Shown here in pieces: positions 1-32,068 of a stretch of DNA of 32,068 bases. The notes below the pieces were generated by a model. The model was not told the origin of the DNA. It saw only the letters and a list, made by a program, of their open reading frames with translations, and ran no database searches. Positions within the stretch are counted from its first letter, which is position 1. The number at the start of each line of letters is the position of its first letter. A program made the translations under genes and the position numbers. Location of the stretch: NCBI GenBank assembly GCA_001805695.1, contig MHGT01000007.1, forward strand, positions 19,001-51,068, given 5' to 3'. The DNA comes from Omnitrophica WOR_2 bacterium RIFCSPHIGHO2_02_FULL_67_20. Its GTDB lineage: Bacteria; Omnitrophota; Gorgyraeia; Aquiviventales; Aquiviventaceae.

Positions 1-534
1 GCGGTGGTCGATGACGGCACGGCGAGCGTCGAGACCCGCCTGGGGGCGATCCGGGACCTGGCGCTGGCCCGGCGCTCGACGGATCCCGGCGACGACCTGC
101 TCGTCGTCGGCACCGACAACCTGTTCCGCTGGTCGCTCGCCCGGTTCGTGCAGGAAGCCCGGCGCCATGCCCCGAAGCCGAGCCTGGCGCTCTGGCGGGC
201 GAAGTCGTTGGACGCCGTGAAAGAGTTCGGCGTCGTCACACGGGACCCGACGATGCGCGTCACCGCGTTCGTGGAGAAGTCGTCGCAGCCCCCGTCGGCG
301 GAGGTGGCGCTGTGCGTCTACTTCTTTCCCGGGCCGATGTGCGGGGACATCCAGCGGTTCCTGGACGGCGGGGGCAATCCCGACGCGCCCGGCTACTTTC
401 TCGAGTGGCTGGTGCGGCGGGGCGAGGTCTACGGCATCATGATGCCGGGCGCGTGGTATGATATCGGCTCGCTCGACTCGTACCAGACGGTGCTCAAGGA
501 ATGGCCGCAAGCGGGTGAGGAGTCCGGGGTGTAG
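1..534 (+). CDS. Sugar-phosphate nucleotidyltransferase family protein, 5'-truncated by window edge
   Basis: NTP_transferase-like motifs: DDLLVVGTDNLF, FGVV, FVEKS..P.S, CVYFF, DAPGYFLEWL, WYDIGS. Frame is open from base 1. Confidence 0.85.
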   Translation, partial: AVVDDGTASVETRLGAIRDLALARRSTDPGDDLLVVGTDNLFRWSLARFVQEARRHAPKPSLALWRAKSLDAVKEFGVVTRDPTMRVTAFVEKSSQPPSAEVALCVYFFPGPMCGDIQRFLDGGGNPDAPGYFLEWLVRRGEVYGIMMPGAWYDIGSLDSYQTVLKEWPQAGEESGV

Positions 535-578
535 GGTGAAGGGGTCATCTGCCAAGATCATTCGATAGGAGACCAGAC

Positions 579-1724
579 ATGCGGCGTCATCTGTTTACGT
601 CGGAGTCCGTGACGGAGGGACATCCCGACAAGATTGCGGACCAGATCTCCGACGCGGTGCTCGATGCCATCTATGAGAAGGACCCGAACGGCCGCGTCGC
701 CTGCGAGGCGCTGGTGACCACGGGCCTCGCGTTCGTCGCGGGCGAGATCACCACCTCGTGCTACATCGAGATCCCCCAGATCGTGCGCGAGACAATCCAC
801 CGCGTCGGCTACGTCGAGCCGGAGCACGGGTTTGCCTGGAAGACCTGCGGGGTCGCGACGGCCATCCAGGCCCAGTCGCCGGACATCGCTCTGGGGGTCG
901 ACAAGGGCGGGGCGGGGGACCAGGGCATGATGTTCGGTTATGCGACCCGGGAAACGCCCGAGCTCATGCCGCTGCCGATCATGCTCGCCCACCGCCTGGC
1001 GCGGCGCCTGGCCGAGGTGCGGAAGCAGCGGCTGGTCGACTACCTCCGGCCTGACGGCAAGACGCAGGTGACGGTGGAGTACCACGACGGGCACGCGGCG
1101 CGCCTCGAGGCGCTGGTCGTCAGCGCCCACCACAAGGCCGGCGTGTCCATGGCGCGGATCCGCGGCGATATCAAGCGGCTCGTCATCGAGCCGGTCGTGC
1201 CCAAGCTGTGGCTGGACCGGAAGACCAAGATCTTCGTGAACCCGACCGGCCGTTTTGAGGTCGGCGGGCCGATGGGGGACACCGGCCTGACCGGGCGGAA
1301 GATCGTCATGGACACCTACGGCGGCGTCATCGGCCACGGCGGCGGCGCGTTCTCGGGCAAGGACCCGACCAAAGTCGACCGCTCGGCCGCCTACATGGCC
1401 CGCTACGTGGCGAAGAACCTGGTCGCCGCGGGCGTCGCGGACCGGTGCGAAATCGAGCTCGCCTACGCCATCGGCGTCGCGGAGCCGGTGTCCATCATGG
1501 TCAACACCCATGGCACGGGCAAGCTCTCCGAGGCGAGCCTCCTGAAGATCATCCGGGAGCTCTTCGACCTGACGCCGGGAGGCATCATCCGCACGCTGAA
1601 GCTCCGCCGGCCCATCTACTTCAAGACCGCCGCGTACGGCCATTTCGGCCGCGAGAATGAAGGATTCCCATGGGAAGAAGTGGACCGCGTCAAGGACATC
1701 CAGCGCTCGGCGCGCCACCACTAG
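579..1724 (+). CDS. metK: S-adenosylmethionine synthetase
   Basis: [43 protein letters not shown] and TAAYGHFGR signatures; GGAG RBS upstream. Confidence 0.99.
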
Positions 1725-1729
1725 ATCAG

Positions 1730-1757
1730 TAGGCAGAAAGCAGAAGGCAGCAGGCAG
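1730..1757 (+). repeat. Heptamer tandem repeat (NAGGCAG x4), single arm
   Basis: TAGGCAG AAAGCAG AAGGCAG CAGGCAG between metK and ahcY. Confidence 0.75.
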
Positions 1758-1779
1758 CGAACCGAGGGAGAGGAGTCGC

Positions 1780-3111
1780 ATGGCGAGCCTAACCGCAGAG
1801 CGAGTGGAGACGCAACATGGAGCGAAGCGCTCGATGACCCGACGGAATCCATCCCGCGCGTCCCACATCGCGAATCCCAATCTGGCGAGCGCGGGACGCT
1901 CCAAGATCGATTGGGCGGAGGGCCAGATGCCGGTGCTGGGGCAGATCCGCCGCCGGGCGGCGAAGCGCCGGCCGCTCAAAGGGATGCGCCTGGCCTGCTG
2001 CCTCCACGTGACGACGGAGACGGCGCACCTGATGCTCACGCTCAAAGCCGCCGGTGCCGCGGTCACGCTCTGCGCCTCCAACCCGCTCTCGACCCAGGAC
2101 GACATCGCCGCCAGCCTCGTGAAGGACTTCGGGATCTCGGTCTACGCCGTCCGCGGCGAGGACCGCGACACCTACTACGACCACATCCACGCCGTCCTCG
2201 CGCGCTCTCCCCACATCACGATGGATGACGGCGCGGACCTGGTGTCCACCATTCACAAGCAGCCGCACCGCTTCGGGCAGGACATCATCGGCGGGACCGA
2301 GGAAACGACGACCGGTGTCATCCGGCTCAAGAGCCTGGACGCCCAGGGCAAGCTGCGCTACCCGGTCATCGCGGTCAACGACGCCGACACCAAGCACCTG
2401 TTCGACAACCGCTATGGGACGGGCCAGTCCACGATCGACGGCATCCTGCGCTCGACCAACCGGCTCCTGGCCGGGTCGGTCTTCGTCATCGCCGGCTACG
2501 GCTGGTGCGGGAAGGGGCTGGCGCAGCGGGCCAAAGGTCTGGGGGCTTCCGTCATCGTGACTGAAATCGACCCTATCAAGGCGCTGGAAGCGGTGATGGA
2601 CGGGTTCCAGGTGATGACCATGAAGCAGGCGGCTTCGCGCGGCGAGTTTTTCGTCACGGTGACGGGTTGCTCGAACGTCGTGACCGCGGAGCATGTGGCG
2701 CGGATGAAGGATGGAGCGGTAGTCGCCAACTCCGGCCACTTCGACGTGGAGATCGACCTGGAGGGGGTGAAGCGGATCGCCGCGCGGCGCCAGCAGATGC
2801 GGGAGCACATCACCCAGTTCACGCTGAAGGACGGCCGGCGCGTCAACGTGCTCGGGGAAGGGCGGCTGGTGAATCTGGCCTGCGCCGAGGGGCACCCGCC
2901 GGGGGTGATGGACATGTCCTTCGCCAACCAGGCGCTCTCCGCCGAGTACCTCGTCCAGCACAGCCGCCGCCTGGAGCCGCACGTCTATTCCGTGCCGAAG
3001 GAGATCGACCGCGAGATCGCCCGGCTGAAGCTCGCGGCACTCGGCGTCTCACTCGACCGCCTGACGCCGGAGCAGCAGAAGTACCTCTCGAGCTGGGAAC
3101 TCGGCACGTAG
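1780..3111 (+). CDS. ahcY: Adenosylhomocysteinase
   Basis: [64 protein letters not shown]. Start is either ATG 1780 (AGGAG upstream) or ATG 1834. Confidence 0.97.
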
Positions 3112-3114
3112 CAA

Positions 3115-3211
3115 GGTAACCAGTAACCGGTTACCAGCAACCAGCAAGAGCGCCGAAAACCGAAACCGGTAACCAGAGCTTCTGGTTACCGGTTACTGGT
3201 TTCTGGTAACG
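3115..3211. repeat. Inverted heptamer arrays (GGTAACC-type) with a perfect 14-bp stem; possible bidirectional terminator
   Basis: GGTAACC AGTAACC GGTTACC AGCAACC ... AACCGGTAACCAGA-gct-TCTGGTTACCGGTT ... GGTTACT GGTTTCT, between convergent ahcY and lptG. Confidence 0.85.
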
Positions 3212-3224
3212 CCGGCGCCGCCGG

Positions 3225-4301
3225 TTACGGGGTGCGCCGGAGGACCCGGACGCACCACCACACGGCCAGCACGTGCGGCGTCCAGACGGCGACGAGCACC
3301 GGCACCAGAGCGCGCTTGCCCATCCCCTCACAGAAGCCCACCAGCAGATAGTAGCCGATGCCCCAGGCCAGGCTGATCCCCAGCCCCTTGAGGTTGCCGC
3401 GGAGCGTGAGCTGGGTCGAGCCCGCGAAGGCGATGAGGCACACCACGAGGTTCATGAGGGGCAGCGTGACCTTCGAGGCGAGCTCGACGGCGTAGCGGCG
3501 CACGTCCATGCCCGTTTGCGCCAGGCGGATGAACAGCAGCCGCAGCTGCCCGTAGCGCATCAGGTCCGGCCGGCTCTGCGGCTCGATGAACGACTCCGGC
3601 TTGACCGGATAGCCGATGAGCCGCTCCACGAACGGCTCCGGTTCCCCCCGCAGTTTGCCCCCCGGTCCCGCCCGGTAGATCGTCCCGTAGAGCAGGAGCC
3701 AGCCATGCTTCGTCCAGACCGCCCGGCTCGCGTACAGGCTCTTCGTGGGCTTGTTGCGCCGGTCGTGCTCCAGAACGGTCAGGTTCTCCAGCTCCTGGGC
3801 CTTCAGGTCCAGCACCCGCGCGTGGTAGAGCCGGTTGAACGCGTCCATCATGGCCACGTTCTCGATGCGTTCGTCCGGCGCCCGGCCGCGGAACGACTCC
3901 TGCCGGAGCCGCTCGTACGCCACGGACGTCTTCGGCACGACGAAGTCGTTGACGACGAAGACGGCGAGGCTCGCGAACCAGCCGACGAACAGGAACGGCA
4001 CGCTGGCGCGCAGGAGACTGGTGCCGCTGGCGTTCATGGCCAGGAGCTCCTGGTGGCGGGAGAGCCGCGAAGCCACGAACGCGCTGCTGAGGAGCAGGGC
4101 CAACGGCGAAGCCTTGACGAAGATGAGGGGAAGAAAGTTCAGGTAGTAGCGGGCGACGGTCCCGACCGGGATGTGGTACCGGAGGATCTCATCCAGGTGC
4201 TCAAAGAGGTCGATGACGCAGCTCAGGAAGAGGAAGACGCACAGGCACCACAACCACACCGGCAGGAGCTGCGTGACGGAGTACCGATCCAAGATGCGCA
4301 T
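3225..4301 (-). CDS. lptG: LptF/LptG family LPS export permease (LptG-like)
   Basis: MRILDRY start, ELLAMNASGTS motif, 3+3 TM layout, AVWTPH C-terminus; second gene of a paralogous pair. Confidence 0.88.
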   Translation of the reverse strand: MRILDRYSVTQLLPVWLWCLCVFLFLSCVIDLFEHLDEILRYHIPVGTVARYYLNFLPLIFVKASPLALLLSSAFVASRLSRHQELLAMNASGTSLLRASVPFLFVGWFASLAVFVVNDFVVPKTSVAYERLRQESFRGRAPDERIENVAMMDAFNRLYHARVLDLKAQELENLTVLEHDRRNKPTKSLYASRAVWTKHGWLLLYGTIYRAGPGGKLRGEPEPFVERLIGYPVKPESFIEPQSRPDLMRYGQLRLLFIRLAQTGMDVRRYAVELASKVTLPLMNLVVCLIAFAGSTQLTLRGNLKGLGISLAWGIGYYLLVGFCEGMGKRALVPVLVAVWTPHVLAVWWCVRVLRRTP

Positions 4302-4317
4302 CAGATCCGCAGCCTTT

Positions 4318-4403
4318 GTGTTACGTGTAACGTGTTACGTGTCACGTCAGGGCGACGGCTGCCCGGTCCTTCCACGTAACACGTGACACGTGACACGTGA
4401 CAC
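4318..4403. repeat. Inverted heptamer arrays (GTGTTAC x4 / GTGACAC x4)
   Basis: GTGTTAC GTGTAAC GTGTTAC GTGTCAC, 30-bp spacer, GTAACAC GTGACAC GTGACAC GTGACAC. Confidence 0.9.
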
Positions 4404-4422
4404 GAAGGGGACGCGTTGTCCA

Positions 4423-5514
4423 TTACCTTCGGACGGCGCGGGCGATCAGGATGCTGCTCACGATTCCGCCGACGATGTTCGGGCACCACATCGCCAGCCA
4501 GGGTGCCACCCAGCCCTTCAGGGCCACGGCGTTCATCCCGATGGAGGTGAGGTAGTACGCCATGAAGATCCCGAGGACCCACAGGTAGCTGGTGAGCCGC
4601 TCGTGGTGGTGGAGCCGGAGGCCGAGTGAGAGCCCGAAGGCGACGAAGATCAGCGCCGCGAAGGAGGCGGTGATCTTGCGGTGGAGTTCCAGGCTGACCG
4701 GCAGCGTCTCGATCCCCTGCGCGGCGAGTTGGTGGCGCTCGGCGAGCAGCTCCTTGAAGGTCATCTCCTTGAGCTTCTTGCCCATCCGCTCGGGGTCATC
4801 CTGGTCCGTGCGGAGCGCCATGGTATAGTCCGTGAAGTTGACCTTGTAGAACGAGCCGGGGTGCTTAAGGTCCCACTCGTCCACCGTGCCGTCGTAGAGC
4901 CGCAGTTGCACGCCGCGCTTATTTTGCAGGCGATGGAACTCGCCGTGGTCGGCGATGATGGTTCGCGTCGGGCCGTTGGGCTGCGGTTCGTAGATGCGGA
5001 CCCCCTCGAGCTTCTGCCCCTCCACCCGGTAGACGAAGATGAGGTAGGGCGAAAACTCCTTGATGAAGGTCCCCGCCTCGAGGTAGGCGGTGGGCTGCTT
5101 GACGCCGATGGCCTTAAGCTGCCGGCGGAAGGCCAGGTGCGAGGCCGGCACCAGCCGGTCGTTCACGATGACCAGGGCGACGCTGATGACCGCTCCGACG
5201 AGCAGCAGCGGGAACACGAGGCGGATCGGCGGAACACCGGAGGCGCGCATGGCGATGAGCTCGTAGTCAGTGTTCAGCCGGCCGAACGCGAGCGTCATGG
5301 CGACCAGGCAGGCCATCGGCACGGTGAAGCTTAAGAGATAGGGAATCAGGTAGAGGATGAGCCGGACGATGTCGAACGGGCTCACCCCCTTCGAGACGAC
5401 GAGCTCGGTGAACCGGATGATGTTGCCGATGAGCAGCACCGCCGTCAGCCCTCCCATCGTGACGACGAAGGGGGCGGCGTGCTCGCGCAGGATGTAGGTC
5501 CGGAGGATTCTCAT
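4423..5514 (-). CDS. lptF: LptF/LptG family LPS export permease (LptF-like)
   Basis: MRILRTYILRE, FGRLNTDYELIAMRASG, ELHRK, AMWCPN; first gene of the pair. Confidence 0.88.
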   Translation of the reverse strand: MRILRTYILREHAAPFVVTMGGLTAVLLIGNIIRFTELVVSKGVSPFDIVRLILYLIPYLLSFTVPMACLVAMTLAFGRLNTDYELIAMRASGVPPIRLVFPLLLVGAVISVALVIVNDRLVPASHLAFRRQLKAIGVKQPTAYLEAGTFIKEFSPYLIFVYRVEGQKLEGVRIYEPQPNGPTRTIIADHGEFHRLQNKRGVQLRLYDGTVDEWDLKHPGSFYKVNFTDYTMALRTDQDDPERMGKKLKEMTFKELLAERHQLAAQGIETLPVSLELHRKITASFAALIFVAFGLSLGLRLHHHERLTSYLWVLGIFMAYYLTSIGMNAVALKGWVAPWLAMWCPNIVGGIVSSILIARAVRR

Positions 5515-5518
5515 GAAC

Positions 5519-5583
5519 GGTTCGGGGTTCGGGGTTCGGGGTTCGGAGCCATTTCCCCGAACCCTGATCCCTGATCCCTGAAC
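5519..5583. repeat. Inverted heptamer arrays (GGTTCGG x4 / CCCTGA[AT] x4)
   Basis: ggttcgg repeated four times, short spacer, then cccgaac cctgatc cctgatc cctgaac. Confidence 0.9.
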
Positions 5584-5586
5584 AGT

Positions 5587-6309
5587 CTAGCGCTCATCGA
5601 GCGGGGTCCTTGCGGCGGTCAACACGTACACCCTAGTTGCGCCCGCCCGCTTGAGCGCCAGCGCGCACTCATGAGCGGTGGCGCCGCTCGTGAGCACGTC
5701 GTCCACGAGCAGGATGGTCCGGTCGCGGACATCCCCGGGAAGGGCGGTGAAGGCTTCCCGGACGTTGCGCGAGCGCTCGCGCCATGACAGGCGGGTCTGC
5801 GTCGCGGTCCAGCGCGTCCGCGCCAAGGCGCGCGGCCGGCACGGCTTGCCGAGCGACCGGGCGATGGGGCGGGCCAAGTCCTCCGCCGGGTTGCCGCCGC
5901 CCAGCCAGCGCTTGAGCCCATGGAGCGGGACGGGCACGACCGCCGACACCTCCCCAAGAGGCAGCGACTCGCGCGCCGTCCGAGCCATTCCGTCAGCCAG
6001 CCAGCGGCCCAGTCGCCAGCGGCGGCGGTACTTGAAGCGGCGGATGGCGAGCCGGGCAGGGCCGGCATAACGCCAGGGCGCGCGGGCCAGCTCAAACGCG
6101 CGCGGAGCCTCGCGGCAGGCCGCGCAGTCCATGCGCGCGTCGAAGGCGCCCCGCAGCTCCACGCCGCAGCGCTGGCACGCGGGGGCGAGGGTGGCCGGCA
6201 GGGCGCGCTCGCAGCGGCGGCATACCGTCCGTTCTGCAGGGGAGGGGGCGTCGCAGAGCCGGCACGCCGGCGGATAGAGCAGGTTGGTCAACGCTGCGAA
6301 GAGAAACAC
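5587..6309 (-). CDS. comF: ComF family protein (zinc ribbon plus phosphoribosyltransferase)
   Basis: LLYPPAC..C and further CxxC pairs, VPVPLH, ILLVDDVLTSGAT; GTG start. Confidence 0.92.
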   Translation of the reverse strand: MFLFAALTNLLYPPACRLCDAPSPAERTVCRRCERALPATLAPACQRCGVELRGAFDARMDCAACREAPRAFELARAPWRYAGPARLAIRRFKYRRRWRLGRWLADGMARTARESLPLGEVSAVVPVPLHGLKRWLGGGNPAEDLARPIARSLGKPCRPRALARTRWTATQTRLSWRERSRNVREAFTALPGDVRDRTILLVDDVLTSGATAHECALALKRAGATRVYVLTAARTPLDER

Positions 6310-6319
6310 GCGCTATGAT

Positions 6320-6389
6320 AACGCTGATGCACGCTGATGGCAACGCTGATTCCAGGCGGATGACGTGGATGATGAAGCTTGACGCTGAT
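6320..6389 (+). repeat. Degenerate nonamer repeats (ACGCTGAT core)
   Basis: aacgctgat, cacgctgat, aacgctgat, aggcggat, gacgtggat, gacgctgat in the divergent intergenic gap. Confidence 0.7.
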
Positions 6390-6416
6390 ACGGCCGTCCG
6401 CTAGTCTAATGATGAT

Positions 6417-8710
<2,294 letters not shown>

Positions 8711-8711
<1 letters not shown>

Positions 8712-8908
8712 TGGCCAGCAAAGTTCGAGTGGAGCGCAAGGTCGCGCAGACGGCGCAGGCCGCATCACCGGCGGTCTCGCAGGGGGAGGTCGCGCAGGTG
8801 GCGTATGAGCTGTTTGAGCGCCGCGGAGGCGTGCCGGGGCACGACGTGGAGGACTGGCTTGAGGCGGAGCGGATTGTCAGGGCGCGGCGCCGCGGCGGCG
8901 CGCGATGA
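8711..8908 (+). CDS. DUF2934-like small protein
   Basis: VAQVAYELFERRG...GHDVEDWLEAE pattern; TGATG overlap with the upstream stop. Confidence 0.85.
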
Positions 8909-9327
8909 TCCCACCACCTGCGCCAGCCCCGGTCCGGAAGCCGTGCATCCTCATTGTGGACGACGTGCAGAACATCCTCGCCGTGGTCTCGCGCCGCCTC
9001 CAGAGCTGGGGCTACGAGCCGCTGATCGCGGAGAGCGGCGAGGAGGGGCTCGCCATCGCTGAGGCACAACTCCCCGACCTCATCCTGCTCGACGTCATGA
9101 TGCCCAAGATGAAGGGGCGGGAGGTGTGCGCGCGCCTCAAGGCGAACCCGAAGACCCAGCACATCCCGGTCATCTTCACGACCGCCCTCGGCCTCGCCGA
9201 CCACATCAAGGCGGGGATGGACTTGGGCGCGGCGGACTACATCGTGAAGCCCTTCGAGCCGGCTGAGTTGAAAGAACGCATCGCGAGTGTGTTGGCCCGC
9301 CATCAGCGCGCTGGGAACTCACCCTGA
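8905..9327 (+). CDS. Single-domain response regulator (receiver)
   Basis: ILIVDD, PDLILLDVMMP, IPVIFTTA, DYIVKPF; ATGA coupling. Confidence 0.95.
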   Translation: MIPPPAPAPVRKPCILIVDDVQNILAVVSRRLQSWGYEPLIAESGEEGLAIAEAQLPDLILLDVMMPKMKGREVCARLKANPKTQHIPVIFTTALGLADHIKAGMDLGAADYIVKPFEPAELKERIASVLARHQRAGNSP

Positions 9328-9330
9328 GGC

Positions 9331-9381
9331 AACGCGGATAGATCATCTGCGTAATCCAGCTTTTCAATCGGCGTAATCAGC
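9331..9381. repeat. Degenerate nonamer repeats, inverted arrangement
   Basis: aacgcggat followed by atctgcgta, atcggcgta, atcagc, which are reverse complements of the ACGC[TG]GAT-type unit. Confidence 0.55.
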
Positions 9382-9489
9382 ACCTTGGGGCAGTGCCCGT
9401 CCATCTCCCCTCTAGACCCTCCGTCGAGATTGTGCGACAATAGTGCTTGGCCTATCCGTGTTTTGCATCCCACCACGTTGAAAGGACCA

Positions 9490-10854
9490 ATGGCACCGAG
9501 CGATCACCCATCCAGCACGCCCGTTCCGGCAGCACCCCTGGCGCCTGCTCCACCGGGACCGATGTTCGATGACTTGGGGCTGCACGCGGACCTCCTCAAG
9601 AGCATCCACGACATGGGCTTCATCCGGCCCACGCCCATCCAGGCGCAGGCGATTCCGGTCATCCTCTCCGGCCGGGACGTCATCGGCCTGGCCCAGACCG
9701 GCACCGGCAAGACGGCCGCCTTTGTCCTGCCCATCCTCCACCGGCTCCTGCTGGGCCGGCACAGCCGCCACGTCCGCACCCTCATCGTGGCACCGACCCG
9801 GGAGCTCGCGCTCCAGTCCATGGAGCAGATCAAGGGGCTCTCGCGCCACGTCCCGCTGAAGGGCGTGGCCATCTTCGGCGGCGTGCCGATGGAGCCGCAG
9901 ATCACCGCGCTCGCCCATGGGGTGGACATCATCTCGGCGACCCCGGGCCGGCTCCTCGACCACATCTACTCGGGCCGCATCGACTTCATCGACCTCAGCG
10001 TGCTCGTCCTCGACGAGGTGGACCGGATGCTCGACATGGGCTTCCTGCCCGACATCCAGAACATCCTGCGCCTCCTGCCGCCCAAGCGGCAGAACCTGGT
10101 GTTCTCCGCCACCCTGCCGCCGGAAATCCAGAAGCTGGTCCACCAGATTCTGCACGACCCGGTGACCATCCAGATCGGCCAGCGCTCCTCGCCGGCCGTC
10201 GGCATCCGCCACGCCGTGTACCCGGTGCCGCGGCACCTGAAAACCGAGCTCCTCATGCGGCTCCTCCGCCAGCCCGACATGAGCTCCGTCCTCATCTTCA
10301 CCCGGACCAAGTCCTACGCCTCGCGGCTCTCGGAGGCACTCGGCCAGAAGGGCCTCAGGGTGTCCGTGCTGCACGGCGACCGCAGCCAGAGCCAACGCCT
10401 GCGCGCGCTCGAACAGTTCCGGAAGGGCCGCAGCCAGGTCATGGTGGCGACCGACATCGCGGCCCGGGGCCTCGACATCGACGACATCAGCCACGTCATC
10501 AACTTCGATGTCCCGAACACCCCGGAGGACTATGTCCACCGCATCGGCCGCACCGCGCGCGTCGATGCGACCGGCGACGCCTTCAGCCTCATCTCGCACG
10601 ACGAAGAGCCCATGATCACCGAGATCGAGAAATCGCTCAAACGCACACTCCCCCGCGTGACCCTGCCCGACTTCGATTACAAGCGCGGCGGACCCGGCCC
10701 TTCGCACACCCGTCCCGCGCACGCCGGCCACCACGGTCGCGGCGGCCCTCACCGGCCCGGATCTTCCCACGTCTCCGGCGGTCCTCACGGGTTCGGCGCT
10801 CCCCGCCGGCGCCGCCGCGGCGGCAGCGGACACGGCCCAGGCCGGCCGCACTAA
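9490..10854 (+). CDS. DEAD/DEAH-box RNA helicase (RhlE-like)
   Basis: PTPIQ, AQTGTGKT, PTRELA, TPGRL, DEVD, SAT, ARGLD, YVHRIGRTAR; Gly/Arg/His-rich tail; AAGGA RBS. Confidence 0.95.
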   Translation: MAPSDHPSSTPVPAAPLAPAPPGPMFDDLGLHADLLKSIHDMGFIRPTPIQAQAIPVILSGRDVIGLAQTGTGKTAAFVLPILHRLLLGRHSRHVRTLIVAPTRELALQSMEQIKGLSRHVPLKGVAIFGGVPMEPQITALAHGVDIISATPGRLLDHIYSGRIDFIDLSVLVLDEVDRMLDMGFLPDIQNILRLLPPKRQNLVFSATLPPEIQKLVHQILHDPVTIQIGQRSSPAVGIRHAVYPVPRHLKTELLMRLLRQPDMSSVLIFTRTKSYASRLSEALGQKGLRVSVLHGDRSQSQRLRALEQFRKGRSQVMVATDIAARGLDIDDISHVINFDVPNTPEDYVHRIGRTARVDATGDAFSLISHDEEPMITEIEKSLKRTLPRVTLPDFDYKRGGPGPSHTRPAHAGHHGRGGPHRPGSSHVSGGPHGFGAPRRRRRGGSGHGPGRPH

Positions 10855-10857
10855 CAG

Positions 10858-11928
10858 ATGCACATCGGCCTCGTCGGCCTGCCGCAGGCGGGGAAGAAGA
10901 CGCTCCTGCGCCTCCTCACGCGGGTGGACGCCTCGGCGGCATCACCGGGCAATGGCGCGGTCCCCGGCGTCTGCCCGGTGCGGGACCCGCGCGTGGACCG
11001 TCTCGCCGCGCTCTACCAGCCCAAGAAAATCACCCACGCGACCATCCAGTACCTCCTCATGCCGGACCTCACCAAAGATTCCCCCAAGAACCAGGAGCTG
11101 TTCCGCTCGCTCCTCAACGTGGACGTGCTGGCCGCGGTCGTGCGCGCCTTCACGGACGAGGCGGTCTTCCACCTCGAGGGGTCGGTGGATCCGCTGCGGG
11201 ACATCGACATGATCCTGGCGGAGCTCATCCTCAACGACTTGCTCTTCGTCGAGAAGCGGCTCGAGCGGATCGCCAAGGAGCGCACTCAGCGCAGCGGGAT
11301 GGACCGGGCCAAGGAAGAAACCCTGCTGAAGGCATTCCAGGCCCGCCTGAACGACAGCCTGCCGCTGCGCACGCTCGAGCTCAGCCCAAATGAGCAGCAG
11401 CTCTTGAGCGGGGCACCCCTCCTCTCCTGCAAGCCACTCCTGCTCATCCTCAACGTCGGAGACGAGGACGTGCGCGACAAGCGCCTTGCGGACGACGTGG
11501 CGCAGCGCTGGGCCGCCCACCAGGTCCATGTCGTGCAGGTGTCGGCCAAGATCGAGGAAGAGCTGGCGGCACTCGAGGACCCGGCGGAGCGCGCCGCGTT
11601 CCTGAAAGAGCTCGGCATCGCGGAGTCGGCGATTGACGTCCTCACCCGCGTCAGCTACGAAGCGCTCGGACTCATCTCCTACTTCACGGTCGGCCCTGAC
11701 GAGGTGCGGGCCTGGACGGTGCGTCGGGGCTCGGCAGCGCCGGCGGCGGGCGGCGTCATCCATTCCGACATCGAGCGCGGGTTCATCCGCGCGGAGCTCA
11801 TCAAGTATGGCGACCTCATCAGTCTGGGCAGTGAGCAGGCGGTGGCGAGTGCGGGCAAGGCGCTGTTGAAGGGGAAGGAGTACGTCGTCGAGGACGGCGA
11901 CATCCTCAACTTCCGCTTCAGTGTGTGA
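10858..11928 (+). CDS. YchF-like (DUF933/TGS domain) protein with divergent G motifs
   Basis: IGLVGLP.AGK, DPRVDRL, GLISYFTVGPDEVRAW, AGGVIHSDIERGFIRAE, GKEYVVEDGDILNFRF. Confidence 0.9.
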   Translation: MHIGLVGLPQAGKKTLLRLLTRVDASAASPGNGAVPGVCPVRDPRVDRLAALYQPKKITHATIQYLLMPDLTKDSPKNQELFRSLLNVDVLAAVVRAFTDEAVFHLEGSVDPLRDIDMILAELILNDLLFVEKRLERIAKERTQRSGMDRAKEETLLKAFQARLNDSLPLRTLELSPNEQQLLSGAPLLSCKPLLLILNVGDEDVRDKRLADDVAQRWAAHQVHVVQVSAKIEEELAALEDPAERAAFLKELGIAESAIDVLTRVSYEALGLISYFTVGPDEVRAWTVRRGSAAPAAGGVIHSDIERGFIRAELIKYGDLISLGSEQAVASAGKALLKGKEYVVEDGDILNFRFSV

Positions 11929-11971
11929 GATGAGGAGACAGGATGCAGGACCCCGGACGGGAGGAAAAAAG

Positions 11972-13642
11972 ATGAAGCGAGTCGGATGGGTGCTCGTGGC
12001 GGTGAGCGTGTGGGGTGTCTCCGCCGCTCGTACGGGCGCGGAGACCATCAGCGCGGAGTCGAAGATCACGGCGGTGACGGTGTTCCCGGACCGGGCCGGC
12101 GTGACGCGGCAGGCCACGCTCACCCTGTCCAAGGGCCAGCACACCGTTGCGCTCTCGCCCCTGCCGAGCGGCATCGAGCCGTCCTCCCTGAGCGCCAGAG
12201 GCGCCGGCGAGGCCGAGGTGACGCTCTACGGCGTTCGGCTCGTGACCACGGAGCGCGAGACGGCTCAGGATCCCAAGGTCGAGCAGCTCGAGGACGGCAT
12301 CCGGGACACCCTGCGCAAGCAGCAGCAGCTGCGCAACACCAAGCAGGTCCTAGCGCAGGAGCGGGAGTACCTCGAGTCGATCCACGCCGCGTCGAGCCAG
12401 CAGATCGGCAAGGACCTCATCACGAAATCGCCGAGCGCCTCGGATGCCGCGGCCCTCTTGGCCTTCCTCGACGAGTCGATGCTGAAGACCTTTGAGCGCG
12501 ACCAAAAGGCCGATGAAGAGCTCGAAACACTCGGCCGCGAGCTGGATAAGCTCCAGCGGGAGCTTTCCCGCCTCACCGAGGGCCGGCGCCGGCAGGAAAC
12601 CGCCGTCCTCGTGGAGCTGGAGGCGAGCAAGTCGGGGTCGTTCCGCCTGGAGGTGTCCTACCGGGTCCCCGGCGCCGCATGGGAGCCGGCCTACGAGGCC
12701 CGCGCCTCCGGCGGGTCCGACGAAGTGGAGCTGGCGACCGCCGGGATGGTGCGCCAGCAGACGGGCGAAGATTGGACCGATGTCCTCCTCACCCTCTCGA
12801 CCGCGCGGCCGGCGCTCGCGGGGTCGATGCCGGAGCTCGAACCGTGGTTCCTGAGGCCGTGGGAGCCGGTCGCGTTCGAACGGAAGGCGCGCCTGATGGC
12901 CGCCTCGGCGCCGGCGAGATCTGAAATGGCCATGGGCCAGCTTCAGGAGGGGGCGCCGGCCGAACAACCGGCGAGGGAGCAGGAAGGTCGGGTCGCCTAC
13001 GCGACGGTGGAAGCGGCCGGCCCCTCCGTGACGTTCCGCCTGCCCCGGCCCGCGTCCGTCCCGTCCGACTGGCAGCCCCACAAGGTGCCTGTCGCGTCGG
13101 CCCGGTTTCCGGCGGAGCTGGCGTACGAAACGACCCCCAGGCGGCTGCCGTACGCGTTCCTGCGCGCCAAGGTCACCAACACGAGCGAGGCACTCTACCT
13201 GCCCGGGACGGTGTCGGTCTTCCTCGATGGCACGTTCGTGGCGACCTCGGCGCTGAAGCAGGTCGCACCCGGCGAGTCGTTCGACCTCTACCTCGGCGTC
13301 GATGAGCGCGTGACGGTCGAGCGCAAGACGCTCAAGGAGCGCGTGGAGGTGAGCCTCCTGCCGGGGCTGCGCGGCAAGACCAAGTCTACCGACTACGAGT
13401 TCCTCACCATCATCGAAAACTTCACCGGGCGGCGCGTCAGCGTGACGGTGTTCGACCAGGTGCCGGTGTCGGAGCGCGAGGAGATCGTGGTCGAGTCGGT
13501 CCGCCAGGAGCCGGCTGCGGTCGAGAAGGACGAGGAGAAGCCGGGCGTCTTCCATTGGCAGCTGGACCTTGCCCCGAACCAGAAAGAGGAGCTCCGGCTG
13601 TCCTACCGCGTCAAGCACCCGGTGGAGATGCAAATTCAATAA
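11972..13642 (+). CDS. Secreted DUF4140/DUF4139 (MuiA-like) protein
   Basis: Signal peptide, ITAVTVFPDRAGVTR, coiled coil, W.P.YEAR, QQTGEDW..V.LTLSTARP, LYLGVD; GGAGG RBS. Confidence 0.92.
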   Translation: MKRVGWVLVAVSVWGVSAARTGAETISAESKITAVTVFPDRAGVTRQATLTLSKGQHTVALSPLPSGIEPSSLSARGAGEAEVTLYGVRLVTTERETAQDPKVEQLEDGIRDTLRKQQQLRNTKQVLAQEREYLESIHAASSQQIGKDLITKSPSASDAAALLAFLDESMLKTFERDQKADEELETLGRELDKLQRELSRLTEGRRRQETAVLVELEASKSGSFRLEVSYRVPGAAWEPAYEARASGGSDEVELATAGMVRQQTGEDWTDVLLTLSTARPALAGSMPELEPWFLRPWEPVAFERKARLMAASAPARSEMAMGQLQEGAPAEQPAREQEGRVAYATVEAAGPSVTFRLPRPASVPSDWQPHKVPVASARFPAELAYETTPRRLPYAFLRAKVTNTSEALYLPGTVSVFLDGTFVATSALKQVAPGESFDLYLGVDERVTVERKTLKERVEVSLLPGLRGKTKSTDYEFLTIIENFTGRRVSVTVFDQVPVSEREEIVVESVRQEPAAVEKDEEKPGVFHWQLDLAPNQKEELRLSYRVKHPVEMQIQ

Positions 13643-13651
13643 AGGCGTTCT

Positions 13652-13709
13652 GGGTTGGGGGTTCAGGGTTGGGGGCACGCCCCGAACCCCGAACCCTGAA
13701 CCCCGAACC
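13652..13709. repeat. Inverted heptamer arrays (GGGTTNG/GGGTTCA versus CCCGAAC x4)
   Basis: gggttgg gggttca gggttgg ... cccgaac cccgaac cctgaac cccgaac; same unit family as 5519-5583. Confidence 0.85.
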
Positions 13710-13716
13710 GAGTCTG

Positions 13717-14220
13717 ATGGCGCAAGATCATAGCTTTGATTTCGTCTCGAAGGTCAACATGCAGGAGTTCCGCAACGCGCTCCAGCAAGCGCAGCGGGAA
13801 ATCAGCACCCGGTTCGACTTCAAGGGCAGCAGCGCCGCGGTGGTCTTCGAGGACGCGCAATCGCCGCCCCTCCTGAAGGTCACGGCGGACAACCACGCCC
13901 AGCTCTTCAGCGTGGTGGACGTGGTGCACGGCAAGCTCGCCAAGCGCGGCGTCCCGCTGGCTGCGCTCTCGTGGAAGGAGCCCGAGCAGCTGCCGGGCGG
14001 CTCGATGAAACGGCACGCAGCACTCCAGCAGGGCATCTCTTCCGACCAGGCACGAGAGATCGTGAAAGCGATCAAGGATCTGGGGCTGAAGGTTCAGCCG
14101 CGCATCGAGGGCGATGCCGTCCGCGTGTCGGGGAAGCAGCTCGATGACCTGCAGGCGGTGGTCCAGACGGTCACGCAGCGCTCGTTCGGCATTCCGATTC
14201 AAGCGGAGAACTACCGGTGA
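13717..14220 (+). CDS. yajQ: YajQ family nucleotide/c-di-GMP-binding protein
   Basis: SFDFVSKV, RFDFKGS, LQQGI, VRVSGKQLDDLQ, ENYR end. Confidence 0.95.
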   Translation: MAQDHSFDFVSKVNMQEFRNALQQAQREISTRFDFKGSSAAVVFEDAQSPPLLKVTADNHAQLFSVVDVVHGKLAKRGVPLAALSWKEPEQLPGGSMKRHAALQQGISSDQAREIVKAIKDLGLKVQPRIEGDAVRVSGKQLDDLQAVVQTVTQRSFGIPIQAENYR

Positions 14221-14225
14221 AGAAG

Positions 14226-14312
14226 AGTCCATAGTCCGCAGTCCGCAGTTCGTAGCCGGATCTGTTCGAGGGACAGTCTTGGCTACGGTCTACGGACTAT
14301 CGACTACGGACT
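14226..14312. repeat. Inverted heptamer arrays (AGTCCGN x4 / GACTACG x4)
   Basis: agtccat agtccgc agtccgc agttcgt ... ggctacg gtctacg gactatc gactacg. Confidence 0.85.
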
Positions 14313-14328
14313 AGACACGGAGGTCGGG

Positions 14329-14568
14329 ATGACGGGAGGAAAGTGTTGTGGGGTGTGCAAGGTCGTCGGGCTCCTCGTCGGCATCGGCGCCCTGAACTGG
14401 GGGCTGGTGGGAATCTTCCAGGTGGACCTCGTGGCGAAGCTGTTGGGAGACATGACCATGCCGGCCCGCATCGTCTACGGCATCATCGGGGTGGCGGGCC
14501 TGCTGAAGCTCGTCTCGCTGGTTAAGTGCTGTCCCTGCAGTTCGGGCAGCTGTCAGACCAAGTCGTAA
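14329..14568 (+). CDS. DUF378 family small membrane protein
   Basis: IGALNWGLVGIFQVDLVA, RIVYGIIGVAG; GGAGG RBS. Confidence 0.92.
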   Translation: MTGGKCCGVCKVVGLLVGIGALNWGLVGIFQVDLVAKLLGDMTMPARIVYGIIGVAGLLKLVSLVKCCPCSSGSCQTKS

Positions 14569-14580
14569 TCCTGTGATCGC

Positions 14581-15546
14581 ATGGCACATCCCATCTCCGG
14601 CTCGGGCGGCGAGATCCTGAAGCTGGGCCCGCCCGCGACGGGAACCATCGTCGTATCGGTGGACGCGCGGCGCGCGCCCTCCCCGTTCACCGCCGCGGTG
14701 CAGACGCTCTTCCCCGGGGGGGAACTGCCGGTGCACCGCTGCCGGGATTGGGATGAGGTGTGGGTGGTGCTCAAGGGGCAGGGACGCGTGACGCTGGGCG
14801 AGGGTGTGAGCACGACGGTCGTGCACGGTGCGGTGCTCTCCGTCCCGCGGCAGACGTGGTTCGGCCTGCGCAACACCGGCAACGGGCCGCTCCAGGCGGT
14901 GGTGGTGTCAGCACCCGCCGGCGCGGACGGGCTCTTCCGGGAACTCGCCCAACTCGGCCACACACCGGACCCCGCGGCCGTCCAGCAGATCGCTGGGCGC
15001 TACGGGGTTGAGCTCCGCCCAGCCGCGCCCGCGCAGGCCGCGCGACCGGAGAGAGGCGGGCGATCTCGGCGGCGCCGGGGCGGGGGGCGAGGGCGGGGCA
15101 GATCGCACCCCGCGTCGGCACAGCCCCAGGCCGCACCACAGCCGGCGCTTCCACCGCCACCGGCCGTGTCCGTTGTCCGGCCGGTTCAGGGAACTGGCGC
15201 GGCGGTCCAGCAGCTGGCCGGTCAGGGCGGGGGCCGCCATCGCCGGCGGCGCAGAGGCGGGCGGGGTCGGGGTGAGGGTCGGAAACCGGCGGTGACGCCA
15301 CCATCCGCACTGCCGTCTCAGGGGCAGAAGCCCCAGCCCTCAGCGCCTCAGCCGTCCGGGTCCGGGCGCTCAAAGAAGCGGGACGGGCGCCGCCGCTCCC
15401 GCCACGTGAAGGAAGTGTACATGGGCGGGAAGTGGGTCCAGGTGTCGGGGGAAGGCCCGGTGATTGCGTCCAGCGACTCCGGCAGGGAGCGCCATCGTCA
15501 AGTGGACGATGACGGCCCCGGCGGCCCGCTCTCCGTATCGCTCTAG
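14581..15546 (+). CDS. Cupin-domain protein with long Arg/Gly/Pro-rich tail
   Basis: PVHRC..WDEVWVVLKGQG, G.VLSVPR, RNTG..PL...VV..PAG...LFREL. Confidence 0.75.
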   Translation: MAHPISGSGGEILKLGPPATGTIVVSVDARRAPSPFTAAVQTLFPGGELPVHRCRDWDEVWVVLKGQGRVTLGEGVSTTVVHGAVLSVPRQTWFGLRNTGNGPLQAVVVSAPAGADGLFRELAQLGHTPDPAAVQQIAGRYGVELRPAAPAQAARPERGGRSRRRRGGGRGRGRSHPASAQPQAAPQPALPPPPAVSVVRPVQGTGAAVQQLAGQGGGRHRRRRRGGRGRGEGRKPAVTPPSALPSQGQKPQPSAPQPSGSGRSKKRDGRRRSRHVKEVYMGGKWVQVSGEGPVIASSDSGRERHRQVDDDGPGGPLSVSL

Positions 15547-15565
15547 GTCCGCCAAGCGTCGTCTC

Positions 15566-15678
15566 GGGTGAACCCCGTACCACGGCCTGACGGCCGTGGC
15601 CTCCTGAGATTCCCTTCGGGTTGACCACCATTCCTCCCCGCCCTGACGGGCGGGGCTTCCCCGTGGTACGGGGTGAAC
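15566..15678. mobile_element. Short non-coding palindromic element (MITE/PATE-like)
   Basis: Perfect 14-bp IR ACCCCGTACCACGG / CCGTGGTACGGGGT, two 8-bp hairpins with TGAC loops, and GGGTGAAC at both ends. Confidence 0.6.
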
Positions 15679-15761
15679 GTCACCCGGGTAACGTTTACCC
15701 GTATATAGATGCCGGATGCAGGACCCAAGACCTGAGTCTGGCGTCCTGCGTCCTGTTGAAC

Positions 15762-17201
15762 ATGGACCCTGTGAAAGCAGACATTGTTGTCATCGGCGCC
15801 GGTCCCGGCGGATACGCTGCCGCATTCTACGCGGCGGATAAAGGCCGCCGGGTCATCCTCGTGGAGCAGGACGCGCGGCTGGGGGGTGTGTGCCTCAACC
15901 GCGGGTGCATTCCTTCCAAGGCGCTTCTCCACGCGACCGAGCTCATGCGGGAGGCCAAGGAGCTGAGCAGCGCACGCGGCATCACTTTTGGCGAGCCCTC
16001 CGTCAGCCTGGAAAAGCTCCGCGCCTGGAAGGAGTCCGTCCTCGCCAAGCTGGCGGGGGGCATCGGCACGCTGGCGAAGGCGCGCGGGGTGCAGATTCTC
16101 CATGGGCGCGGCCACTTCGAGGACTCCACGACCCTGCGCGTCGAAACGTCGGAGGGGCAGAAGTTCCTCACCTATCAGACCGCCATCATCGCCGTCGGCT
16201 CGAAGCCGGCGATGCCCCAGGCGTTCGATGTGGGCAACCCGCGGATCATGACCTCTACCGAGGCGCTGGACCTTGCGGAGATCCCGAAGGACCTCCTCGT
16301 CGTCGGCGGCGGCTACATCGGCTTGGAGCTTGGCACCGTGTTTGCGACGCTGGGCAGCCGCATCGTGCTCGCCGAGGCGCTGGACTCCATCTTGATGGGG
16401 CTCGACGCCGATCTGGCCCGTCCGGTCCTGCGGTACGCGCAGACACACTTCAAGGAGGTGCGCCTGGGTGCGAAGGTGCTCAAGATGGCCACGAGTAGTC
16501 AACAGATCAAGGTGACGTTCGAGGCGGGGAACGCCCAGAAGGGCGAGCTCTACGACCGGGTCCTGGTCGCCGTCGGGCGCACCCCCAACTGCGCGAACTT
16601 GGGGCTGGAGAATACGAAGGCCGCGCGGAACGAGCGGGGCTTCATCAGGGTCAACGCGCAGCAGCAGACGGACGACCCCGCCATCTACGCCATCGGGGAC
16701 GTCGTCGGCGGCGCCATGCTCGCCCACAAGGCCTCGAAGGAGGCGCGCGTCGCGGTCGAGGTCATCACCGGCGAATCGAGCGCCTTTGAGCGGATCACCA
16801 TCCCGGCGGTCGTCTTCACCGACCCCGAGGTGGCCTGGTGCGGCCTCACCGAGTCCGAGGCCCGGGCGAGGGGGATCGCCGTCGAGGTGGCCAAGTATCC
16901 GTGGTCCGCCTCTGGCCGGGCGCTCTGTCTGGACCGGACGGACGGGCTGACCAAGCTGGTGATCGAGCCGAAGACGGAGCGGATCCTGGGCGTGGGCCTG
17001 GTCGGTGTGCGCGCCGGCGAGCTCATCGGCGAAGGAGTGCTCGCCATCGAGATGGGCGCCACCGCCAAGGACCTAGCCGAGTCGGTTCACCCGCACCCGA
17101 CGCTCTCCGAGACGCTCATGGAGGCGGCGGAGCTCTTCTACGGCACCTCCACCCACGCGCTCTCGCGCCGCCGCCCCAAACCTGCCCAGGCGGAGCGGTG
17201 A
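15762..17201 (+). CDS. lpdA: Dihydrolipoyl dehydrogenase
   Basis: GAGPGGY, GGVCLNRGCIPSK, GGGYIGLE, AIGD, LAHKA, HPHPTLSE. Confidence 0.97.
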   Translation: MDPVKADIVVIGAGPGGYAAAFYAADKGRRVILVEQDARLGGVCLNRGCIPSKALLHATELMREAKELSSARGITFGEPSVSLEKLRAWKESVLAKLAGGIGTLAKARGVQILHGRGHFEDSTTLRVETSEGQKFLTYQTAIIAVGSKPAMPQAFDVGNPRIMTSTEALDLAEIPKDLLVVGGGYIGLELGTVFATLGSRIVLAEALDSILMGLDADLARPVLRYAQTHFKEVRLGAKVLKMATSSQQIKVTFEAGNAQKGELYDRVLVAVGRTPNCANLGLENTKAARNERGFIRVNAQQQTDDPAIYAIGDVVGGAMLAHKASKEARVAVEVITGESSAFERITIPAVVFTDPEVAWCGLTESEARARGIAVEVAKYPWSASGRALCLDRTDGLTKLVIEPKTERILGVGLVGVRAGELIGEGVLAIEMGATAKDLAESVHPHPTLSETLMEAAELFYGTSTHALSRRRPKPAQAER

Positions 17202-17229
17202 TGAGCGCGCGCATCCTCGAAAAATAGGC

Positions 17230-17278
17230 TTGACAAGCTTGGGGAATATTCAATATACTTTATCCATAGGATTAATAG
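17230..17278 (+). promoter_or_regulatory. Sigma70 promoter with candidate Rrf2 operator
   Basis: TTGACA (17230-35), 18 bp, TATACT (17254-59); CCAT-N7-ATAG at 17264-78. Confidence 0.75.
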
Positions 17279-17281
17279 TCT

Positions 17282-17749
17282 ATGCAGATGCTTTCGAAGA
17301 AGTCCAAGTACGCGCTCCGAGCGCTCCTCGCGCTGGCCAGACGGCCGAGCGAGGGGCCGGTCCTCATTTCCGAGCTGGCCGAGCAGGAGGGCATTCCCAA
17401 GAAGTTCCTTGAGCTCATCCTGCTCGAGCTGAAGAACAACGGTATCCTCCAGAGCAAGAAGGGCAAGGGAGGCGGCTACTTCCTCGGCCGGAAGCCGGAC
17501 GCGATCAGCTTAGGAGAGGTGATCCGCGTGCTCGACGGTCCGCTCGCCCCGCTGCCGTGCGTCAGCCAGACCGCCTACCACGCGTGCGAGGAGTGCGGGG
17601 ATGAGGCGACCTGCGGCATCCGAGCCGTCATGAAGGATGTCCGGGATGCCACATCCACCATCCTTGACCGCGAGAGCCTGGCCGACGTGCTCAGGCGGAC
17701 GGAGCGGCTGCAGCAAGAGAAGAAGAAGGTGTTGGTGTACGCCATCTGA
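17282..17749 (+). CDS. Rrf2 family transcriptional regulator
   Basis: [22 protein letters not shown]...[11 protein letters not shown]...AYHACEEC...C. Start is 17282 or 17288. Confidence 0.95.
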
Positions 17750-17760
17750 TTTTTGTCCTC

Positions 17761-17795
17761 ATTACTCTACTAATAGAATAGGGAATATAGACTAT
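17761..17795 (+). promoter_or_regulatory. AT-rich candidate Rrf2 operator upstream of sbp
   Basis: CTAC-N7-ATAG at 17767-81, same geometry as the site upstream of the regulator. Confidence 0.5.
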
Positions 17796-18827
17796 ATGAC
17801 AAGACGGCTGGTGTTGGGAGCGCTCGTGGTGGTGATGGTTGCCGTAGCTGGAGGGGTCCTCAACGCGCGCTCTGACGTCGCTCTTAAAGAGCAGACGCTG
17901 TTGAACGTCTCCTACGACCCCACGCGGGAGCTGTATCAGGAGTACAACGCGGCCTTCGCCAAGCACTGGAAGGGGAAGACCGGGGAGGACGTGAAGATCG
18001 AGCAGTCGCACAGCGGCTCCAGCAAGCAGGCCCGCGCGGTCATTGACGGGCTGGAGGCCGACGTCGTGACGCTGGCACTGGCCTACGACATCGACGCCAT
18101 CGCCGGGAAATCCGGGCTGCTGCCGAAGGACTGGCAGAGCCAGCTGCCGCGCCGCAGCGCGCCATACACCTCCACGATCGTATTCTTGGTGCGGAAGGGC
18201 AACCCGAACACCATCAAGGATTGGGACGACCTCATCCGGCCGGGTATTGCCGTCATCACCCCCAACCCGAAGACCTCAGGGGGCGCGCGCTGGAACTACC
18301 TGGCGGCGTGGGGCTACGCCTTAAAGAAGCGGGGAGGCGATGAGGCGAAGGCGAGGCAGTTCATGACGGCGCTCTACAAGAACGTGCCGGTGCTCGACTC
18401 CGGGGCGCGGGGTGCGACGACGACCTTCGTCGAGCGGGGGATCGGCGACGTCCTGATCAACTGGGAGAACGAGGTGCTGCTTGCGGTGCGGGAGTTCGGG
18501 GCGGATCGGTTCGAGCTCGTCGTTCCTTCGGTGAGCATCCTGGCCGAGCCGCCGGTGGCGGTGGTGGACGCGGTGGCGGAGCAGCACGGCACGCTTGAGC
18601 TGGCCCGGGCGTATGTGGACTACCTGTACTCTGAAGAAGGGCAGGAGATTGCGGCCAAGCACTACTACCGGCCGACGCTCGCGTCGGTGGCGGCGGCGCA
18701 CGCGGCACGGTTCCCGGCGGTGGAGCTGTTCACGATCGACGCGGTGTTCGGCGGATGGCAGAAGGCGCAGACAACCCATTTCGATGACGGCGGACTCTTC
18801 GACCAGATCTACCAGCCCGGCCGCTGA
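17796..18827 (+). CDS. sbp: Sulfate ABC transporter substrate-binding protein
   Basis: [55 protein letters not shown]. Confidence 0.96.
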
Positions 18828-19677
18828 CGCCGGACTCCGGGTAGCGGCGCCGGCGCGGGCCAGGCGCCGCACTATCCTGCCCGGCTTCGGCCTGACGCTC
18901 GCCTTCACGCTGGCGTATCTGAGCCTCATCGTGCTCATCCCGCTCTCCGCCACGTTCGTGAAGGCGTCAACGCTCGGCTGGGCCCAGTTCTGGCGCGTGG
19001 TGACGGAGCCGCGCTCGCTGGCCTCGTACCGGCTGAGCTTCGGCGCCTCGTTCCTGGGCGCTGCGGTGAACGCGGTCTTCGGTCTGGTCGTCGCGTGGGT
19101 GCTGGTGCGCTACCGGTTTCCAGGAAGGCGCCTGCTGGATGCGCTGGTGGACCTGCCGTTCGCGCTGCCCACGGCGGTGGCCGGCATCACCCTCACGACG
19201 CTGTGCGCGCCGGGCGGGTGGGTCGGCCGGCAGCTCGCGCCGCTCGGCATCAAGGCGGCGTTCAGCCCACTCGGCGTCGTGATCGCGCTCACGTTCATCG
19301 GGTTGCCGTTTGTCGTGCGGACCATCCAGCCGGTCCTGCAGAACCTGGACGCCGAGATCGAGGAGGCGGCCGCGAGCCTGGGTGCTAGCCGCTGGCAGAC
19401 GTGGCGGCGCGTCATCCTGCCCGAGCTGTGGCCAGCACTCCTGACCGGTATCGCACTCGCCTTCGCGCGCGCCGTGGGCGAGTACGGGTCGGTCGTCTTC
19501 ATCTCCGGCAACATGCCGATGAAAACTGAGATCACCCCGCTCCTCATCATCACCAAGCTCGACCAGTACGACTACGCGGGTGCCACCGCGATCGGTGTCT
19601 TCATGCTGGTCGTGTCCTTTGTCCTGCTGCTCGTCATCAACGTGCTCCAGTGGTGGAGCGGACGGCGGGCGGCATGA
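18784..19677 (+). CDS. cysT: Sulfate ABC transporter permease CysT (start uncertain)
   Basis: [52 protein letters not shown]. Confidence 0.95.
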
Positions 19678-20489
19678 GGGTCACCGAACCGGCTTCAGTG
19701 CGATGGACCTTGATCGCCATCGCCGTCCTCTTTCTTGGGCTGTTTCTGGTCCTGCCGCTGGCGACGGTGTTGCTGGAGGCGTTCCGGAACGGGGCGGGGG
19801 CGTACCTTGCCGCTCTGCGCGAGCCAGAGGCGCTGGCCGCCGTCCGACTGACGCTGCTCGCGGCCGGCATCGCGGTGCCGCTCAACGTCGTCTTCGGTAT
19901 CGCCGCGGCCTGGGCCATCGCGAAGTTCGAGTTTCCGGGCAAGCAGGCGCTGATGACGCTGATCGACCTGCCGTTCTCCGTCTCGCCGGTCGTGGCCGGC
20001 CTCATCTACGTCCTGCTCTTCGGACGCCAAGGCTGGTTGGGGCCGTGGCTGGCCGCGCACGATGTGACCGTCATCTTCGCCGTGCCCGGCATCGTGCTGG
20101 CGACCCTCTTCGTGACCGTTCCCTTCGTCGCCCGGGAGCTCATCCCCGTGATGCAGGCGCAGGGAACCGAGGAGGAGGAGGCGGCCCGCGTGCTCGGCGC
20201 CGGCGGCTGGCAGACGTTCTGGCGGGTGACCATCCCCAACATCAAGTGGGGGCTGCTCTACGGCGTCATCCTCTGCAACGCGCGGGCGATGGGCGAGTTC
20301 GGCGCGGTTTCGGTGGTGTCCGGCCACATCCGCGGGCGGACCACCACGATCCCGCTCCATGTTGAAATCCTCTACAATGAGTACCACACCGCGGCCGCCT
20401 TCGCCGTCGCCTCGCTCCTGGCGCTCCTGGCGTTGGTGACCCTGATCATCAAGACGTTCGTTGAGTGGAAGGTGCAGCATGAGCATTGA
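19674..20489 (+). CDS. cysW: Sulfate ABC transporter permease CysW
   Basis: [44 protein letters not shown] coupling. Confidence 0.96.
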
Positions 20490-21564
20490 GGTCCGCAACG
20501 TCACGAAGCTCTTCGGCCATTTCGCCGCGCTGAAGGACGTCAGCCTCACGGTGCCTTCCGGCGAGCTGGTCGCCCTCCTGGGCCCCTCCGGGTCGGGGAA
20601 GACGACGCTCCTGCGCATCATCGCGGGGCTGGAAACGCCGGATGAGGGCAGCGTCCACTTCGACGGCGAGGACGCCACGGCGCGCAACCCGCGCGACCGG
20701 CGGGTCGGCTTCGTGTTCCAGCACTACGCGCTCTTCCGCCAGATGACCGTGTTCGACAACGTCGCCTTCGGCCTGCGGGTCAAGCCGCGCTTCGAGCGGC
20801 CCTCGCCGGCCAAGATCGCCGAGCGCGTGCACGAGCTCCTCGCGTTGGTGCAGCTGGAGCGGATGGCCGGCCGCTATCCGTCGCAGCTTTCCGGCGGCCA
20901 GCGCCAGCGGGTCGCCCTCGCCAGGGCGCTGGCGGTGCAGCCGAAGATCCTCCTGCTGGATGAGCCTTTCGGGGCGCTGGACGCGAAGGTCCGGCAGGAG
21001 CTGCGGCGGTGGCTGCGCCGTCTGCACGATGAGATCGGCATCACCAGCGTCTTCGTCACGCACGACCAGGATGAGGCGCTGGAGGTGGCCGACCGGGTCG
21101 CCGTCCTCCACGAGGGGCGCATCGAGCAGGAGGGCTCGCCCGAGGAGGTCTACAATCATCCCGTCTCCCCGTTCGTCTTCCACTTCCTCGGCAACGTCAA
21201 CCTCTTCCACGGGCGCATCGAGGGCGGCACGATGCATGTGGGGGAGTTCAGCCTGGAGCTGCCCAAAGGGACCCAAGCCGACGCCGCCTCCGCGGTCGCC
21301 TACGCCCGGCCCCACCTCTTGGACATCGACCACACGCCGCTACCGGGCCGGCCGCACTTCCGCGCTACGATCCGGCACATCAACGCCGCCGGCCCGGTCG
21401 TGCGGGTGGAGCTGGCGACCGGCTCGGGAGGGATCGTGCACGCGGAGCTGCCGCAGGAGCGGTACCGCGTCCTCGGGCTGCAGCGGGGGGCCGAGGTGTA
21501 CGTCAGCGTGAAGGACATGAAGGTATTCACCAGCCCCCACGGCACGTCCGGCGCCGGCATCTGA
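20479..21564 (+). CDS. cysA: Sulfate ABC transporter ATP-binding protein
   Basis: [42 protein letters not shown]-like C-terminus. Confidence 0.96.
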
Positions 21565-21641
21565 ACAGAAGTAGTTGACAGTCGGATGGGGAAGCGGAGA
21601 ATGACTGTCATTAGAAGTTGTTTCATAAATCCTATGGAGGG

Positions 21642-21725
21642 GATTTCGGTGATTCCAAGAGCTGATTTCAGTGATGAGGTCCGACGGTAATCACCGTAAT
21701 CAGCTTTGAGAAATCACCGTAATCG
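21642..21725. repeat. Inverted nonamer repeats (GATTTCGGT / AATCACCGT type)
   Basis: gatttcggtgatt..gctgatttcagtgat versus aatcaccgtaatcagc..aaatcaccgtaatc, forming a long imperfect hairpin. Confidence 0.8.
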
Positions 21726-21754
21726 CTCCCAGCGAGTATTTGCGAAACCAGTTC

Positions 21755-23464
21755 ATGATCACCCGATCGGCGGTTTCCCGTCCCTCCTCATGGCTGGCCG
21801 ACTGCAGCGTGGTGGCGCTGCTCGCCGCCCTGCTCTACGGAGTGGTGCAGGTGGGCCGGCACTGGCAGGCGCCGCTCCAGCTGCGGGTGGACATTGACCT
21901 GAGCCTGTGGGCGCTGCCCGGCTATACCCTGCTGTCGCTCTTGCGGGGTAGTGCCGCCTACGGCGTCTCGCTGGGGTTGGCCCTCGCCTACGGCTACACC
22001 GCCGCGCACCGGCCGCGCGCCGAGCGGCTCCTCCTGCCGCTGCTGGACGTCCTGCAGTCCATCCCGGTGCTCGGCTTCCTGCCCGGTGCGGTCCTCGTCC
22101 TGGTGGCGCTCTTCCCCCGCACCAACACCGGTCTGGAACTCGCCTCTATCCTCATGATCGTCACGAGCCAGGTCTGGAACCTCGCGTTCAGCTTCTACCA
22201 GTCGCTGCGCGGTATTCCCCTCGAGCTTCGGGAAGCTTCGCGGGTCTACCAGTTCAACTGGTGGCAGTGCTTCCGCCGCGTCGAGCTGCCCGCCGCCGCG
22301 GTCGGCCTGGCGTGGAACAGCATGATGGCGATGGCCGGCGGGTGGTTCTTCCTCATGGTGTGCGAGTCGTTCACGCTGGGCTCCCACGACTTCCGCCTCC
22401 CGGGCCTGGGCGCCTACATGAGTGCCGCGATTAGCCAGCGCTCCACGCGAGCTATCGTCGCCGGTCTGGCCGCCATGGTGGTGATGATCACGCTCGTGGA
22501 CCTGTGCGTCTGGCGGCCGGTCCTGGTCTGGGTGCAAAAGTTCCGCATGGAAGAGACGGCGGCTGGAGGCCGGCGGGAGACGCTCCTCCTGACGTGGCTC
22601 CGCCACTCGTGGTTGGCGCGCTCGGCGATGGCCACGGTGGCGCATCCCATCAGCGAGTGGCTCGCGACCGCTACCCATCCGCTCCACGAGCCGCCGGCCC
22701 CTCCGGTGGTGGCGGCCCGCGCGGCGCGTGTGCTGAGCTGGCTGGGTGCCGCCCTCGGTGGTCTCCTCATCATCTGGGCGGCCGTCCGGCTGGTCCGGCT
22801 GCTCGGCGGGCTGAGCCTGGCTGAATGGCTGGATGTGCTGGCCGGGTCGGCGCTGACGTGCGTGCGGGTTTTCGCGGCGGTCCTGCTCGGCAGTCTGTGG
22901 GTGATCCCGGTGGGGATCTGGATCGGCCGGTCGGAGCAATGGCGCAGCCGCTTCCAGCCGCTGGTGCAGATCGCCGCGTCGTTTCCCGCCCCGATGCTCT
23001 ATCCCTTGATCCTCCTCACGCTCCATGCGCTGGGGTGGGGGTTGGGGGTCGGGGCGGTGCTCTTCATGCTCATCGGGACCCAGTGGTATATGCTGTTCAA
23101 CGTGCTCGCCGGAGTCTCCGCCGTGCCCACGGAGCTGCGAGAGGCGGCCCGGGCGTATCGCTTCACCTCGAGCCAGCGGTGGCGCGTCGTCTGGTGGCCG
23201 GCAGTGTTCCCCTACCTCATCACGGGATGGGTCACGGCGGCCGGGAGCGCCTGGAACGCCAGCATCGTCGCGGAGTACGTGTCCGTTGGGCCGCAGATCT
23301 TCGTGACGAAGGGGCTGGGCTCGCTGATTTCGCTCGCCGCCAGCCAGGGCCGCTATGATGTGCTCTCGGCCGGCGTGCTGACGATGGCGGTCCTGGTCGT
23401 CCTCATCAACCGGTACCTGTGGAAGCCGCTCTACCGGCTTGCTGAAACGCGCTACGCGCTCTGA
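21755..23464 (+). CDS. NitT/TauT-family ABC transporter permease with two TM domains
   Basis: LDVLQSIPVLGFLP, QVWNLAFSFYQS, WNSMM.MAGGWFFL, SFPAPML, GTQWY.LFNV.AG, AWNASIVAEY. Confidence 0.92.
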   Translation: MITRSAVSRPSSWLADCSVVALLAALLYGVVQVGRHWQAPLQLRVDIDLSLWALPGYTLLSLLRGSAAYGVSLGLALAYGYTAAHRPRAERLLLPLLDVLQSIPVLGFLPGAVLVLVALFPRTNTGLELASILMIVTSQVWNLAFSFYQSLRGIPLELREASRVYQFNWWQCFRRVELPAAAVGLAWNSMMAMAGGWFFLMVCESFTLGSHDFRLPGLGAYMSAAISQRSTRAIVAGLAAMVVMITLVDLCVWRPVLVWVQKFRMEETAAGGRRETLLLTWLRHSWLARSAMATVAHPISEWLATATHPLHEPPAPPVVAARAARVLSWLGAALGGLLIIWAAVRLVRLLGGLSLAEWLDVLAGSALTCVRVFAAVLLGSLWVIPVGIWIGRSEQWRSRFQPLVQIAASFPAPMLYPLILLTLHALGWGLGVGAVLFMLIGTQWYMLFNVLAGVSAVPTELREAARAYRFTSSQRWRVVWWPAVFPYLITGWVTAAGSAWNASIVAEYVSVGPQIFVTKGLGSLISLAASQGRYDVLSAGVLTMAVLVVLINRYLWKPLYRLAETRYAL

Positions 23465-23477
23465 CGCGACACCCGCC

Positions 23478-24815
23478 ATGCCTGCTGAGACGCCGAACGG
23501 ACACGACCCGCTCGTGAAGCTCGCGAGCGTCGGACACGTGTTTTCGCTGCCGTCCGGCAAGCCGCTCCCGGTCCTGGAAGACATCAACCTCACGCTCGCC
23601 GAGCAGGAGCTGGTGGTTATCCTGGGGCCCTCGGGCTGCGGGAAGTCGACGATCGTGCGCATCGCCGCCGGGCTCCTGAGCCCCACCCACGGCGAGGTGA
23701 CGTACCGCGGACGCCCGGTGCTCGAACCCAACCCGCACGTCGCACTCGTCTTCCAGCAGTTCGCGCTCTTTCCCTGGCTGACCGTCGCCCAGAACATCGA
23801 GCAAGCACTCCTGCCTCAAGGGGTCGGCGCCGACGCCCGGCGCCATCGCGTGGCCGAGGTCATCTCGCTCATCGGGCTGGACGGATTTGAGGAGGCCTAC
23901 CCCCGCGAGCTCTCCAGTGGGATGAAGCAGCGCGTCGGCATCGCCCGGGCGCTGGTGGTGCAGCCCGAGCTGCTCTGCATGGACGAGCCGTTCAGCCAGG
24001 TGGATGCGCTCACCGCGGAGACGCTGCGCAACGAGGTCATCAGCCTCTGGCGGGACACCCGCAAATCGCCCCGCGCCATCCTCCTCGTCAGCCACGACAT
24101 CCACGAGGCGGTCTTCATGGCGAGCCGTATCCTCATCATGTCCGCCAATCCCGGCCGTCTCAAAGCCGCCATCGAGAACCCGATGCCCTATCCGCGCGAC
24201 CCGCGCTCGAGCGCCTACCAGGCGCTGGTGGACCGCCTCCACGACGCCATCACCGGCGTGTACCTGCCGGAGCAGGCGGCCGAGTCCCGGCCGGCCACCA
24301 TCCTGGCCGGGCTCCTGGGCCTTTCGGCGATCACCTCCATTCCGATGGTCGAGGTGCGTGAGGTGATCGGCCTCTTGGACGCGGTCCGGAGCCAGGGCGG
24401 GGACGTGGAGTTTTTCCGGCTCACGGCGGAGCTGGGGCGGGCGTTCACGCGGATCCTCCTGGCCGCCAAGGCCGCGGAGCTCCTGCAATTCCTGGAGACG
24501 CCCCATGACCACCTCGTGCTGACGGAGCGGGGACGCCAGTTCCTGGCCGCCCCCCGCGCGATGCGCAAGCAGCTCTTCCGCGAGCAGCTCCTCCAGGTGC
24601 CGCTGGTAAAGCGGGTGCGGGAGATGCTGGAGCACAGCCCCGAGCACCGCCTGGCCAAGGACATCCTGCTGGAAGAGCTGGCCATCCAGTGCCCGCAGGA
24701 GGACCCGAAACGGCTCTTGCGCATCCTGAGCAACTGGGGCCGCTTCGCGGACCTCTGGACGTCGACCGCCGAGCGCGGCACGCTCACCCTGCTGGGCACC
24801 GCAGCGCCCAAATGA
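23478..24815 (+). CDS. NitT/TauT-family ABC ATP-binding protein with C-terminal associated domain
   Basis: GPSGCGKS, FQQFALFPWL, LSSGMKQRV, MDEPFS..D.LTAETLR, WGRFA.L C-terminus. Confidence 0.93.
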   Translation: MPAETPNGHDPLVKLASVGHVFSLPSGKPLPVLEDINLTLAEQELVVILGPSGCGKSTIVRIAAGLLSPTHGEVTYRGRPVLEPNPHVALVFQQFALFPWLTVAQNIEQALLPQGVGADARRHRVAEVISLIGLDGFEEAYPRELSSGMKQRVGIARALVVQPELLCMDEPFSQVDALTAETLRNEVISLWRDTRKSPRAILLVSHDIHEAVFMASRILIMSANPGRLKAAIENPMPYPRDPRSSAYQALVDRLHDAITGVYLPEQAAESRPATILAGLLGLSAITSIPMVEVREVIGLLDAVRSQGGDVEFFRLTAELGRAFTRILLAAKAAELLQFLETPHDHLVLTERGRQFLAAPRAMRKQLFREQLLQVPLVKRVREMLEHSPEHRLAKDILLEELAIQCPQEDPKRLLRILSNWGRFADLWTSTAERGTLTLLGTAAPK

Positions 24816-25531
24816 TGCGCCTGCGAAAACCCCGCTTCCTGTTCGTCTACCCGCTGGCCGCGCTGCTCTTTACGGTCGGCCGCATCACCGAGCGGAATCT
24901 GCGGCTGGGCATCCTGCTGATTGCGCTCGGGGAGGCGGTGCGCCTTTGGGCCAACGGCTATGTCGGCCACGTCAAGGTCAACTGGACGGAGCAATCACGC
25001 GGGGACGCCAAGATCGGCCGGTTGATCACCGGGGGGCCCTACGCCTTCGTCCGGCACCCGCTTTACCTCGGGACGGCCGTGATCGGAGCGGGGTTCTGCC
25101 TCATCGTCGGCAGTGTCTGGCTCGCACTCCCGGCGTTCGCCGGCTTTCTGCTCATCTACCGGGTGAAGATGACCGAGGAGGAACGGACTCTGCTGAATGA
25201 ATGGGACAGCACGTACCAGCACTACCATAACGCGGTGCCCCGGTTGATGCCGTGGCGCCCGCGCTATCGGGATCGGCACGGGCGGTGGAGCTGGAAGGGG
25301 GTGGCGGCCAGCAAGGAGTGGAAGACCGCCATCTGGGTGACGGTCATGGTGATCCTGCTCTATTTCTGGGAGGAGGCGGTGCAGCAGCGCGAGCCGCTCT
25401 TCGAGAAGCGCTGGGTCCTGCACGCGTGCCTGCTGGTGGTCCTCGTGGCGCTGATGGCGACCGACGGCCTCGTCGAGCTCATCAAGCGGCGGGGACGGGC
25501 GGGCCGCAGCGCACAGCCAGTTCATAAATAG
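24812..25531 (+). CDS. ICMT/PEMT-family membrane methyltransferase
   Basis: RLWANG, LITGGPYAFVRHPLYLG, EE..L, Y...VPR. Confidence 0.88.
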   Translation: MMRLRKPRFLFVYPLAALLFTVGRITERNLRLGILLIALGEAVRLWANGYVGHVKVNWTEQSRGDAKIGRLITGGPYAFVRHPLYLGTAVIGAGFCLIVGSVWLALPAFAGFLLIYRVKMTEEERTLLNEWDSTYQHYHNAVPRLMPWRPRYRDRHGRWSWKGVAASKEWKTAIWVTVMVILLYFWEEAVQQREPLFEKRWVLHACLLVVLVALMATDGLVELIKRRGRAGRSAQPVHK

Positions 25532-25542
25532 AGAAGTTGAGC

Positions 25543-26316
25543 ATGGCGCCGCCTCTGCATTTCACTGAGCAGGGCACTGGAACCGCGCTGCTGCTCCTGC
25601 ACGCGTTCCCGCTGTCGCACGCGATGTGGAGCGGGGAGCTCGCGCGCTTTGCGACGATGCGGCGCGTGATCACGCCTGATTTGCCGGGGTTCGGCCGCTC
25701 GCCGCGGCTCACCACACCGTCCATTCCCGCCATGGCCCGGGCGGTGGCCGCGCTGCTGGATGGGCTGGGCATCCGCGAGCCGGTGATGCTGGGCGGCCTC
25801 TCCATGGGCGGCTACGTCGCGCTCGAGTTCTTCCGGCAGTTTCCCGATCGGGTGAAGGCGCTGGGGCTCTTCTCCACGCGGGCCGCGCCAGACTCGCCGG
25901 AGCAGCGCGCGGGGCGCCTGCAGTTGGCCGGCCAGCTCGCGCGGGACGGCATCGAGGCACTGATGCAGACCGCCGTTCCGAAATTACTGGGGCCAACAAC
26001 GAGGGCCCGCCGGCCCGCGGTGGCGGAGCAGGTCGAGCGGGCCGCCCGGGCGGCGAGCGTGGACGGTGTTGCCGATGCGCTGCGCGCCATGGCCGCGCGC
26101 GCGGATTCGCGGCCCCTGCTCGCCGCCATTGGGTGTCCGACGCTGGTCGTGGCCGGCGGCGAGGACCGAGTGATTCCCGTTGCTGAGAGCGAAGCGATGG
26201 CCAAGGCGATTCCCGGTGCTCAGCTCGCAGTGATCCCGGAGGCCGGCCATGTGGTCAACCTCGAGCAGCCGGATGCGTTTCAGGGCATTGTGGAAGCCTG
26301 GATCCGTCACAATTGA
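25543..26316 (+). CDS. Alpha/beta fold hydrolase
   Basis: LHAFP, PDLPGFG.S, GLSMGG nucleophile elbow, GGED, AGHVVNLE. Confidence 0.95.
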   Translation: MAPPLHFTEQGTGTALLLLHAFPLSHAMWSGELARFATMRRVITPDLPGFGRSPRLTTPSIPAMARAVAALLDGLGIREPVMLGGLSMGGYVALEFFRQFPDRVKALGLFSTRAAPDSPEQRAGRLQLAGQLARDGIEALMQTAVPKLLGPTTRARRPAVAEQVERAARAASVDGVADALRAMAARADSRPLLAAIGCPTLVVAGGEDRVIPVAESEAMAKAIPGAQLAVIPEAGHVVNLEQPDAFQGIVEAWIRHN

Positions 26317-26323
26317 AAGGAAA

Positions 26324-26351
26324 GGTGCCAGCTACCGCGGTGCCTGGCACC
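26324..26351. repeat. GC-rich hairpin (REP-like) at the core/accessory boundary
   Basis: GGTGCCAG ... CTGGCACC perfect 8-bp arms; no U-tract on the + strand. Confidence 0.55.
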
Positions 26352-26390
26352 GGGCTGAAGAAGATAAACGGCTGTGGCGAATAAGACCTC

Positions 26391-26419
26391 TTGCCAAGTG
26401 ATAACAGATATGTTATCAT
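26391..26419 (+). promoter_or_regulatory. Sigma70 promoter with overlapping palindromic operator
   Basis: TTGCCA, 17 bp, TATCAT; TGATAACA-gata-TGTTATCA at 26399-26418. Confidence 0.75.
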
Positions 26420-26437
26420 TCTATCGGAGTCAGATCA

Positions 26438-26570
26438 GTGCTGGAAGTCCTGTACTACCCTGAAGGGAGCCGCGTGGCTGGTTCACAGCGTTGAGAAGAA
26501 GAGCGCGAAAACGCCAAGGGATGATCTTGAGCTCGCAAGAAGGAGGCTAAAGGAGGTGACGGCTCGATGA
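26438..26570 (+). pseudogene. Internally deleted RelE/HigB (Gp49-like) toxin
   Basis: N-terminal MLEVLYYPEG joined out of frame to WLVHSVEKKSAKTPRDDLELARRRLKEVTAR*; stop overlaps the antitoxin ATG. Confidence 0.8.
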
Positions 26571-26869
26571 GAGGCTTCGACAAGCACTTGCATGAACTAC
26601 TGGAAGCGCACCCGGAAGCGGCATTGGAGCACGCCAAGCTGTTCGCCGAGCTTCCGCTGCCGACGCAGCTGGCCATCATGCGCCGCCGAAGGAAGCTGTC
26701 TCAACGCGCCTTGGCAAGAAAGCTGAGGGTGCGTCAGCCTCATGTGGCTCGGACCGAAAGCGTCCGTCACGACCCACGCATCTCCTCGGTTGTCCGGGCC
26801 GCTAAAGCGGTTCGCTGCCATGTTCTGCTCGTACCGGATGAAGAGCTAAAACGGATCGCGGTGGCGTAA
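26567..26869 (+). CDS. XRE/HTH antitoxin (HigA-like)
   Basis: RRRRKLSQRALARKL.VRQPHVAR.E; AAGGAGGT RBS; follows the toxin remnant. Confidence 0.88.
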   Translation: MRGFDKHLHELLEAHPEAALEHAKLFAELPLPTQLAIMRRRRKLSQRALARKLRVRQPHVARTESVRHDPRISSVVRAAKAVRCHVLLVPDEELKRIAVA

Positions 26870-26885
26870 CAGTCAGGCGTTATTC

Positions 26886-26918
26886 ACGGCCCGTCGGATG
26901 ACCGGCGGGCCGTTTTTG
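26886..26918 (+). terminator. Intrinsic terminator
   Basis: ACGGCCCGTCGG-atga-CCGGCGGGCCGT followed by TTTT. Confidence 0.8.
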
Positions 26919-27133
26919 TGTCCGTGAGAAGCAGGTAGGAGTAAAATAAACTGGTTACTTGTGCCCGGCGCAAGATGGCGCTGAAGCTGCTGAAGGAACT
27001 GAATGGGTATGAATAAGTGTTTCAGCGCGAGCAGGAAATGGTAATGTGGCATCGGAAGTTCCCTGGAATTCCTTGATCATTCCTAAGGTGGTGCCGGATA
27101 AGCAGTGGTCCGTGACGACCCGAGAGCAGTCTG

Positions 27134-27757
27134 ATGAGCAACCAAAGAGCCAATAGCGGAGAGCATGATGCTTGGAGAGTGCTCTTGCCGGTCATCATTG
27201 GTGGAGTGCTCGCAACAGTTGGCGGCATCGTAAGCCAGTATTGTGCGTCGCAGTTTCAATTCTCGACTGAAGCTCGCATCGAGAAGATTCAGGAACAGCG
27301 CCAGGTCTTTGCGCGGCTCATGGGGCGGAAGTTTGCCACCAAGCAACTGCATGTCTCTCGTTACGAGGCGCTCGTCTTTTCTGATTATCACGAGGCGCGT
27401 TGGAAGCGCGCTGGCTCGCCGAACGATTCTCTCGACCTGCAAGAGGCACAGCGCTGGATGCACCGTAGCGAGGATCTTGTTTTCGAGATCGTAAGGAACA
27501 ACCAAATCCTCTTTGAAGACATCGGAGTCGCCCGTGCGCTGTTCCCCAATACGCCGCGCCTTCGCGAATTGGTGGATCGGATTTACAGCTTCAAGGCCCT
27601 GAAAATGTCACAACCTCCAGATGATGCTTCGTTGGAGGAGTTGGTCCAGTGGAAGGACGAGTCTGTTCGGCAGCTACAGTCGGTGGTTGATCGCGAATAC
27701 GGAGAACCAATCGATGAGCTTCTGGTCTACCTCTCGCAGCAGCTTCCGATGGATTGA
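27134..27757 (+). CDS. Hypothetical protein with one N-terminal TM helix
   Basis: 207-aa ORF with hydrophobic VLLPVIIGGVLATVGGIVS followed by a helical soluble region; family not recognised. Confidence 0.75.
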   Translation: MSNQRANSGEHDAWRVLLPVIIGGVLATVGGIVSQYCASQFQFSTEARIEKIQEQRQVFARLMGRKFATKQLHVSRYEALVFSDYHEARWKRAGSPNDSLDLQEAQRWMHRSEDLVFEIVRNNQILFEDIGVARALFPNTPRLRELVDRIYSFKALKMSQPPDDASLEELVQWKDESVRQLQSVVDREYGEPIDELLVYLSQQLPMD

Positions 27758-27842
27758 GTTCGGTGGCGGAGCTCTCGAAAGATTTGCCTAACCGAGGTAT
27801 ACACCCGGAACGGAATTCCGGTGACACAATACTATTTCCGAA

Positions 27843-27878
27843 ATGAATAAGCCTCTCGCGGTCGTTACGTACGGATGT
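27843..27878 (+). pseudogene. miaB: miaB-like 5' fragment 1 (MNKPLAVVTYGC)
   Basis: ATG AAT AAG CCT CTC GCG GTC GTT ACG TAC GGA TGT, then unrelated sequence to TAA 27920; same Met-to-TYG spacing as the other fragments. Confidence 0.6.
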
Positions 27879-27921
27879 TCCCTCGACTTGCTCTGCGGCC
27901 GCTTCGCGGCCGTCAAATAAA

Positions 27922-28086
27922 ATGTGGATGAGGGGTCCGGTTGTTCCCTCGTCGCGGATCTCGGCCGTCGGCCTCGACCGCTCCTCAGTTTGGGAGGAAC
28001 ACCTTAGTAATATGTGGATGTGGGGTCCGGTTGTTGCCTCGTCGGAGATCTCCGCCTTCGGCGTCGACTCCTCCTCGGCATCAACC
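27922..28086. repeat. Two 65-bp direct repeats (period 90) folding into covarying hairpins
   Basis: 27922-27986 versus 28012-28076: 56/65 identical by my count, with 6 of the 9 differences forming three compensatory pairs. Confidence 0.85.
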
Positions 28087-28150
28087 ATAGGTCTGGAGTG
28101 AGGATGGTCCTCAGATGAGTAAGAGCATTTTTCTCCAGACCTATGGTTGA
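28081..28150. repeat. Perfect 18-bp inverted repeat
   Basis: TCAACCATAGGTCTGGAG (28081-98) / CTCCAGACCTATGGTTGA (28133-50). Confidence 0.95.
28115..28150 (+). pseudogene. miaB: miaB-like 5' fragment 2 (MSKSIFLQTYG*)
   Basis: Aligns without gaps to MTKSIHLITYGC; GAGGA RBS at 28100-04; TGA at the Cys position. Confidence 0.75.
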
Positions 28151-28294
28151 CCATATGTGTCTAAAAGGGGGATTCCTGATAGGGAGATTTGGTGGAGGAG
28201 ACCAAGAAGGCTTGGTAGCGCTTCCTTAGTGCTTCAGACGGTGGCTGAGGGGTTGCAGGTGGCGCTGGCCTCGACGTAACCAGGGAGCCGTAAA

Positions 28295-28675
28295 ATGGTG
28301 GTCAACGAGGCGTTCGGCTGGTTGTGGATTGTGCTGGGTTTCGCTTCAGGAACGCTCCTGGGGCTGAAGTTCCAGAGCGAAAGCTGGCTGGGAGGCTACG
28401 GTTCTCACAGACGGCGACTGATTCGCCTGGGCCACATTTCCTTCCTGGGACTTGGATTTTTGAACATCCTGTTCGCACATAGTCTTCCGCAACTTCGCCT
28501 GAGCCAGGCATGGTTATCGCTGGCTTCGTGGAGTTTGATGCTCGGAGGTGTGACCATGCCAGTGTGCTGTGGCTTGATGGCATGGCGGAAGAATCTGCAA
28601 CCAATTTTCGCCATCCCAGTCGTTGCCCTTCTCATCGGTGCGTTCCTGGTGCTGATCGGTATGGTGCAGCCATGA
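28295..28675 (+). CDS. Hypothetical 4-TM membrane protein
   Basis: Four hydrophobic segments, LGGYGS.RRRLIRLGH motif, GGAG RBS, ATGA coupling to the next gene. Confidence 0.85.
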   Translation: MVVNEAFGWLWIVLGFASGTLLGLKFQSESWLGGYGSHRRRLIRLGHISFLGLGFLNILFAHSLPQLRLSQAWLSLASWSLMLGGVTMPVCCGLMAWRKNLQPIFAIPVVALLIGAFLVLIGMVQP

Positions 28676-30063
28676 AAGTCGGCTTCATCGCCATGAGTGG
28701 TGTGCGAGCGTACAACGAGGAACTCACGCGAATTGGGCTGACGCTTCCTGGTTTTGTCGAACGCAGCCAGGTCATTGCTTCATTGCCGAGCCTTTCACTT
28801 CTGACATTGGCGGCGATGACTCCACCGCCAATCGAGGTTGAGTATCGTGAGATCAAAGATTTGCGAAACACACCACCCCTTCCTACCGATTACGATCTGG
28901 TCGCCATCTCGTCCTTCTCTGCCCAAATCTACGAAGCCTACCAAGTCGCCGATGAGTATCGCAGACAGGGAATCCCTGTGGTTCTTGGCGGGCTTCATGT
29001 CAGCGTATTACCTGAAGAAGCGAAAACACATTGTACAAGTGTGGTAGTTGGCGAAGGTGAAATATCATGGGGGAAGGTTGTTGCCGATTTCGTTGCAGGG
29101 AAGCTCCAAGACTATTACACCCCTGCTGGGGAGTCGTACAACTTGGCAGACGCTCCGATTCCCCGTTACGAATTGCTAGACATCGAGCAATACAACCGGC
29201 TGACAGTCCAAACCAGTAGAGGCTGTCCTCACCGCTGCGATTTCTGCGCTAGTTCCATTCTGTTGACCCCCAAGTACAAGGTCAAACCTGTTGAACAGGT
29301 CATCGCCGAGATTCGAAGGATCAAGGCGATCTGGAAGCATCCATTCATCGAGTTCGCTGACGACAACAGCTTTGTAATTCGAGAGTATTACAAACGCCTG
29401 CTGCGTGCGCTCAAAGATGAAGGGCTTCGTTGGTTTACGGAAGCAGACATCTCCGTTGCCGAGGATGAGGGGTTGCTGCATCTGATGCGTGAAAGCGGCT
29501 GTCGGCAGGTGCTCATCGGCTTGGAAAGTCCCACACCGCAGGGCTTGGATGGCGTCGAGCAGCGGCGAAACTGGAAACTGAAGAAACTGCCGGACTACGA
29601 GTCAGCGATTCGTACCATTCAAGGGCATGGGATCACTGTGGATGGATGCTTCATCTTGGGACTGGATGGAGATGGTGAAGACATCTTTGATCGCGTCTAC
29701 GAGTTTGTCGAGAATACAGGATTGTATGAAGTGCAACTGACCGTACTGACGCCATTTCCTGGCACGCCGCTCTATCACCGCCTGAGACAGGAAGGGCGTT
29801 TACTCGAAGATCGAGCCTGGCACAAATGCACGCTCTTTGATGTGAATTACGTGCCCAAGCAGATGTCGGTTGAAAGGTTGGAACGTGGATTGGTGGAGCT
29901 ATCAAGAAGGATTTACGATAGTGCGTTTATTCGTGATCGAAGGAGACGCTTTTTCAAGACGCTGCGGAGAAGTGGAGTGGAGTGGTTGCAAAAAATGGAG
30001 GAGGGATGGGGCGATGAGTATCGGGACGATCAAGAAGCTGTTTGTGATCGCCGCGCTGTATGA
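28672..30063 (+). CDS. B12-binding domain radical SAM protein
   Basis: PSLSLLTLAAMTP, VVLGGLH, VVGEGE, QTSRGCPHRCDFC (CxxxCxxC), FADDN, IGLES, FILGLDGD, LTPFPGTPL. Confidence 0.95.
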   Translation: MKVGFIAMSGVRAYNEELTRIGLTLPGFVERSQVIASLPSLSLLTLAAMTPPPIEVEYREIKDLRNTPPLPTDYDLVAISSFSAQIYEAYQVADEYRRQGIPVVLGGLHVSVLPEEAKTHCTSVVVGEGEISWGKVVADFVAGKLQDYYTPAGESYNLADAPIPRYELLDIEQYNRLTVQTSRGCPHRCDFCASSILLTPKYKVKPVEQVIAEIRRIKAIWKHPFIEFADDNSFVIREYYKRLLRALKDEGLRWFTEADISVAEDEGLLHLMRESGCRQVLIGLESPTPQGLDGVEQRRNWKLKKLPDYESAIRTIQGHGITVDGCFILGLDGDGEDIFDRVYEFVENTGLYEVQLTVLTPFPGTPLYHRLRQEGRLLEDRAWHKCTLFDVNYVPKQMSVERLERGLVELSRRIYDSAFIRDRRRRFFKTLRRSGVEWLQKMEEGWGDEYRDDQEAVCDRRAV

Positions 30064-30394
30064 TTTTGTTCTGGGTGTAGTCTTTTTGGTGGCTTGGAAG
30101 CAGGTCTACAACTATTTCGGGGTGACGCTCCCGAACCACGATGGCTACGTGCAATTTGGGGCGGCACTGGTGGCAATCTTCGGGGTTGGGTTTTGGCTTG
30201 TGGCGCAGAACCCTGAGCGCAACCGTGACATCATCAAAATGGGTGTCCTGTTGAAAATCGCATATTCGGGCGTAGTGCTTGGACACCACTTCTTCGGGAT
30301 GGTTCCAGGCGTGTGGGTTCCGTTTGCCTGGTGCGATCTTGTTTTTCTAGCGTTATTCGTAGCGGCACTGCGTGCCCTGCCATCAAGGGCGTAG
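30014..30394 (+). CDS. Hypothetical 4-TM membrane protein
   Basis: LF.IAALYD..LG, P.RNRDII.MG...K, W.DL.F..LF; 50-nt overlap with the radical SAM gene. Confidence 0.82.
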   Translation: MSIGTIKKLFVIAALYDFVLGVVFLVAWKQVYNYFGVTLPNHDGYVQFGAALVAIFGVGFWLVAQNPERNRDIIKMGVLLKIAYSGVVLGHHFFGMVPGVWVPFAWCDLVFLALFVAALRALPSRA

Positions 30395-30443
30395 GATAGC
30401 AGAGACTTCTTGCGTGACATAATTGCCCGCTGATCATATGAAT

Positions 30444-30650
30444 ATGACGAAATCCATACATTTAATCACTTACGGCTGTCAGATGAATGAAAGAGATTCC
30501 GAGGAGGTGCTCGGGATGCTGACGGCGCAGGGCTACGAGATCGCCGGGCAGCCGGAAGACGCGGACGTCATCCTCCTGAACACCTGCTCGGTACGAGCCC
30601 ATGCCGAGGAGCGGGCGTTTGGGAAGCTTTCGGGTAGAGAATATTGTTGA
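30444..30650 (+). pseudogene. miaB: miaB 5' fragment 3 (truncated UPF0004 domain, about 62 MiaB-like residues)
   Basis: TYGCQMNERDSE, ADVILLNTCSVR..AEERAFGKL, then SGREYC*; no radical SAM domain follows. Confidence 0.93.
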
Positions 30651-30682
30651 CATACAATCCATTTTCGTAGAATATTGACAGT
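30638..30682 (+). promoter_or_regulatory. Candidate promoter of the AAA ATPase gene
   Basis: AT-rich; TTGACA (30647-52) and TAGAAT (30668-73, 15-bp spacing is suboptimal); AGAATATTG repeated twice; no RBS, so possibly near-leaderless. Confidence 0.45.
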
Positions 30683-31867
30683 ATGGAATACATCACTAGA
30701 CTGCTGGAACAGAAAATCCGACGGGCCCTCCATCGCAATAGAAGCATCCTGCTCTTCGGGGCCCGGCAGACCGGCAAGACCACGCTGATCAGCCGCTTTC
30801 ACGCGGATCTGGTCATCACCCTCGTGAGGCCGGACATCCGTCAGCGGTATGAAAAGTCACCACAGCTACTGGCCGGTGAGGTGGAGGCGCTCGCCCCCAC
30901 AGCCGCGAACACACGTCCGCTGGTCGTTGTCGATGAAGTGCAAAAAGTGCCAACGTTGTTGGATGTGGTGCAGGACCTCATTGACCGGGGCCGCGCCAAT
31001 TTTGTGCTGACGGGGTCCAGCGCTCGAAAACTTCGCCGCGGCGCCGTCGTCAATCTCCTGCCGGGGCGCGTGGCCACGTTCAGGTTAGATCCGTTCAGTT
31101 TGCGGGAAGTGCCCGCACAGGACGTGCATGAGCGCCTGCTGTACGGGTCGTTGCCCGGCATGCTGGCGGTGCCGGATCGTGCAGATCGAGAAACCGATTT
31201 GGAATCGTATGTGACGACGTATCTGGAAGAAGAGGTGCGGGCAGAGGCGCTTGTGCGGAATGTGGGCGATTTTGCCAGGTTTCTTGAGCTGGCCGCATCC
31301 GAATCCGGCAACATCGTCAACTTGAGAAAATTGTCTCAGGAGATCGGCGTGTCCCATACGACGATCGGGGCCTACTACCAAATTCTCGAAGACTGCCTGA
31401 TCGCCGAGCGGATTGAGCCCGTGACCCACAGCAAGACGAGGAAGAAACTGACCAAATCCGAAAAATACCTGTTCTTTGATTTGGGGGTCCGGCGTCTGGC
31501 AGCCCGAGAAGGCACGAAACTGCCGCGCGATACCTTCGGGCGGCTGTTTGAGCAATTCGTTGGTCTGGAACTGGTTCGGTGCGCCCATGCTGCGCACCGA
31601 ACCCTCGCCATCCGCTTTTGGCGTGATCCGGACGGCCCGGAAGTGGATTGGGTCATCGACGATGAGGGGGCCTATGCCCCCGTGGAAGTGAAATGGACGG
31701 ACCATCCTCGATCCGGCGACATCCGCCATCTGGAAGTGTTCCTCGACGAATATCCCTCGGCCAGGGCCGGGTACATCGTGTGTCACGTGCCGCGTAAAAC
31801 CAAGCTGAGCCGCCGCGTCGTCGCGCTGCCCTGGCAAGCCATTGACGAGCTGATCCCTGCGTCATGA
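30683..31867 (+). CDS. AAA_14 / DUF4143 ATP-binding protein with C-terminal nuclease-like motif
   Basis: GARQTGKTT, VVVDEVQK, LTGSSARKL, NLLPGR, YGSLP, KYLFFDLGV, EVDWV...VEVK. Confidence 0.93.
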   Translation: MEYITRLLEQKIRRALHRNRSILLFGARQTGKTTLISRFHADLVITLVRPDIRQRYEKSPQLLAGEVEALAPTAANTRPLVVVDEVQKVPTLLDVVQDLIDRGRANFVLTGSSARKLRRGAVVNLLPGRVATFRLDPFSLREVPAQDVHERLLYGSLPGMLAVPDRADRETDLESYVTTYLEEEVRAEALVRNVGDFARFLELAASESGNIVNLRKLSQEIGVSHTTIGAYYQILEDCLIAERIEPVTHSKTRKKLTKSEKYLFFDLGVRRLAAREGTKLPRDTFGRLFEQFVGLELVRCAHAAHRTLAIRFWRDPDGPEVDWVIDDEGAYAPVEVKWTDHPRSGDIRHLEVFLDEYPSARAGYIVCHVPRKTKLSRRVVALPWQAIDELIPAS

Positions 31868-31899
31868 CCCGCGCGATCTTTCTTCAAACCTATGGGTGA
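31864..31899 (+). pseudogene. miaB: miaB-like 5' fragment 4 (MTRAIFLQTYG*)
   Basis: ATGA overlap with the ATPase stop; IFLQTYG identical to fragment 2 with only synonymous changes; TGA at the Cys position. Confidence 0.78.
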
Positions 31900-32068
31900 C
31901 CATAGTGGTGCAATACCTGGACTCCCCGCACTATCCAGACAGGCTGTTGCGGAGGACGCCAACCAAGTGTTCGAGGCGCTGGCCGATGGGTTCCGCCTTG
32001 TGCTGGCAGGAATAGAGTTGAAGTGATCATGGTAGTGACCCGCTCACTGCAGATGCTCACGGCAGTCG

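Follow-up and report, generated by a model that had tools for sequence, protein, structure and literature searches.

The right-hand end of the DNA studied here carries an array of stranded miaB starts with small units of cargo between them. This array probably (at roughly 0.7) arose as small units, with no recognisable recombinase among the ORFs scanned, inserted again and again, site-specifically and in one orientation, into codons 9-12 of miaB (T-Y-G-C). Its anatomy, the existence of filled and empty forms, and its presence in relatives and metagenomes are observed directly. An earlier note had seen the repeated starts and read them as a cassette array at the 5' end of miaB; its observation was confirmed, and its interpretation is supported and largely right. 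None of the three outcomes named there as speaking against it (no intact miaB, no cargo variation, chance-level fragments) was found.

The window, meaning the whole stretch analysed (32,068 nt), covers positions 19,001-51,068 of the forward strand of MHGT01000007.1, from assembly GCA_001805695.1 of Omnitrophica WOR_2 bacterium RIFCSPHIGHO2_02_FULL_67_20. The genome is an 845-kb draft in 42 contigs, 73% complete. Beyond 26.3 kb of the window the GC content falls from 0.68 to 0.51-0.55 (host approximately 68%, island 51-55%). The features at this edge and in the island are:

25537-26316, + strand: alpha/beta hydrolase, host-type (GC ~68%), left of the island (Pfam Abhydrolase_1, E=1.5e-31)
26316-26354, + strand: GC-rich hairpin GGTGCC..GGCACC, left edge of the island (92% match to C33:2202-2241)
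26391-26869, + strand: toxin-antitoxin remnant, with a Gp49/HigB-like fragment at 26391-26570 (Pfam Gp49, E=5.9e-5) and an HTH-XRE antitoxin at 26567-26869 (HTH_31, E=2.2e-7)
27134-27757, + strand: 207-aa membrane-anchored hypothetical protein, just 5' of stub 1 (ORF)
27843-27877, + strand: stub 1, native-type miaB start MNKPLAVVTYGC (MNKPLAVVTYG + TG), then SLDLL.. to a stop; break after 27877
27878-28149, + strand: three cargo-less units (27878-27943, 27944-28033, 28034-28149), starting TT(C/G)CCTCG and ending GGTTG, the third ended by stub 2 (direct repeats, 85% identity)
28081-28150, no strand: perfect inverted repeat of 18 bp, arms 28081-28098 and 28133-28150, the right arm coding LQTYG + TG
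ATG at 28115, + strand: stub 2, MSKSIFLQTYG and stop (MSKSIFLQTYG + TG), end of the third cargo-less unit
28150-28279, + strand: left end (LE) of cassette 2, TG/ACCATAT..., with a leader ORF ending ..LQTVAEGLQVALAST and stop (nhmmer LE-core match at 28228, E=9.5e-7)
28295-30394, + strand: cargo of cassette 2, a 126-aa TM protein (28295-28675), a B12-binding radical SAM protein (28675-30063) and a 126-aa TM protein (30014-30394)
30444-30626, + strand: stub 3 (long), MTKSIHLITYGCQMN...AFGK then LSGREYC and stop, with MTKSIHLITYG + TG as the right end of cassette 2, up to 30478
30627-31898, + strand: AAA unit, with promoter-like sites at 30647-30702, an AAA_14/DUF4143 ATPase at 30683-31867 and stub 4 (Pfam; promoter scan)
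31864-31898, + strand: stub 4, MTRAIFLQTYG and stop (MTRAIFLQTYG + TG), overlapping the ATPase gene (ATGA)
31899-32068, + strand: left end of cassette X, truncated where the contig stops, ACCATAGTGG...; leader ORF 31892-32026, next ORF from 32029

Orthologues of the hydrolase occur in G018 and G012, at different distances from miaB. Hairpins like that at the island edge stand before stub-1-type modules on C16, on C33 and in G023, and the HTH-XRE antitoxin shares 94% protein identity with one that lies ~1.5 kb upstream of miaB in G023. The 207-aa protein matched nothing in Pfam or PADLOC. The radical SAM protein of cassette 2 has Radical_SAM (Pfam, E=2.5e-16), B12-binding and DUF4070 matches, with all NCBIfam matches of this cargo under their cut-offs, and the ATPase matches PADLOC PDC-S01 (E=1.3e-69).

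All four M-x7-TYG fragments claimed on the + strand are present, at 27843, 28115, 30444 and 31864, with T-Y-G at residues 9-11 in each. Three follow a cargo gene as described (the 207-aa TM protein, the TM/B12-radical SAM/TM trio and the ATPase). The other had been placed behind hairpin repeats, which is correct as to position; the repeats themselves are the three cargo-less units, each ending in GGTTG. The N-terminus of stub 1 is that of a real MiaB, the intact gene of G009 starting MKKRLAVITYGCQMN..., and its 5' UTR and N-terminus match both this gene and the leftmost stubs of G014, G008 and G019. The fragment at 30444 is of a different kind from the short stubs. It continues as miaB to about codon 61-62 (codons 12-61 at 30479-30626), where the match stops at 30626, with a Pfam UPF0004 match (E=7.8e-20), the MiaB equivalog as top NCBIfam match, and 91.8% DNA identity between 30468-30626 and the host miaB (C36:120-278). 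The motif ACNTAYGGNTG occurs nine times in the 845-kb genome, four of them being the + strand stubs; the other five are an inverted copy at 28081-28098, the C36 miaB, a related copy on C16 and two random-looking matches. A stub regex gave 18 matches in the family loci (0.219 Mb) as opposed to three on the + strand and one on the - strand, none MiaB-like, in 80 unrelated miaB loci (1.31 Mb). By this measure, and by the metagenome left-end matches given below, the short fragments lie far above chance.

The intact miaB that the proposal called for was found in the same orientation on C36 (96-1742), scoring 462.6 bits against a TIGR01574 cut-off of 355.3. This gene is flanked on its 5' side by the 3' end of the AAA ATPase gene, and the first 130 nt of C36 equal window positions 31769-31898 except for one SNP (31868). 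The two sequences part after TATGGGTG: C36 runs on CCAAATGAAT.. as a 548-aa MiaB, for which the stub 4 sequence is the live start, and the window reads ACCATAGTGG.. from 31899, entering a further unit. Filled and empty forms both occur in public runs X1 and X2, which may be the same sample as the source of the genome. The empty joint (31898 into miaB) has a depth of 10.6 and 9.35, respectively, and carries 31868 C>A. The filled form, lower in depth in both runs, is present as an X1 contig spanning 31838-31920 (depth 3.4) and as X2 contigs on 31949-32068 (depth 3.4-6.1). Because the SNP, 30 nt from the junction, separates the two forms, we read them as two co-existing strains and not as proof of a fresh event. 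Read mapping had been suggested as a way to reveal empty-site or circular junctions. The empty site was recovered, and neither a circular form nor the right junction of unit X was seen in the data searched, X1 and X2 included.

Relatives bear out the prediction of variable cargo at the same miaB junction. Stubs lie 5' of an intact miaB in G007, G008, G014, G019, G021, G049 and G050, which are 7 of the 15 family genomes whose sequence extends 1.5 kb or more upstream of miaB; another 7 of these 15 have no stub. In G023 a truncated remnant is left, one stub was seen in the sister-family genome G026, and in 8 of 23 family genomes the contig ends 1.3 kb or less upstream of miaB. Overall the architecture recurs in at least nine other genomes and 13 metagenome contigs. 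Searching metagenome contigs with the left-end pattern alone gave 17 places, 14 of them directly preceded by a MiaB-like stub; LE-core matches lie 41-79 nt behind a stub core in 24 of 29 cases (79 nt for cassette 2), and the own genome has left ends only at the two window junctions. The cassette 2 left end is homologous to those of G049, G050 and G007, and left ends homologous to that of cassette X follow stubs in G008, G019, G007, G049, G050, G041 and the 13 metagenome contigs. One and the same cargo can follow different stubs, depending on the genome (L133 3381 and L156 10006; L147 4047 and L156 8511), and MLKSVFVQTYG, the live start of L149, is stranded as a stub in L156. The leftmost junction, a native-type stub followed by TTCCCTCG, is common to several genera, which makes part of the array old and inherited.

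A typical unit, though not every one, opens with a left end in which the stranded stub meets a stop, continues with cargo (toxin-antitoxin, defence-like or radical SAM) and closes with a right end that supplies miaB with a new start. The break had been proposed to lie near the first Cys codon, and indeed falls inside it (TG/Y, the slash marking the break), at GGN-TG, with the base position identical throughout the family class A junctions and in 14/14 true metagenome ones. The left end (~125 nt) begins with RCCRTA, an inverted copy of the abutting TAYGG, and in several class A/C junctions the resulting dyad TAYGGN-TG-RCCRTA mirrors 9-10 of 15 bases, compared with 2-6 in real genes. The wobble base N of GGN differs between junctions of one and the same left-end class, and likewise between stubs of one type. 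The commonest left-end class places TGA and TAG in the miaB frame. The left end further encodes a leader ORF of ~40 aa, ending 0-30 nt before the first cargo gene and starting with ATG or TTG in only about half of the junctions; in cassette X the ATG lies inside TATGG of stub 4. Judged from its codons, this leader is evidently coding and under purifying selection, with ..IPGL.E....QV[LF][EQ]ALAEGF[RQ][LV][VA]LA.. before the stop retained in 15 of 17 sequences and changes mostly at third positions. No conserved fold was found in the left end (-5.3 kcal/mol; covariation term -0.37). Cargo ranges from nil (116-nt units) to ~5 kb, and the right end carries a new start M-x6-8-T-Y/F/L-G ending in GGN-TG. 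The promoter scan showed no enrichment (5 found, 2.9 +/- 1.8 in shuffles).

Stub 1 and its repeats form a module that is also found away from miaB, at C16:21988-22152 and C33:842-902, and the third cargo-less unit (116 nt) recurs 5' of miaB in G014, G008 and G023. Cargo-less units of 'class B' do not have the RCCRTA half-site (4-6 of 15 mirrored bases), and in two of them the start at the end, GTG-GGG-TCC-GGT-TG, is poor. Six of 28 junctions have a hairpin equivalent to the 18-bp inverted repeat, at -57/-54, with scores of 16-20 out of 20 and with arms that match in their changes at the ACC/ACT, TAT/TAC and GGT/GGG positions.

In the mechanism we propose, exchange would take place on the invariant TG of the Cys codon or immediately 3' of it, and would leave the old start as a stub at the left border of the unit. 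The incoming start would fuse to the remaining miaB, which is thereby kept intact. As this leaves the old start to the left and the new one on miaB, units would enter beside miaB and the oldest would lie furthest left. Units would travel as circles, the right end would carry expression signals, and the stranded start might drive the cassette behind it, a 'promoter relay'. Three long stubs are accommodated less simply: for our stub 3 (62 codons), G008 15271 (~33 codons) and G021 4604 (24 codons), a 2-nt crossover would require an attP with 24-62 codons of miaB. The 30444 fragment, like the AAA unit, calls for an attP with ~186 nt of miaB or for homologous recombination.

The units had been described as integrase-less, and no recombinase was recognised among the cassette ORFs scanned (Pfam, on a subset of ORFs). 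The same holds for integrases or their remains among the ORFs scanned or read of ~30 cassettes from nine genomes and 13 metagenome contigs, Pfam having been run on a subset only. The own genome, at 73% completeness, has no tyrosine recombinase match (PF00589). Most relatives have only two Xer-like PF00589 proteins, neither on the miaB contig, and no PF00589 or PF00239 match of the relatives lies on any miaB contig. Large serine recombinases are present in only 6 of 24 family genomes, with no stub or att-like motif on the seven contigs read, and IS110 in 5 of 35 genomes. The most widespread non-Xer recombinase of the family is a Y1_Tnp protein of ~230 aa (17/24 relatives, and C42 of the own genome). 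Since no recombinase was found, the enzyme would act in trans, encoded elsewhere by the host or a helper element. Serine recombinases use a 2-nt crossover, and tyrosine recombinases usually have a centre of 6-8 nt. The dyad of 6-nt half-sites flanking a 2-nt invariant centre, and a wobble N that varies with no sign of coming from the incoming unit, weakly suggest an enzyme of serine type.

Several other origins can be weighed against repeated insertion. It is unlikely that the array consists of accretion remnants, in which integrase-bearing islands or prophages entered the 5' end of miaB (cf. SXT/prfC, dusA) and later lost the integrase and most genes, leaving att-flanked immobile pieces (cis-mobilizable elements). 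The account of Dehalococcoides ssrA in PMC3146451 does describe tandem islands with gene-end repeats, some without an integration module; part of the miaB array is old, as the shared leftmost junction indicates, and no activity was directly seen. However, the ORFs scanned or read in ~30 cassettes hold no integrase or remains of one, and the units are uniform as well as small (116 nt, 777 nt, 1.2-2.7 kb), with a left end conserved down to a leader evidently under purifying selection, which would not be expected from random decay. We hold single-strand transposition by an HUH (Y1) enzyme of IS200/IS605 or REP/RAYT type to be distinctly improbable. Here insertion would occur 3' of GGNTG, the unit would end in the same motif, and end hairpins would guide cleavage. 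The hairpin is found in only 6 of 28 junctions and the left end has no conserved fold, G014 and G019 (86% and 93% complete) have arrays but no Y1_Tnp match, the C42 gene is flanked by unrelated palindromes, and the sole Y1 remnant beside miaB belongs to a degenerate IS200 copy of G009, which has no stubs. These points outweigh the wide occurrence of Y1_Tnp, the 17-20-bp hairpins with matching changes on both arms at some right ends, the abundance of small palindromes in cargo-less units, and the oriented insertion without target duplication or long terminal repeats.

Recombination of diverged miaB 5' segments without a dedicated enzyme, homologous or illegitimate (e.g. Campbell-type integration of DNA with a miaB 5' fragment, or unequal crossing-over of stubs with left ends), is very unlikely as a general explanation. 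The short stubs share only ~11 nt (ACNTAYGGNTG) with the target, too little for RecA, their upstream sequences differ, and the break is constant to the base in the metagenome and class A junctions. The long stubs are nonetheless what single-crossover integration of a circle with a truncated miaB 5' piece would give, stub 3 being 92% identical to the host gene, and in G008 15271 two synonymous differences between the hairpin arms would fit a crossover further 5'. A chimeric host contig end carrying foreign low-GC DNA, produced in assembly or binning, is barely credible: the island has a lower GC content and sits at a contig end of a 42-contig draft (73% complete), but contigs from four runs of three studies match parts of 30300-32068 with 0 differences, stubs 3 and 4 link the island to the host's own miaB, and the same architecture stands in the other genomes and metagenome contigs.

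Repeated insertion into miaB has its nearest known counterparts in ssrA islands, SXT/prfC, dusA islands and integrons. As portrayed in the relevant parts of PMC3146451, Dehalococcoides ssrA islands (grouped here with SCC elements at orfX/rlmH) are tandem at a single-copy housekeeping gene, each bounded by short gene-end repeats. They use the 3' end of an RNA gene and a 20-bp repeat, and most have a six-gene integration module including the CcrB-like serine recombinase DsiB; some without the module are read as cis-mobilizable elements (PMC3146451). The miaB units are likewise tandem at one housekeeping gene and bounded by a short gene-end repeat. In contrast, their target is a 5' coding end, a unit must supply a start codon and expression signals, and no integration module was seen in any unit, with units down to 116 nt. 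SXT/R391 elements supply a new 5' end and promoter, and form tandem arrays. They sit in the 5' end of prfC, and SXT is portrayed in the pertinent passages of PMC2791158 as a ~100 kb self-transmissible element whose defining feature is a tyrosine integrase of its own, Int, with Xis. Unlike SXT, miaB units showed no integrase among the ORFs scanned, and their junction dyad has a centre of 2-4 nt. In dusA islands the 5' end of a tRNA-modification gene is replaced by island sequence and a remnant 5' end is left (PMC4482086). The portion of that source on targets lists few tRNA-modification genes, one being the MiaB-like rimO in Polaromonas, and miaB is not named there; a dedicated tyrosine integrase lies at the junction, and typically one large island or prophage occupies the site (PMC4482086). 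Units at miaB resemble dusA islands in hitting the 5' end of a tRNA-modification gene, replacing its start and leaving a remnant, and differ in those last two dusA features.

IMEX elements and pdif modules are recombinase-less and moved by host XerCD at dif-like sites. The miaB units likewise showed no recombinase among the ORFs scanned, and the family's only widespread tyrosine recombinases are Xer-like. However, the site ACCTAYGGN-TG-RCCRTAG bears no likeness to the family dif (..TATAA-GATATA-TTCTGTTAAAT), which is found in 19/35 genomes, mostly once per genome, with two matches in G008. Integrons are one-way arrays of small recombinase-less cassettes at one site, commonly with toxin-antitoxin or defence cargo, expressed from upstream signals, and some of their sites fold as hairpins. 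The earlier description of the miaB array as integron-like stands for this logic and falls for IntI and the attC-type site: no intI lies beside the array or in most genomes, and no attC with G/TTRRRY is present. Unlike an integron, the array has its entry site inside a housekeeping gene that each cassette must repair, and a cassette opens with a conserved leader ORF on its 5' side and closes with a gene start on its 3' side. The miaB units thus recall integrons in logic only, with different sites.

Four stranded miaB starts (stubs), each with T-Y-G at residues 9-11, lie in the window at exactly the positions that the earlier note had reported:

MiaB start fragments in the window (position, strand, reading)
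Stub 1: 27843, + strand, MNKPLAVVTYGC then SLDLL..*
Stub 2: 28115, + strand, MSKSIFLQTYG*
Stub 3: 30444, + strand, MTKSIHLITYGCQMN...AFGK then LSGREYC*
Stub 4: 31864, + strand, MTRAIFLQTYG*

Stub 3 is a true UPF0004 N-terminus (PF00919, E=7.8e-20), for which MiaB is the best NCBIfam model. The 11-aa stubs fall below the length that an HMM can score; at every residue they agree with live N-termini of relatives, whose 5' UTRs match as well, and the stubs fit the N-terminal UPF0004 signature (a hydrophobic strand, then T-[YFW]-G-C-Q-M-N). Between the stubs are found three cargo-less repeats, three genes that encode a B12-binding radical SAM protein with a TM protein on either side, and an AAA_14/DUF4143 ATPase matching the candidate defence family PDC-S01 (PADLOC E=1.3e-69). 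GC content is approximately 0.68 over the first 26 kb of the window and 0.51-0.60 beyond 27 kb, and the contig, C7, ends where the window ends. Stub 3 extends to codon 62 and its DNA is 92% identical to the host miaB; other long stubs occur in the relatives G008 (~33 codons) and G021 (24 codons). Stubs of such length need either an attP carrying a piece of miaB, or homologous recombination.

The intact miaB that the earlier note expected beyond the window was located by a genome-wide UPF0004 search at the extreme start of contig C36 of the same genome, where its 5' flank is the end of the window's AAA gene. The gene (C36:96-1739) encodes a full-length MiaB, the tRNA-i6A37 methylthiotransferase, of 548 aa, scoring 462.6 bits with TIGR01574 against a curated cut-off of 355.3, while the MtaB and RimO models remain below their cut-offs. 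Nucleotides 1-130 of C36 are identical to window positions 31769-31898 except at 31868 (C vs A), and this common stretch comprises the 3' end of the AAA gene and ATG..TATGGGTG. Directly after TATGGGTG, C36 reads CCAAATGAAT... and continues into miaB, whereas the window reads ACCATAGTGG.... The shared flank followed by divergence demonstrates that one site is present in two forms within a single genome: in the first, the start brought by the AAA unit (30627-31898) is fused to miaB, and in the second TATGGGTG is followed by an additional inserted unit, X. Both forms were found among the Logan contigs of two public sequencing runs, X1 and X2, which may represent the source sample of the genome. 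The empty form, running from 31898 through CCAAATGAATGCCCGG into miaB, has a depth of 10.6 in X1 and 9.35 in X2 and carries the A at 31868. The filled form is present in X1 as a contig spanning 31838-31920 (depth 3.4), and in X2 as contigs on 31949-32068 (depth 3.4-6.1). In view of the SNP at 31868, the two forms correspond to co-existing strains as opposed to an integration event caught in progress. Unit X could not be followed to its right junction: the terminal 25-55 nt of C7 are unique in the genome, and the contigs of both runs end before the junction. On C36, miaB is followed by miaA, hflX, hrcA, grpE and dnaK, all housekeeping genes named by reading of the ORF translations. The 548-aa MiaB itself contains a palindromic REP-like repeat, (GGTTCAGG)n..(CCCCGAAC)n, at C36:475-545, in frame between the UPF0004 and radical SAM parts and akin to repeats at C16:31290-31380 and other places, as well as a second low-complexity insert near residue 290.

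Of 41 genomes (our own and 40 relatives), 35 yielded a MiaB. The miaB 5' end was available in 23 of the 35 family genomes, and the upstream DNA was read at 23 loci. Among the 15 family genomes with at least 1.5 kb of sequence before miaB, 7 have stubs ahead of an intact gene:

Stubs upstream of intact miaB in relatives
G014: 2 stubs
G008: at least 4 stubs
G019: 3 stubs
G021: 1 long stub, 5 kb of cargo
G007: 3-4 stubs
G049: 5 stubs
G050: 2 stubs

A truncated remnant was found in G023, and a single stub followed by a 116-nt unit in G026, a member of a sister family. No stubs are present upstream of miaB in seven genomes (G006, G009, G012, G015, G017, G018 and G043). The live miaB of G009 starts with MKKRLAVITYGCQMN and its 5' UTR resembles that of stub 1; stub 1 hence represents the native type of start. 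This type is leftmost in our genome, G014 and G008, and nearest to miaB in G019. Live MiaB N-termini are diverse even inside one genus (G008 MNSKTVFLQTYG versus G045 MRTRLYVATYG; G001 MSKTIFLQTYG versus G043 MNKAVFLQTYG), with the first 123 residues overall 67-89% identical to our own protein. In 8 of the 23 family genomes, the upstream contig ends less than 1.3 kb from miaB (at 20, 92, 95, 115, 330, 411, 763 and 1226 nt). Strain heterogeneity would produce such ends, and the arrays may explain why draft genomes break so frequently at miaB. Within the single array of G008 (L047, 14081-14452 and 16418-16825), one cargo segment occurs twice, encoding a 93-aa membrane protein and an overlapping longer ORF, and the class of left-end module before each copy differs. 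Approximately 90-580 nt upstream of the G009 miaB (L042, G009:C48), which has the native start and no stubs, lies a degenerate IS200-type TnpA that retains the HLH motif and has D at the position of the catalytic Tyr, flanked by two GC-rich hairpins.

At all 18 listed stub junctions the sequence is GGN-TG, with the new sequence starting behind the TG, inside the first Cys codon of miaB. The TG is invariant across these 18 and the 22 live or long junctions listed. The wobble base N is not tied to the incoming unit, as it varies both before one left-end class and within one stub type. Judged from the junction sequences, the exchange point appears to be at the TG or just behind it. Three classes of left end were distinguished, A (ACCATAG..), C (GCCGTTG..) and the cargo-less, palindrome-rich B (TTCCCTCG..), so that GGN-TG is followed by ACCATA, GCCGTT or TTCCCTC. 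Classes A and C are homologous modules of ~125 nt that open with RCCRTA, an inverted TAYGG, and together with the miaB side create the dyad TAYGGN-TG-RCCRTA. Mirrored bases number 9-10 of 15 at several A and C junctions, compared with 2-6 of 15 in live genes. The dyad (TAYGGN/RCCRTA) is missing from class B and from the right half of attB, and of the three class B units in the window, two are terminated by a poor start. Class A places TGA and TAG in the miaB frame. A short segment of the window (26967-27042), also present at C33:755-830, in the loci L034 and L040 and at L133 4168-4218, may belong to another left-end class, since it lies directly behind a stub junction in G049.

Further into the left end, 15 of 17 class A sequences encode a leader, ..IPGL.E....QV[LF][EQ]ALAEGF[RQ][LV][VA]LA(E/G)(T/A)*, in the +1 frame, the two remaining sequences being chance matches. 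Differences between leader ORFs fall chiefly on third codon positions, and the ORF stops 0-30 nt 5' of the first cargo gene, often as TAAATG. Where the preceding Tyr codon is TAT, the leader ATG is formed as T-ATG-G; ATG or TTG stands at this place in about half of the junctions and ACG in the others. Analysed as RNA, the leader region lacks a conserved structure (-5.3 kcal/mol, covariation term -0.37). The leader peptide has no Pfam match at E<=10, a single 41-aa relative was found among 5.8 billion proteins, and no longer protein containing the peptide was found, which is weak evidence.

Right ends bring a new miaB start, and by eye some of them show a -10-like box 7-12 nt 5' of the ATG; a formal promoter scan of the window found no enrichment. 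In the AAA unit, the stop codon of the AAA gene is overlapped by the miaB start (ATGA), and promoter-like sites are located at 30647-30702. Two types of right end, MSK[ST]IFLQTYG and MNSRRVFLQTYG, form hairpins in which a 17-20-nt arm located 54-57 nt upstream pairs with the ..LQTYG-TG coding arm. Pairing reaches 16-20 of 20 positions at 6 of 28 junctions, and the arms co-vary (ACC/ACT, TAT/TAC, GGT/GGG). A matching arm is absent at the other 22 junctions, and the hairpin is thus no general requirement.

As a chance control, a stub regex (start codon, 6-9 codons, [TSP]-[YF]-G-TG) was applied to 80 unrelated miaB loci, distant MiaB neighbourhoods retrieved via the universal QTYGCQMN word and used solely for this purpose. 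Outside the real genes, these 1.31 Mb gave 3 matches on the + strand and 1 on the - strand, none of them MiaB-like, compared with 18 matches in 0.219 Mb of family loci, of which ~15 are plain MiaB starts. A second pattern was built from left-end bases alone, with zero stub bases, and gave 17 matches in 16 metagenome contigs. A MiaB-like stub lies directly 5' of 14 of these, including MQESVFMQTYG*, MNTVVSLQTFG*, MKKLVHVRSFG* and MRKSIYLRTFG*, and the remaining 3 are unrelated sequence. Several of the metagenome contigs (L144, L149, L151 and L152) carry arrays that terminate in a live miaB; L156 has three stubs and no miaB within the part available. MLKSVFVQTYG, the live start of miaB in L149, stands in L156 as a stub with a following cassette. 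Homologous cargo is found behind differing stubs (L133 3381 and L156 10006; L147 4047 and L156 8511). Comparison of one cargo between two arrays did not fix the right border, as the 3' parts have diverged, and no circular contig was present among the 16. A profile of the leader-coding core gave 29 matches in the loci analysed. A stub core lies 41-79 nt before 24 of these, and 15 of the 24 are profile-building or pattern-selected sequences. Within our genome, the left end is present at two window junctions and nowhere else; a weak match on C9 lies within a gene on the opposite strand and was dismissed as spurious. The exact left end is confined to the family (our genome, G019 and G041) in a 401-genome phylum sample. 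Four further matches with 1-2 mismatches look like noise, as a reversed control gave a comparable count (12) and the one checked had no stub. A left-end scan of viral contigs gave no matches.

The cargo includes toxin-antitoxin genes (HigBA-like, Doc with its antitoxin and AbrB-type, named from translations; zeta-like, by Pfam), two ThsB-type TIR proteins beside a protein whose PD-(D/E)XK match is weak and below cut-off, a PDC-S01-type ATPase (AAA-DUF4143), a methyltransferase, small GIY-YIG-like proteins (by eye), and membrane proteins without a family assignment. The GIY-YIG-like genes are stand-alone and encode ~92-115 aa (L041 3274-3567 in miaB-forward coordinates, L144 3236-3583 and L156 3506-3784); two of the arrays have it in the cassette adjoining miaB, and a homing-type role is conceivable. 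Array pieces can also be copied elsewhere, as stub 1 with class B units is found on two other contigs. At G000:C16:21988-22160 and C33:842-1000, a native-type stub (MKKRLAVITYGC then SLD..) and cargo-less units are located away from miaB. The C16 copy lies between genes read as glyA and nrdR, with an HTH gene and then a nucleotidyltransferase-like gene following, and the C33 copy is truncated and adjoins an element of the IS110 family whose inverted ends measure 18 bp.

In line with the integrase-less units suggested by the earlier note, no recombinase domain was detected in any of the 29 cargo or flank ORFs scanned with Pfam, many other ORFs having been judged by translation alone. A tyrosine recombinase (PF00589) has no match in our genome, which is 73% complete. 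Most of the 40 relatives searched carry two Xer-like copies, always on contigs other than that of miaB. While initial Xer/dif regexes gave nothing in our genome, a looser pattern identified a candidate family dif, TATAAGATATATTCTGTTAAAT, at C19:35404-35425, near-identical in 19 of 35 family genomes and mostly present once in each (twice in G008). The miaB junction is unlike this site, and an Xer/dif-dependent module of the IMEX/pdif kind was rejected on that ground. Y1 HUH transposases (PF01797, ~230 aa) occur in 17 of 24 relatives and our own genome, with no match in the array-bearing G014 and G019, and IS110 (PF01548) in 5 of 35 genomes. Our genome has a Y1 (HUH) transposase-like gene of 239 aa between GGTACC-rich palindromes (G000:C42:17166-17507), and several abundant REP-like repeat families, for example that of C16:28838-28908 on more than 20 contigs. 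Large serine recombinases (PF00239) are found in 6 of 24 family relatives and not in our genome; seven contigs that bear them contain no stub or att-like motif. With modest confidence we favour a serine-type recombinase acting in trans, on the basis of a short dyad with a 2-nt centre that is invariant and non-palindromic, and of flanks that may differ freely in both partners. In addition, the closest described tandem islands use CcrB-like serine recombinases, some members being integrase-less (PMC3146451).

We tentatively propose, at a probability of roughly 0.35, that the miaB arrays constitute a cassette-capture platform of their own kind, analogous to the integron, with entry in the coding start of a housekeeping gene, self-contained adaptor cassettes, a recombinase in trans using a 14-bp site, and relay expression. 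Each cassette would terminate the old start, encode a leader ORF, carry its cargo, and bring a promoter and start of its own. An unrecognised recombinase family, or a host enzyme in an unknown role, would move the cassettes via TAYGGN-TG-RCCRTA, and the array would act as a relay in which the next cassette is expressed from each stranded miaB start. As every unit repairs the start that it cuts off, mobile DNA could accumulate at miaB without killing the gene. This small-genome, uncultured family appears to keep a variable stock of genes of the toxin-antitoxin and defence type at miaB. The recombinase would recognise a very short site in the nearly universal coding motif TYGCQMN, which is of interest for genome engineering, and the system makes it testable whether cassette arrays can arise without an integron integrase. 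For annotation, 11-codon 'ORFs' before miaB should be regarded as scars.

Integrons likewise consist of cassette arrays whose cassettes have no recombinase of their own, and recombine at attC with crossover behind the G of the consensus GTTRRRY. In contrast, no IntI-type tyrosine recombinase, which in integrons adjoins the insertion site, was found here (in our 73% complete genome or on the miaB contigs of relatives), and attC with its R''/R' boxes and GTTRRRY is absent from the miaB junctions, a hairpin being present at 6 of 28 only. IS200/IS605 and REP/RAYT elements possess hairpins near both ends and a Y1 enzyme. Among the miaB units a right-end hairpin occurs in a subset and the left end has no conserved fold, with Y1 genes in 17 of 24 relatives and our genome. 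In the SXT/prfC and dusA islands, as in the miaB units, sequence from the element takes the place of the target's 5' end and the displaced end survives as a remnant; those islands encode an integrase next to att, which was not found in the scanned ORFs of the miaB arrays. [quoted passage not shown] Supplementary target lists aside, no report of miaB as an integration site was found, the searches leading only to the dusA paper, which names rimO and not miaB (PMC4482086). Compared with these systems, the new features are the target, the small, uniform, recombinase-less units that each combine a leader ORF with a gene start, the empty units of 116 nt and the short dyad site.

Follow-up and report, generated by a model that had tools for sequence, protein, structure and literature searches.

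Stacked hairpin modules at the 5′ end of miaB as candidate miniature insertion units in an Omnitrophota genome

Three short modules of 66, 90 and 116 nt are stacked head-to-tail in the window (the whole 32,068-nt stretch of Omnitrophota DNA analysed here) and are followed by kilobase-sized cassettes. Our preferred interpretation, to which we assign a probability of about 0.5, is that these repeats carry no cargo and belong to a family of miniature modules that insert site-specifically and replace the miaB 5′ end, and that they probably act as folded single strands. What would follow if the modules are mobile? First, they would be among the smallest known site-specific insertion units that keep the target gene working. 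Second, they would mark a hotspot for the accumulation of toxin-antitoxin and defence genes in groundwater and soil bacteria with small genomes, with no visible recombinase. The miaB locus is also a testable case of how cassettes gather outside integrons, and of how DNA can enter a coding sequence harmlessly in the absence of splicing. Biochemical work could build on the exact junction, the covarying arms and the module length of 116 nt.

Units stacked at the Gly-Cys codons of miaB

New DNA at the window locus always starts exactly 3′ of GGNTG in the TYGC codons of miaB, the insertion point falling just past the Gly codon and the second base of the Cys codon in the TYGCQMN motif. The identity of MiaB was confirmed by an Atlas look-up. 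The uninterrupted target is present in genomes G009, G012, G044 and G045, and on contig C36 of the genome from which the window comes (the source genome), where the intact miaB lies 3′ of a second copy of an ATPase gene. No synteny upstream of miaB was found between G009 and the source genome. Every unit has as its right end a miaB-like start of its own that again closes in GGNTG, so the target is re-created on the right and units stack head-to-tail. Old miaB starts remain as relics at the same nucleotide, as found in a junction scan. For example, the order in G014 is a native start, three modules and then the intact miaB.

All units in the window lie on the + strand. The array starts at 26317..26376, directly 3′ of the stop codon of an alpha/beta-hydrolase gene, and GC content falls from 0.68 to 0.55 from about position 26317. 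This segment holds a hairpin, GGTGCCAG..CTGGCACC, and a decayed miaB-like start closing in ..ACGGCTG|, and it is homologous to DNA upstream of MKKRL-type miaB starts in C33, G014 and G019. One or more cargo cassettes, identified from Pfam matches and the junction scan, occupy 26377..27877. They contain a toxin-antitoxin pair (a Gp49-like fragment and an HTH_31 gene in Pfam), a 207-aa ORF with no family, and a conserved module, GGCGCAAGATGGCGCTGAAGCTGCTGAAG, at about 26960-27017. On the right they close with a native-like miaB start, MNKPLAVVTYG(C), whose ATG is at 27843 and whose final TG ends at 27877; the same kind of start, MKKRLAVITYGC, is joined to intact miaB in G009.

The three modules follow. 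The 66-nt relic module (27878..27943) has homologous units in C16, G023, G019 and M235; its left end, TTCCCTCGAC, carries the hairpin CGGCCGC-ttc-GCGGCCG, and its right end is ..ATGTGGATGAGGGGTCCGGTTG|. Copy 1 (27944..28033) is the 90-nt short form, which matches our covariance model at 70.8 bits, has hairpin A at 27954-27981, has no inverted arm and ends in ..ATGTGGATGTGGGGTCCGGTTG|. Copy 2 (28034..28149) is the 116-nt full form, matching at 73.7 bits. It comprises a lower stem (28035-28038 paired with 28077-28080), hairpin A (28044-28071), an inverted arm (28082-28098), GAGGA as a putative Shine-Dalgarno site (28100-28104), and an ATG (28115-28117) overlapped by an upstream TGA (28116-28118). 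This ATG opens the surrogate start MSKSIFLQTYG, and the arm pairs with the final 17 nt of that start (28133-28149). A repeat search returned the two copies as 69-nt repeats (27918-27986 and 28008-28076) with 86% identity and a spacing of 90, along with a perfect 18-nt inverted repeat (28081-28098 and 28133-28150). Tandem Repeats Finder reported no array because there are only two, diverged copies.

A larger cargo cassette, 28150..31898, begins with ACCATATG and ends in the surrogate start MTRAIFLQTYG|. It carries a 126-aa ORF, a B12-binding radical SAM gene (28510-30063), a 174-aa ORF, a miaB 5′ fragment (30445-30626, MTKSIHLITYGCQMN..AFGK, then broken) and an AAA_14/DUF4143 ATPase gene (30683-31867). 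The left end of the next cassette, ACCATAGTGG.., occupies 31899..32068, where the contig ends. A conserved 44-aa ORF (31892-32026) begins at the ATG within TATGG. A HicB origin for this 44-aa ORF, which recurs at ACCATAG-type left ends, was considered and rejected, given an E value of 0.34 against the HicB-like ORF of G007 in BLASTP and no match in Pfam.

Modules of this type are confined to arrays. The covariance model matches 4-5 sites in the source genome, all within three arrays, and it finds modules in 5 of the 35 genomes from the family and in 4 of the 151 from the class, again in arrays only. Every strong match lies directly 3′ of GGNTG in a miaB-type array, in agreement with the suggestion in the initial annotation that the repeats are empty mini-cassettes at miaB junctions. 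Among metagenome loci, the same context was found in 12 of 14, two of the 12 being contigs of the source genome itself. The distribution is patchy even within genus g9, where G008 has modules and G045 has none. Plasmid and phage BLAST searches with the repeats gave no match. A scan of genome contigs with the 16-mer CCTCGTCGSRGATCTC gave at least 120 loci, with the junction context in none of the matches listed, so these are taken as chance matches in GC-rich genomes; a scan of viral contigs with the palindromic junction gave 60 loci, none with miaB-like context.

This distribution bears on two other explanations. REP elements associated with RAYT genes, and the miniatures derived from IS200/IS605, are dispersed genome-wide in tens to hundreds of copies. 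A hairpin element of either type (a PATE in the IS200/IS605 case), moved by a Y1 HUH transposase, would resemble the miaB modules in being a short, non-coding hairpin unit beside a fixed short motif: the modules are small, always sit 3′ of one pentamer, and in the full form have hairpins at both ends. A PATE is characterised by subterminal hairpins at its two ends together with a co-occurring Y1 transposase. A Y1_Tnp gene is present on contig C42 of the source genome and in 25 of 35 family genomes, and a decayed Y1 copy lies just upstream of miaB in G009. Unlike such elements, the miaB modules are restricted to one kind of locus and show no genome-wide spread, and their confinement to arrays means that they are not a REP, contrary to one proposal in the initial annotation. 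The presence of Y1 genes (25/35) does not track that of the module (5/35), and G014 has three modules with no Y1 match. Since there is no covariance-model match outside the arrays of the source genome, there is none beside the Y1 gene on C42. Y2 transposases were found in G011 only. We consider an origin of this kind very improbable.

The second explanation is that the module is purely a structured, cis-regulatory miaB leader that was duplicated by chance and has no mobility. Indeed, modules lie immediately 5′ of intact miaB in G014, G023:C3, M227 and M230. Conservation of the module is at least that of miaB itself: between genera, its non-coding hairpin part is 81-92% identical, as compared with 72-81% for the adjoining 600 nt of miaB. 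A fixed leader is difficult to reconcile with the 30 of 35 family genomes that lack the module and have an ordinary miaB start, and with modules located away from any miaB (C16 and C33) or before cargo, as in the window. The old starts left as relics at the same nucleotide, and the divergence of about 15-20% between tandem copies inside one array, also argue against it. This explanation is improbable, if slightly less so than the preceding one.

Hairpin structure and the stop/start overlap

Structure is conserved over sequence in these modules, as the initial annotation had proposed from two copies. We recovered 14 distinct copies of the 116-nt form, drawn from 5 genomes and 8 contigs of metagenomes, and 13 of the 14 are equal in length; the host lineages that bear modules number only about 6, and related copies among the 14 are not independent. 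Each full module consists of a left hairpin, an inverted copy of its own last 17 nt, a 36-nt loop that includes GAGGA (the putative Shine-Dalgarno site) and the ATG, and 11 surrogate codons. Across the 14 full modules, hairpin A is 99.3% paired, with compensatory changes at 6 of 10 pairs and conserved loops, and hairpin B is 98.3% paired, with compensatory changes at 5 of 17 pairs, at synonymous codon positions. Pairing falls to 35%–42% in a control with partners shifted by 1-3 columns. With 11 copies, 91.8% of cells are paired versus 75.1% after shuffling (none of 500 shuffles was as high), and 6 of 10 pairs change on both sides. Structure exceeds chance once relatives are included, and covariation persists as more copies are added. 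In another family, G037 has the same architecture with arm sequences that are quite different yet still pair.

The details of the earlier description held up unevenly. All of the sequences it named are present, including ACCATAG at 28084, ACCATAT at 28150 and ACCATAG at 31899. Between the two copies, the compensatory changes at three pairs were confirmed (columns 17/42, 18/41 and 25/35 of the alignment), and a third, partial repeat start of 17 nt was recovered at 27869 by the repeat search. The outer stems fared less well. That of copy 1 (GGTTGTTCCCTC / GAGGAACACC) has no counterpart at the equivalent position in the four other short-form copies that were aligned (C16_b, C33, G014_a and G008_a), and that of copy 2 is partly borne out, with covariation at columns 8/51 and pairing at columns 3/56 in only 7 of 14 copies.

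Single copies fold weakly as RNA (z of −1.4, −0.4 and −1.9), with the minus strand of copy 2 alone reaching −4.2. The whole 116-nt module as DNA is well separated from its shuffles (z of −5.45 for the + strand and −5.63 for the − strand). Folding of the tandem junctions in G014 is not above shuffles (z of −0.3 and −1.5). The inverted arm tracks the right end of its own module in 13 of 14 copies and the left flank in 7 of 14. Pairing halts at the junction: of the three column pairs beyond it, the first is formed in 3 of 14 copies, the second in 1 and the third in none. A helix that ends exactly at the junction points to the hairpins acting as DNA sites. In the preferred interpretation, the module would be, or would once have been, inserted as a folded single strand. 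One long imperfect hairpin would be built from a 17-bp stem, a T.T mismatch, a 4-bp stem, a 5x5 internal loop and hairpin A; its foot would be the crossover point, with a recombinase supplied in trans.

There are also features that point to the hairpins acting as RNA, specifically a conserved stop/start overlap. All 14 copies have an upstream stop codon positioned −2 to +5 nt from the start, as ATGA in 11 of them. The frame entering from the old start runs open through the module in every copy and terminates at or beside the new ATG. Judged from sequence, this layout fits translational coupling, which would keep miaB translated. The substitution pattern favours neither strand nor molecule type, with G.U pairs (3-4 cells) about as frequent as A.C mismatches (3 cells). 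Rfam 15 gave no matches at E values up to 1 on either strand of 26000-32068. Terminator-like sites, defined as a GC-rich stem followed by a T run, are absent from 27500-28600, and a promoter scan of the same interval was also empty.

Sequential displacement and the junction half-site

The RNA-level features are central to a tentative alternative, which we rate below the insertion-module interpretation: sequential displacement without a dedicated recombinase, with the hairpins serving not as recombination sites but as an RNA leader for coupling or for some other control of miaB. Under this alternative, incoming DNA consisting of cargo, a donor miaB start and the donor miaB itself would recombine with miaB by homology within the gene, and the left side would be joined at the conserved ..ACNTAYGGNTG by short homology or by an illegitimate join. 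Each event would shift the previous start upstream as a relic, and the 116-nt unit would spread merely because it adjoins the homology anchor. If correct, the locus would be a clean case of sequential displacement at the start of a gene, combined with a coupling leader that is conserved. Parts of two published accounts (PMC3240628, PMC5361080) describe homology-facilitated illegitimate recombination and orphan arrays formed by displacement, and these precedents count in its favour.

Several observations are consistent with displacement. First, no recombinase was found among the array ORFs that were scanned. Second, the stop/start overlap and the open frame are conserved in all 14 copies. Third, modules away from an intact gene decay; G014_a and G008_a have a broken outer stem in hairpin A. 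Fourth, break points vary: unrelated cargo follows hairpin A at differing points in C16, C33 and M238, leaving truncated hairpins, and some miaB fragments break at variable points (30626, L008 and L225). These variable joins suggest that illegitimate joins also occur. Moreover, the short homology CARACNTAYGGNTG and a long miaB anchor could by themselves reproduce the recurrent exact junctions.

Other observations support insertion modules or are not expected from displacement. At least three unrelated cassette families start with the same 7-nt left end, ACCRTAK, and then diverge, which random illegitimate joins do not predict. This left end is the inverted complement of TAYGG. Many larger cassettes carry the half-site RCCRTAK and use the same GGNTG point, generating a palindromic junction, TAYGG-NTGR-CCRTA. 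An extended junction pattern was found at 6 sites in 4 of 401 class genomes, as compared with 0 for a reversed-pattern control. Hairpin-type left ends are preceded by three different kinds of right end, each time at GGNTG|. The short-form right end has only YGGNTG in common with miaB, yet the hairpin left end follows it at the same nucleotide. Hairpin B stops exactly at the junction, and hairpin A has conserved loops and covarying stems with no evident RNA role, being neither terminator-like nor matched in Rfam.

The larger cassettes carry toxin-antitoxin and defence genes, including Fic, zeta-like, ThsB-TIR and ParE/Phd genes, among others. Cargo cassettes mostly lack an intact hairpin, which counts against the insertion-module interpretation.

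Comparison with known mobile systems

The miaB arrays have similarities to integron cassettes. An integron attC hairpin spans 57-141 bp and combines an R box and an L box, the latter with extrahelical bases, with a central spacer of 5-6 unpaired nt and a variable tip. Folded-hairpin geometry with crossover at the foot is known for integron attC sites and for the attP hairpin of CTX phage. Could the modules be true attC sites of a CALIN-type array, with an IntI integrase acting on its cassettes? The full module forms an imperfect hairpin with paired boxes: a lower stem, a 5x5 unpaired region, an upper stem with a bulged A, and a short, variable tip of 3 nt. As with integron cassettes, units stack head-to-tail at one re-created site, structure is kept while sequence drifts, the junction at the hairpin foot reads G|TT, and the cargo is rich in toxin-antitoxin genes. 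There are also pronounced differences. In attC R boxes, 5′-RYYYAAC-3′ pairs with 5′-GTTRRRY-3′ and crossover occurs between the A and C of AAC, as set out in part of one published account (PMC5027507). On the + strand the module junction is G|TT(S)CCT, and on the − strand it is GGSAA|CANCC; both 7-mers depart from RYYYAAC and GTTRRRY, and the joins of other cassettes are G|A or G|G. The geometry is mirrored, with the hairpin 3′ of G|TT on the gene strand and the crossover on the opposite side. A pair of codons within the miaB coding sequence takes the place of attI, every unit has to supply a new gene start, and most cargo cassettes at the locus have no intact hairpin, unlike those of integrons. 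A search for IntI with TIGR02249, in the source genome only, gave no matches. We find true attC sites hardly credible.

The search for recombinases was broader. No recombinase family was found among the 21 ORFs of the window and 84 array ORFs of relatives. No tyrosine recombinase (PF00589) lies on any contig with a hairpin module, and Y1 genes do not follow the module across genomes, so the association with IntI or HUH genes raised in the initial annotation was not borne out. The source genome, 73% complete, shows no tyrosine recombinase. G014, G008 and G023 have two PF00589 matches each, all off the array contigs, which we take to be Xer-like. Serine recombinases were not found in the hairpin-bearing genomes. 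The genomes searched for integrases are 73-92% complete, so an integrase gene could have been missed. One truncated recombinase fragment lies behind a miaB-like start on a 3.35-kb contig, G016:C84.

A further possibility, which we consider doubtful, is an integron-like cassette collector with no integrase of its own. Here, the Gly-Cys codons of miaB would be the site, cassettes would enter as folded single strands with crossover at the hairpin foot, a surrogate start coupled to the old one would repair the split gene, a host enzyme or an unrecognised enzyme class would exchange the strands, and the 116-nt module would be the minimal mobile unit.

Host enzymes are exploited by integrative mobile elements of the CTX type (IMEX), which have no recombinase of their own and use host Xer. 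Their inverted repeats fold a single strand that imitates the target, chromosomal dif, which is recognised by XerC/XerD, and the re-created target leads to tandem pile-up. The miaB modules are similar in having no recombinase of their own, the potential for single-strand hairpins, a re-created target and tandem stacking. Unlike IMEX, their target lies inside the miaB coding sequence rather than at dif. In the source genome, the core palindrome TAYGG-NTGR-CCRTA occurs at the two junctions only, as compared with 3-7 occurrences in shuffles; we rejected the idea of an Xer site because the core motif is found nowhere else in that genome.

Replacement of a gene 5′ end is known from genomic islands, such as SXT in prfC. 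Parts of one published account describe dusA-specific islands that integrate into the 5′ end of the gene and replace it, and name rimO, a MiaB-like gene, as the target of a Polaromonas island (PMC4482086). As described there, dusA islands also target the 5′ end of a tRNA-modification gene and supply a new 5′ end, and they are tens of kilobases long with their own tyrosine integrase. The miaB units differ from islands so described in being 66-116 nt at the smallest, in being stacked, in having no integrase found, and in having conserved hairpins. Gene-end relics left at each arrival, with no dedicated recombinase, are also reported in parts of the work on orphan arrays of T6SS immunity genes (PMC5361080), and similarly for the minimal mobile elements of Neisseria. 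The parts of those accounts that describe the two systems mention no conserved hairpin module, palindromic half-site or stop/start coupling device.

Sequencing runs were also searched for traces of rearrangement. In contigs from four DNA sequencing runs, none of the joints takes out a hairpin module, which counts against the insertion-module interpretation; the gap in run X4, which leaves 27844-28229 uncovered, is uninformative in either direction. A joint of 26345 to 31891, with 31 letters between, 30-letter sides and support in three runs, was considered as a deletion and rejected, as it corresponds to a related array in another arrangement. A joint of 31898 to 30495, with 16 letters between, corresponds to the intact-miaB copy on C36.

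Hairpin repeats among interrupted miaB starts

The repeats lie on contig C7 of an 845-kb assembly (42 contigs, 73% complete), of which the window covers C7:19001-51068. GC content is about 0.68 as far as about 26300 and 0.55 from there to the contig end. The initial annotation described tandem hairpin repeats here, and they do exist: 27918-27986 and 28008-28076 are 86% identical and lie 90 nt apart, and the suggested third start, 17 nt long, is present at 27869. Neither Tandem Repeats Finder nor Rfam reported the repeats. There is also a perfect 18-nt inverted repeat (28081-28098 with 28133-28150).

What surrounds the repeats? Pieces of the miaB start surround them, found at 27843 (MNKPLAVVTYG(C), then TCCCTCGAC..), 28115 (MSKSIFLQTYG, then ACCATATG..), 30445-30626 (MTKSIHLITYGCQMNERDSEE..AFGK, then broken at 30626) and 31866 (MTRAIFLQTYG, then ACCATAGTGG..). 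GGNTG, which comprises the Gly codon and the leading two bases of the Cys codon in the TYGCQMN motif, ends each fragment, the exception being 30445-30626: this fragment, 92% identical to intact miaB over 159 nt, runs to about codon 61, where an ATPase gene's promoter region (TTGACA..TAGAAT) breaks it, not at GGNTG. Intact miaB is on contig C36 of the same genome (MNRAIFLQTYGC-QMNARDSE..; domains UPF0004, Radical_SAM and TRAM; named MiaB by Atlas look-up). The first 130 nt of C36 (L003:1-130) equal 31769-31898 but for one base, and depth in one sequencing run (X2) is 20.8 over the ATPase region versus 10.5-11.4 over the rest of the window. Because of this match and the roughly doubled depth, the ATPase gene and the surrogate start (a replacement MiaB N-terminus) are probably present twice. 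The AAA_14/DUF4143 ATPase gene (30683-31898 region) overlaps its miaB start (ATGA); of the two apparent copies, one runs into a cassette and the other into intact miaB.

The miaB start is uninterrupted in four relatives: G009 (MKKRLAVITYGC-QMN), G012 (MNKTVFLQTYGC-QMN), G044 and G045. The process is seen most plainly in a fifth, G014, where a native-type start is followed by three small GGNTG-ending units and then by intact miaB beginning MSKTIFLQTYGC. The window holds a comparable stack, consisting of a relic unit (27878-27943, 66 nt), copy 1 of the initial annotation (27944-28033, 90 nt), copy 2 (28034-28149, 116 nt) and a 3.75-kb cargo cassette (28150-31898), after which comes the left end of a further cassette.

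Conserved anatomy and stop/start overlap

Fourteen distinct full-length units were compared (six from five genomes and eight from metagenome contigs), and 13 of them have identical length. From the junction, GGNTG is followed by T, a lower-stem strand (TSCC), unpaired TCGTC and the left hairpin, hairpin A, whose stem of 4, 2 and 4 bp is interrupted first by one bulged A and then by a 2x2 loop and ends in a 3-nt tip. On its far side are unpaired TCCTC, the second strand of the lower stem (GGSA), a single T, an arm of 17 nt (CANCCRTARGTYTGSAG), a loop of 36 nt holding GAGGA and ATG, and CTSCARACNTAYGGNTG as the unit's end. The last 17 nt, which pair with the arm as hairpin B, are surrogate codons 6-11 plus the first two Cys-codon bases.

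Folded singly, the copies are weak evidence for structure (z -0.4 to -1.9, except copy 2 on the minus strand at -4.2). The hairpin at 28075-28160 reaches z -7.0, and the whole second unit folded as DNA gives -5.45 on the plus strand and -5.63 on the minus strand. Comparisons between copies include related ones, so that independence is overstated. Across 11 copies, 91.8% of hairpin A cells are paired versus 75.1% in shuffles (0 of 500 as high), six of its ten pairs are changed on both sides, and slid partners pair in 24-45%, while across the 14 full units pairing is 99.3% in hairpin A and 98.3% in hairpin B. Both sides have changed in 5 of the 17 hairpin B pairs, each time at synonymous surrogate codon positions. 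Column 8/51 of the lower stem also covaries, and hairpin A has nearly invariant loops and variable stems. The initial annotation had named loss of covariation with more copies as grounds for rejecting a conserved structure; covariation was kept with 11 copies and again with 14. A unit from another family (G037) shares this layout, its arms being quite unlike in sequence (CTTCGCACTTTTGGTTG versus CAACCAAAAGCTGCGAAG; fold z -4.0). The N in GGNTG is paired with its own unit's arm in 13 of 14 cases, versus only 7 of 14 with the GGNTG of the left flank. Pairing stops at the junction, beyond which the first three column pairs form in 3, 1 and 0 of the 14 copies.

The frame entering from the preceding GGN TGY is open for 28-31 codons in all 14 full units, and its stop falls -2 to +5 nt from the surrogate start, likewise in all 14. 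The stop/start forms are ATGA in 11 units, TAATG in one, a stop lying 5 nt into the new ORF in one, and GTGA with a GTG start in one. GAGGA, interpreted as a Shine-Dalgarno site, precedes the surrogate start by 10-12 nt. This layout suggests translational coupling, in which ribosomes that began at the old start would be passed to the new one, so that miaB would stay expressed from the old signals.

Junctions and possible routes of insertion

Left ends after GGNTG group into recurrent families. First, the hairpin type (TTSCCTCG) follows three right ends, namely MKKRL..TYG, ..FLQTYG and a short ..GTGGAAGGGTCNTCCGGNTG that has only YGGNTG in common with miaB. Second, ACCATAG.. with a conserved small ORF occurs at 31899 and in G019, G007, G008, G275, G011 and G049. 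Third, RCCGTATGT.. then GCCGTTGGCGCGAGATGGCGCTGAAGCTGCTGAAG occurs in G019:C15, G049:C9 and G023:C129, and its sequence is also found on our genome's C33, after a hairpin, and at about 26960. Fourth, ACCGTATTATG.. is found in G014:C56. The rest are unrelated ends (GCAGGCGG, TCAGGCAG and TGGCGAAT) and stretches of miaB that vary in length. The sole sequence common to the second, third and fourth families is their initial 7 nt, RCCRTAK, which is TAYGG inverted and complemented and so gives the junction TAYGG-NTGR-CCRTA. The hairpin type also has the CCRTA half-site, displaced about 50 nt by the hairpin A block. The extended pattern CARACNTAYGGNTGRCCRTA has six sites in 4 of 401 class genomes versus 0 for a reversed control, and the short palindrome occurs in our genome at two junctions only, versus 3-7 in shuffles.

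The small ORF of the second family (31892-32026; also L019, L022, L018, L239, L242 and L244) encodes 31-44 aa ending ..PGL..AVAEDANQVFEALAEGFRLVLAG*, starts at an ATG within TATGG, varies synonymously between genomes and has no Pfam match; a HicB-like assignment was unsupported (BLASTP E 0.34). A conserved module (RCCGTATGTGCCGTTGGCGCGAGATGGCGCTGAAGCTGCTGAAG..) stands at cassette left ends in several genera (about 26950-27017; C33:830-755; L017, L027 and L241).

We put at roughly even odds (about 0.5) that the units are site-specific miniature modules acting as folded strands. Dedicated, structure-guided insertion is supported by the use of one nucleotide by many unrelated left ends, the RCCRTAK half-site they share, hairpin B ending exactly at the junction, and conserved loops with covarying stems and invariant length. 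As a circle, the module would form one imperfect hairpin (17-bp stem, T.T mismatch, 4-bp stem, 5x5 loop and hairpin A) whose foot would be the crossover. Against such insertion, no enzyme was found in the arrays and genomes searched, no excision joints were found among contigs from four sequencing runs, cargo after border hairpins begins at variable points, and break points of miaB fragments vary. A less probable alternative is homology-anchored displacement with an RNA leader, in which short homology and the long miaB anchor could steer repeated joins to the same place; the RNA-level features also fit it. The remaining probability is shared by three readings: a leader alone, HUH-type elements and true attC sites. 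According to PMC5027507, attC sites comprise an R box, an unpaired spacer, an L box and a tip, which the module's continuous hairpin resembles, but the module fails attC sequence and orientation criteria.

The nearest functional parallels of the modules are integron cassettes and dusA islands, which replace that gene's 5' end and are described in PMC4482086, where a MiaB-like target, rimO, is also cited. The modules are filed among gene-5'-end-replacing site-specific insertions, itself a known kind. Among the titles and abstract openings found in literature outside subscription journals, none described such an arrangement at miaB. CTX-type hairpin attP elements are a further near parallel.

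Distribution, cargo and recombinases

BLAST and a motif scan placed the unit in our genome only on C7 (three starts), C16 (two) and C33 (one); two further motif matches, in coding DNA, look like chance. The covariance model R1 gave 4-5 matches there. It matched 5 of 35 family genomes (our own, G014 with three, G008 with two, G023 with three and, weakly, G044) and 4 of 151 class genomes (our own, G008, G037 and, weakly, G148). Each strong match lies directly 3' of GGNTG in an array; the unit is not a dispersed REP. A 24-nt pattern found 14 metagenome loci, 12 in the same context (two are our own contigs, two are mutually identical and two have identical sequence around the unit) and two that are chance matches in coding DNA. 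Nothing in plasmid and phage collections resembled the unit. Between genera, identity is 81-92% in the hairpin part, compared with 72-81% over the 600 nt of miaB that come next. Genus g9 is mixed: units are present in G008, and in G045 an ordinary miaB start follows a toxin-antitoxin pair.

ORFs were surveyed in arrays of the window (21) and nine relatives (84). Families include HTH/Xre, Gp49-like, ParE/Phd, Fic, zeta-like AAA_33, two ThsB-TIR proteins, PD-(D/E)XK, methyltransferase, WYL, DUF2204, GIY-YIG, AAA_14/DUF4143 and B12-binding radical SAM; no recombinase or transposase family was matched by any of the 21 or the 84. PF00589 has two matches in most family genomes, presumably XerC/D-like. 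The suggested IntI-like neighbor did not materialize, with no PF00589 match on module-bearing contigs or in our genome (73% complete) and no integron integrase (TIGR02249) in the latter. Hairpin-bearing genomes have no serine recombinases. The suggested HUH link was not supported either: Y1 transposases are common (25 of 35 family genomes) and do not track the module, and Y2 transposases occur only in G011. More radically, but with low probability, the locus could be an integron-like collector that lacks an integrase.

Several other features adjoin these loci. A GIY-YIG gene (96 aa; L019:7478-7771, G019) is the last cargo gene before intact miaB. A decayed IS200-like Y1 transposase gene and a following hairpin lie directly upstream of G009 miaB (L010/L025, G009:C48:6758-6991). 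On C33, an IS110-family transposase gene (DEDD_Tnp_IS110 and Transposase_20; L002:1025-2068) lies between 17-bp inverted repeats (ATGAAAACAGGCGACCC), inserted between the hairpin GGTGCC..GGCACC and a decayed miaB start of MKKR type and adjoining a hairpin module. The 3353-nt contig G016:C84 (L023) has identical first and last 99 nt, so it is circular or a tandem unit; it carries a miaB-like start (MNKRLTVMTDGY..) that continues in frame into a truncated tyrosine recombinase, a 520-aa ORF and, by eye, a tmRNA 3' fragment and an ORF resembling an NYN-type nuclease domain. In C33, G014, G019, G008 and several metagenome loci, MKKRL-type miaB starts are preceded by a conserved hairpin, AAGGTGCC(N)..GGCA(CC), which occurs in the window at 26327-26353, directly after a hydrolase stop codon. 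Palindromic operator-like sites (TGATAACAGATATGTTATCA; TGATAATGTTATCA..TGATAACATTG) precede toxin-antitoxin HTH genes at 26398-26417 and on C16 (L001) at about 8190-8230.

Follow-up and report, generated by a model that had tools for sequence, protein, structure and literature searches.

Integrons are the textbook route by which bacteria bank and shuffle small gene cassettes, and their attC sites carry R'' and R' core boxes, with the crossover at G/TT (a slash marks a break or joint here and below). The att site of a serine integrase is made of imperfect inverted repeats around a non-palindromic central dinucleotide. Elements of the IS200/IS605 and REP/RAYT type (HUH Y1) insert immediately downstream of a fixed short motif, do not duplicate their target, and can be mobilised in trans where they have no enzyme of their own. 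Other elements insert into the 5' end of a gene. In the case of dusA, islands and prophages integrate at one site in this end of the gene and replace it (PMC4482086). For phage JC1, which is 61 kb in size, the integration site is the 5' end of rimO, with an 18-bp overlap and with the serine recombinase gene 41 bp from attP (PMC9144972). Site-specific insertion that repairs its target gene is a known principle from dusA and rimO, and the arrays at miaB probably follow it. No account of miaB cassettes, or of such arrays in Omnitrophota, was found in the open-access literature searched, although this absence is not proven.

The window referred to throughout is the whole stretch of 32,068 nucleotides analysed from Omnitrophica WOR_2 bacterium RIFCSPHIGHO2_02_FULL_67_20 (contig MHGT01000007.1, positions 19,001 to 51,068). 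Its last 5.7 kb are read here, with a probability of about 0.6, as a co-oriented array of small cassettes that arose from repeated site-specific insertion at one point in miaB.

The low-GC end of the window

The first-pass annotation of this sequence paired two 29-mers, at 28127–28155 and 31876–31904, as the ends of miaB fragments that break at the same base. These are indeed identical at 25 of 29 positions, and the divergence is synonymous only, being ATT/ATC, CTC/CTT, CAG/CAA, and GGT/GGG at third positions of the codons for I-F-L-Q-T-Y-G. Each sits in an ORF of 11 codons followed by TGA, beginning at ATG 28115 (MSKSIFLQTYG) and ATG 31864 (MTRAIFLQTYG), and the two dyads that had been described, TATGGT-TG-ACCATA and CTATGG-GTGA-CCATAG, are both present. 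The motif proposed in that annotation occurs twice as an exact match on the forward strand of the window, where 0.02 would be expected by chance; a count of three was not reached in any of 100 shuffles, and the 845-kb assembly has no further copy. The dominant symmetry at site 1 is, however, a perfect 18-nt inverted repeat, 28081–98 / 28133–50 (DNA fold z = -6.5), which is found with some start types only, whereas the fold of the short dyad at site 2 is no more stable than that of shuffled sequences (z = 0.2). The pieces of 11 codons are too short for any model and were assigned through start identity with the miaB gene of contig C36 (34/35) and through the MiaB starts of relatives. Two further MiaB starts in the window, MNKPLAVVTYG and MTKSIHLITYG, had been overlooked; their positions are given in Table 1.

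Both sites are within the last 5.7 kb of the contig, the end of which is also the end of the window, and they belong to an island of low GC content, the composition scan of the window falling from 0.65–0.71 to 0.51–0.62 from about position 26,400 onward. All ORFs of the window in this island are on the + strand, as is the case for the co-oriented small cassettes of integrons. At least five cassette units are held in the window, and the region 26000–32068 has no match in Rfam at E ≤ 1.

Table 1. Features identified in the low-GC island at the end of the window
Feature	Position	Strand	Basis
REP-like hairpin, left edge of low-GC island	26316..26353		GC drop, repeat matches
Toxin-antitoxin cargo: truncated Gp49/HigB-like ORF (26391-26570) and HTH antitoxin (26567-26869)	26391..26913	+	Pfam
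Strong terminator-like hairpin after the HTH antitoxin	26886-26913	+	12-pair stem, then T run
Decayed class D left-end module with 13-codon mini-ORF	26948..27020	+	Alignment to class D left ends
Cargo ORF, 207 aa	27134..27757	+	0 Pfam families
MiaB start module MNKPLAVVTYG, break at 27875/TG	27843..27875	+	Junction listing
Cargo-less class C mini-cassettes (TGTTCCCTCG...), tandem units of ~90 nt	27876..28114	+	Direct repeat family D1, inverted repeat I1
Site 1: MiaB start module MSKSIFLQTYG and shared TG (28148-28149)	28115..28149	+	ORF, codon comparison
Class E left-end module, small ORF 28157-28279 ending in conserved ...VAEGLQVALA block	28150..28279	+	Alignments, model R1
Cargo: membrane protein, B12-binding radical SAM enzyme (28672-30063), second membrane protein	28295..30394	+	PF04055, PF02310, PF13282
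Truncated miaB fragment: MiaB start MTKSIHLITYG (30444-30476) continuing into codons 12-66	30444..30640	+	PF00919
AAA_14/DUF4143 ATPase module with own promoter-like leader (sites 30647-30702)	30641..31867	+	Pfam, promoter scan
Site 2: MiaB start module MTRAIFLQTYG and shared TG (31897-31898)	31864..31898	+	34/35 identity to C36 miaB start
Class A left-end module with small ORF to 32026, then start of its cargo; contig end	31899..32068	+	Model R1

The REP-like hairpin at the left edge of the island has matches of 30–40 nt, at 93–100% identity, on several contigs of three relatives (G005, G016, G023) and also at G000:C33, and there are two copies in the window's own assembly. In the toxin-antitoxin pair that follows, the Gp49/HigB-like ORF matches PF05973 just under the cut-off and the antitoxin matches PF13560; together they are 78% identical to the full-length pair that is found 5' of miaB in a relative (G023:C3). 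The class D module aligns with the class D left ends of G041, G051:C9, G019, and L068, and there is no intact start module before it at this position. The start MNKPLAVVTYG is fused at its TG to the short tandem class C units, the last of which carries the left arm (28081–28098) of the 18-nt inverted repeat of site 1. These same class C units are directly 5' of intact miaB in G014, G008, G023, and G019.

The class E module of site 1 was matched by R1, a sequence-only model built from 18 left ends, at C7:47137–47283 (E 2e-17), and the first ~25 nt of this left end recur at three other junctions. The radical SAM enzyme in the cargo has only sub-threshold B12-rSAM matches in NCBIfam. In the case of the class A module at the end of the contig, R1 gave an E of 5e-27, and the sequence is 72–83% identical to left ends in relatives.

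The fragment of 66 codons between the two sites, where 30423–30650 matches positions 2–60 of 98 in PF00919 (E 1e-19; N-terminal UPF0004 domain), is an older copy of the landing pad in miaB. Compared with the gene on C36 it is identical at 15/33 positions of the start, at 17/24 of nt 34–57, and at 123/126 of nt 58–183, beyond which the sequences are unrelated. It is therefore a mosaic, with an exchange point ~24 nt past the TG, inside miaB, which shows that homologous recombination also shapes the arrays. A 126-nt duplication of miaB, 98% identical, flanks the ATPase module of the window. The stop codon of the ATPase overlaps the ATG of site 2 (ATGA at 31864). Homologues of this ATPase in G001, G023, and G015 have kept the same leader and have no adjoining miaB pieces, and no recombinase linked to them was seen in their flanks.

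The junction and its modules in relatives

The assembly of the window holds three UPF0004 matches. One of them, on contig C36, belongs to an intact MiaB (548 aa), which scores 462.6 bits on TIGR01574 (cut-off 355.3), with MtaB (279) and RimO (275) below their own cut-offs; the gene adjoining the array of G041 reaches 422 bits on the TIGR01574-type MiaB test. At its beginning, contig C36 has the ATPase tail and the start found at site 2; it matches 31769–31898 of the window over 130 nt with one SNP, and the identity of the two continues up to ...TATGGGTG, after which C36 reads CQMN... and the window reads ACCATAG. Given this point of divergence, both of the 11-codon pieces leave MiaB directly after the TG of the Cys-12 codon. 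The assembly thus carries an occupied and an empty form of one site. In X1, the public run with the best match, one contig carries the C36 form at a depth of 9.35, while the site 2 version of the window itself (C at 31868) is not among the contigs of that run, which drop minor variants. The island is covered by X1 contigs at an even depth of ~8–11.

A DNA search of 40 relatives and the window's own genome gave matches in 24 of the 41, and several relatives carry the tandem units and the sequence that follows site 2 just 5' of miaB. Every T-Y-G codon run followed by TG was listed, in 20 regions at first and in others later, to give 25 non-redundant loci (182 kb, with 18 intact miaB genes), which were classified by the analyst. 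At these loci ~25 displaced MiaB starts break exactly at GGN/TG and are followed by non-miaB sequence, against five fragments that run on into miaB before they are cut off or decay (window 30444; L012 4280; L015 3811; L028 6145; L013 3862). The count of starts excludes three inverted copies and two matches that are probably due to chance. When TG was not required, the Q-T-Y-G codon motif was followed by TG in 28/30 cases, the other two being without start context. From these counts the breakpoints cluster, and the shared breakpoint that had been noted at two sites extends to the other loci without scatter.

The same is seen from the other side of the junction. A degenerate class A pattern, which does not include TYG, is present at 6 places in species-representative genomes and at 10 in metagenome contigs, and all 16 of these public matches are preceded by ...(Y/F)-G codons. 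An in-frame start codon lies 8–13 codons upstream in 14/16 of them, as searched by regular expression.

The start and what follows it are separable modules. In G007 and G041, which belong to two genera, the 30-nt start module differs at a single position out of 30, while the cargo before it is unrelated and the left ends after it differ. Loci L063 and L069 share 79 nt, comprising leader and start and ending exactly at the TG, beyond which the first continues into miaB and the second into a left end. Class A left ends, in turn, are behind at least 10 different start peptides. It had been suggested that the start peptides were selected as working N-termini, and this fits, as intact MiaB proteins of relatives begin with identical or almost identical peptides: MSKTIFLQTYG in G001, G014, and G023, and MKKRLAVITYG, which is related to the start at 27843–27875, in G009. 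On C36 the peptide is MNRAIFLQTYG. The description of these pieces as miaB fragments holds in that they are MiaB starts, but they are not simply decayed pieces and are rather the modular right ends of cassettes.

The left ends fall into a few classes, all of which begin TG-RCCRT..., with a conserved module of ~130 nt. Class A (TGACCATAGT..AATACCTGGACTT) contains the small-peptide ORF, class B (TGGCCGTTGTTCCGAGAA) begins TGG, as does class D (TGRCCGTATGTGCC...), which has a different, 13-codon mini-ORF, and class E (TGACCRNAYGTGTCTAAA) is the type found at site 1. The class C units (TGTTCCCTCG...) are without cargo. The in-frame stop that had been placed at the junction is present, as TGA, in classes A and E, but not in classes B and D, where this codon is not a stop. 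Left ends of classes A, B, D, and E open with the inverted complement of the bases that close the start module, and it is this that generates the reported dyad, with a non-palindromic TG at its centre.

Classes A and B and the left end of site 1 have a common block at ~+70 to +120, reading ...V-F/L-E/Q-A-L-A-E-G-F/L-R/Q-V/L-A/V-L-A..., which in 18 copies varies mainly at third codon positions. In many copies the small ORF has its stop soon after this block, a few bases before the ATG of the cargo. The peptide matches 0 Pfam families and has one predicted homologue, of 41 aa, among 5.8 billion proteins. When the loci were compared all-against-all by BLAST, almost everything that different arrays have in common outside miaB consisted of left ends (junction to +105–130 nt, at 72–83% identity) and of class C and start units.

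The cargo behind shared left ends differs between arrays. It is unrelated from unit to unit and consists of 0 to 3 genes, the units being 0.1–2.5 kb. In relatives it includes ThsB_TIR, TIR_2, MazF, Fic, AbiEi, HigB/HTH, methyltransferases, glycosyltransferases, pirin, and others, which is cargo typical of cassettes and islands. In G008, two left ends that differ from each other precede an internal cargo duplication of 516 nt. No recombinase was found in array cargo among the best 25 of 66 families for 81 ORFs, nor in 10 further ORFs.

Model R1 matches 21/35 family genomes at E ≤ 1e-3, and 12 of these at E < 1e-10, with from 1 to 13 left-end copies per genome, the most being in G051. All of the genomes are incomplete MAGs, G051 being ~90% complete and G019 93%. 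Where the right side of an array is visible, it ends at intact miaB (G007:C16, G008:C8, G019:C45, G041/G051:C16, G052:C5, L066) or at a decayed miaB 5' remnant (G007:C75, G051:C9, G051:C13, G050:C36), such a remnant being a start, the TG, and then 12–50 nt of CQMNERD-like sequence. The association of the motif with miaB, on which the first-pass annotation had depended, therefore extends to array ends of both kinds. There are four cassettes before miaB in each of L066 and L039.

Arrays that end at a remnant sit away from miaB, as in G051:C9, where the array is between trpD and trpC, and in three genomes arrays are found downstream of glmS. The window's own assembly has a second array, on C33. 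The presence of start modules in arrays at these other loci indicates that they are part of the cassettes, and new arrays seem to arise elsewhere in the genome from copies of the landing pad. Together the loci demonstrate the anatomy of the units, a precise and recurrent junction, modularity, an occupied/empty polymorphism, and spread throughout the family.

Proposed repeated insertion and its alternatives

Repeated insertion would use a landing pad directly after the TG of the Cys-12 codon in miaB (...ACN TAY GGN TG/). A cassette consists of a left end (TG-RCCRTA..., in most classes with the small peptide), a cargo of 0 to 3 genes, and a right end, this being a complete ribosome-binding leader and the first 11 MiaB codons. 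Through its joined ends it would recombine with the miaB site at the TG. The previous start would then be left upstream, to the left, fused to the left end of the newcomer and in classes A and E closed by TGA, and the newest cassette would bring its own start in frame with miaB, so that the gene would be kept intact with the N-terminus of MiaB coming from the newcomer. Sites 1 and 2 would be two such cassette joints. The recombinase may act in trans, moving cassettes as circles as in integrons, and expression may be through read-through and translational coupling, the latter being suggested by stop codons that overlap or abut the next ATG. The idea that a programmed +1 frameshift joins the start peptide with the peptide of the left end was rejected, given that the slippery codon GGN varies and that TAC-type starts give no ATG.

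Judging from its sequence, the dyad TAYGGN-TG-RCCRTA, centred on the non-palindromic TG, is probably the recombination core. The first-pass annotation had argued for site-specific recombination over random decay, and the recurrence of a precise joint speaks against decay; the recombination itself is deduced from anatomy, as no recombinase was found. Since no excision product was seen either, the "att core" of that annotation has the same standing. The contigs of four runs in Logan have no circular or excised cassette junction, but such contigs drop rare forms and are uninformative either way. A joint of 26345 to 31891, considered as a deletion of the island, was not counted, as its sides are only 30 nt and one of these is a repeat; stretches that lack cover in X4, X6, and X9 were likewise left out of account.

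Such joints could also be left by tandem accretion of integrase-bearing elements, whether phage, ICE, or island, which target the 5' end of miaB, supply it anew, and of which only decayed stumps remain, the integrase having been lost. In classes A, B, D, and E the core TAYGGN-TG-RCCRTA has the layout of a serine-integrase att site, a resemblance at the level of sequence only, and large serine recombinases, on short contigs, are present in 6/24 family genomes and in 2/5 more. There are precedents for such elements at dusA (PMC4482086) and at rimO, with JC1 (PMC9144972). Yet none of 35 family genomes, 10 metagenome contigs, and 2 extra genomes showed an intact integrase-bearing element flanked by a left end and a start. 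No recombinase was found within or beside any array, matches to PF00239 and PF00589 never being on array contigs, and in four incomplete MAGs (G051, G050, G008, G019) there are no serine recombinases at all. There are no left ends on the eight serine-recombinase contigs (63,466 bases), and viral contigs have no matches to either the class A or the class B pattern. The units, at 0.1–2.5 kb, include cargo-less mini-units that are tandemly repeated, and the small ORF is kept in all copies with the same stop position, unlike what decay would give. Accretion is accordingly considered unlikely. In the same searches, TYG-TG matches on the serine-recombinase contigs were chance-like, and 12 nt that L058 has in common with site 1, beside a different palindrome, were judged to be chance (~0.1 expected).

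A quite improbable origin is homologous or microhomology shuffling of modules, for example after DNA uptake, with no dedicated recombinase and with the junction made once in an ancestor. The mosaic fragment with its exchange point inside miaB would be in keeping with this, as would the miaB duplication around the ATPase, which is such as a single-crossover insertion would give, the cargo duplication in G008, and the failure to find a recombinase. However, many starts are combined with many left-end variants at one base, with only ~8–11 nt in common, and both flanks of the 30-nt start module are unrelated. The left end opens with an inverted, not a direct, copy of the end of the start, which is useless to homologous recombination. 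Homologous recombination explains neither this inverted-repeat core nor the many independent joints at one base.

The integron-like logic of the arrays, together with the presence of Xer-like genes in essentially all carriers, raises the question of a canonical integron (IntI and attC) or a Xer-exploiting element (IMEX). The joints are GGN/TGRCC and not the G/TT of attC, and Rfam gave no matches. Exactly two tyrosine recombinases, with Xer-like scores (E 1e-44 to 1e-53), are present in most carriers and also in non-carriers of the class, with no third in G051, G008, G019, or G014; the XerC/XerD-like genes are the only site-specific recombinases in essentially all carriers. Sites resembling dif were found once each in 3/24 family genomes (G019:C31, G016:C163, G013:C8) and in 7/16 other genomes, on other contigs and unlike the core, which led to the rejection of Xer/dif as a simple explanation. 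An integron or IMEX is on this evidence scarcely probable. That the arrays are an assembly artefact, a chimeric low-GC tail on a high-GC contig with repeats from mis-assembly, is very improbable, for although the array is at a contig end with a sharp GC drop at ~26,400, C7 and C36 are alternative paths, and the window's own junction is absent from the X1 contigs, the same architecture is inside long contigs of independent assemblies and samples (G021:C1, 136 kb; G041:C16, 81 kb), L066 is complete between core genes and miaB, and X1 covers the island evenly.

Returning to repeated site-specific insertion, the enzyme responsible can be given only rough odds. Y1/HUH genes are in 17/24 family genomes, with 10 in G051 and none shown in the carriers G019 and G014, and are unlinked to arrays, except that in G009 one adjoins miaB and that a glmS array contains a weak fragment. 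IS110 genes, also considered, are sporadic, in some carriers, with none found in G007 and G008. A serine-type enzyme and something else again share the best odds, each well below even; an HUH/Y1 single-strand type and a Xer or other tyrosine recombinase are each rather less probable than these.

It is suggested tentatively, at somewhat below even odds, that the arrays are a previously undescribed gene-capture platform analogous to integrons but made of other components, with its insertion site in the first codons of miaB, a conserved housekeeping gene. Its self-repairing cassettes, each with a spare MiaB start and most with an ORF for a leader peptide, would be mobilised in trans by a recombinase distinct from IntI and not encoded in the cassettes, and copies of the landing pad would seed further arrays. 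Such a recombinase would possibly be of a type not yet linked to cassette capture.

Comparison with known systems

If the platform is as suggested, it would be a second independent integron-like system, in an uncultured phylum of small genomes, and cassette capture would then have arisen on more than one occasion. A further implication would be an unrecognised pair of recombinase and site, precise to a single base. An insertion site that is inside an important gene, and is repaired by every insert, would be hard to lose. The arrays account for the contig breaks upstream of miaB in these MAGs and for scattered short MiaB-like ORFs, and they show where the defence and toxin-antitoxin genes of these MAGs sit.

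Like IS200/IS605 and REP/RAYT elements, the cassettes would insert 3' of a short fixed sequence, and Y1 genes are common in the family, but no conserved subterminal hairpins were seen at the miaB cassettes, where the 18-nt inverted repeat goes with some start types only and the small dyad is not stable, and the Y1 genes are unlinked. The difference from IMEX is that the miaB core is unlike the dif-like sites of the host, which are on other contigs.

With phage JC1 (PMC9144972), the arrays have in common a target in the first codons of a gene for a MiaB/RimO-family methylthiotransferase and a short shared core. A serine recombinase is implied there, which fits the dyad around a central dinucleotide in the miaB joints. 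The miaB arrays differ in that there is no phage, no recombinase was found, and viral contigs have no matches.

The islands in dusA are similar in that the target is the 5' end of a tRNA-modification gene, the element restores the gene, and a remnant 5' end is left behind; they are large, with their own tyrosine integrase beside att (PMC4482086). The miaB units are 0.1–2.5 kb and without an integrase, are stacked up to five or more deep, and have a conserved left end, most with a small ORF. Thus the target in the first codons and the restored 5' end of dusA- and rimO-type elements are found in the miaB cassettes, but not the adjacent integrase of their own.

The likeness to integrons, above all to sedentary chromosomal integrons (cf. 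10.1101/2024.07.02.601686), is in the co-oriented small cassettes, mostly promoter-less, with a module at each joint, in the toxin-antitoxin and defence cargo, in the newest cassette being beside the insertion site, and in the occurrence of cassettes without cargo. In contrast, there is no IntI on the array contigs, and the joints are TAYGGN/TG-RCCRTA without the R' and R'' boxes of attC, only site 1 among them happening to read GTTGACC. The insertion site of the miaB arrays is inside a coding sequence, which each cassette repairs, and the conserved module is mostly downstream of the crossover and encodes a peptide.

The inverted repeat over the MiaB start

A perfect 15-18-nt inverted repeat lies over the MiaB start, in which the arm 5' of the ribosome-binding site pairs with MiaB start codons 7-11, and its loop holds a smaller hairpin over GAGGA. 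For the copy in the window, the DNA fold has a z of -6.5. The repeat is also present 5' of intact miaB in several relatives; it may control the translation of miaB, or it may belong to the recombination site.

In the relative G009, where miaB is intact and there are no displaced starts (MiaB start modules cut off from the gene), a Y1_Tnp-like ORF (E 8e-8, partial) is immediately 5' of miaB in the same orientation. The MiaB encoded on contig C36 of the window's own assembly (G000) is 548 aa, and the MiaB model matches it in three stretches; the N-terminal domain is followed by an insert of about 100 residues that contains low-complexity, Pro/Thr/Asn-rich sequence.

Locations of the features described
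Feature	Locus	Position
REP-like GC-rich hairpin, 30-40 nt	window	26316-26353
HigB/Gp49-like toxin ORF	window	26391-26570
Inverted repeat at MiaB start	window	28081-28150
Inverted repeat, other loci	L016 (G023), L017 (G014), L014 (G019), L012 (G008)	
DUF4143 ATPase leader	window	30641-30702
DUF4143 ATPase leader, other loci	L005-L007	
miaB	L001 (G000)	C36:96-1742
Y1_Tnp-like ORF	L018 (G009)	C48:6758-6991
Second array: REP-like hairpin, IS110-family transposase gene, class C unit/class D left end fusion, HEAT-repeat cargo, in that order	L071 (G000)	C33:1-2300
Arrays at non-miaB loci	L042 (G051), L045 (G051), L027 (G003), L051 (G043)	C9, C44, C19, C14

The island edge and further arrays

The left edge of the island in the window is marked by the REP-like hairpin, further copies of which, 93-100% identical, lie on many contigs in the relatives G005, G016 and G023. 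Y1/HUH (RAYT-like) genes are numerous in the same family of genomes. In the second array of the window's assembly, the transposase gene carries PF01548 and PF02371, and the HEAT-repeat cargo extends up to the end of the contig.

Short contigs (depth 2.4-4.1; runs X1, X4 and X6) contain a joint, 26345->31891, with sides of just 30 nt, which links the hairpin to the class A left end via 31 other letters. These encode a further MiaB-like start, MTRSTRLMTYG, and the joint may come from an array of another strain or from a different locus.

Cargo genes

A conserved leader of about 50 nt is shared by DUF4143 ATPase genes from four genomes, in unrelated contexts. It has boxes of the TTGACA and TAGAA type as well as internal symmetry, and could be a portable promoter/operator. 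The HigB/Gp49-like toxin ORF is 5'-truncated (59 aa, versus 112 aa in G023) and its HTH partner is intact; the pair looks like a toxin-antitoxin cassette in decay.

Arrays away from miaB

One of the arrays at non-miaB loci sits between trpD and trpC, and its terminus is a decayed remnant of the miaB 5' end. In three genomes an array is directly downstream of glmS, a position known to be favoured by Tn7-like elements.

Follow-up and report, generated by a model that had tools for sequence, protein, structure and literature searches.

Close to the right end of the window (the whole stretch of 32,068 nucleotides of Omnitrophica DNA that was analysed), a short coding stretch at 31900-32026 lies behind a palindromic junction, and a similar stretch lies behind a second such junction. 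This raises the question of what a conserved piece of coding sequence is doing at junctions of this kind. The original prediction regarded it as the end of a cassette, and as either the orphaned C-terminal tail of a recombinase whose gene overlaps attP or a small unannotated peptide gene. The comparisons given below make it very probable (about 90%) that a boundary module of approximately 165 nt, arranged in head-to-tail repeats 5' of miaB within one family of Candidatus Omnitrophota (tiny bacteria of groundwater), has 31900-32026 as its cassette-side half. The end of the window is also the end of its contig (C7), and the genome bin (G000) comprises 845 kb in 42 contigs. The G+C content is 51-62% over positions 26317-31000, as compared to 63-71% in the remaining window. 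The features of the locus are collected in Table 1.

Table 1. Positions of the features discussed; window coordinates unless another contig or locus is named.
Feature	Position	Strand	Remarks
Cassette A cargo	28295..30394	+	three genes
126-aa membrane protein, cassette A	28295-28675	+	
B12-binding radical SAM enzyme, cassette A	ATG 28672 to 30063	+	overlaps preceding stop (ATGA 28672-28675)
Second small membrane protein, cassette A	~30014-30394	+	start inferred
Third miaB-like start, distal end of cassette A	30438..30626	+	low G+C; fused to miaB up to codon ~62
AAA_14/DUF4143 ATPase	30683..31867	+	Pfam; between miaB fragment and miaB-start copy no. 3
miaB-start copy no. 1 (site 1)	28115..28150	+	M S K S I F L Q T Y G, stop TGA; low G+C
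Micro-ORF, site 1 (divergent)	28157..28279	+	40 codons, GTG start
miaB-start copy no. 3 (site 2)	31864..31899	+	ATG + 10 codons (M T R A I F L Q T Y G)
Recombination core, site 2	31885..31925	.	imperfect palindrome CTATGG-GTGA-CCATAG, centre TG (31897-31898)
Micro-ORF, site 2	31892..32026	+	44 codons; ATG is that within TAT-GGG (T-ATG-G)
18-codon constrained block (peptide of the original prediction)	31958..32011	+	A N Q V F E A L A D G F R L V L A G
First cargo gene start, site 2 cassette	32029..32068	+	M V V T R S L ..., 2 nt after micro-ORF stop
GIY-YIG gene loci	L004 7478-7771 (-); L007 3236-3583; G346 C14; L029		
Candidate dif	G000 contig C19 35405-35423		outside window
G/C-rich palindromic repeat copies	window 5519-5583; C36 473-547; C7 15659-15733		

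The two peptides were found where they had been placed, VLQTVAEGLQVALAST and a stop at 28229-28279 (site 1) and VFEALADGFRLVLAGIELK and a stop at 31967-32026 (site 2). Both lie about 70-125 nt 3' of the motif CCTATGGNTGACCATA, which occurs twice in the window against an expectation of 0.03. The similarity reported for the pair was reproduced, with five of 14 residues identical when counted from the translations and 28 of 42 bases identical at the DNA level. The local DNA score of the pair is 22, as compared to 15.5 ± 2.2 for dinucleotide shuffles, 31 of 2000 of which reach 22; among random pairs of pieces from the window the same score is reached by 192 of 2000. In the frame originally proposed the pair scores 32, and other pairs of frames from the same stretches give 34, 32, and 30. 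Taken by itself the two-site pair would seem to be weak evidence, marginally above chance. The significance of the likeness comes instead from relatives found by means of a profile: one built from eight other copies matched site 2 with E = 2e-42 and site 1 with E = 6.5e-12 (nhmmer; 1.4e-12 was also obtained for site 1). The profile matches both sites, in agreement with the proposal that the two junctions are of one element type. Chance likeness was ruled out once these relatives had been found. The opposite outcome, no signal against shuffles and a motif absent from all other junctions, was not observed, since many other miaB-adjacent junctions have the motif.

The nature of the junctions becomes clear from another contig of the same bin, C36. 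It opens with 130 nt that correspond to positions 31769-31898 of the window with one mismatch, and it then reads TG-CCAAATGAAT, i.e., an intact miaB (T-Y-G-C-Q-M-N), where the window at the equivalent point reads TG-ACCATAG. The comparison of C7 with C36 shows that the 'palindromic junctions' are N-terminal codons of MiaB joined to other DNA after TG. At both sites the join falls at the TG of the Cys-12 codon and creates a TGA stop. miaB-start copy no. 3 closes with this junction-made stop, and its ATG overlaps the stop of the AAA_14/DUF4143 gene upstream.

The module is made up of four parts. In the first, a ribosome-binding site precedes an ATG and a further 10-11 codons, which reproduce the N-terminus of MiaB. 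The second is a core palindrome, CTAYGG-NTGA-CCATAG, in which the foreign DNA is joined after the TG of the Cys-12 codon to give the TGA. It is followed by a variable linker, and finally by 18-20 protein-conserved codons with a fixed stop. The last three parts constitute a micro-ORF of about 40 codons, and the peptide that first drew attention is its tail. The left arm of the module consists of MiaB codons, and the conserved arm on the cassette side is 27 nt long and runs from ACCATAGT to GAATACCTGGACTT in the consensus of 22 copies; the arms of the core palindrome are symmetrical at a mean of 7.5 of 14 positions. Homology between modules stops approximately 118-123 nt past the TG, which is at the stop of the micro-ORF, and beyond this point the cargo differs. 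What had been taken for a conserved cassette end is indeed one, specifically the 5' end of every cassette; the recombinase tail is the part of that proposal that has not stood.

At site 2 the micro-ORF is read in the +1 frame relative to the miaB-start copy. The earlier remark that neither peptide has an ATG after the junction is literally correct, but it is misleading, as an ATG inside the site 2 junction (31892) opens the ORF. In the divergent copy at site 1, indels put the micro-ORF out of frame with the core ATG; this copy retains G-I-P and the C-terminal block ending in LVLQTVAEGLQVALAST. The tail closest to it is that of the copy in locus L033, which ends in VVQALAEGLQVALAST.

A locus holds at most five modules, all on one strand (the + strand of the oriented loci), and their spacing is 0.7-3.7 kb as measured in the window, L007, and L008. 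They form co-directional arrays of short cassettes with locus-specific cargo. The array is followed by miaB in six loci, either directly after the last module or within 1.3 kb (G288, G310, L025, L033, and C36 of G000), and also at the end of L007. miaA was seen behind miaB in G288, L025, and L033, and miaB was not found in the examined flanks of L006, L008, L030, and L032. The last miaB-start copy is fused to intact miaB in C36, G288, G310, L033, and L007. Insertion is into the 5' coding end, and the element supplies a new in-frame 5' end, i.e., an ATG and 10-11 MiaB-like codons.

An inverted repeat 5' of the miaB start was considered as a general feature of the module and was rejected, since the best agreement among 17 other cores is 8-11 of 18 positions; the 18-nt repeat is perfect at site 1, and 18/18 and 14/18 positions agree before the real miaB in G288 and L007. 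Partial duplicates of the 5' part of miaB were also observed inside the arrays. The one in the window has 62 codons, that of G310 (L023 9247-9340) has 31. The window fragment is 92% identical to the miaB of C36 over 159 nt, and the promoter region of the gene behind it cuts it off at 30626. Each duplicate is cut off by the next gene, at differing points, which suggests extra rearrangements beyond the exchange at TG.

A word-based protein search gave a single protein of 41 aa that is 73% identical. When a profile made from four copies was run with HMMER against 1.84 billion proteins of any length, 22 matches were obtained. Twenty of these are clusters of small proteins of 25-105 aa; the remaining two are long repeat proteins and were discounted as false. 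The small proteins P0010, P0012, and P0025 run directly from M-K-K..T-Y-G-C into the peptide, and P0023 enters it from the third frame. The second of the original alternatives, a small unannotated ORF, is upheld.

Back-translated scans extended the family to DNA records. Of 263 candidate stretches in metagenomes nine were confirmed, giving eight loci, and of 66 candidates in genomes ten were confirmed, giving nine loci, five of them in records labelled Candidatus Omnitrophota and four in Planctomycetales or Planctomycetia. The exact core pattern occurs in only two of 401 genomes of the phylum, G000 and G288. The latter provides a third junction, where the same micro-ORF is followed by different cargo (a methyltransferase). 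The pattern was too strict, since the profile later matched five of the 401 genomes, namely four of the five searched in the window's own family and one in another family of the class. A search for modules with nhmmer gave 33 matches from 18 sources, of which 27 have a readable core, five do not, and one is a plain miaB fragment.

The peptide itself gave no match above any cut-off in Pfam (E up to 10), NCBIfam, or PADLOC. Among ten of the small protein matches the sole Pfam row is a weak one to DUF4873 in P0007 (14.7 bits versus a cut-off of 25). A profile search of the PDB returned one chance-level row and nothing significant, and the best score in the ESM Atlas was 0.81, below the threshold for a lead. 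A possible likeness to the N-terminus of HicA toxins was supported by none of the tools. Derivation of the peptide from MiaB was tried with hhalign, and is unsupported at probabilities of 0.21% and 0.14%.

The breakpoint lies immediately after the TG in three comparisons of empty and occupied sites. The first is that of C7 and C36 within one genome bin. In the second, Logan contigs from three runs in two studies join position 26345 of the window to 31891 and skip 5545 nt. This joint holds 31 other letters, which are an ATG and nine codons in frame with TAT-GGG, and it has 30 letters on its shorter side, in contigs rather than reads. In the third, L007 and L032 are near-identical over about 125 nt up to GGGTG, after which L007 continues into miaB while L032 continues into the ACCATAG arm. 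Strain variants in the public runs leave the window sequence immediately past a terminator-like hairpin behind an alpha/beta-hydrolase gene (26327-26353) and rejoin it at 31891, so that of the strains occurring together some have the entire 5.5-kb island and others lack it. In the four runs examined, site 2 was not found in exactly the form of C7, with a C at 31868.

Comparison of individual copies indicates which parts stay together. The miaB-start copy of site 1 is also found in L011, where 44 nt are 97.7% identical and both flanks are unrelated. Copies L007b and L008c have cargo and micro-ORF tail in common behind differing miaB-start copies. The micro-ORF travels with the downstream cargo. 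The miaB-start copy belongs to the upstream cassette, and it keeps miaB whole after insertion. Two pairs of copies are homologous only from +65 to +75 onward, so exchange also takes place within the conserved block and not only at the TG. Since no recombinase was found, the term 'mobile cassette' rests on comparative anatomy and should be read as a putative assignment.

The conserved block shows a clear coding signal. Among 31 distinct copies the mean pairwise difference over 18 codons is 0.287, 0.237, and 0.474 for the three codon phases, a contrast attained by 19 of 20000 permutations. In 11 copies pN/pS is 0.34 in the frame originally proposed and higher in all others (1.10 and 1.95 in the two remaining forward frames; 0.93, 0.48, and 2.20 on the reverse strand). 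The frame is open through to the conserved stop in 25 of 27 modules. An excess of third-position changes, a fixed stop and an open frame are what is looked for in a small protein-coding ORF, and all three were found across the copies. The pattern of variation argues that the last 18-20 codons are under protein-level constraint. Over the first 12 codons conservation is even across the three phases (0.25/0.26/0.21), a pattern that speaks for a DNA site and not for constraint on coding, and codons 13-21 are variable in all phases.

When it comes to the start codon the picture is less uniform. At the core position, the 27 modules have ATG (7), TTG (4), ACG (15), or TCG (1), so that a canonical start is present in 11 copies and absent in 16. 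Internal ATG or GTG starts are present in nearly all copies, without a consistent Shine-Dalgarno sequence, and a conserved start codon with a ribosome-binding site was not found across the 27 copies. The copy in L011 has an in-frame TGA where site 1 is frameshifted, and the tail is frameshifted in two further copies. Many copies could therefore make only a shorter product from an internal start, or none. Programmed +1 frameshifting at GGN-TGA was considered and rejected because N may be any of the four bases. AlphaFold2, supplied with an alignment of 24 rows, gave a single helix covering residues 16-43 with a pLDDT of 91-93 over residues 21-40, and the tail of the micro-ORF is predicted to form an amphipathic, acidic helix.

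The properties of module and micro-ORF may be combined into one explanation, to which we would give an even chance. Cassettes would enter at the TG of miaB codon 12, and the distal miaB-start copy of the cassette would restore miaB. The abandoned miaB start would then drive an ORF of 11 codons, and its ribosomes would stop at the junction TGA, restart at the overlapping start codon (ATG-G-N-TGA) or at an internal one, and be passed on to the cargo gene, often a few bases past the micro-ORF stop. The helix might have an additional role. The component of this explanation that assigns the micro-ORF the function of a leader, handing ribosomes from the miaB start to the cargo, is put forward tentatively, at somewhat less than even odds. 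As in translation-coupling leader ORFs, the micro-ORF overlaps the stop of the preceding mini-ORF and, in some of the copies, its own stop is 0-5 nt from the cargo start; unlike in such leaders, the amino acids are conserved but the start codon is not, and the distance to the cargo is variable. With the cargo start called automatically, as that of the next ORF having at least 60 codons, its distance from the micro-ORF stop is 0-5 nt in four of 15 copies and at least 28 nt in eight, the latter being difficult to reconcile with a leader. By our own reading, the cargo of site 1 begins 15 nt past the stop. A pure hand-over role would also leave the amino-acid conservation unexplained. In class 1 integrons ORF-11 in attI1 is a short ORF at the insertion site that aids translation of the cassettes.

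The block could alternatively function as DNA, either as an accessory binding site or as a homology patch for shuffling, with no present protein function. Its coding appearance would then be inherited from an ancestral piece of a gene, for instance a duplicated 5' region of miaB. The exchange points of two pairs lie in or at the edge of the block, and L031 and L008c have the block in common and not the sequence after it. The frequent lack of a start, the broken copies and the miaB 5' fragments of 62 and 31 codons inside the arrays would also fit, and hhalign places DANQVFEAL-ADGFR on the MiaB segment DSEEVLGMLTAQGYE with 36% identity. At a probability of 0.14% and E = 0.4 the latter match is, however, without statistical support. 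Three-base periodicity among diverged copies is not expected for a DNA site, and both this and the stop position kept in 25 of 27 copies speak against an explanation in which the block is read as DNA only; we consider it unlikely.

A third possibility is that the micro-protein acts in trans as an accessory factor of recombination, controlling directionality or excision, with one gene per cassette beside the attachment site. The micro-ORF adjoins the crossover core in every copy, it is constrained at the protein level, and no other conserved protein accompanies the cassettes; the single acidic amphipathic helix, if correctly predicted, could dock on a partner. These points are weakened by the start codon missing in 16 of the 27 copies, by the fact that no recombinase partner is known, and by the lack of similarity in Pfam, NCBIfam, PADLOC, and the PDB. 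The directionality factors that we know of are longer than 40 residues, which also counts against such a role. It is accordingly rated below the DNA element, as rather improbable.

A structured RNA leader, such as a riboswitch or an attenuator before the cargo genes, would account for the conserved 5' position just upstream of genes, but the variation tracks codon phase, Rfam gives no match in the window at the gathering threshold, and RNAalifold on 17 copies finds eight pairs with no compensatory changes at -4.78 kcal/mol, with only a short core hairpin on the top strand, all of which makes it very improbable. Least credible of all is the orphaned C-terminal tail of an attP-spanning recombinase gene, which was suggested by the position next to a recombination core and the lack of an ATG past the junction: judged by length and sequence, no recombinase-tail-like match was found among 1.84 billion proteins, the profile check for recombinase C-termini gave 20 true matches that are all 25-105 aa long, Pfam found no recombinase domain in the ten small matches, no recombinase gene was found in the scanned loci, and in those copies that were inspected by eye a TGA, lying on the ATGA of the miaB-like start, ends the reading frame some 10 codons upstream.

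The arrays do not encode the enzyme that moves the cassettes. The ORFs of the Pfam-scanned loci contain neither a PF00589 nor a PF00239 domain. At the genome level PF00239 has no match in G000 (73% complete), G288 (93%), or G310 (92%), and matches occur in G346 and in G252, a genome without the micro-ORF. PF00589 has no match in G000, and two matches each in G288 and G310, one XerD-like and one XerC-like. These proteins are best described as XerD/XerC (336.7, 292.8, 327.9, and 329.2 bits), and they are far below the cut-offs for integron integrases. The pattern of a candidate dif occurs once per genome in five genomes of the family, each time flanked by the same letters, and comparison by eye showed no likeness between it and the module core. 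Among DNA enzymes just one is found repeatedly next to the arrays, a GIY-YIG protein of 97-115 aa, seen at four loci. In these its gene was seen immediately upstream of miaB or of a miaB-start copy.

Two known kinds of system come closest, integron cassette arrays and those islands by which a target gene is given a new 5' end. In integrons cassettes are organised by attI and attC sites and the integrase IntI, and attC clusters that have no integrase are known as CALINs. The miaB arrays are similar in that they are head to tail and co-directional, mostly with one to three genes per cassette; their repeated boundary modules, of about 60-165 nt, have conserved ends and a variable middle, and the cargo, of a kind typical of integrons, includes toxin-antitoxin parts, methyltransferases, small unknown proteins and defence candidates. 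They differ in having no integron integrase, two array-bearing genomes having one XerC-like and one XerD-like protein instead. In integrons the crossover lies in GTTRRRY, in an attC hairpin that has R''/L''/L'/R' boxes; the miaB core is a TG within a gene, and no GTTRRRY was seen by eye in its consensus, CTAYGG-NTG joined to ACCATAGT. Furthermore the miaB module contains a copy of the start of its target gene and the conserved micro-ORF.

SXT inserts in the 5' end of prfC and supplies a new 5' end. Islands specific for dusA likewise insert in the 5' end of dusA and supply a new one, and a mobile element in the MiaB-like gene rimO of Polaromonas is cited in the same source (PMC4482086). The miaB cassettes share with the dusA and prfC islands a target that is the 5' coding end of a conserved gene for tRNA modification or translation, which is kept whole. 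The dusA and prfC elements, large islands or prophages, encode at one end an integrase of their own, while the miaB units are 0.7-3.7 kb, lack an integrase and are piled up in arrays. The miaB system thus lacks the integrase that belongs both to integrons and to 5'-replacing islands, and it adds a copy of the target start in every boundary as well as the micro-ORF.

Elements that depend on Xer include IMEX and the pdif modules of Acinetobacter plasmids. These are also small, recombinase-less modules bounded by short palindromic sites, and XerC and XerD are the sole classical recombinases found in G288 and G310. Unlike in pdif modules, whose boundary site resembles the host dif (XerC arm, 6 nt, XerD arm), the core of the miaB module does not resemble the candidate dif of the family. 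The core is similar to a site for a large serine recombinase in being an imperfect palindrome with a non-palindromic central TG and a breakpoint directly after it, but G000, G288, and G310 have no PF00239 protein.

It is possible, though we hold it to be less likely than the leader function, that one lineage of Omnitrophota possesses an integron-like form of gene capture of new design in which the micro-protein is a functional part. Such a system would comprise integrase-less cassettes entering at one phosphodiester bond in miaB codon 12, a spare miaB start that heals the gene, a conserved micro-gene of 40 codons at the entry end, and a mover outside the classical tyrosine and serine integrases found beside such arrays. 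Candidates for the mover would be host XerCD acting on a non-dif site, the small GIY-YIG nuclease, or another protein. In a search of full-text literature on miaB insertion sites and Omnitrophota integrons, no report of miaB-linked cassette arrays was found. If correct, this would be a second, independent design of chromosomal gene-cassette arrays, in which the start of a gene of an essential pathway is targeted instead of attI, repair of the target is built in, and the cargo is expressed from the target's own start signals. The bacteria of the phylum Omnitrophota are uncultured, very small and possibly dependent on a host; to our knowledge their mobile elements have hardly been described, and the arrays would offer a handle on gene flow among them. 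The compact module of about 165 nt and the helix of 20 residues are directly testable in a surrogate host. For annotation, it would mean that repeated 11-codon 'miaB starts' and the micro-ORF are not pseudogenes or noise.

The AAA_14/DUF4143 ATPase matches the PADLOC family of defence candidates PDC-S01 (E = 1.3e-69). The radical SAM enzyme of cassette A falls in no named subfamily; the best NCBIfam match is HpnJ at 96.9 bits versus a cut-off of 577.6. The first cargo gene behind site 2 is truncated by the end of the contig.

Some further structures were observed in and around the arrays. A second type of junction, at 27843-28150, has a mini-ORF of 25 codons (M N K P L A V V T Y G C S L D L L C G R..), in which a miaB-like start is joined after TG to TTCCCTCGAC. 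Behind it come two tandem repeats of 90 nt (27918-28076, 86% alike) and then the perfect 18-nt inverted repeat (28081-28098 and 28133-28150), the loop of which contains the ribosome site and the ATG of miaB-start copy no. 1. The same type of junction occurs in G288 and G310, and in G288 a GIY-YIG gene takes the place of the repeats. A third type of cassette entry is seen at 26975-27016, where a micro-ORF of 13 codons (M A L K L L K E L N G Y E) lies behind GGCGCAAGATGGC. In G288 and L033 it follows a miaB-like start, TG, and (A/G)CCGTATGT; the start is lost in L005, and the preceding miaB-like start is absent in the window. Finally, a G/C-rich palindromic repeat, with runs of GGGTTCA or GGGATCA units facing AACCCCG units, is present in several places (Table 1), and its copy in C36 sits within the coding region of the intact miaB.
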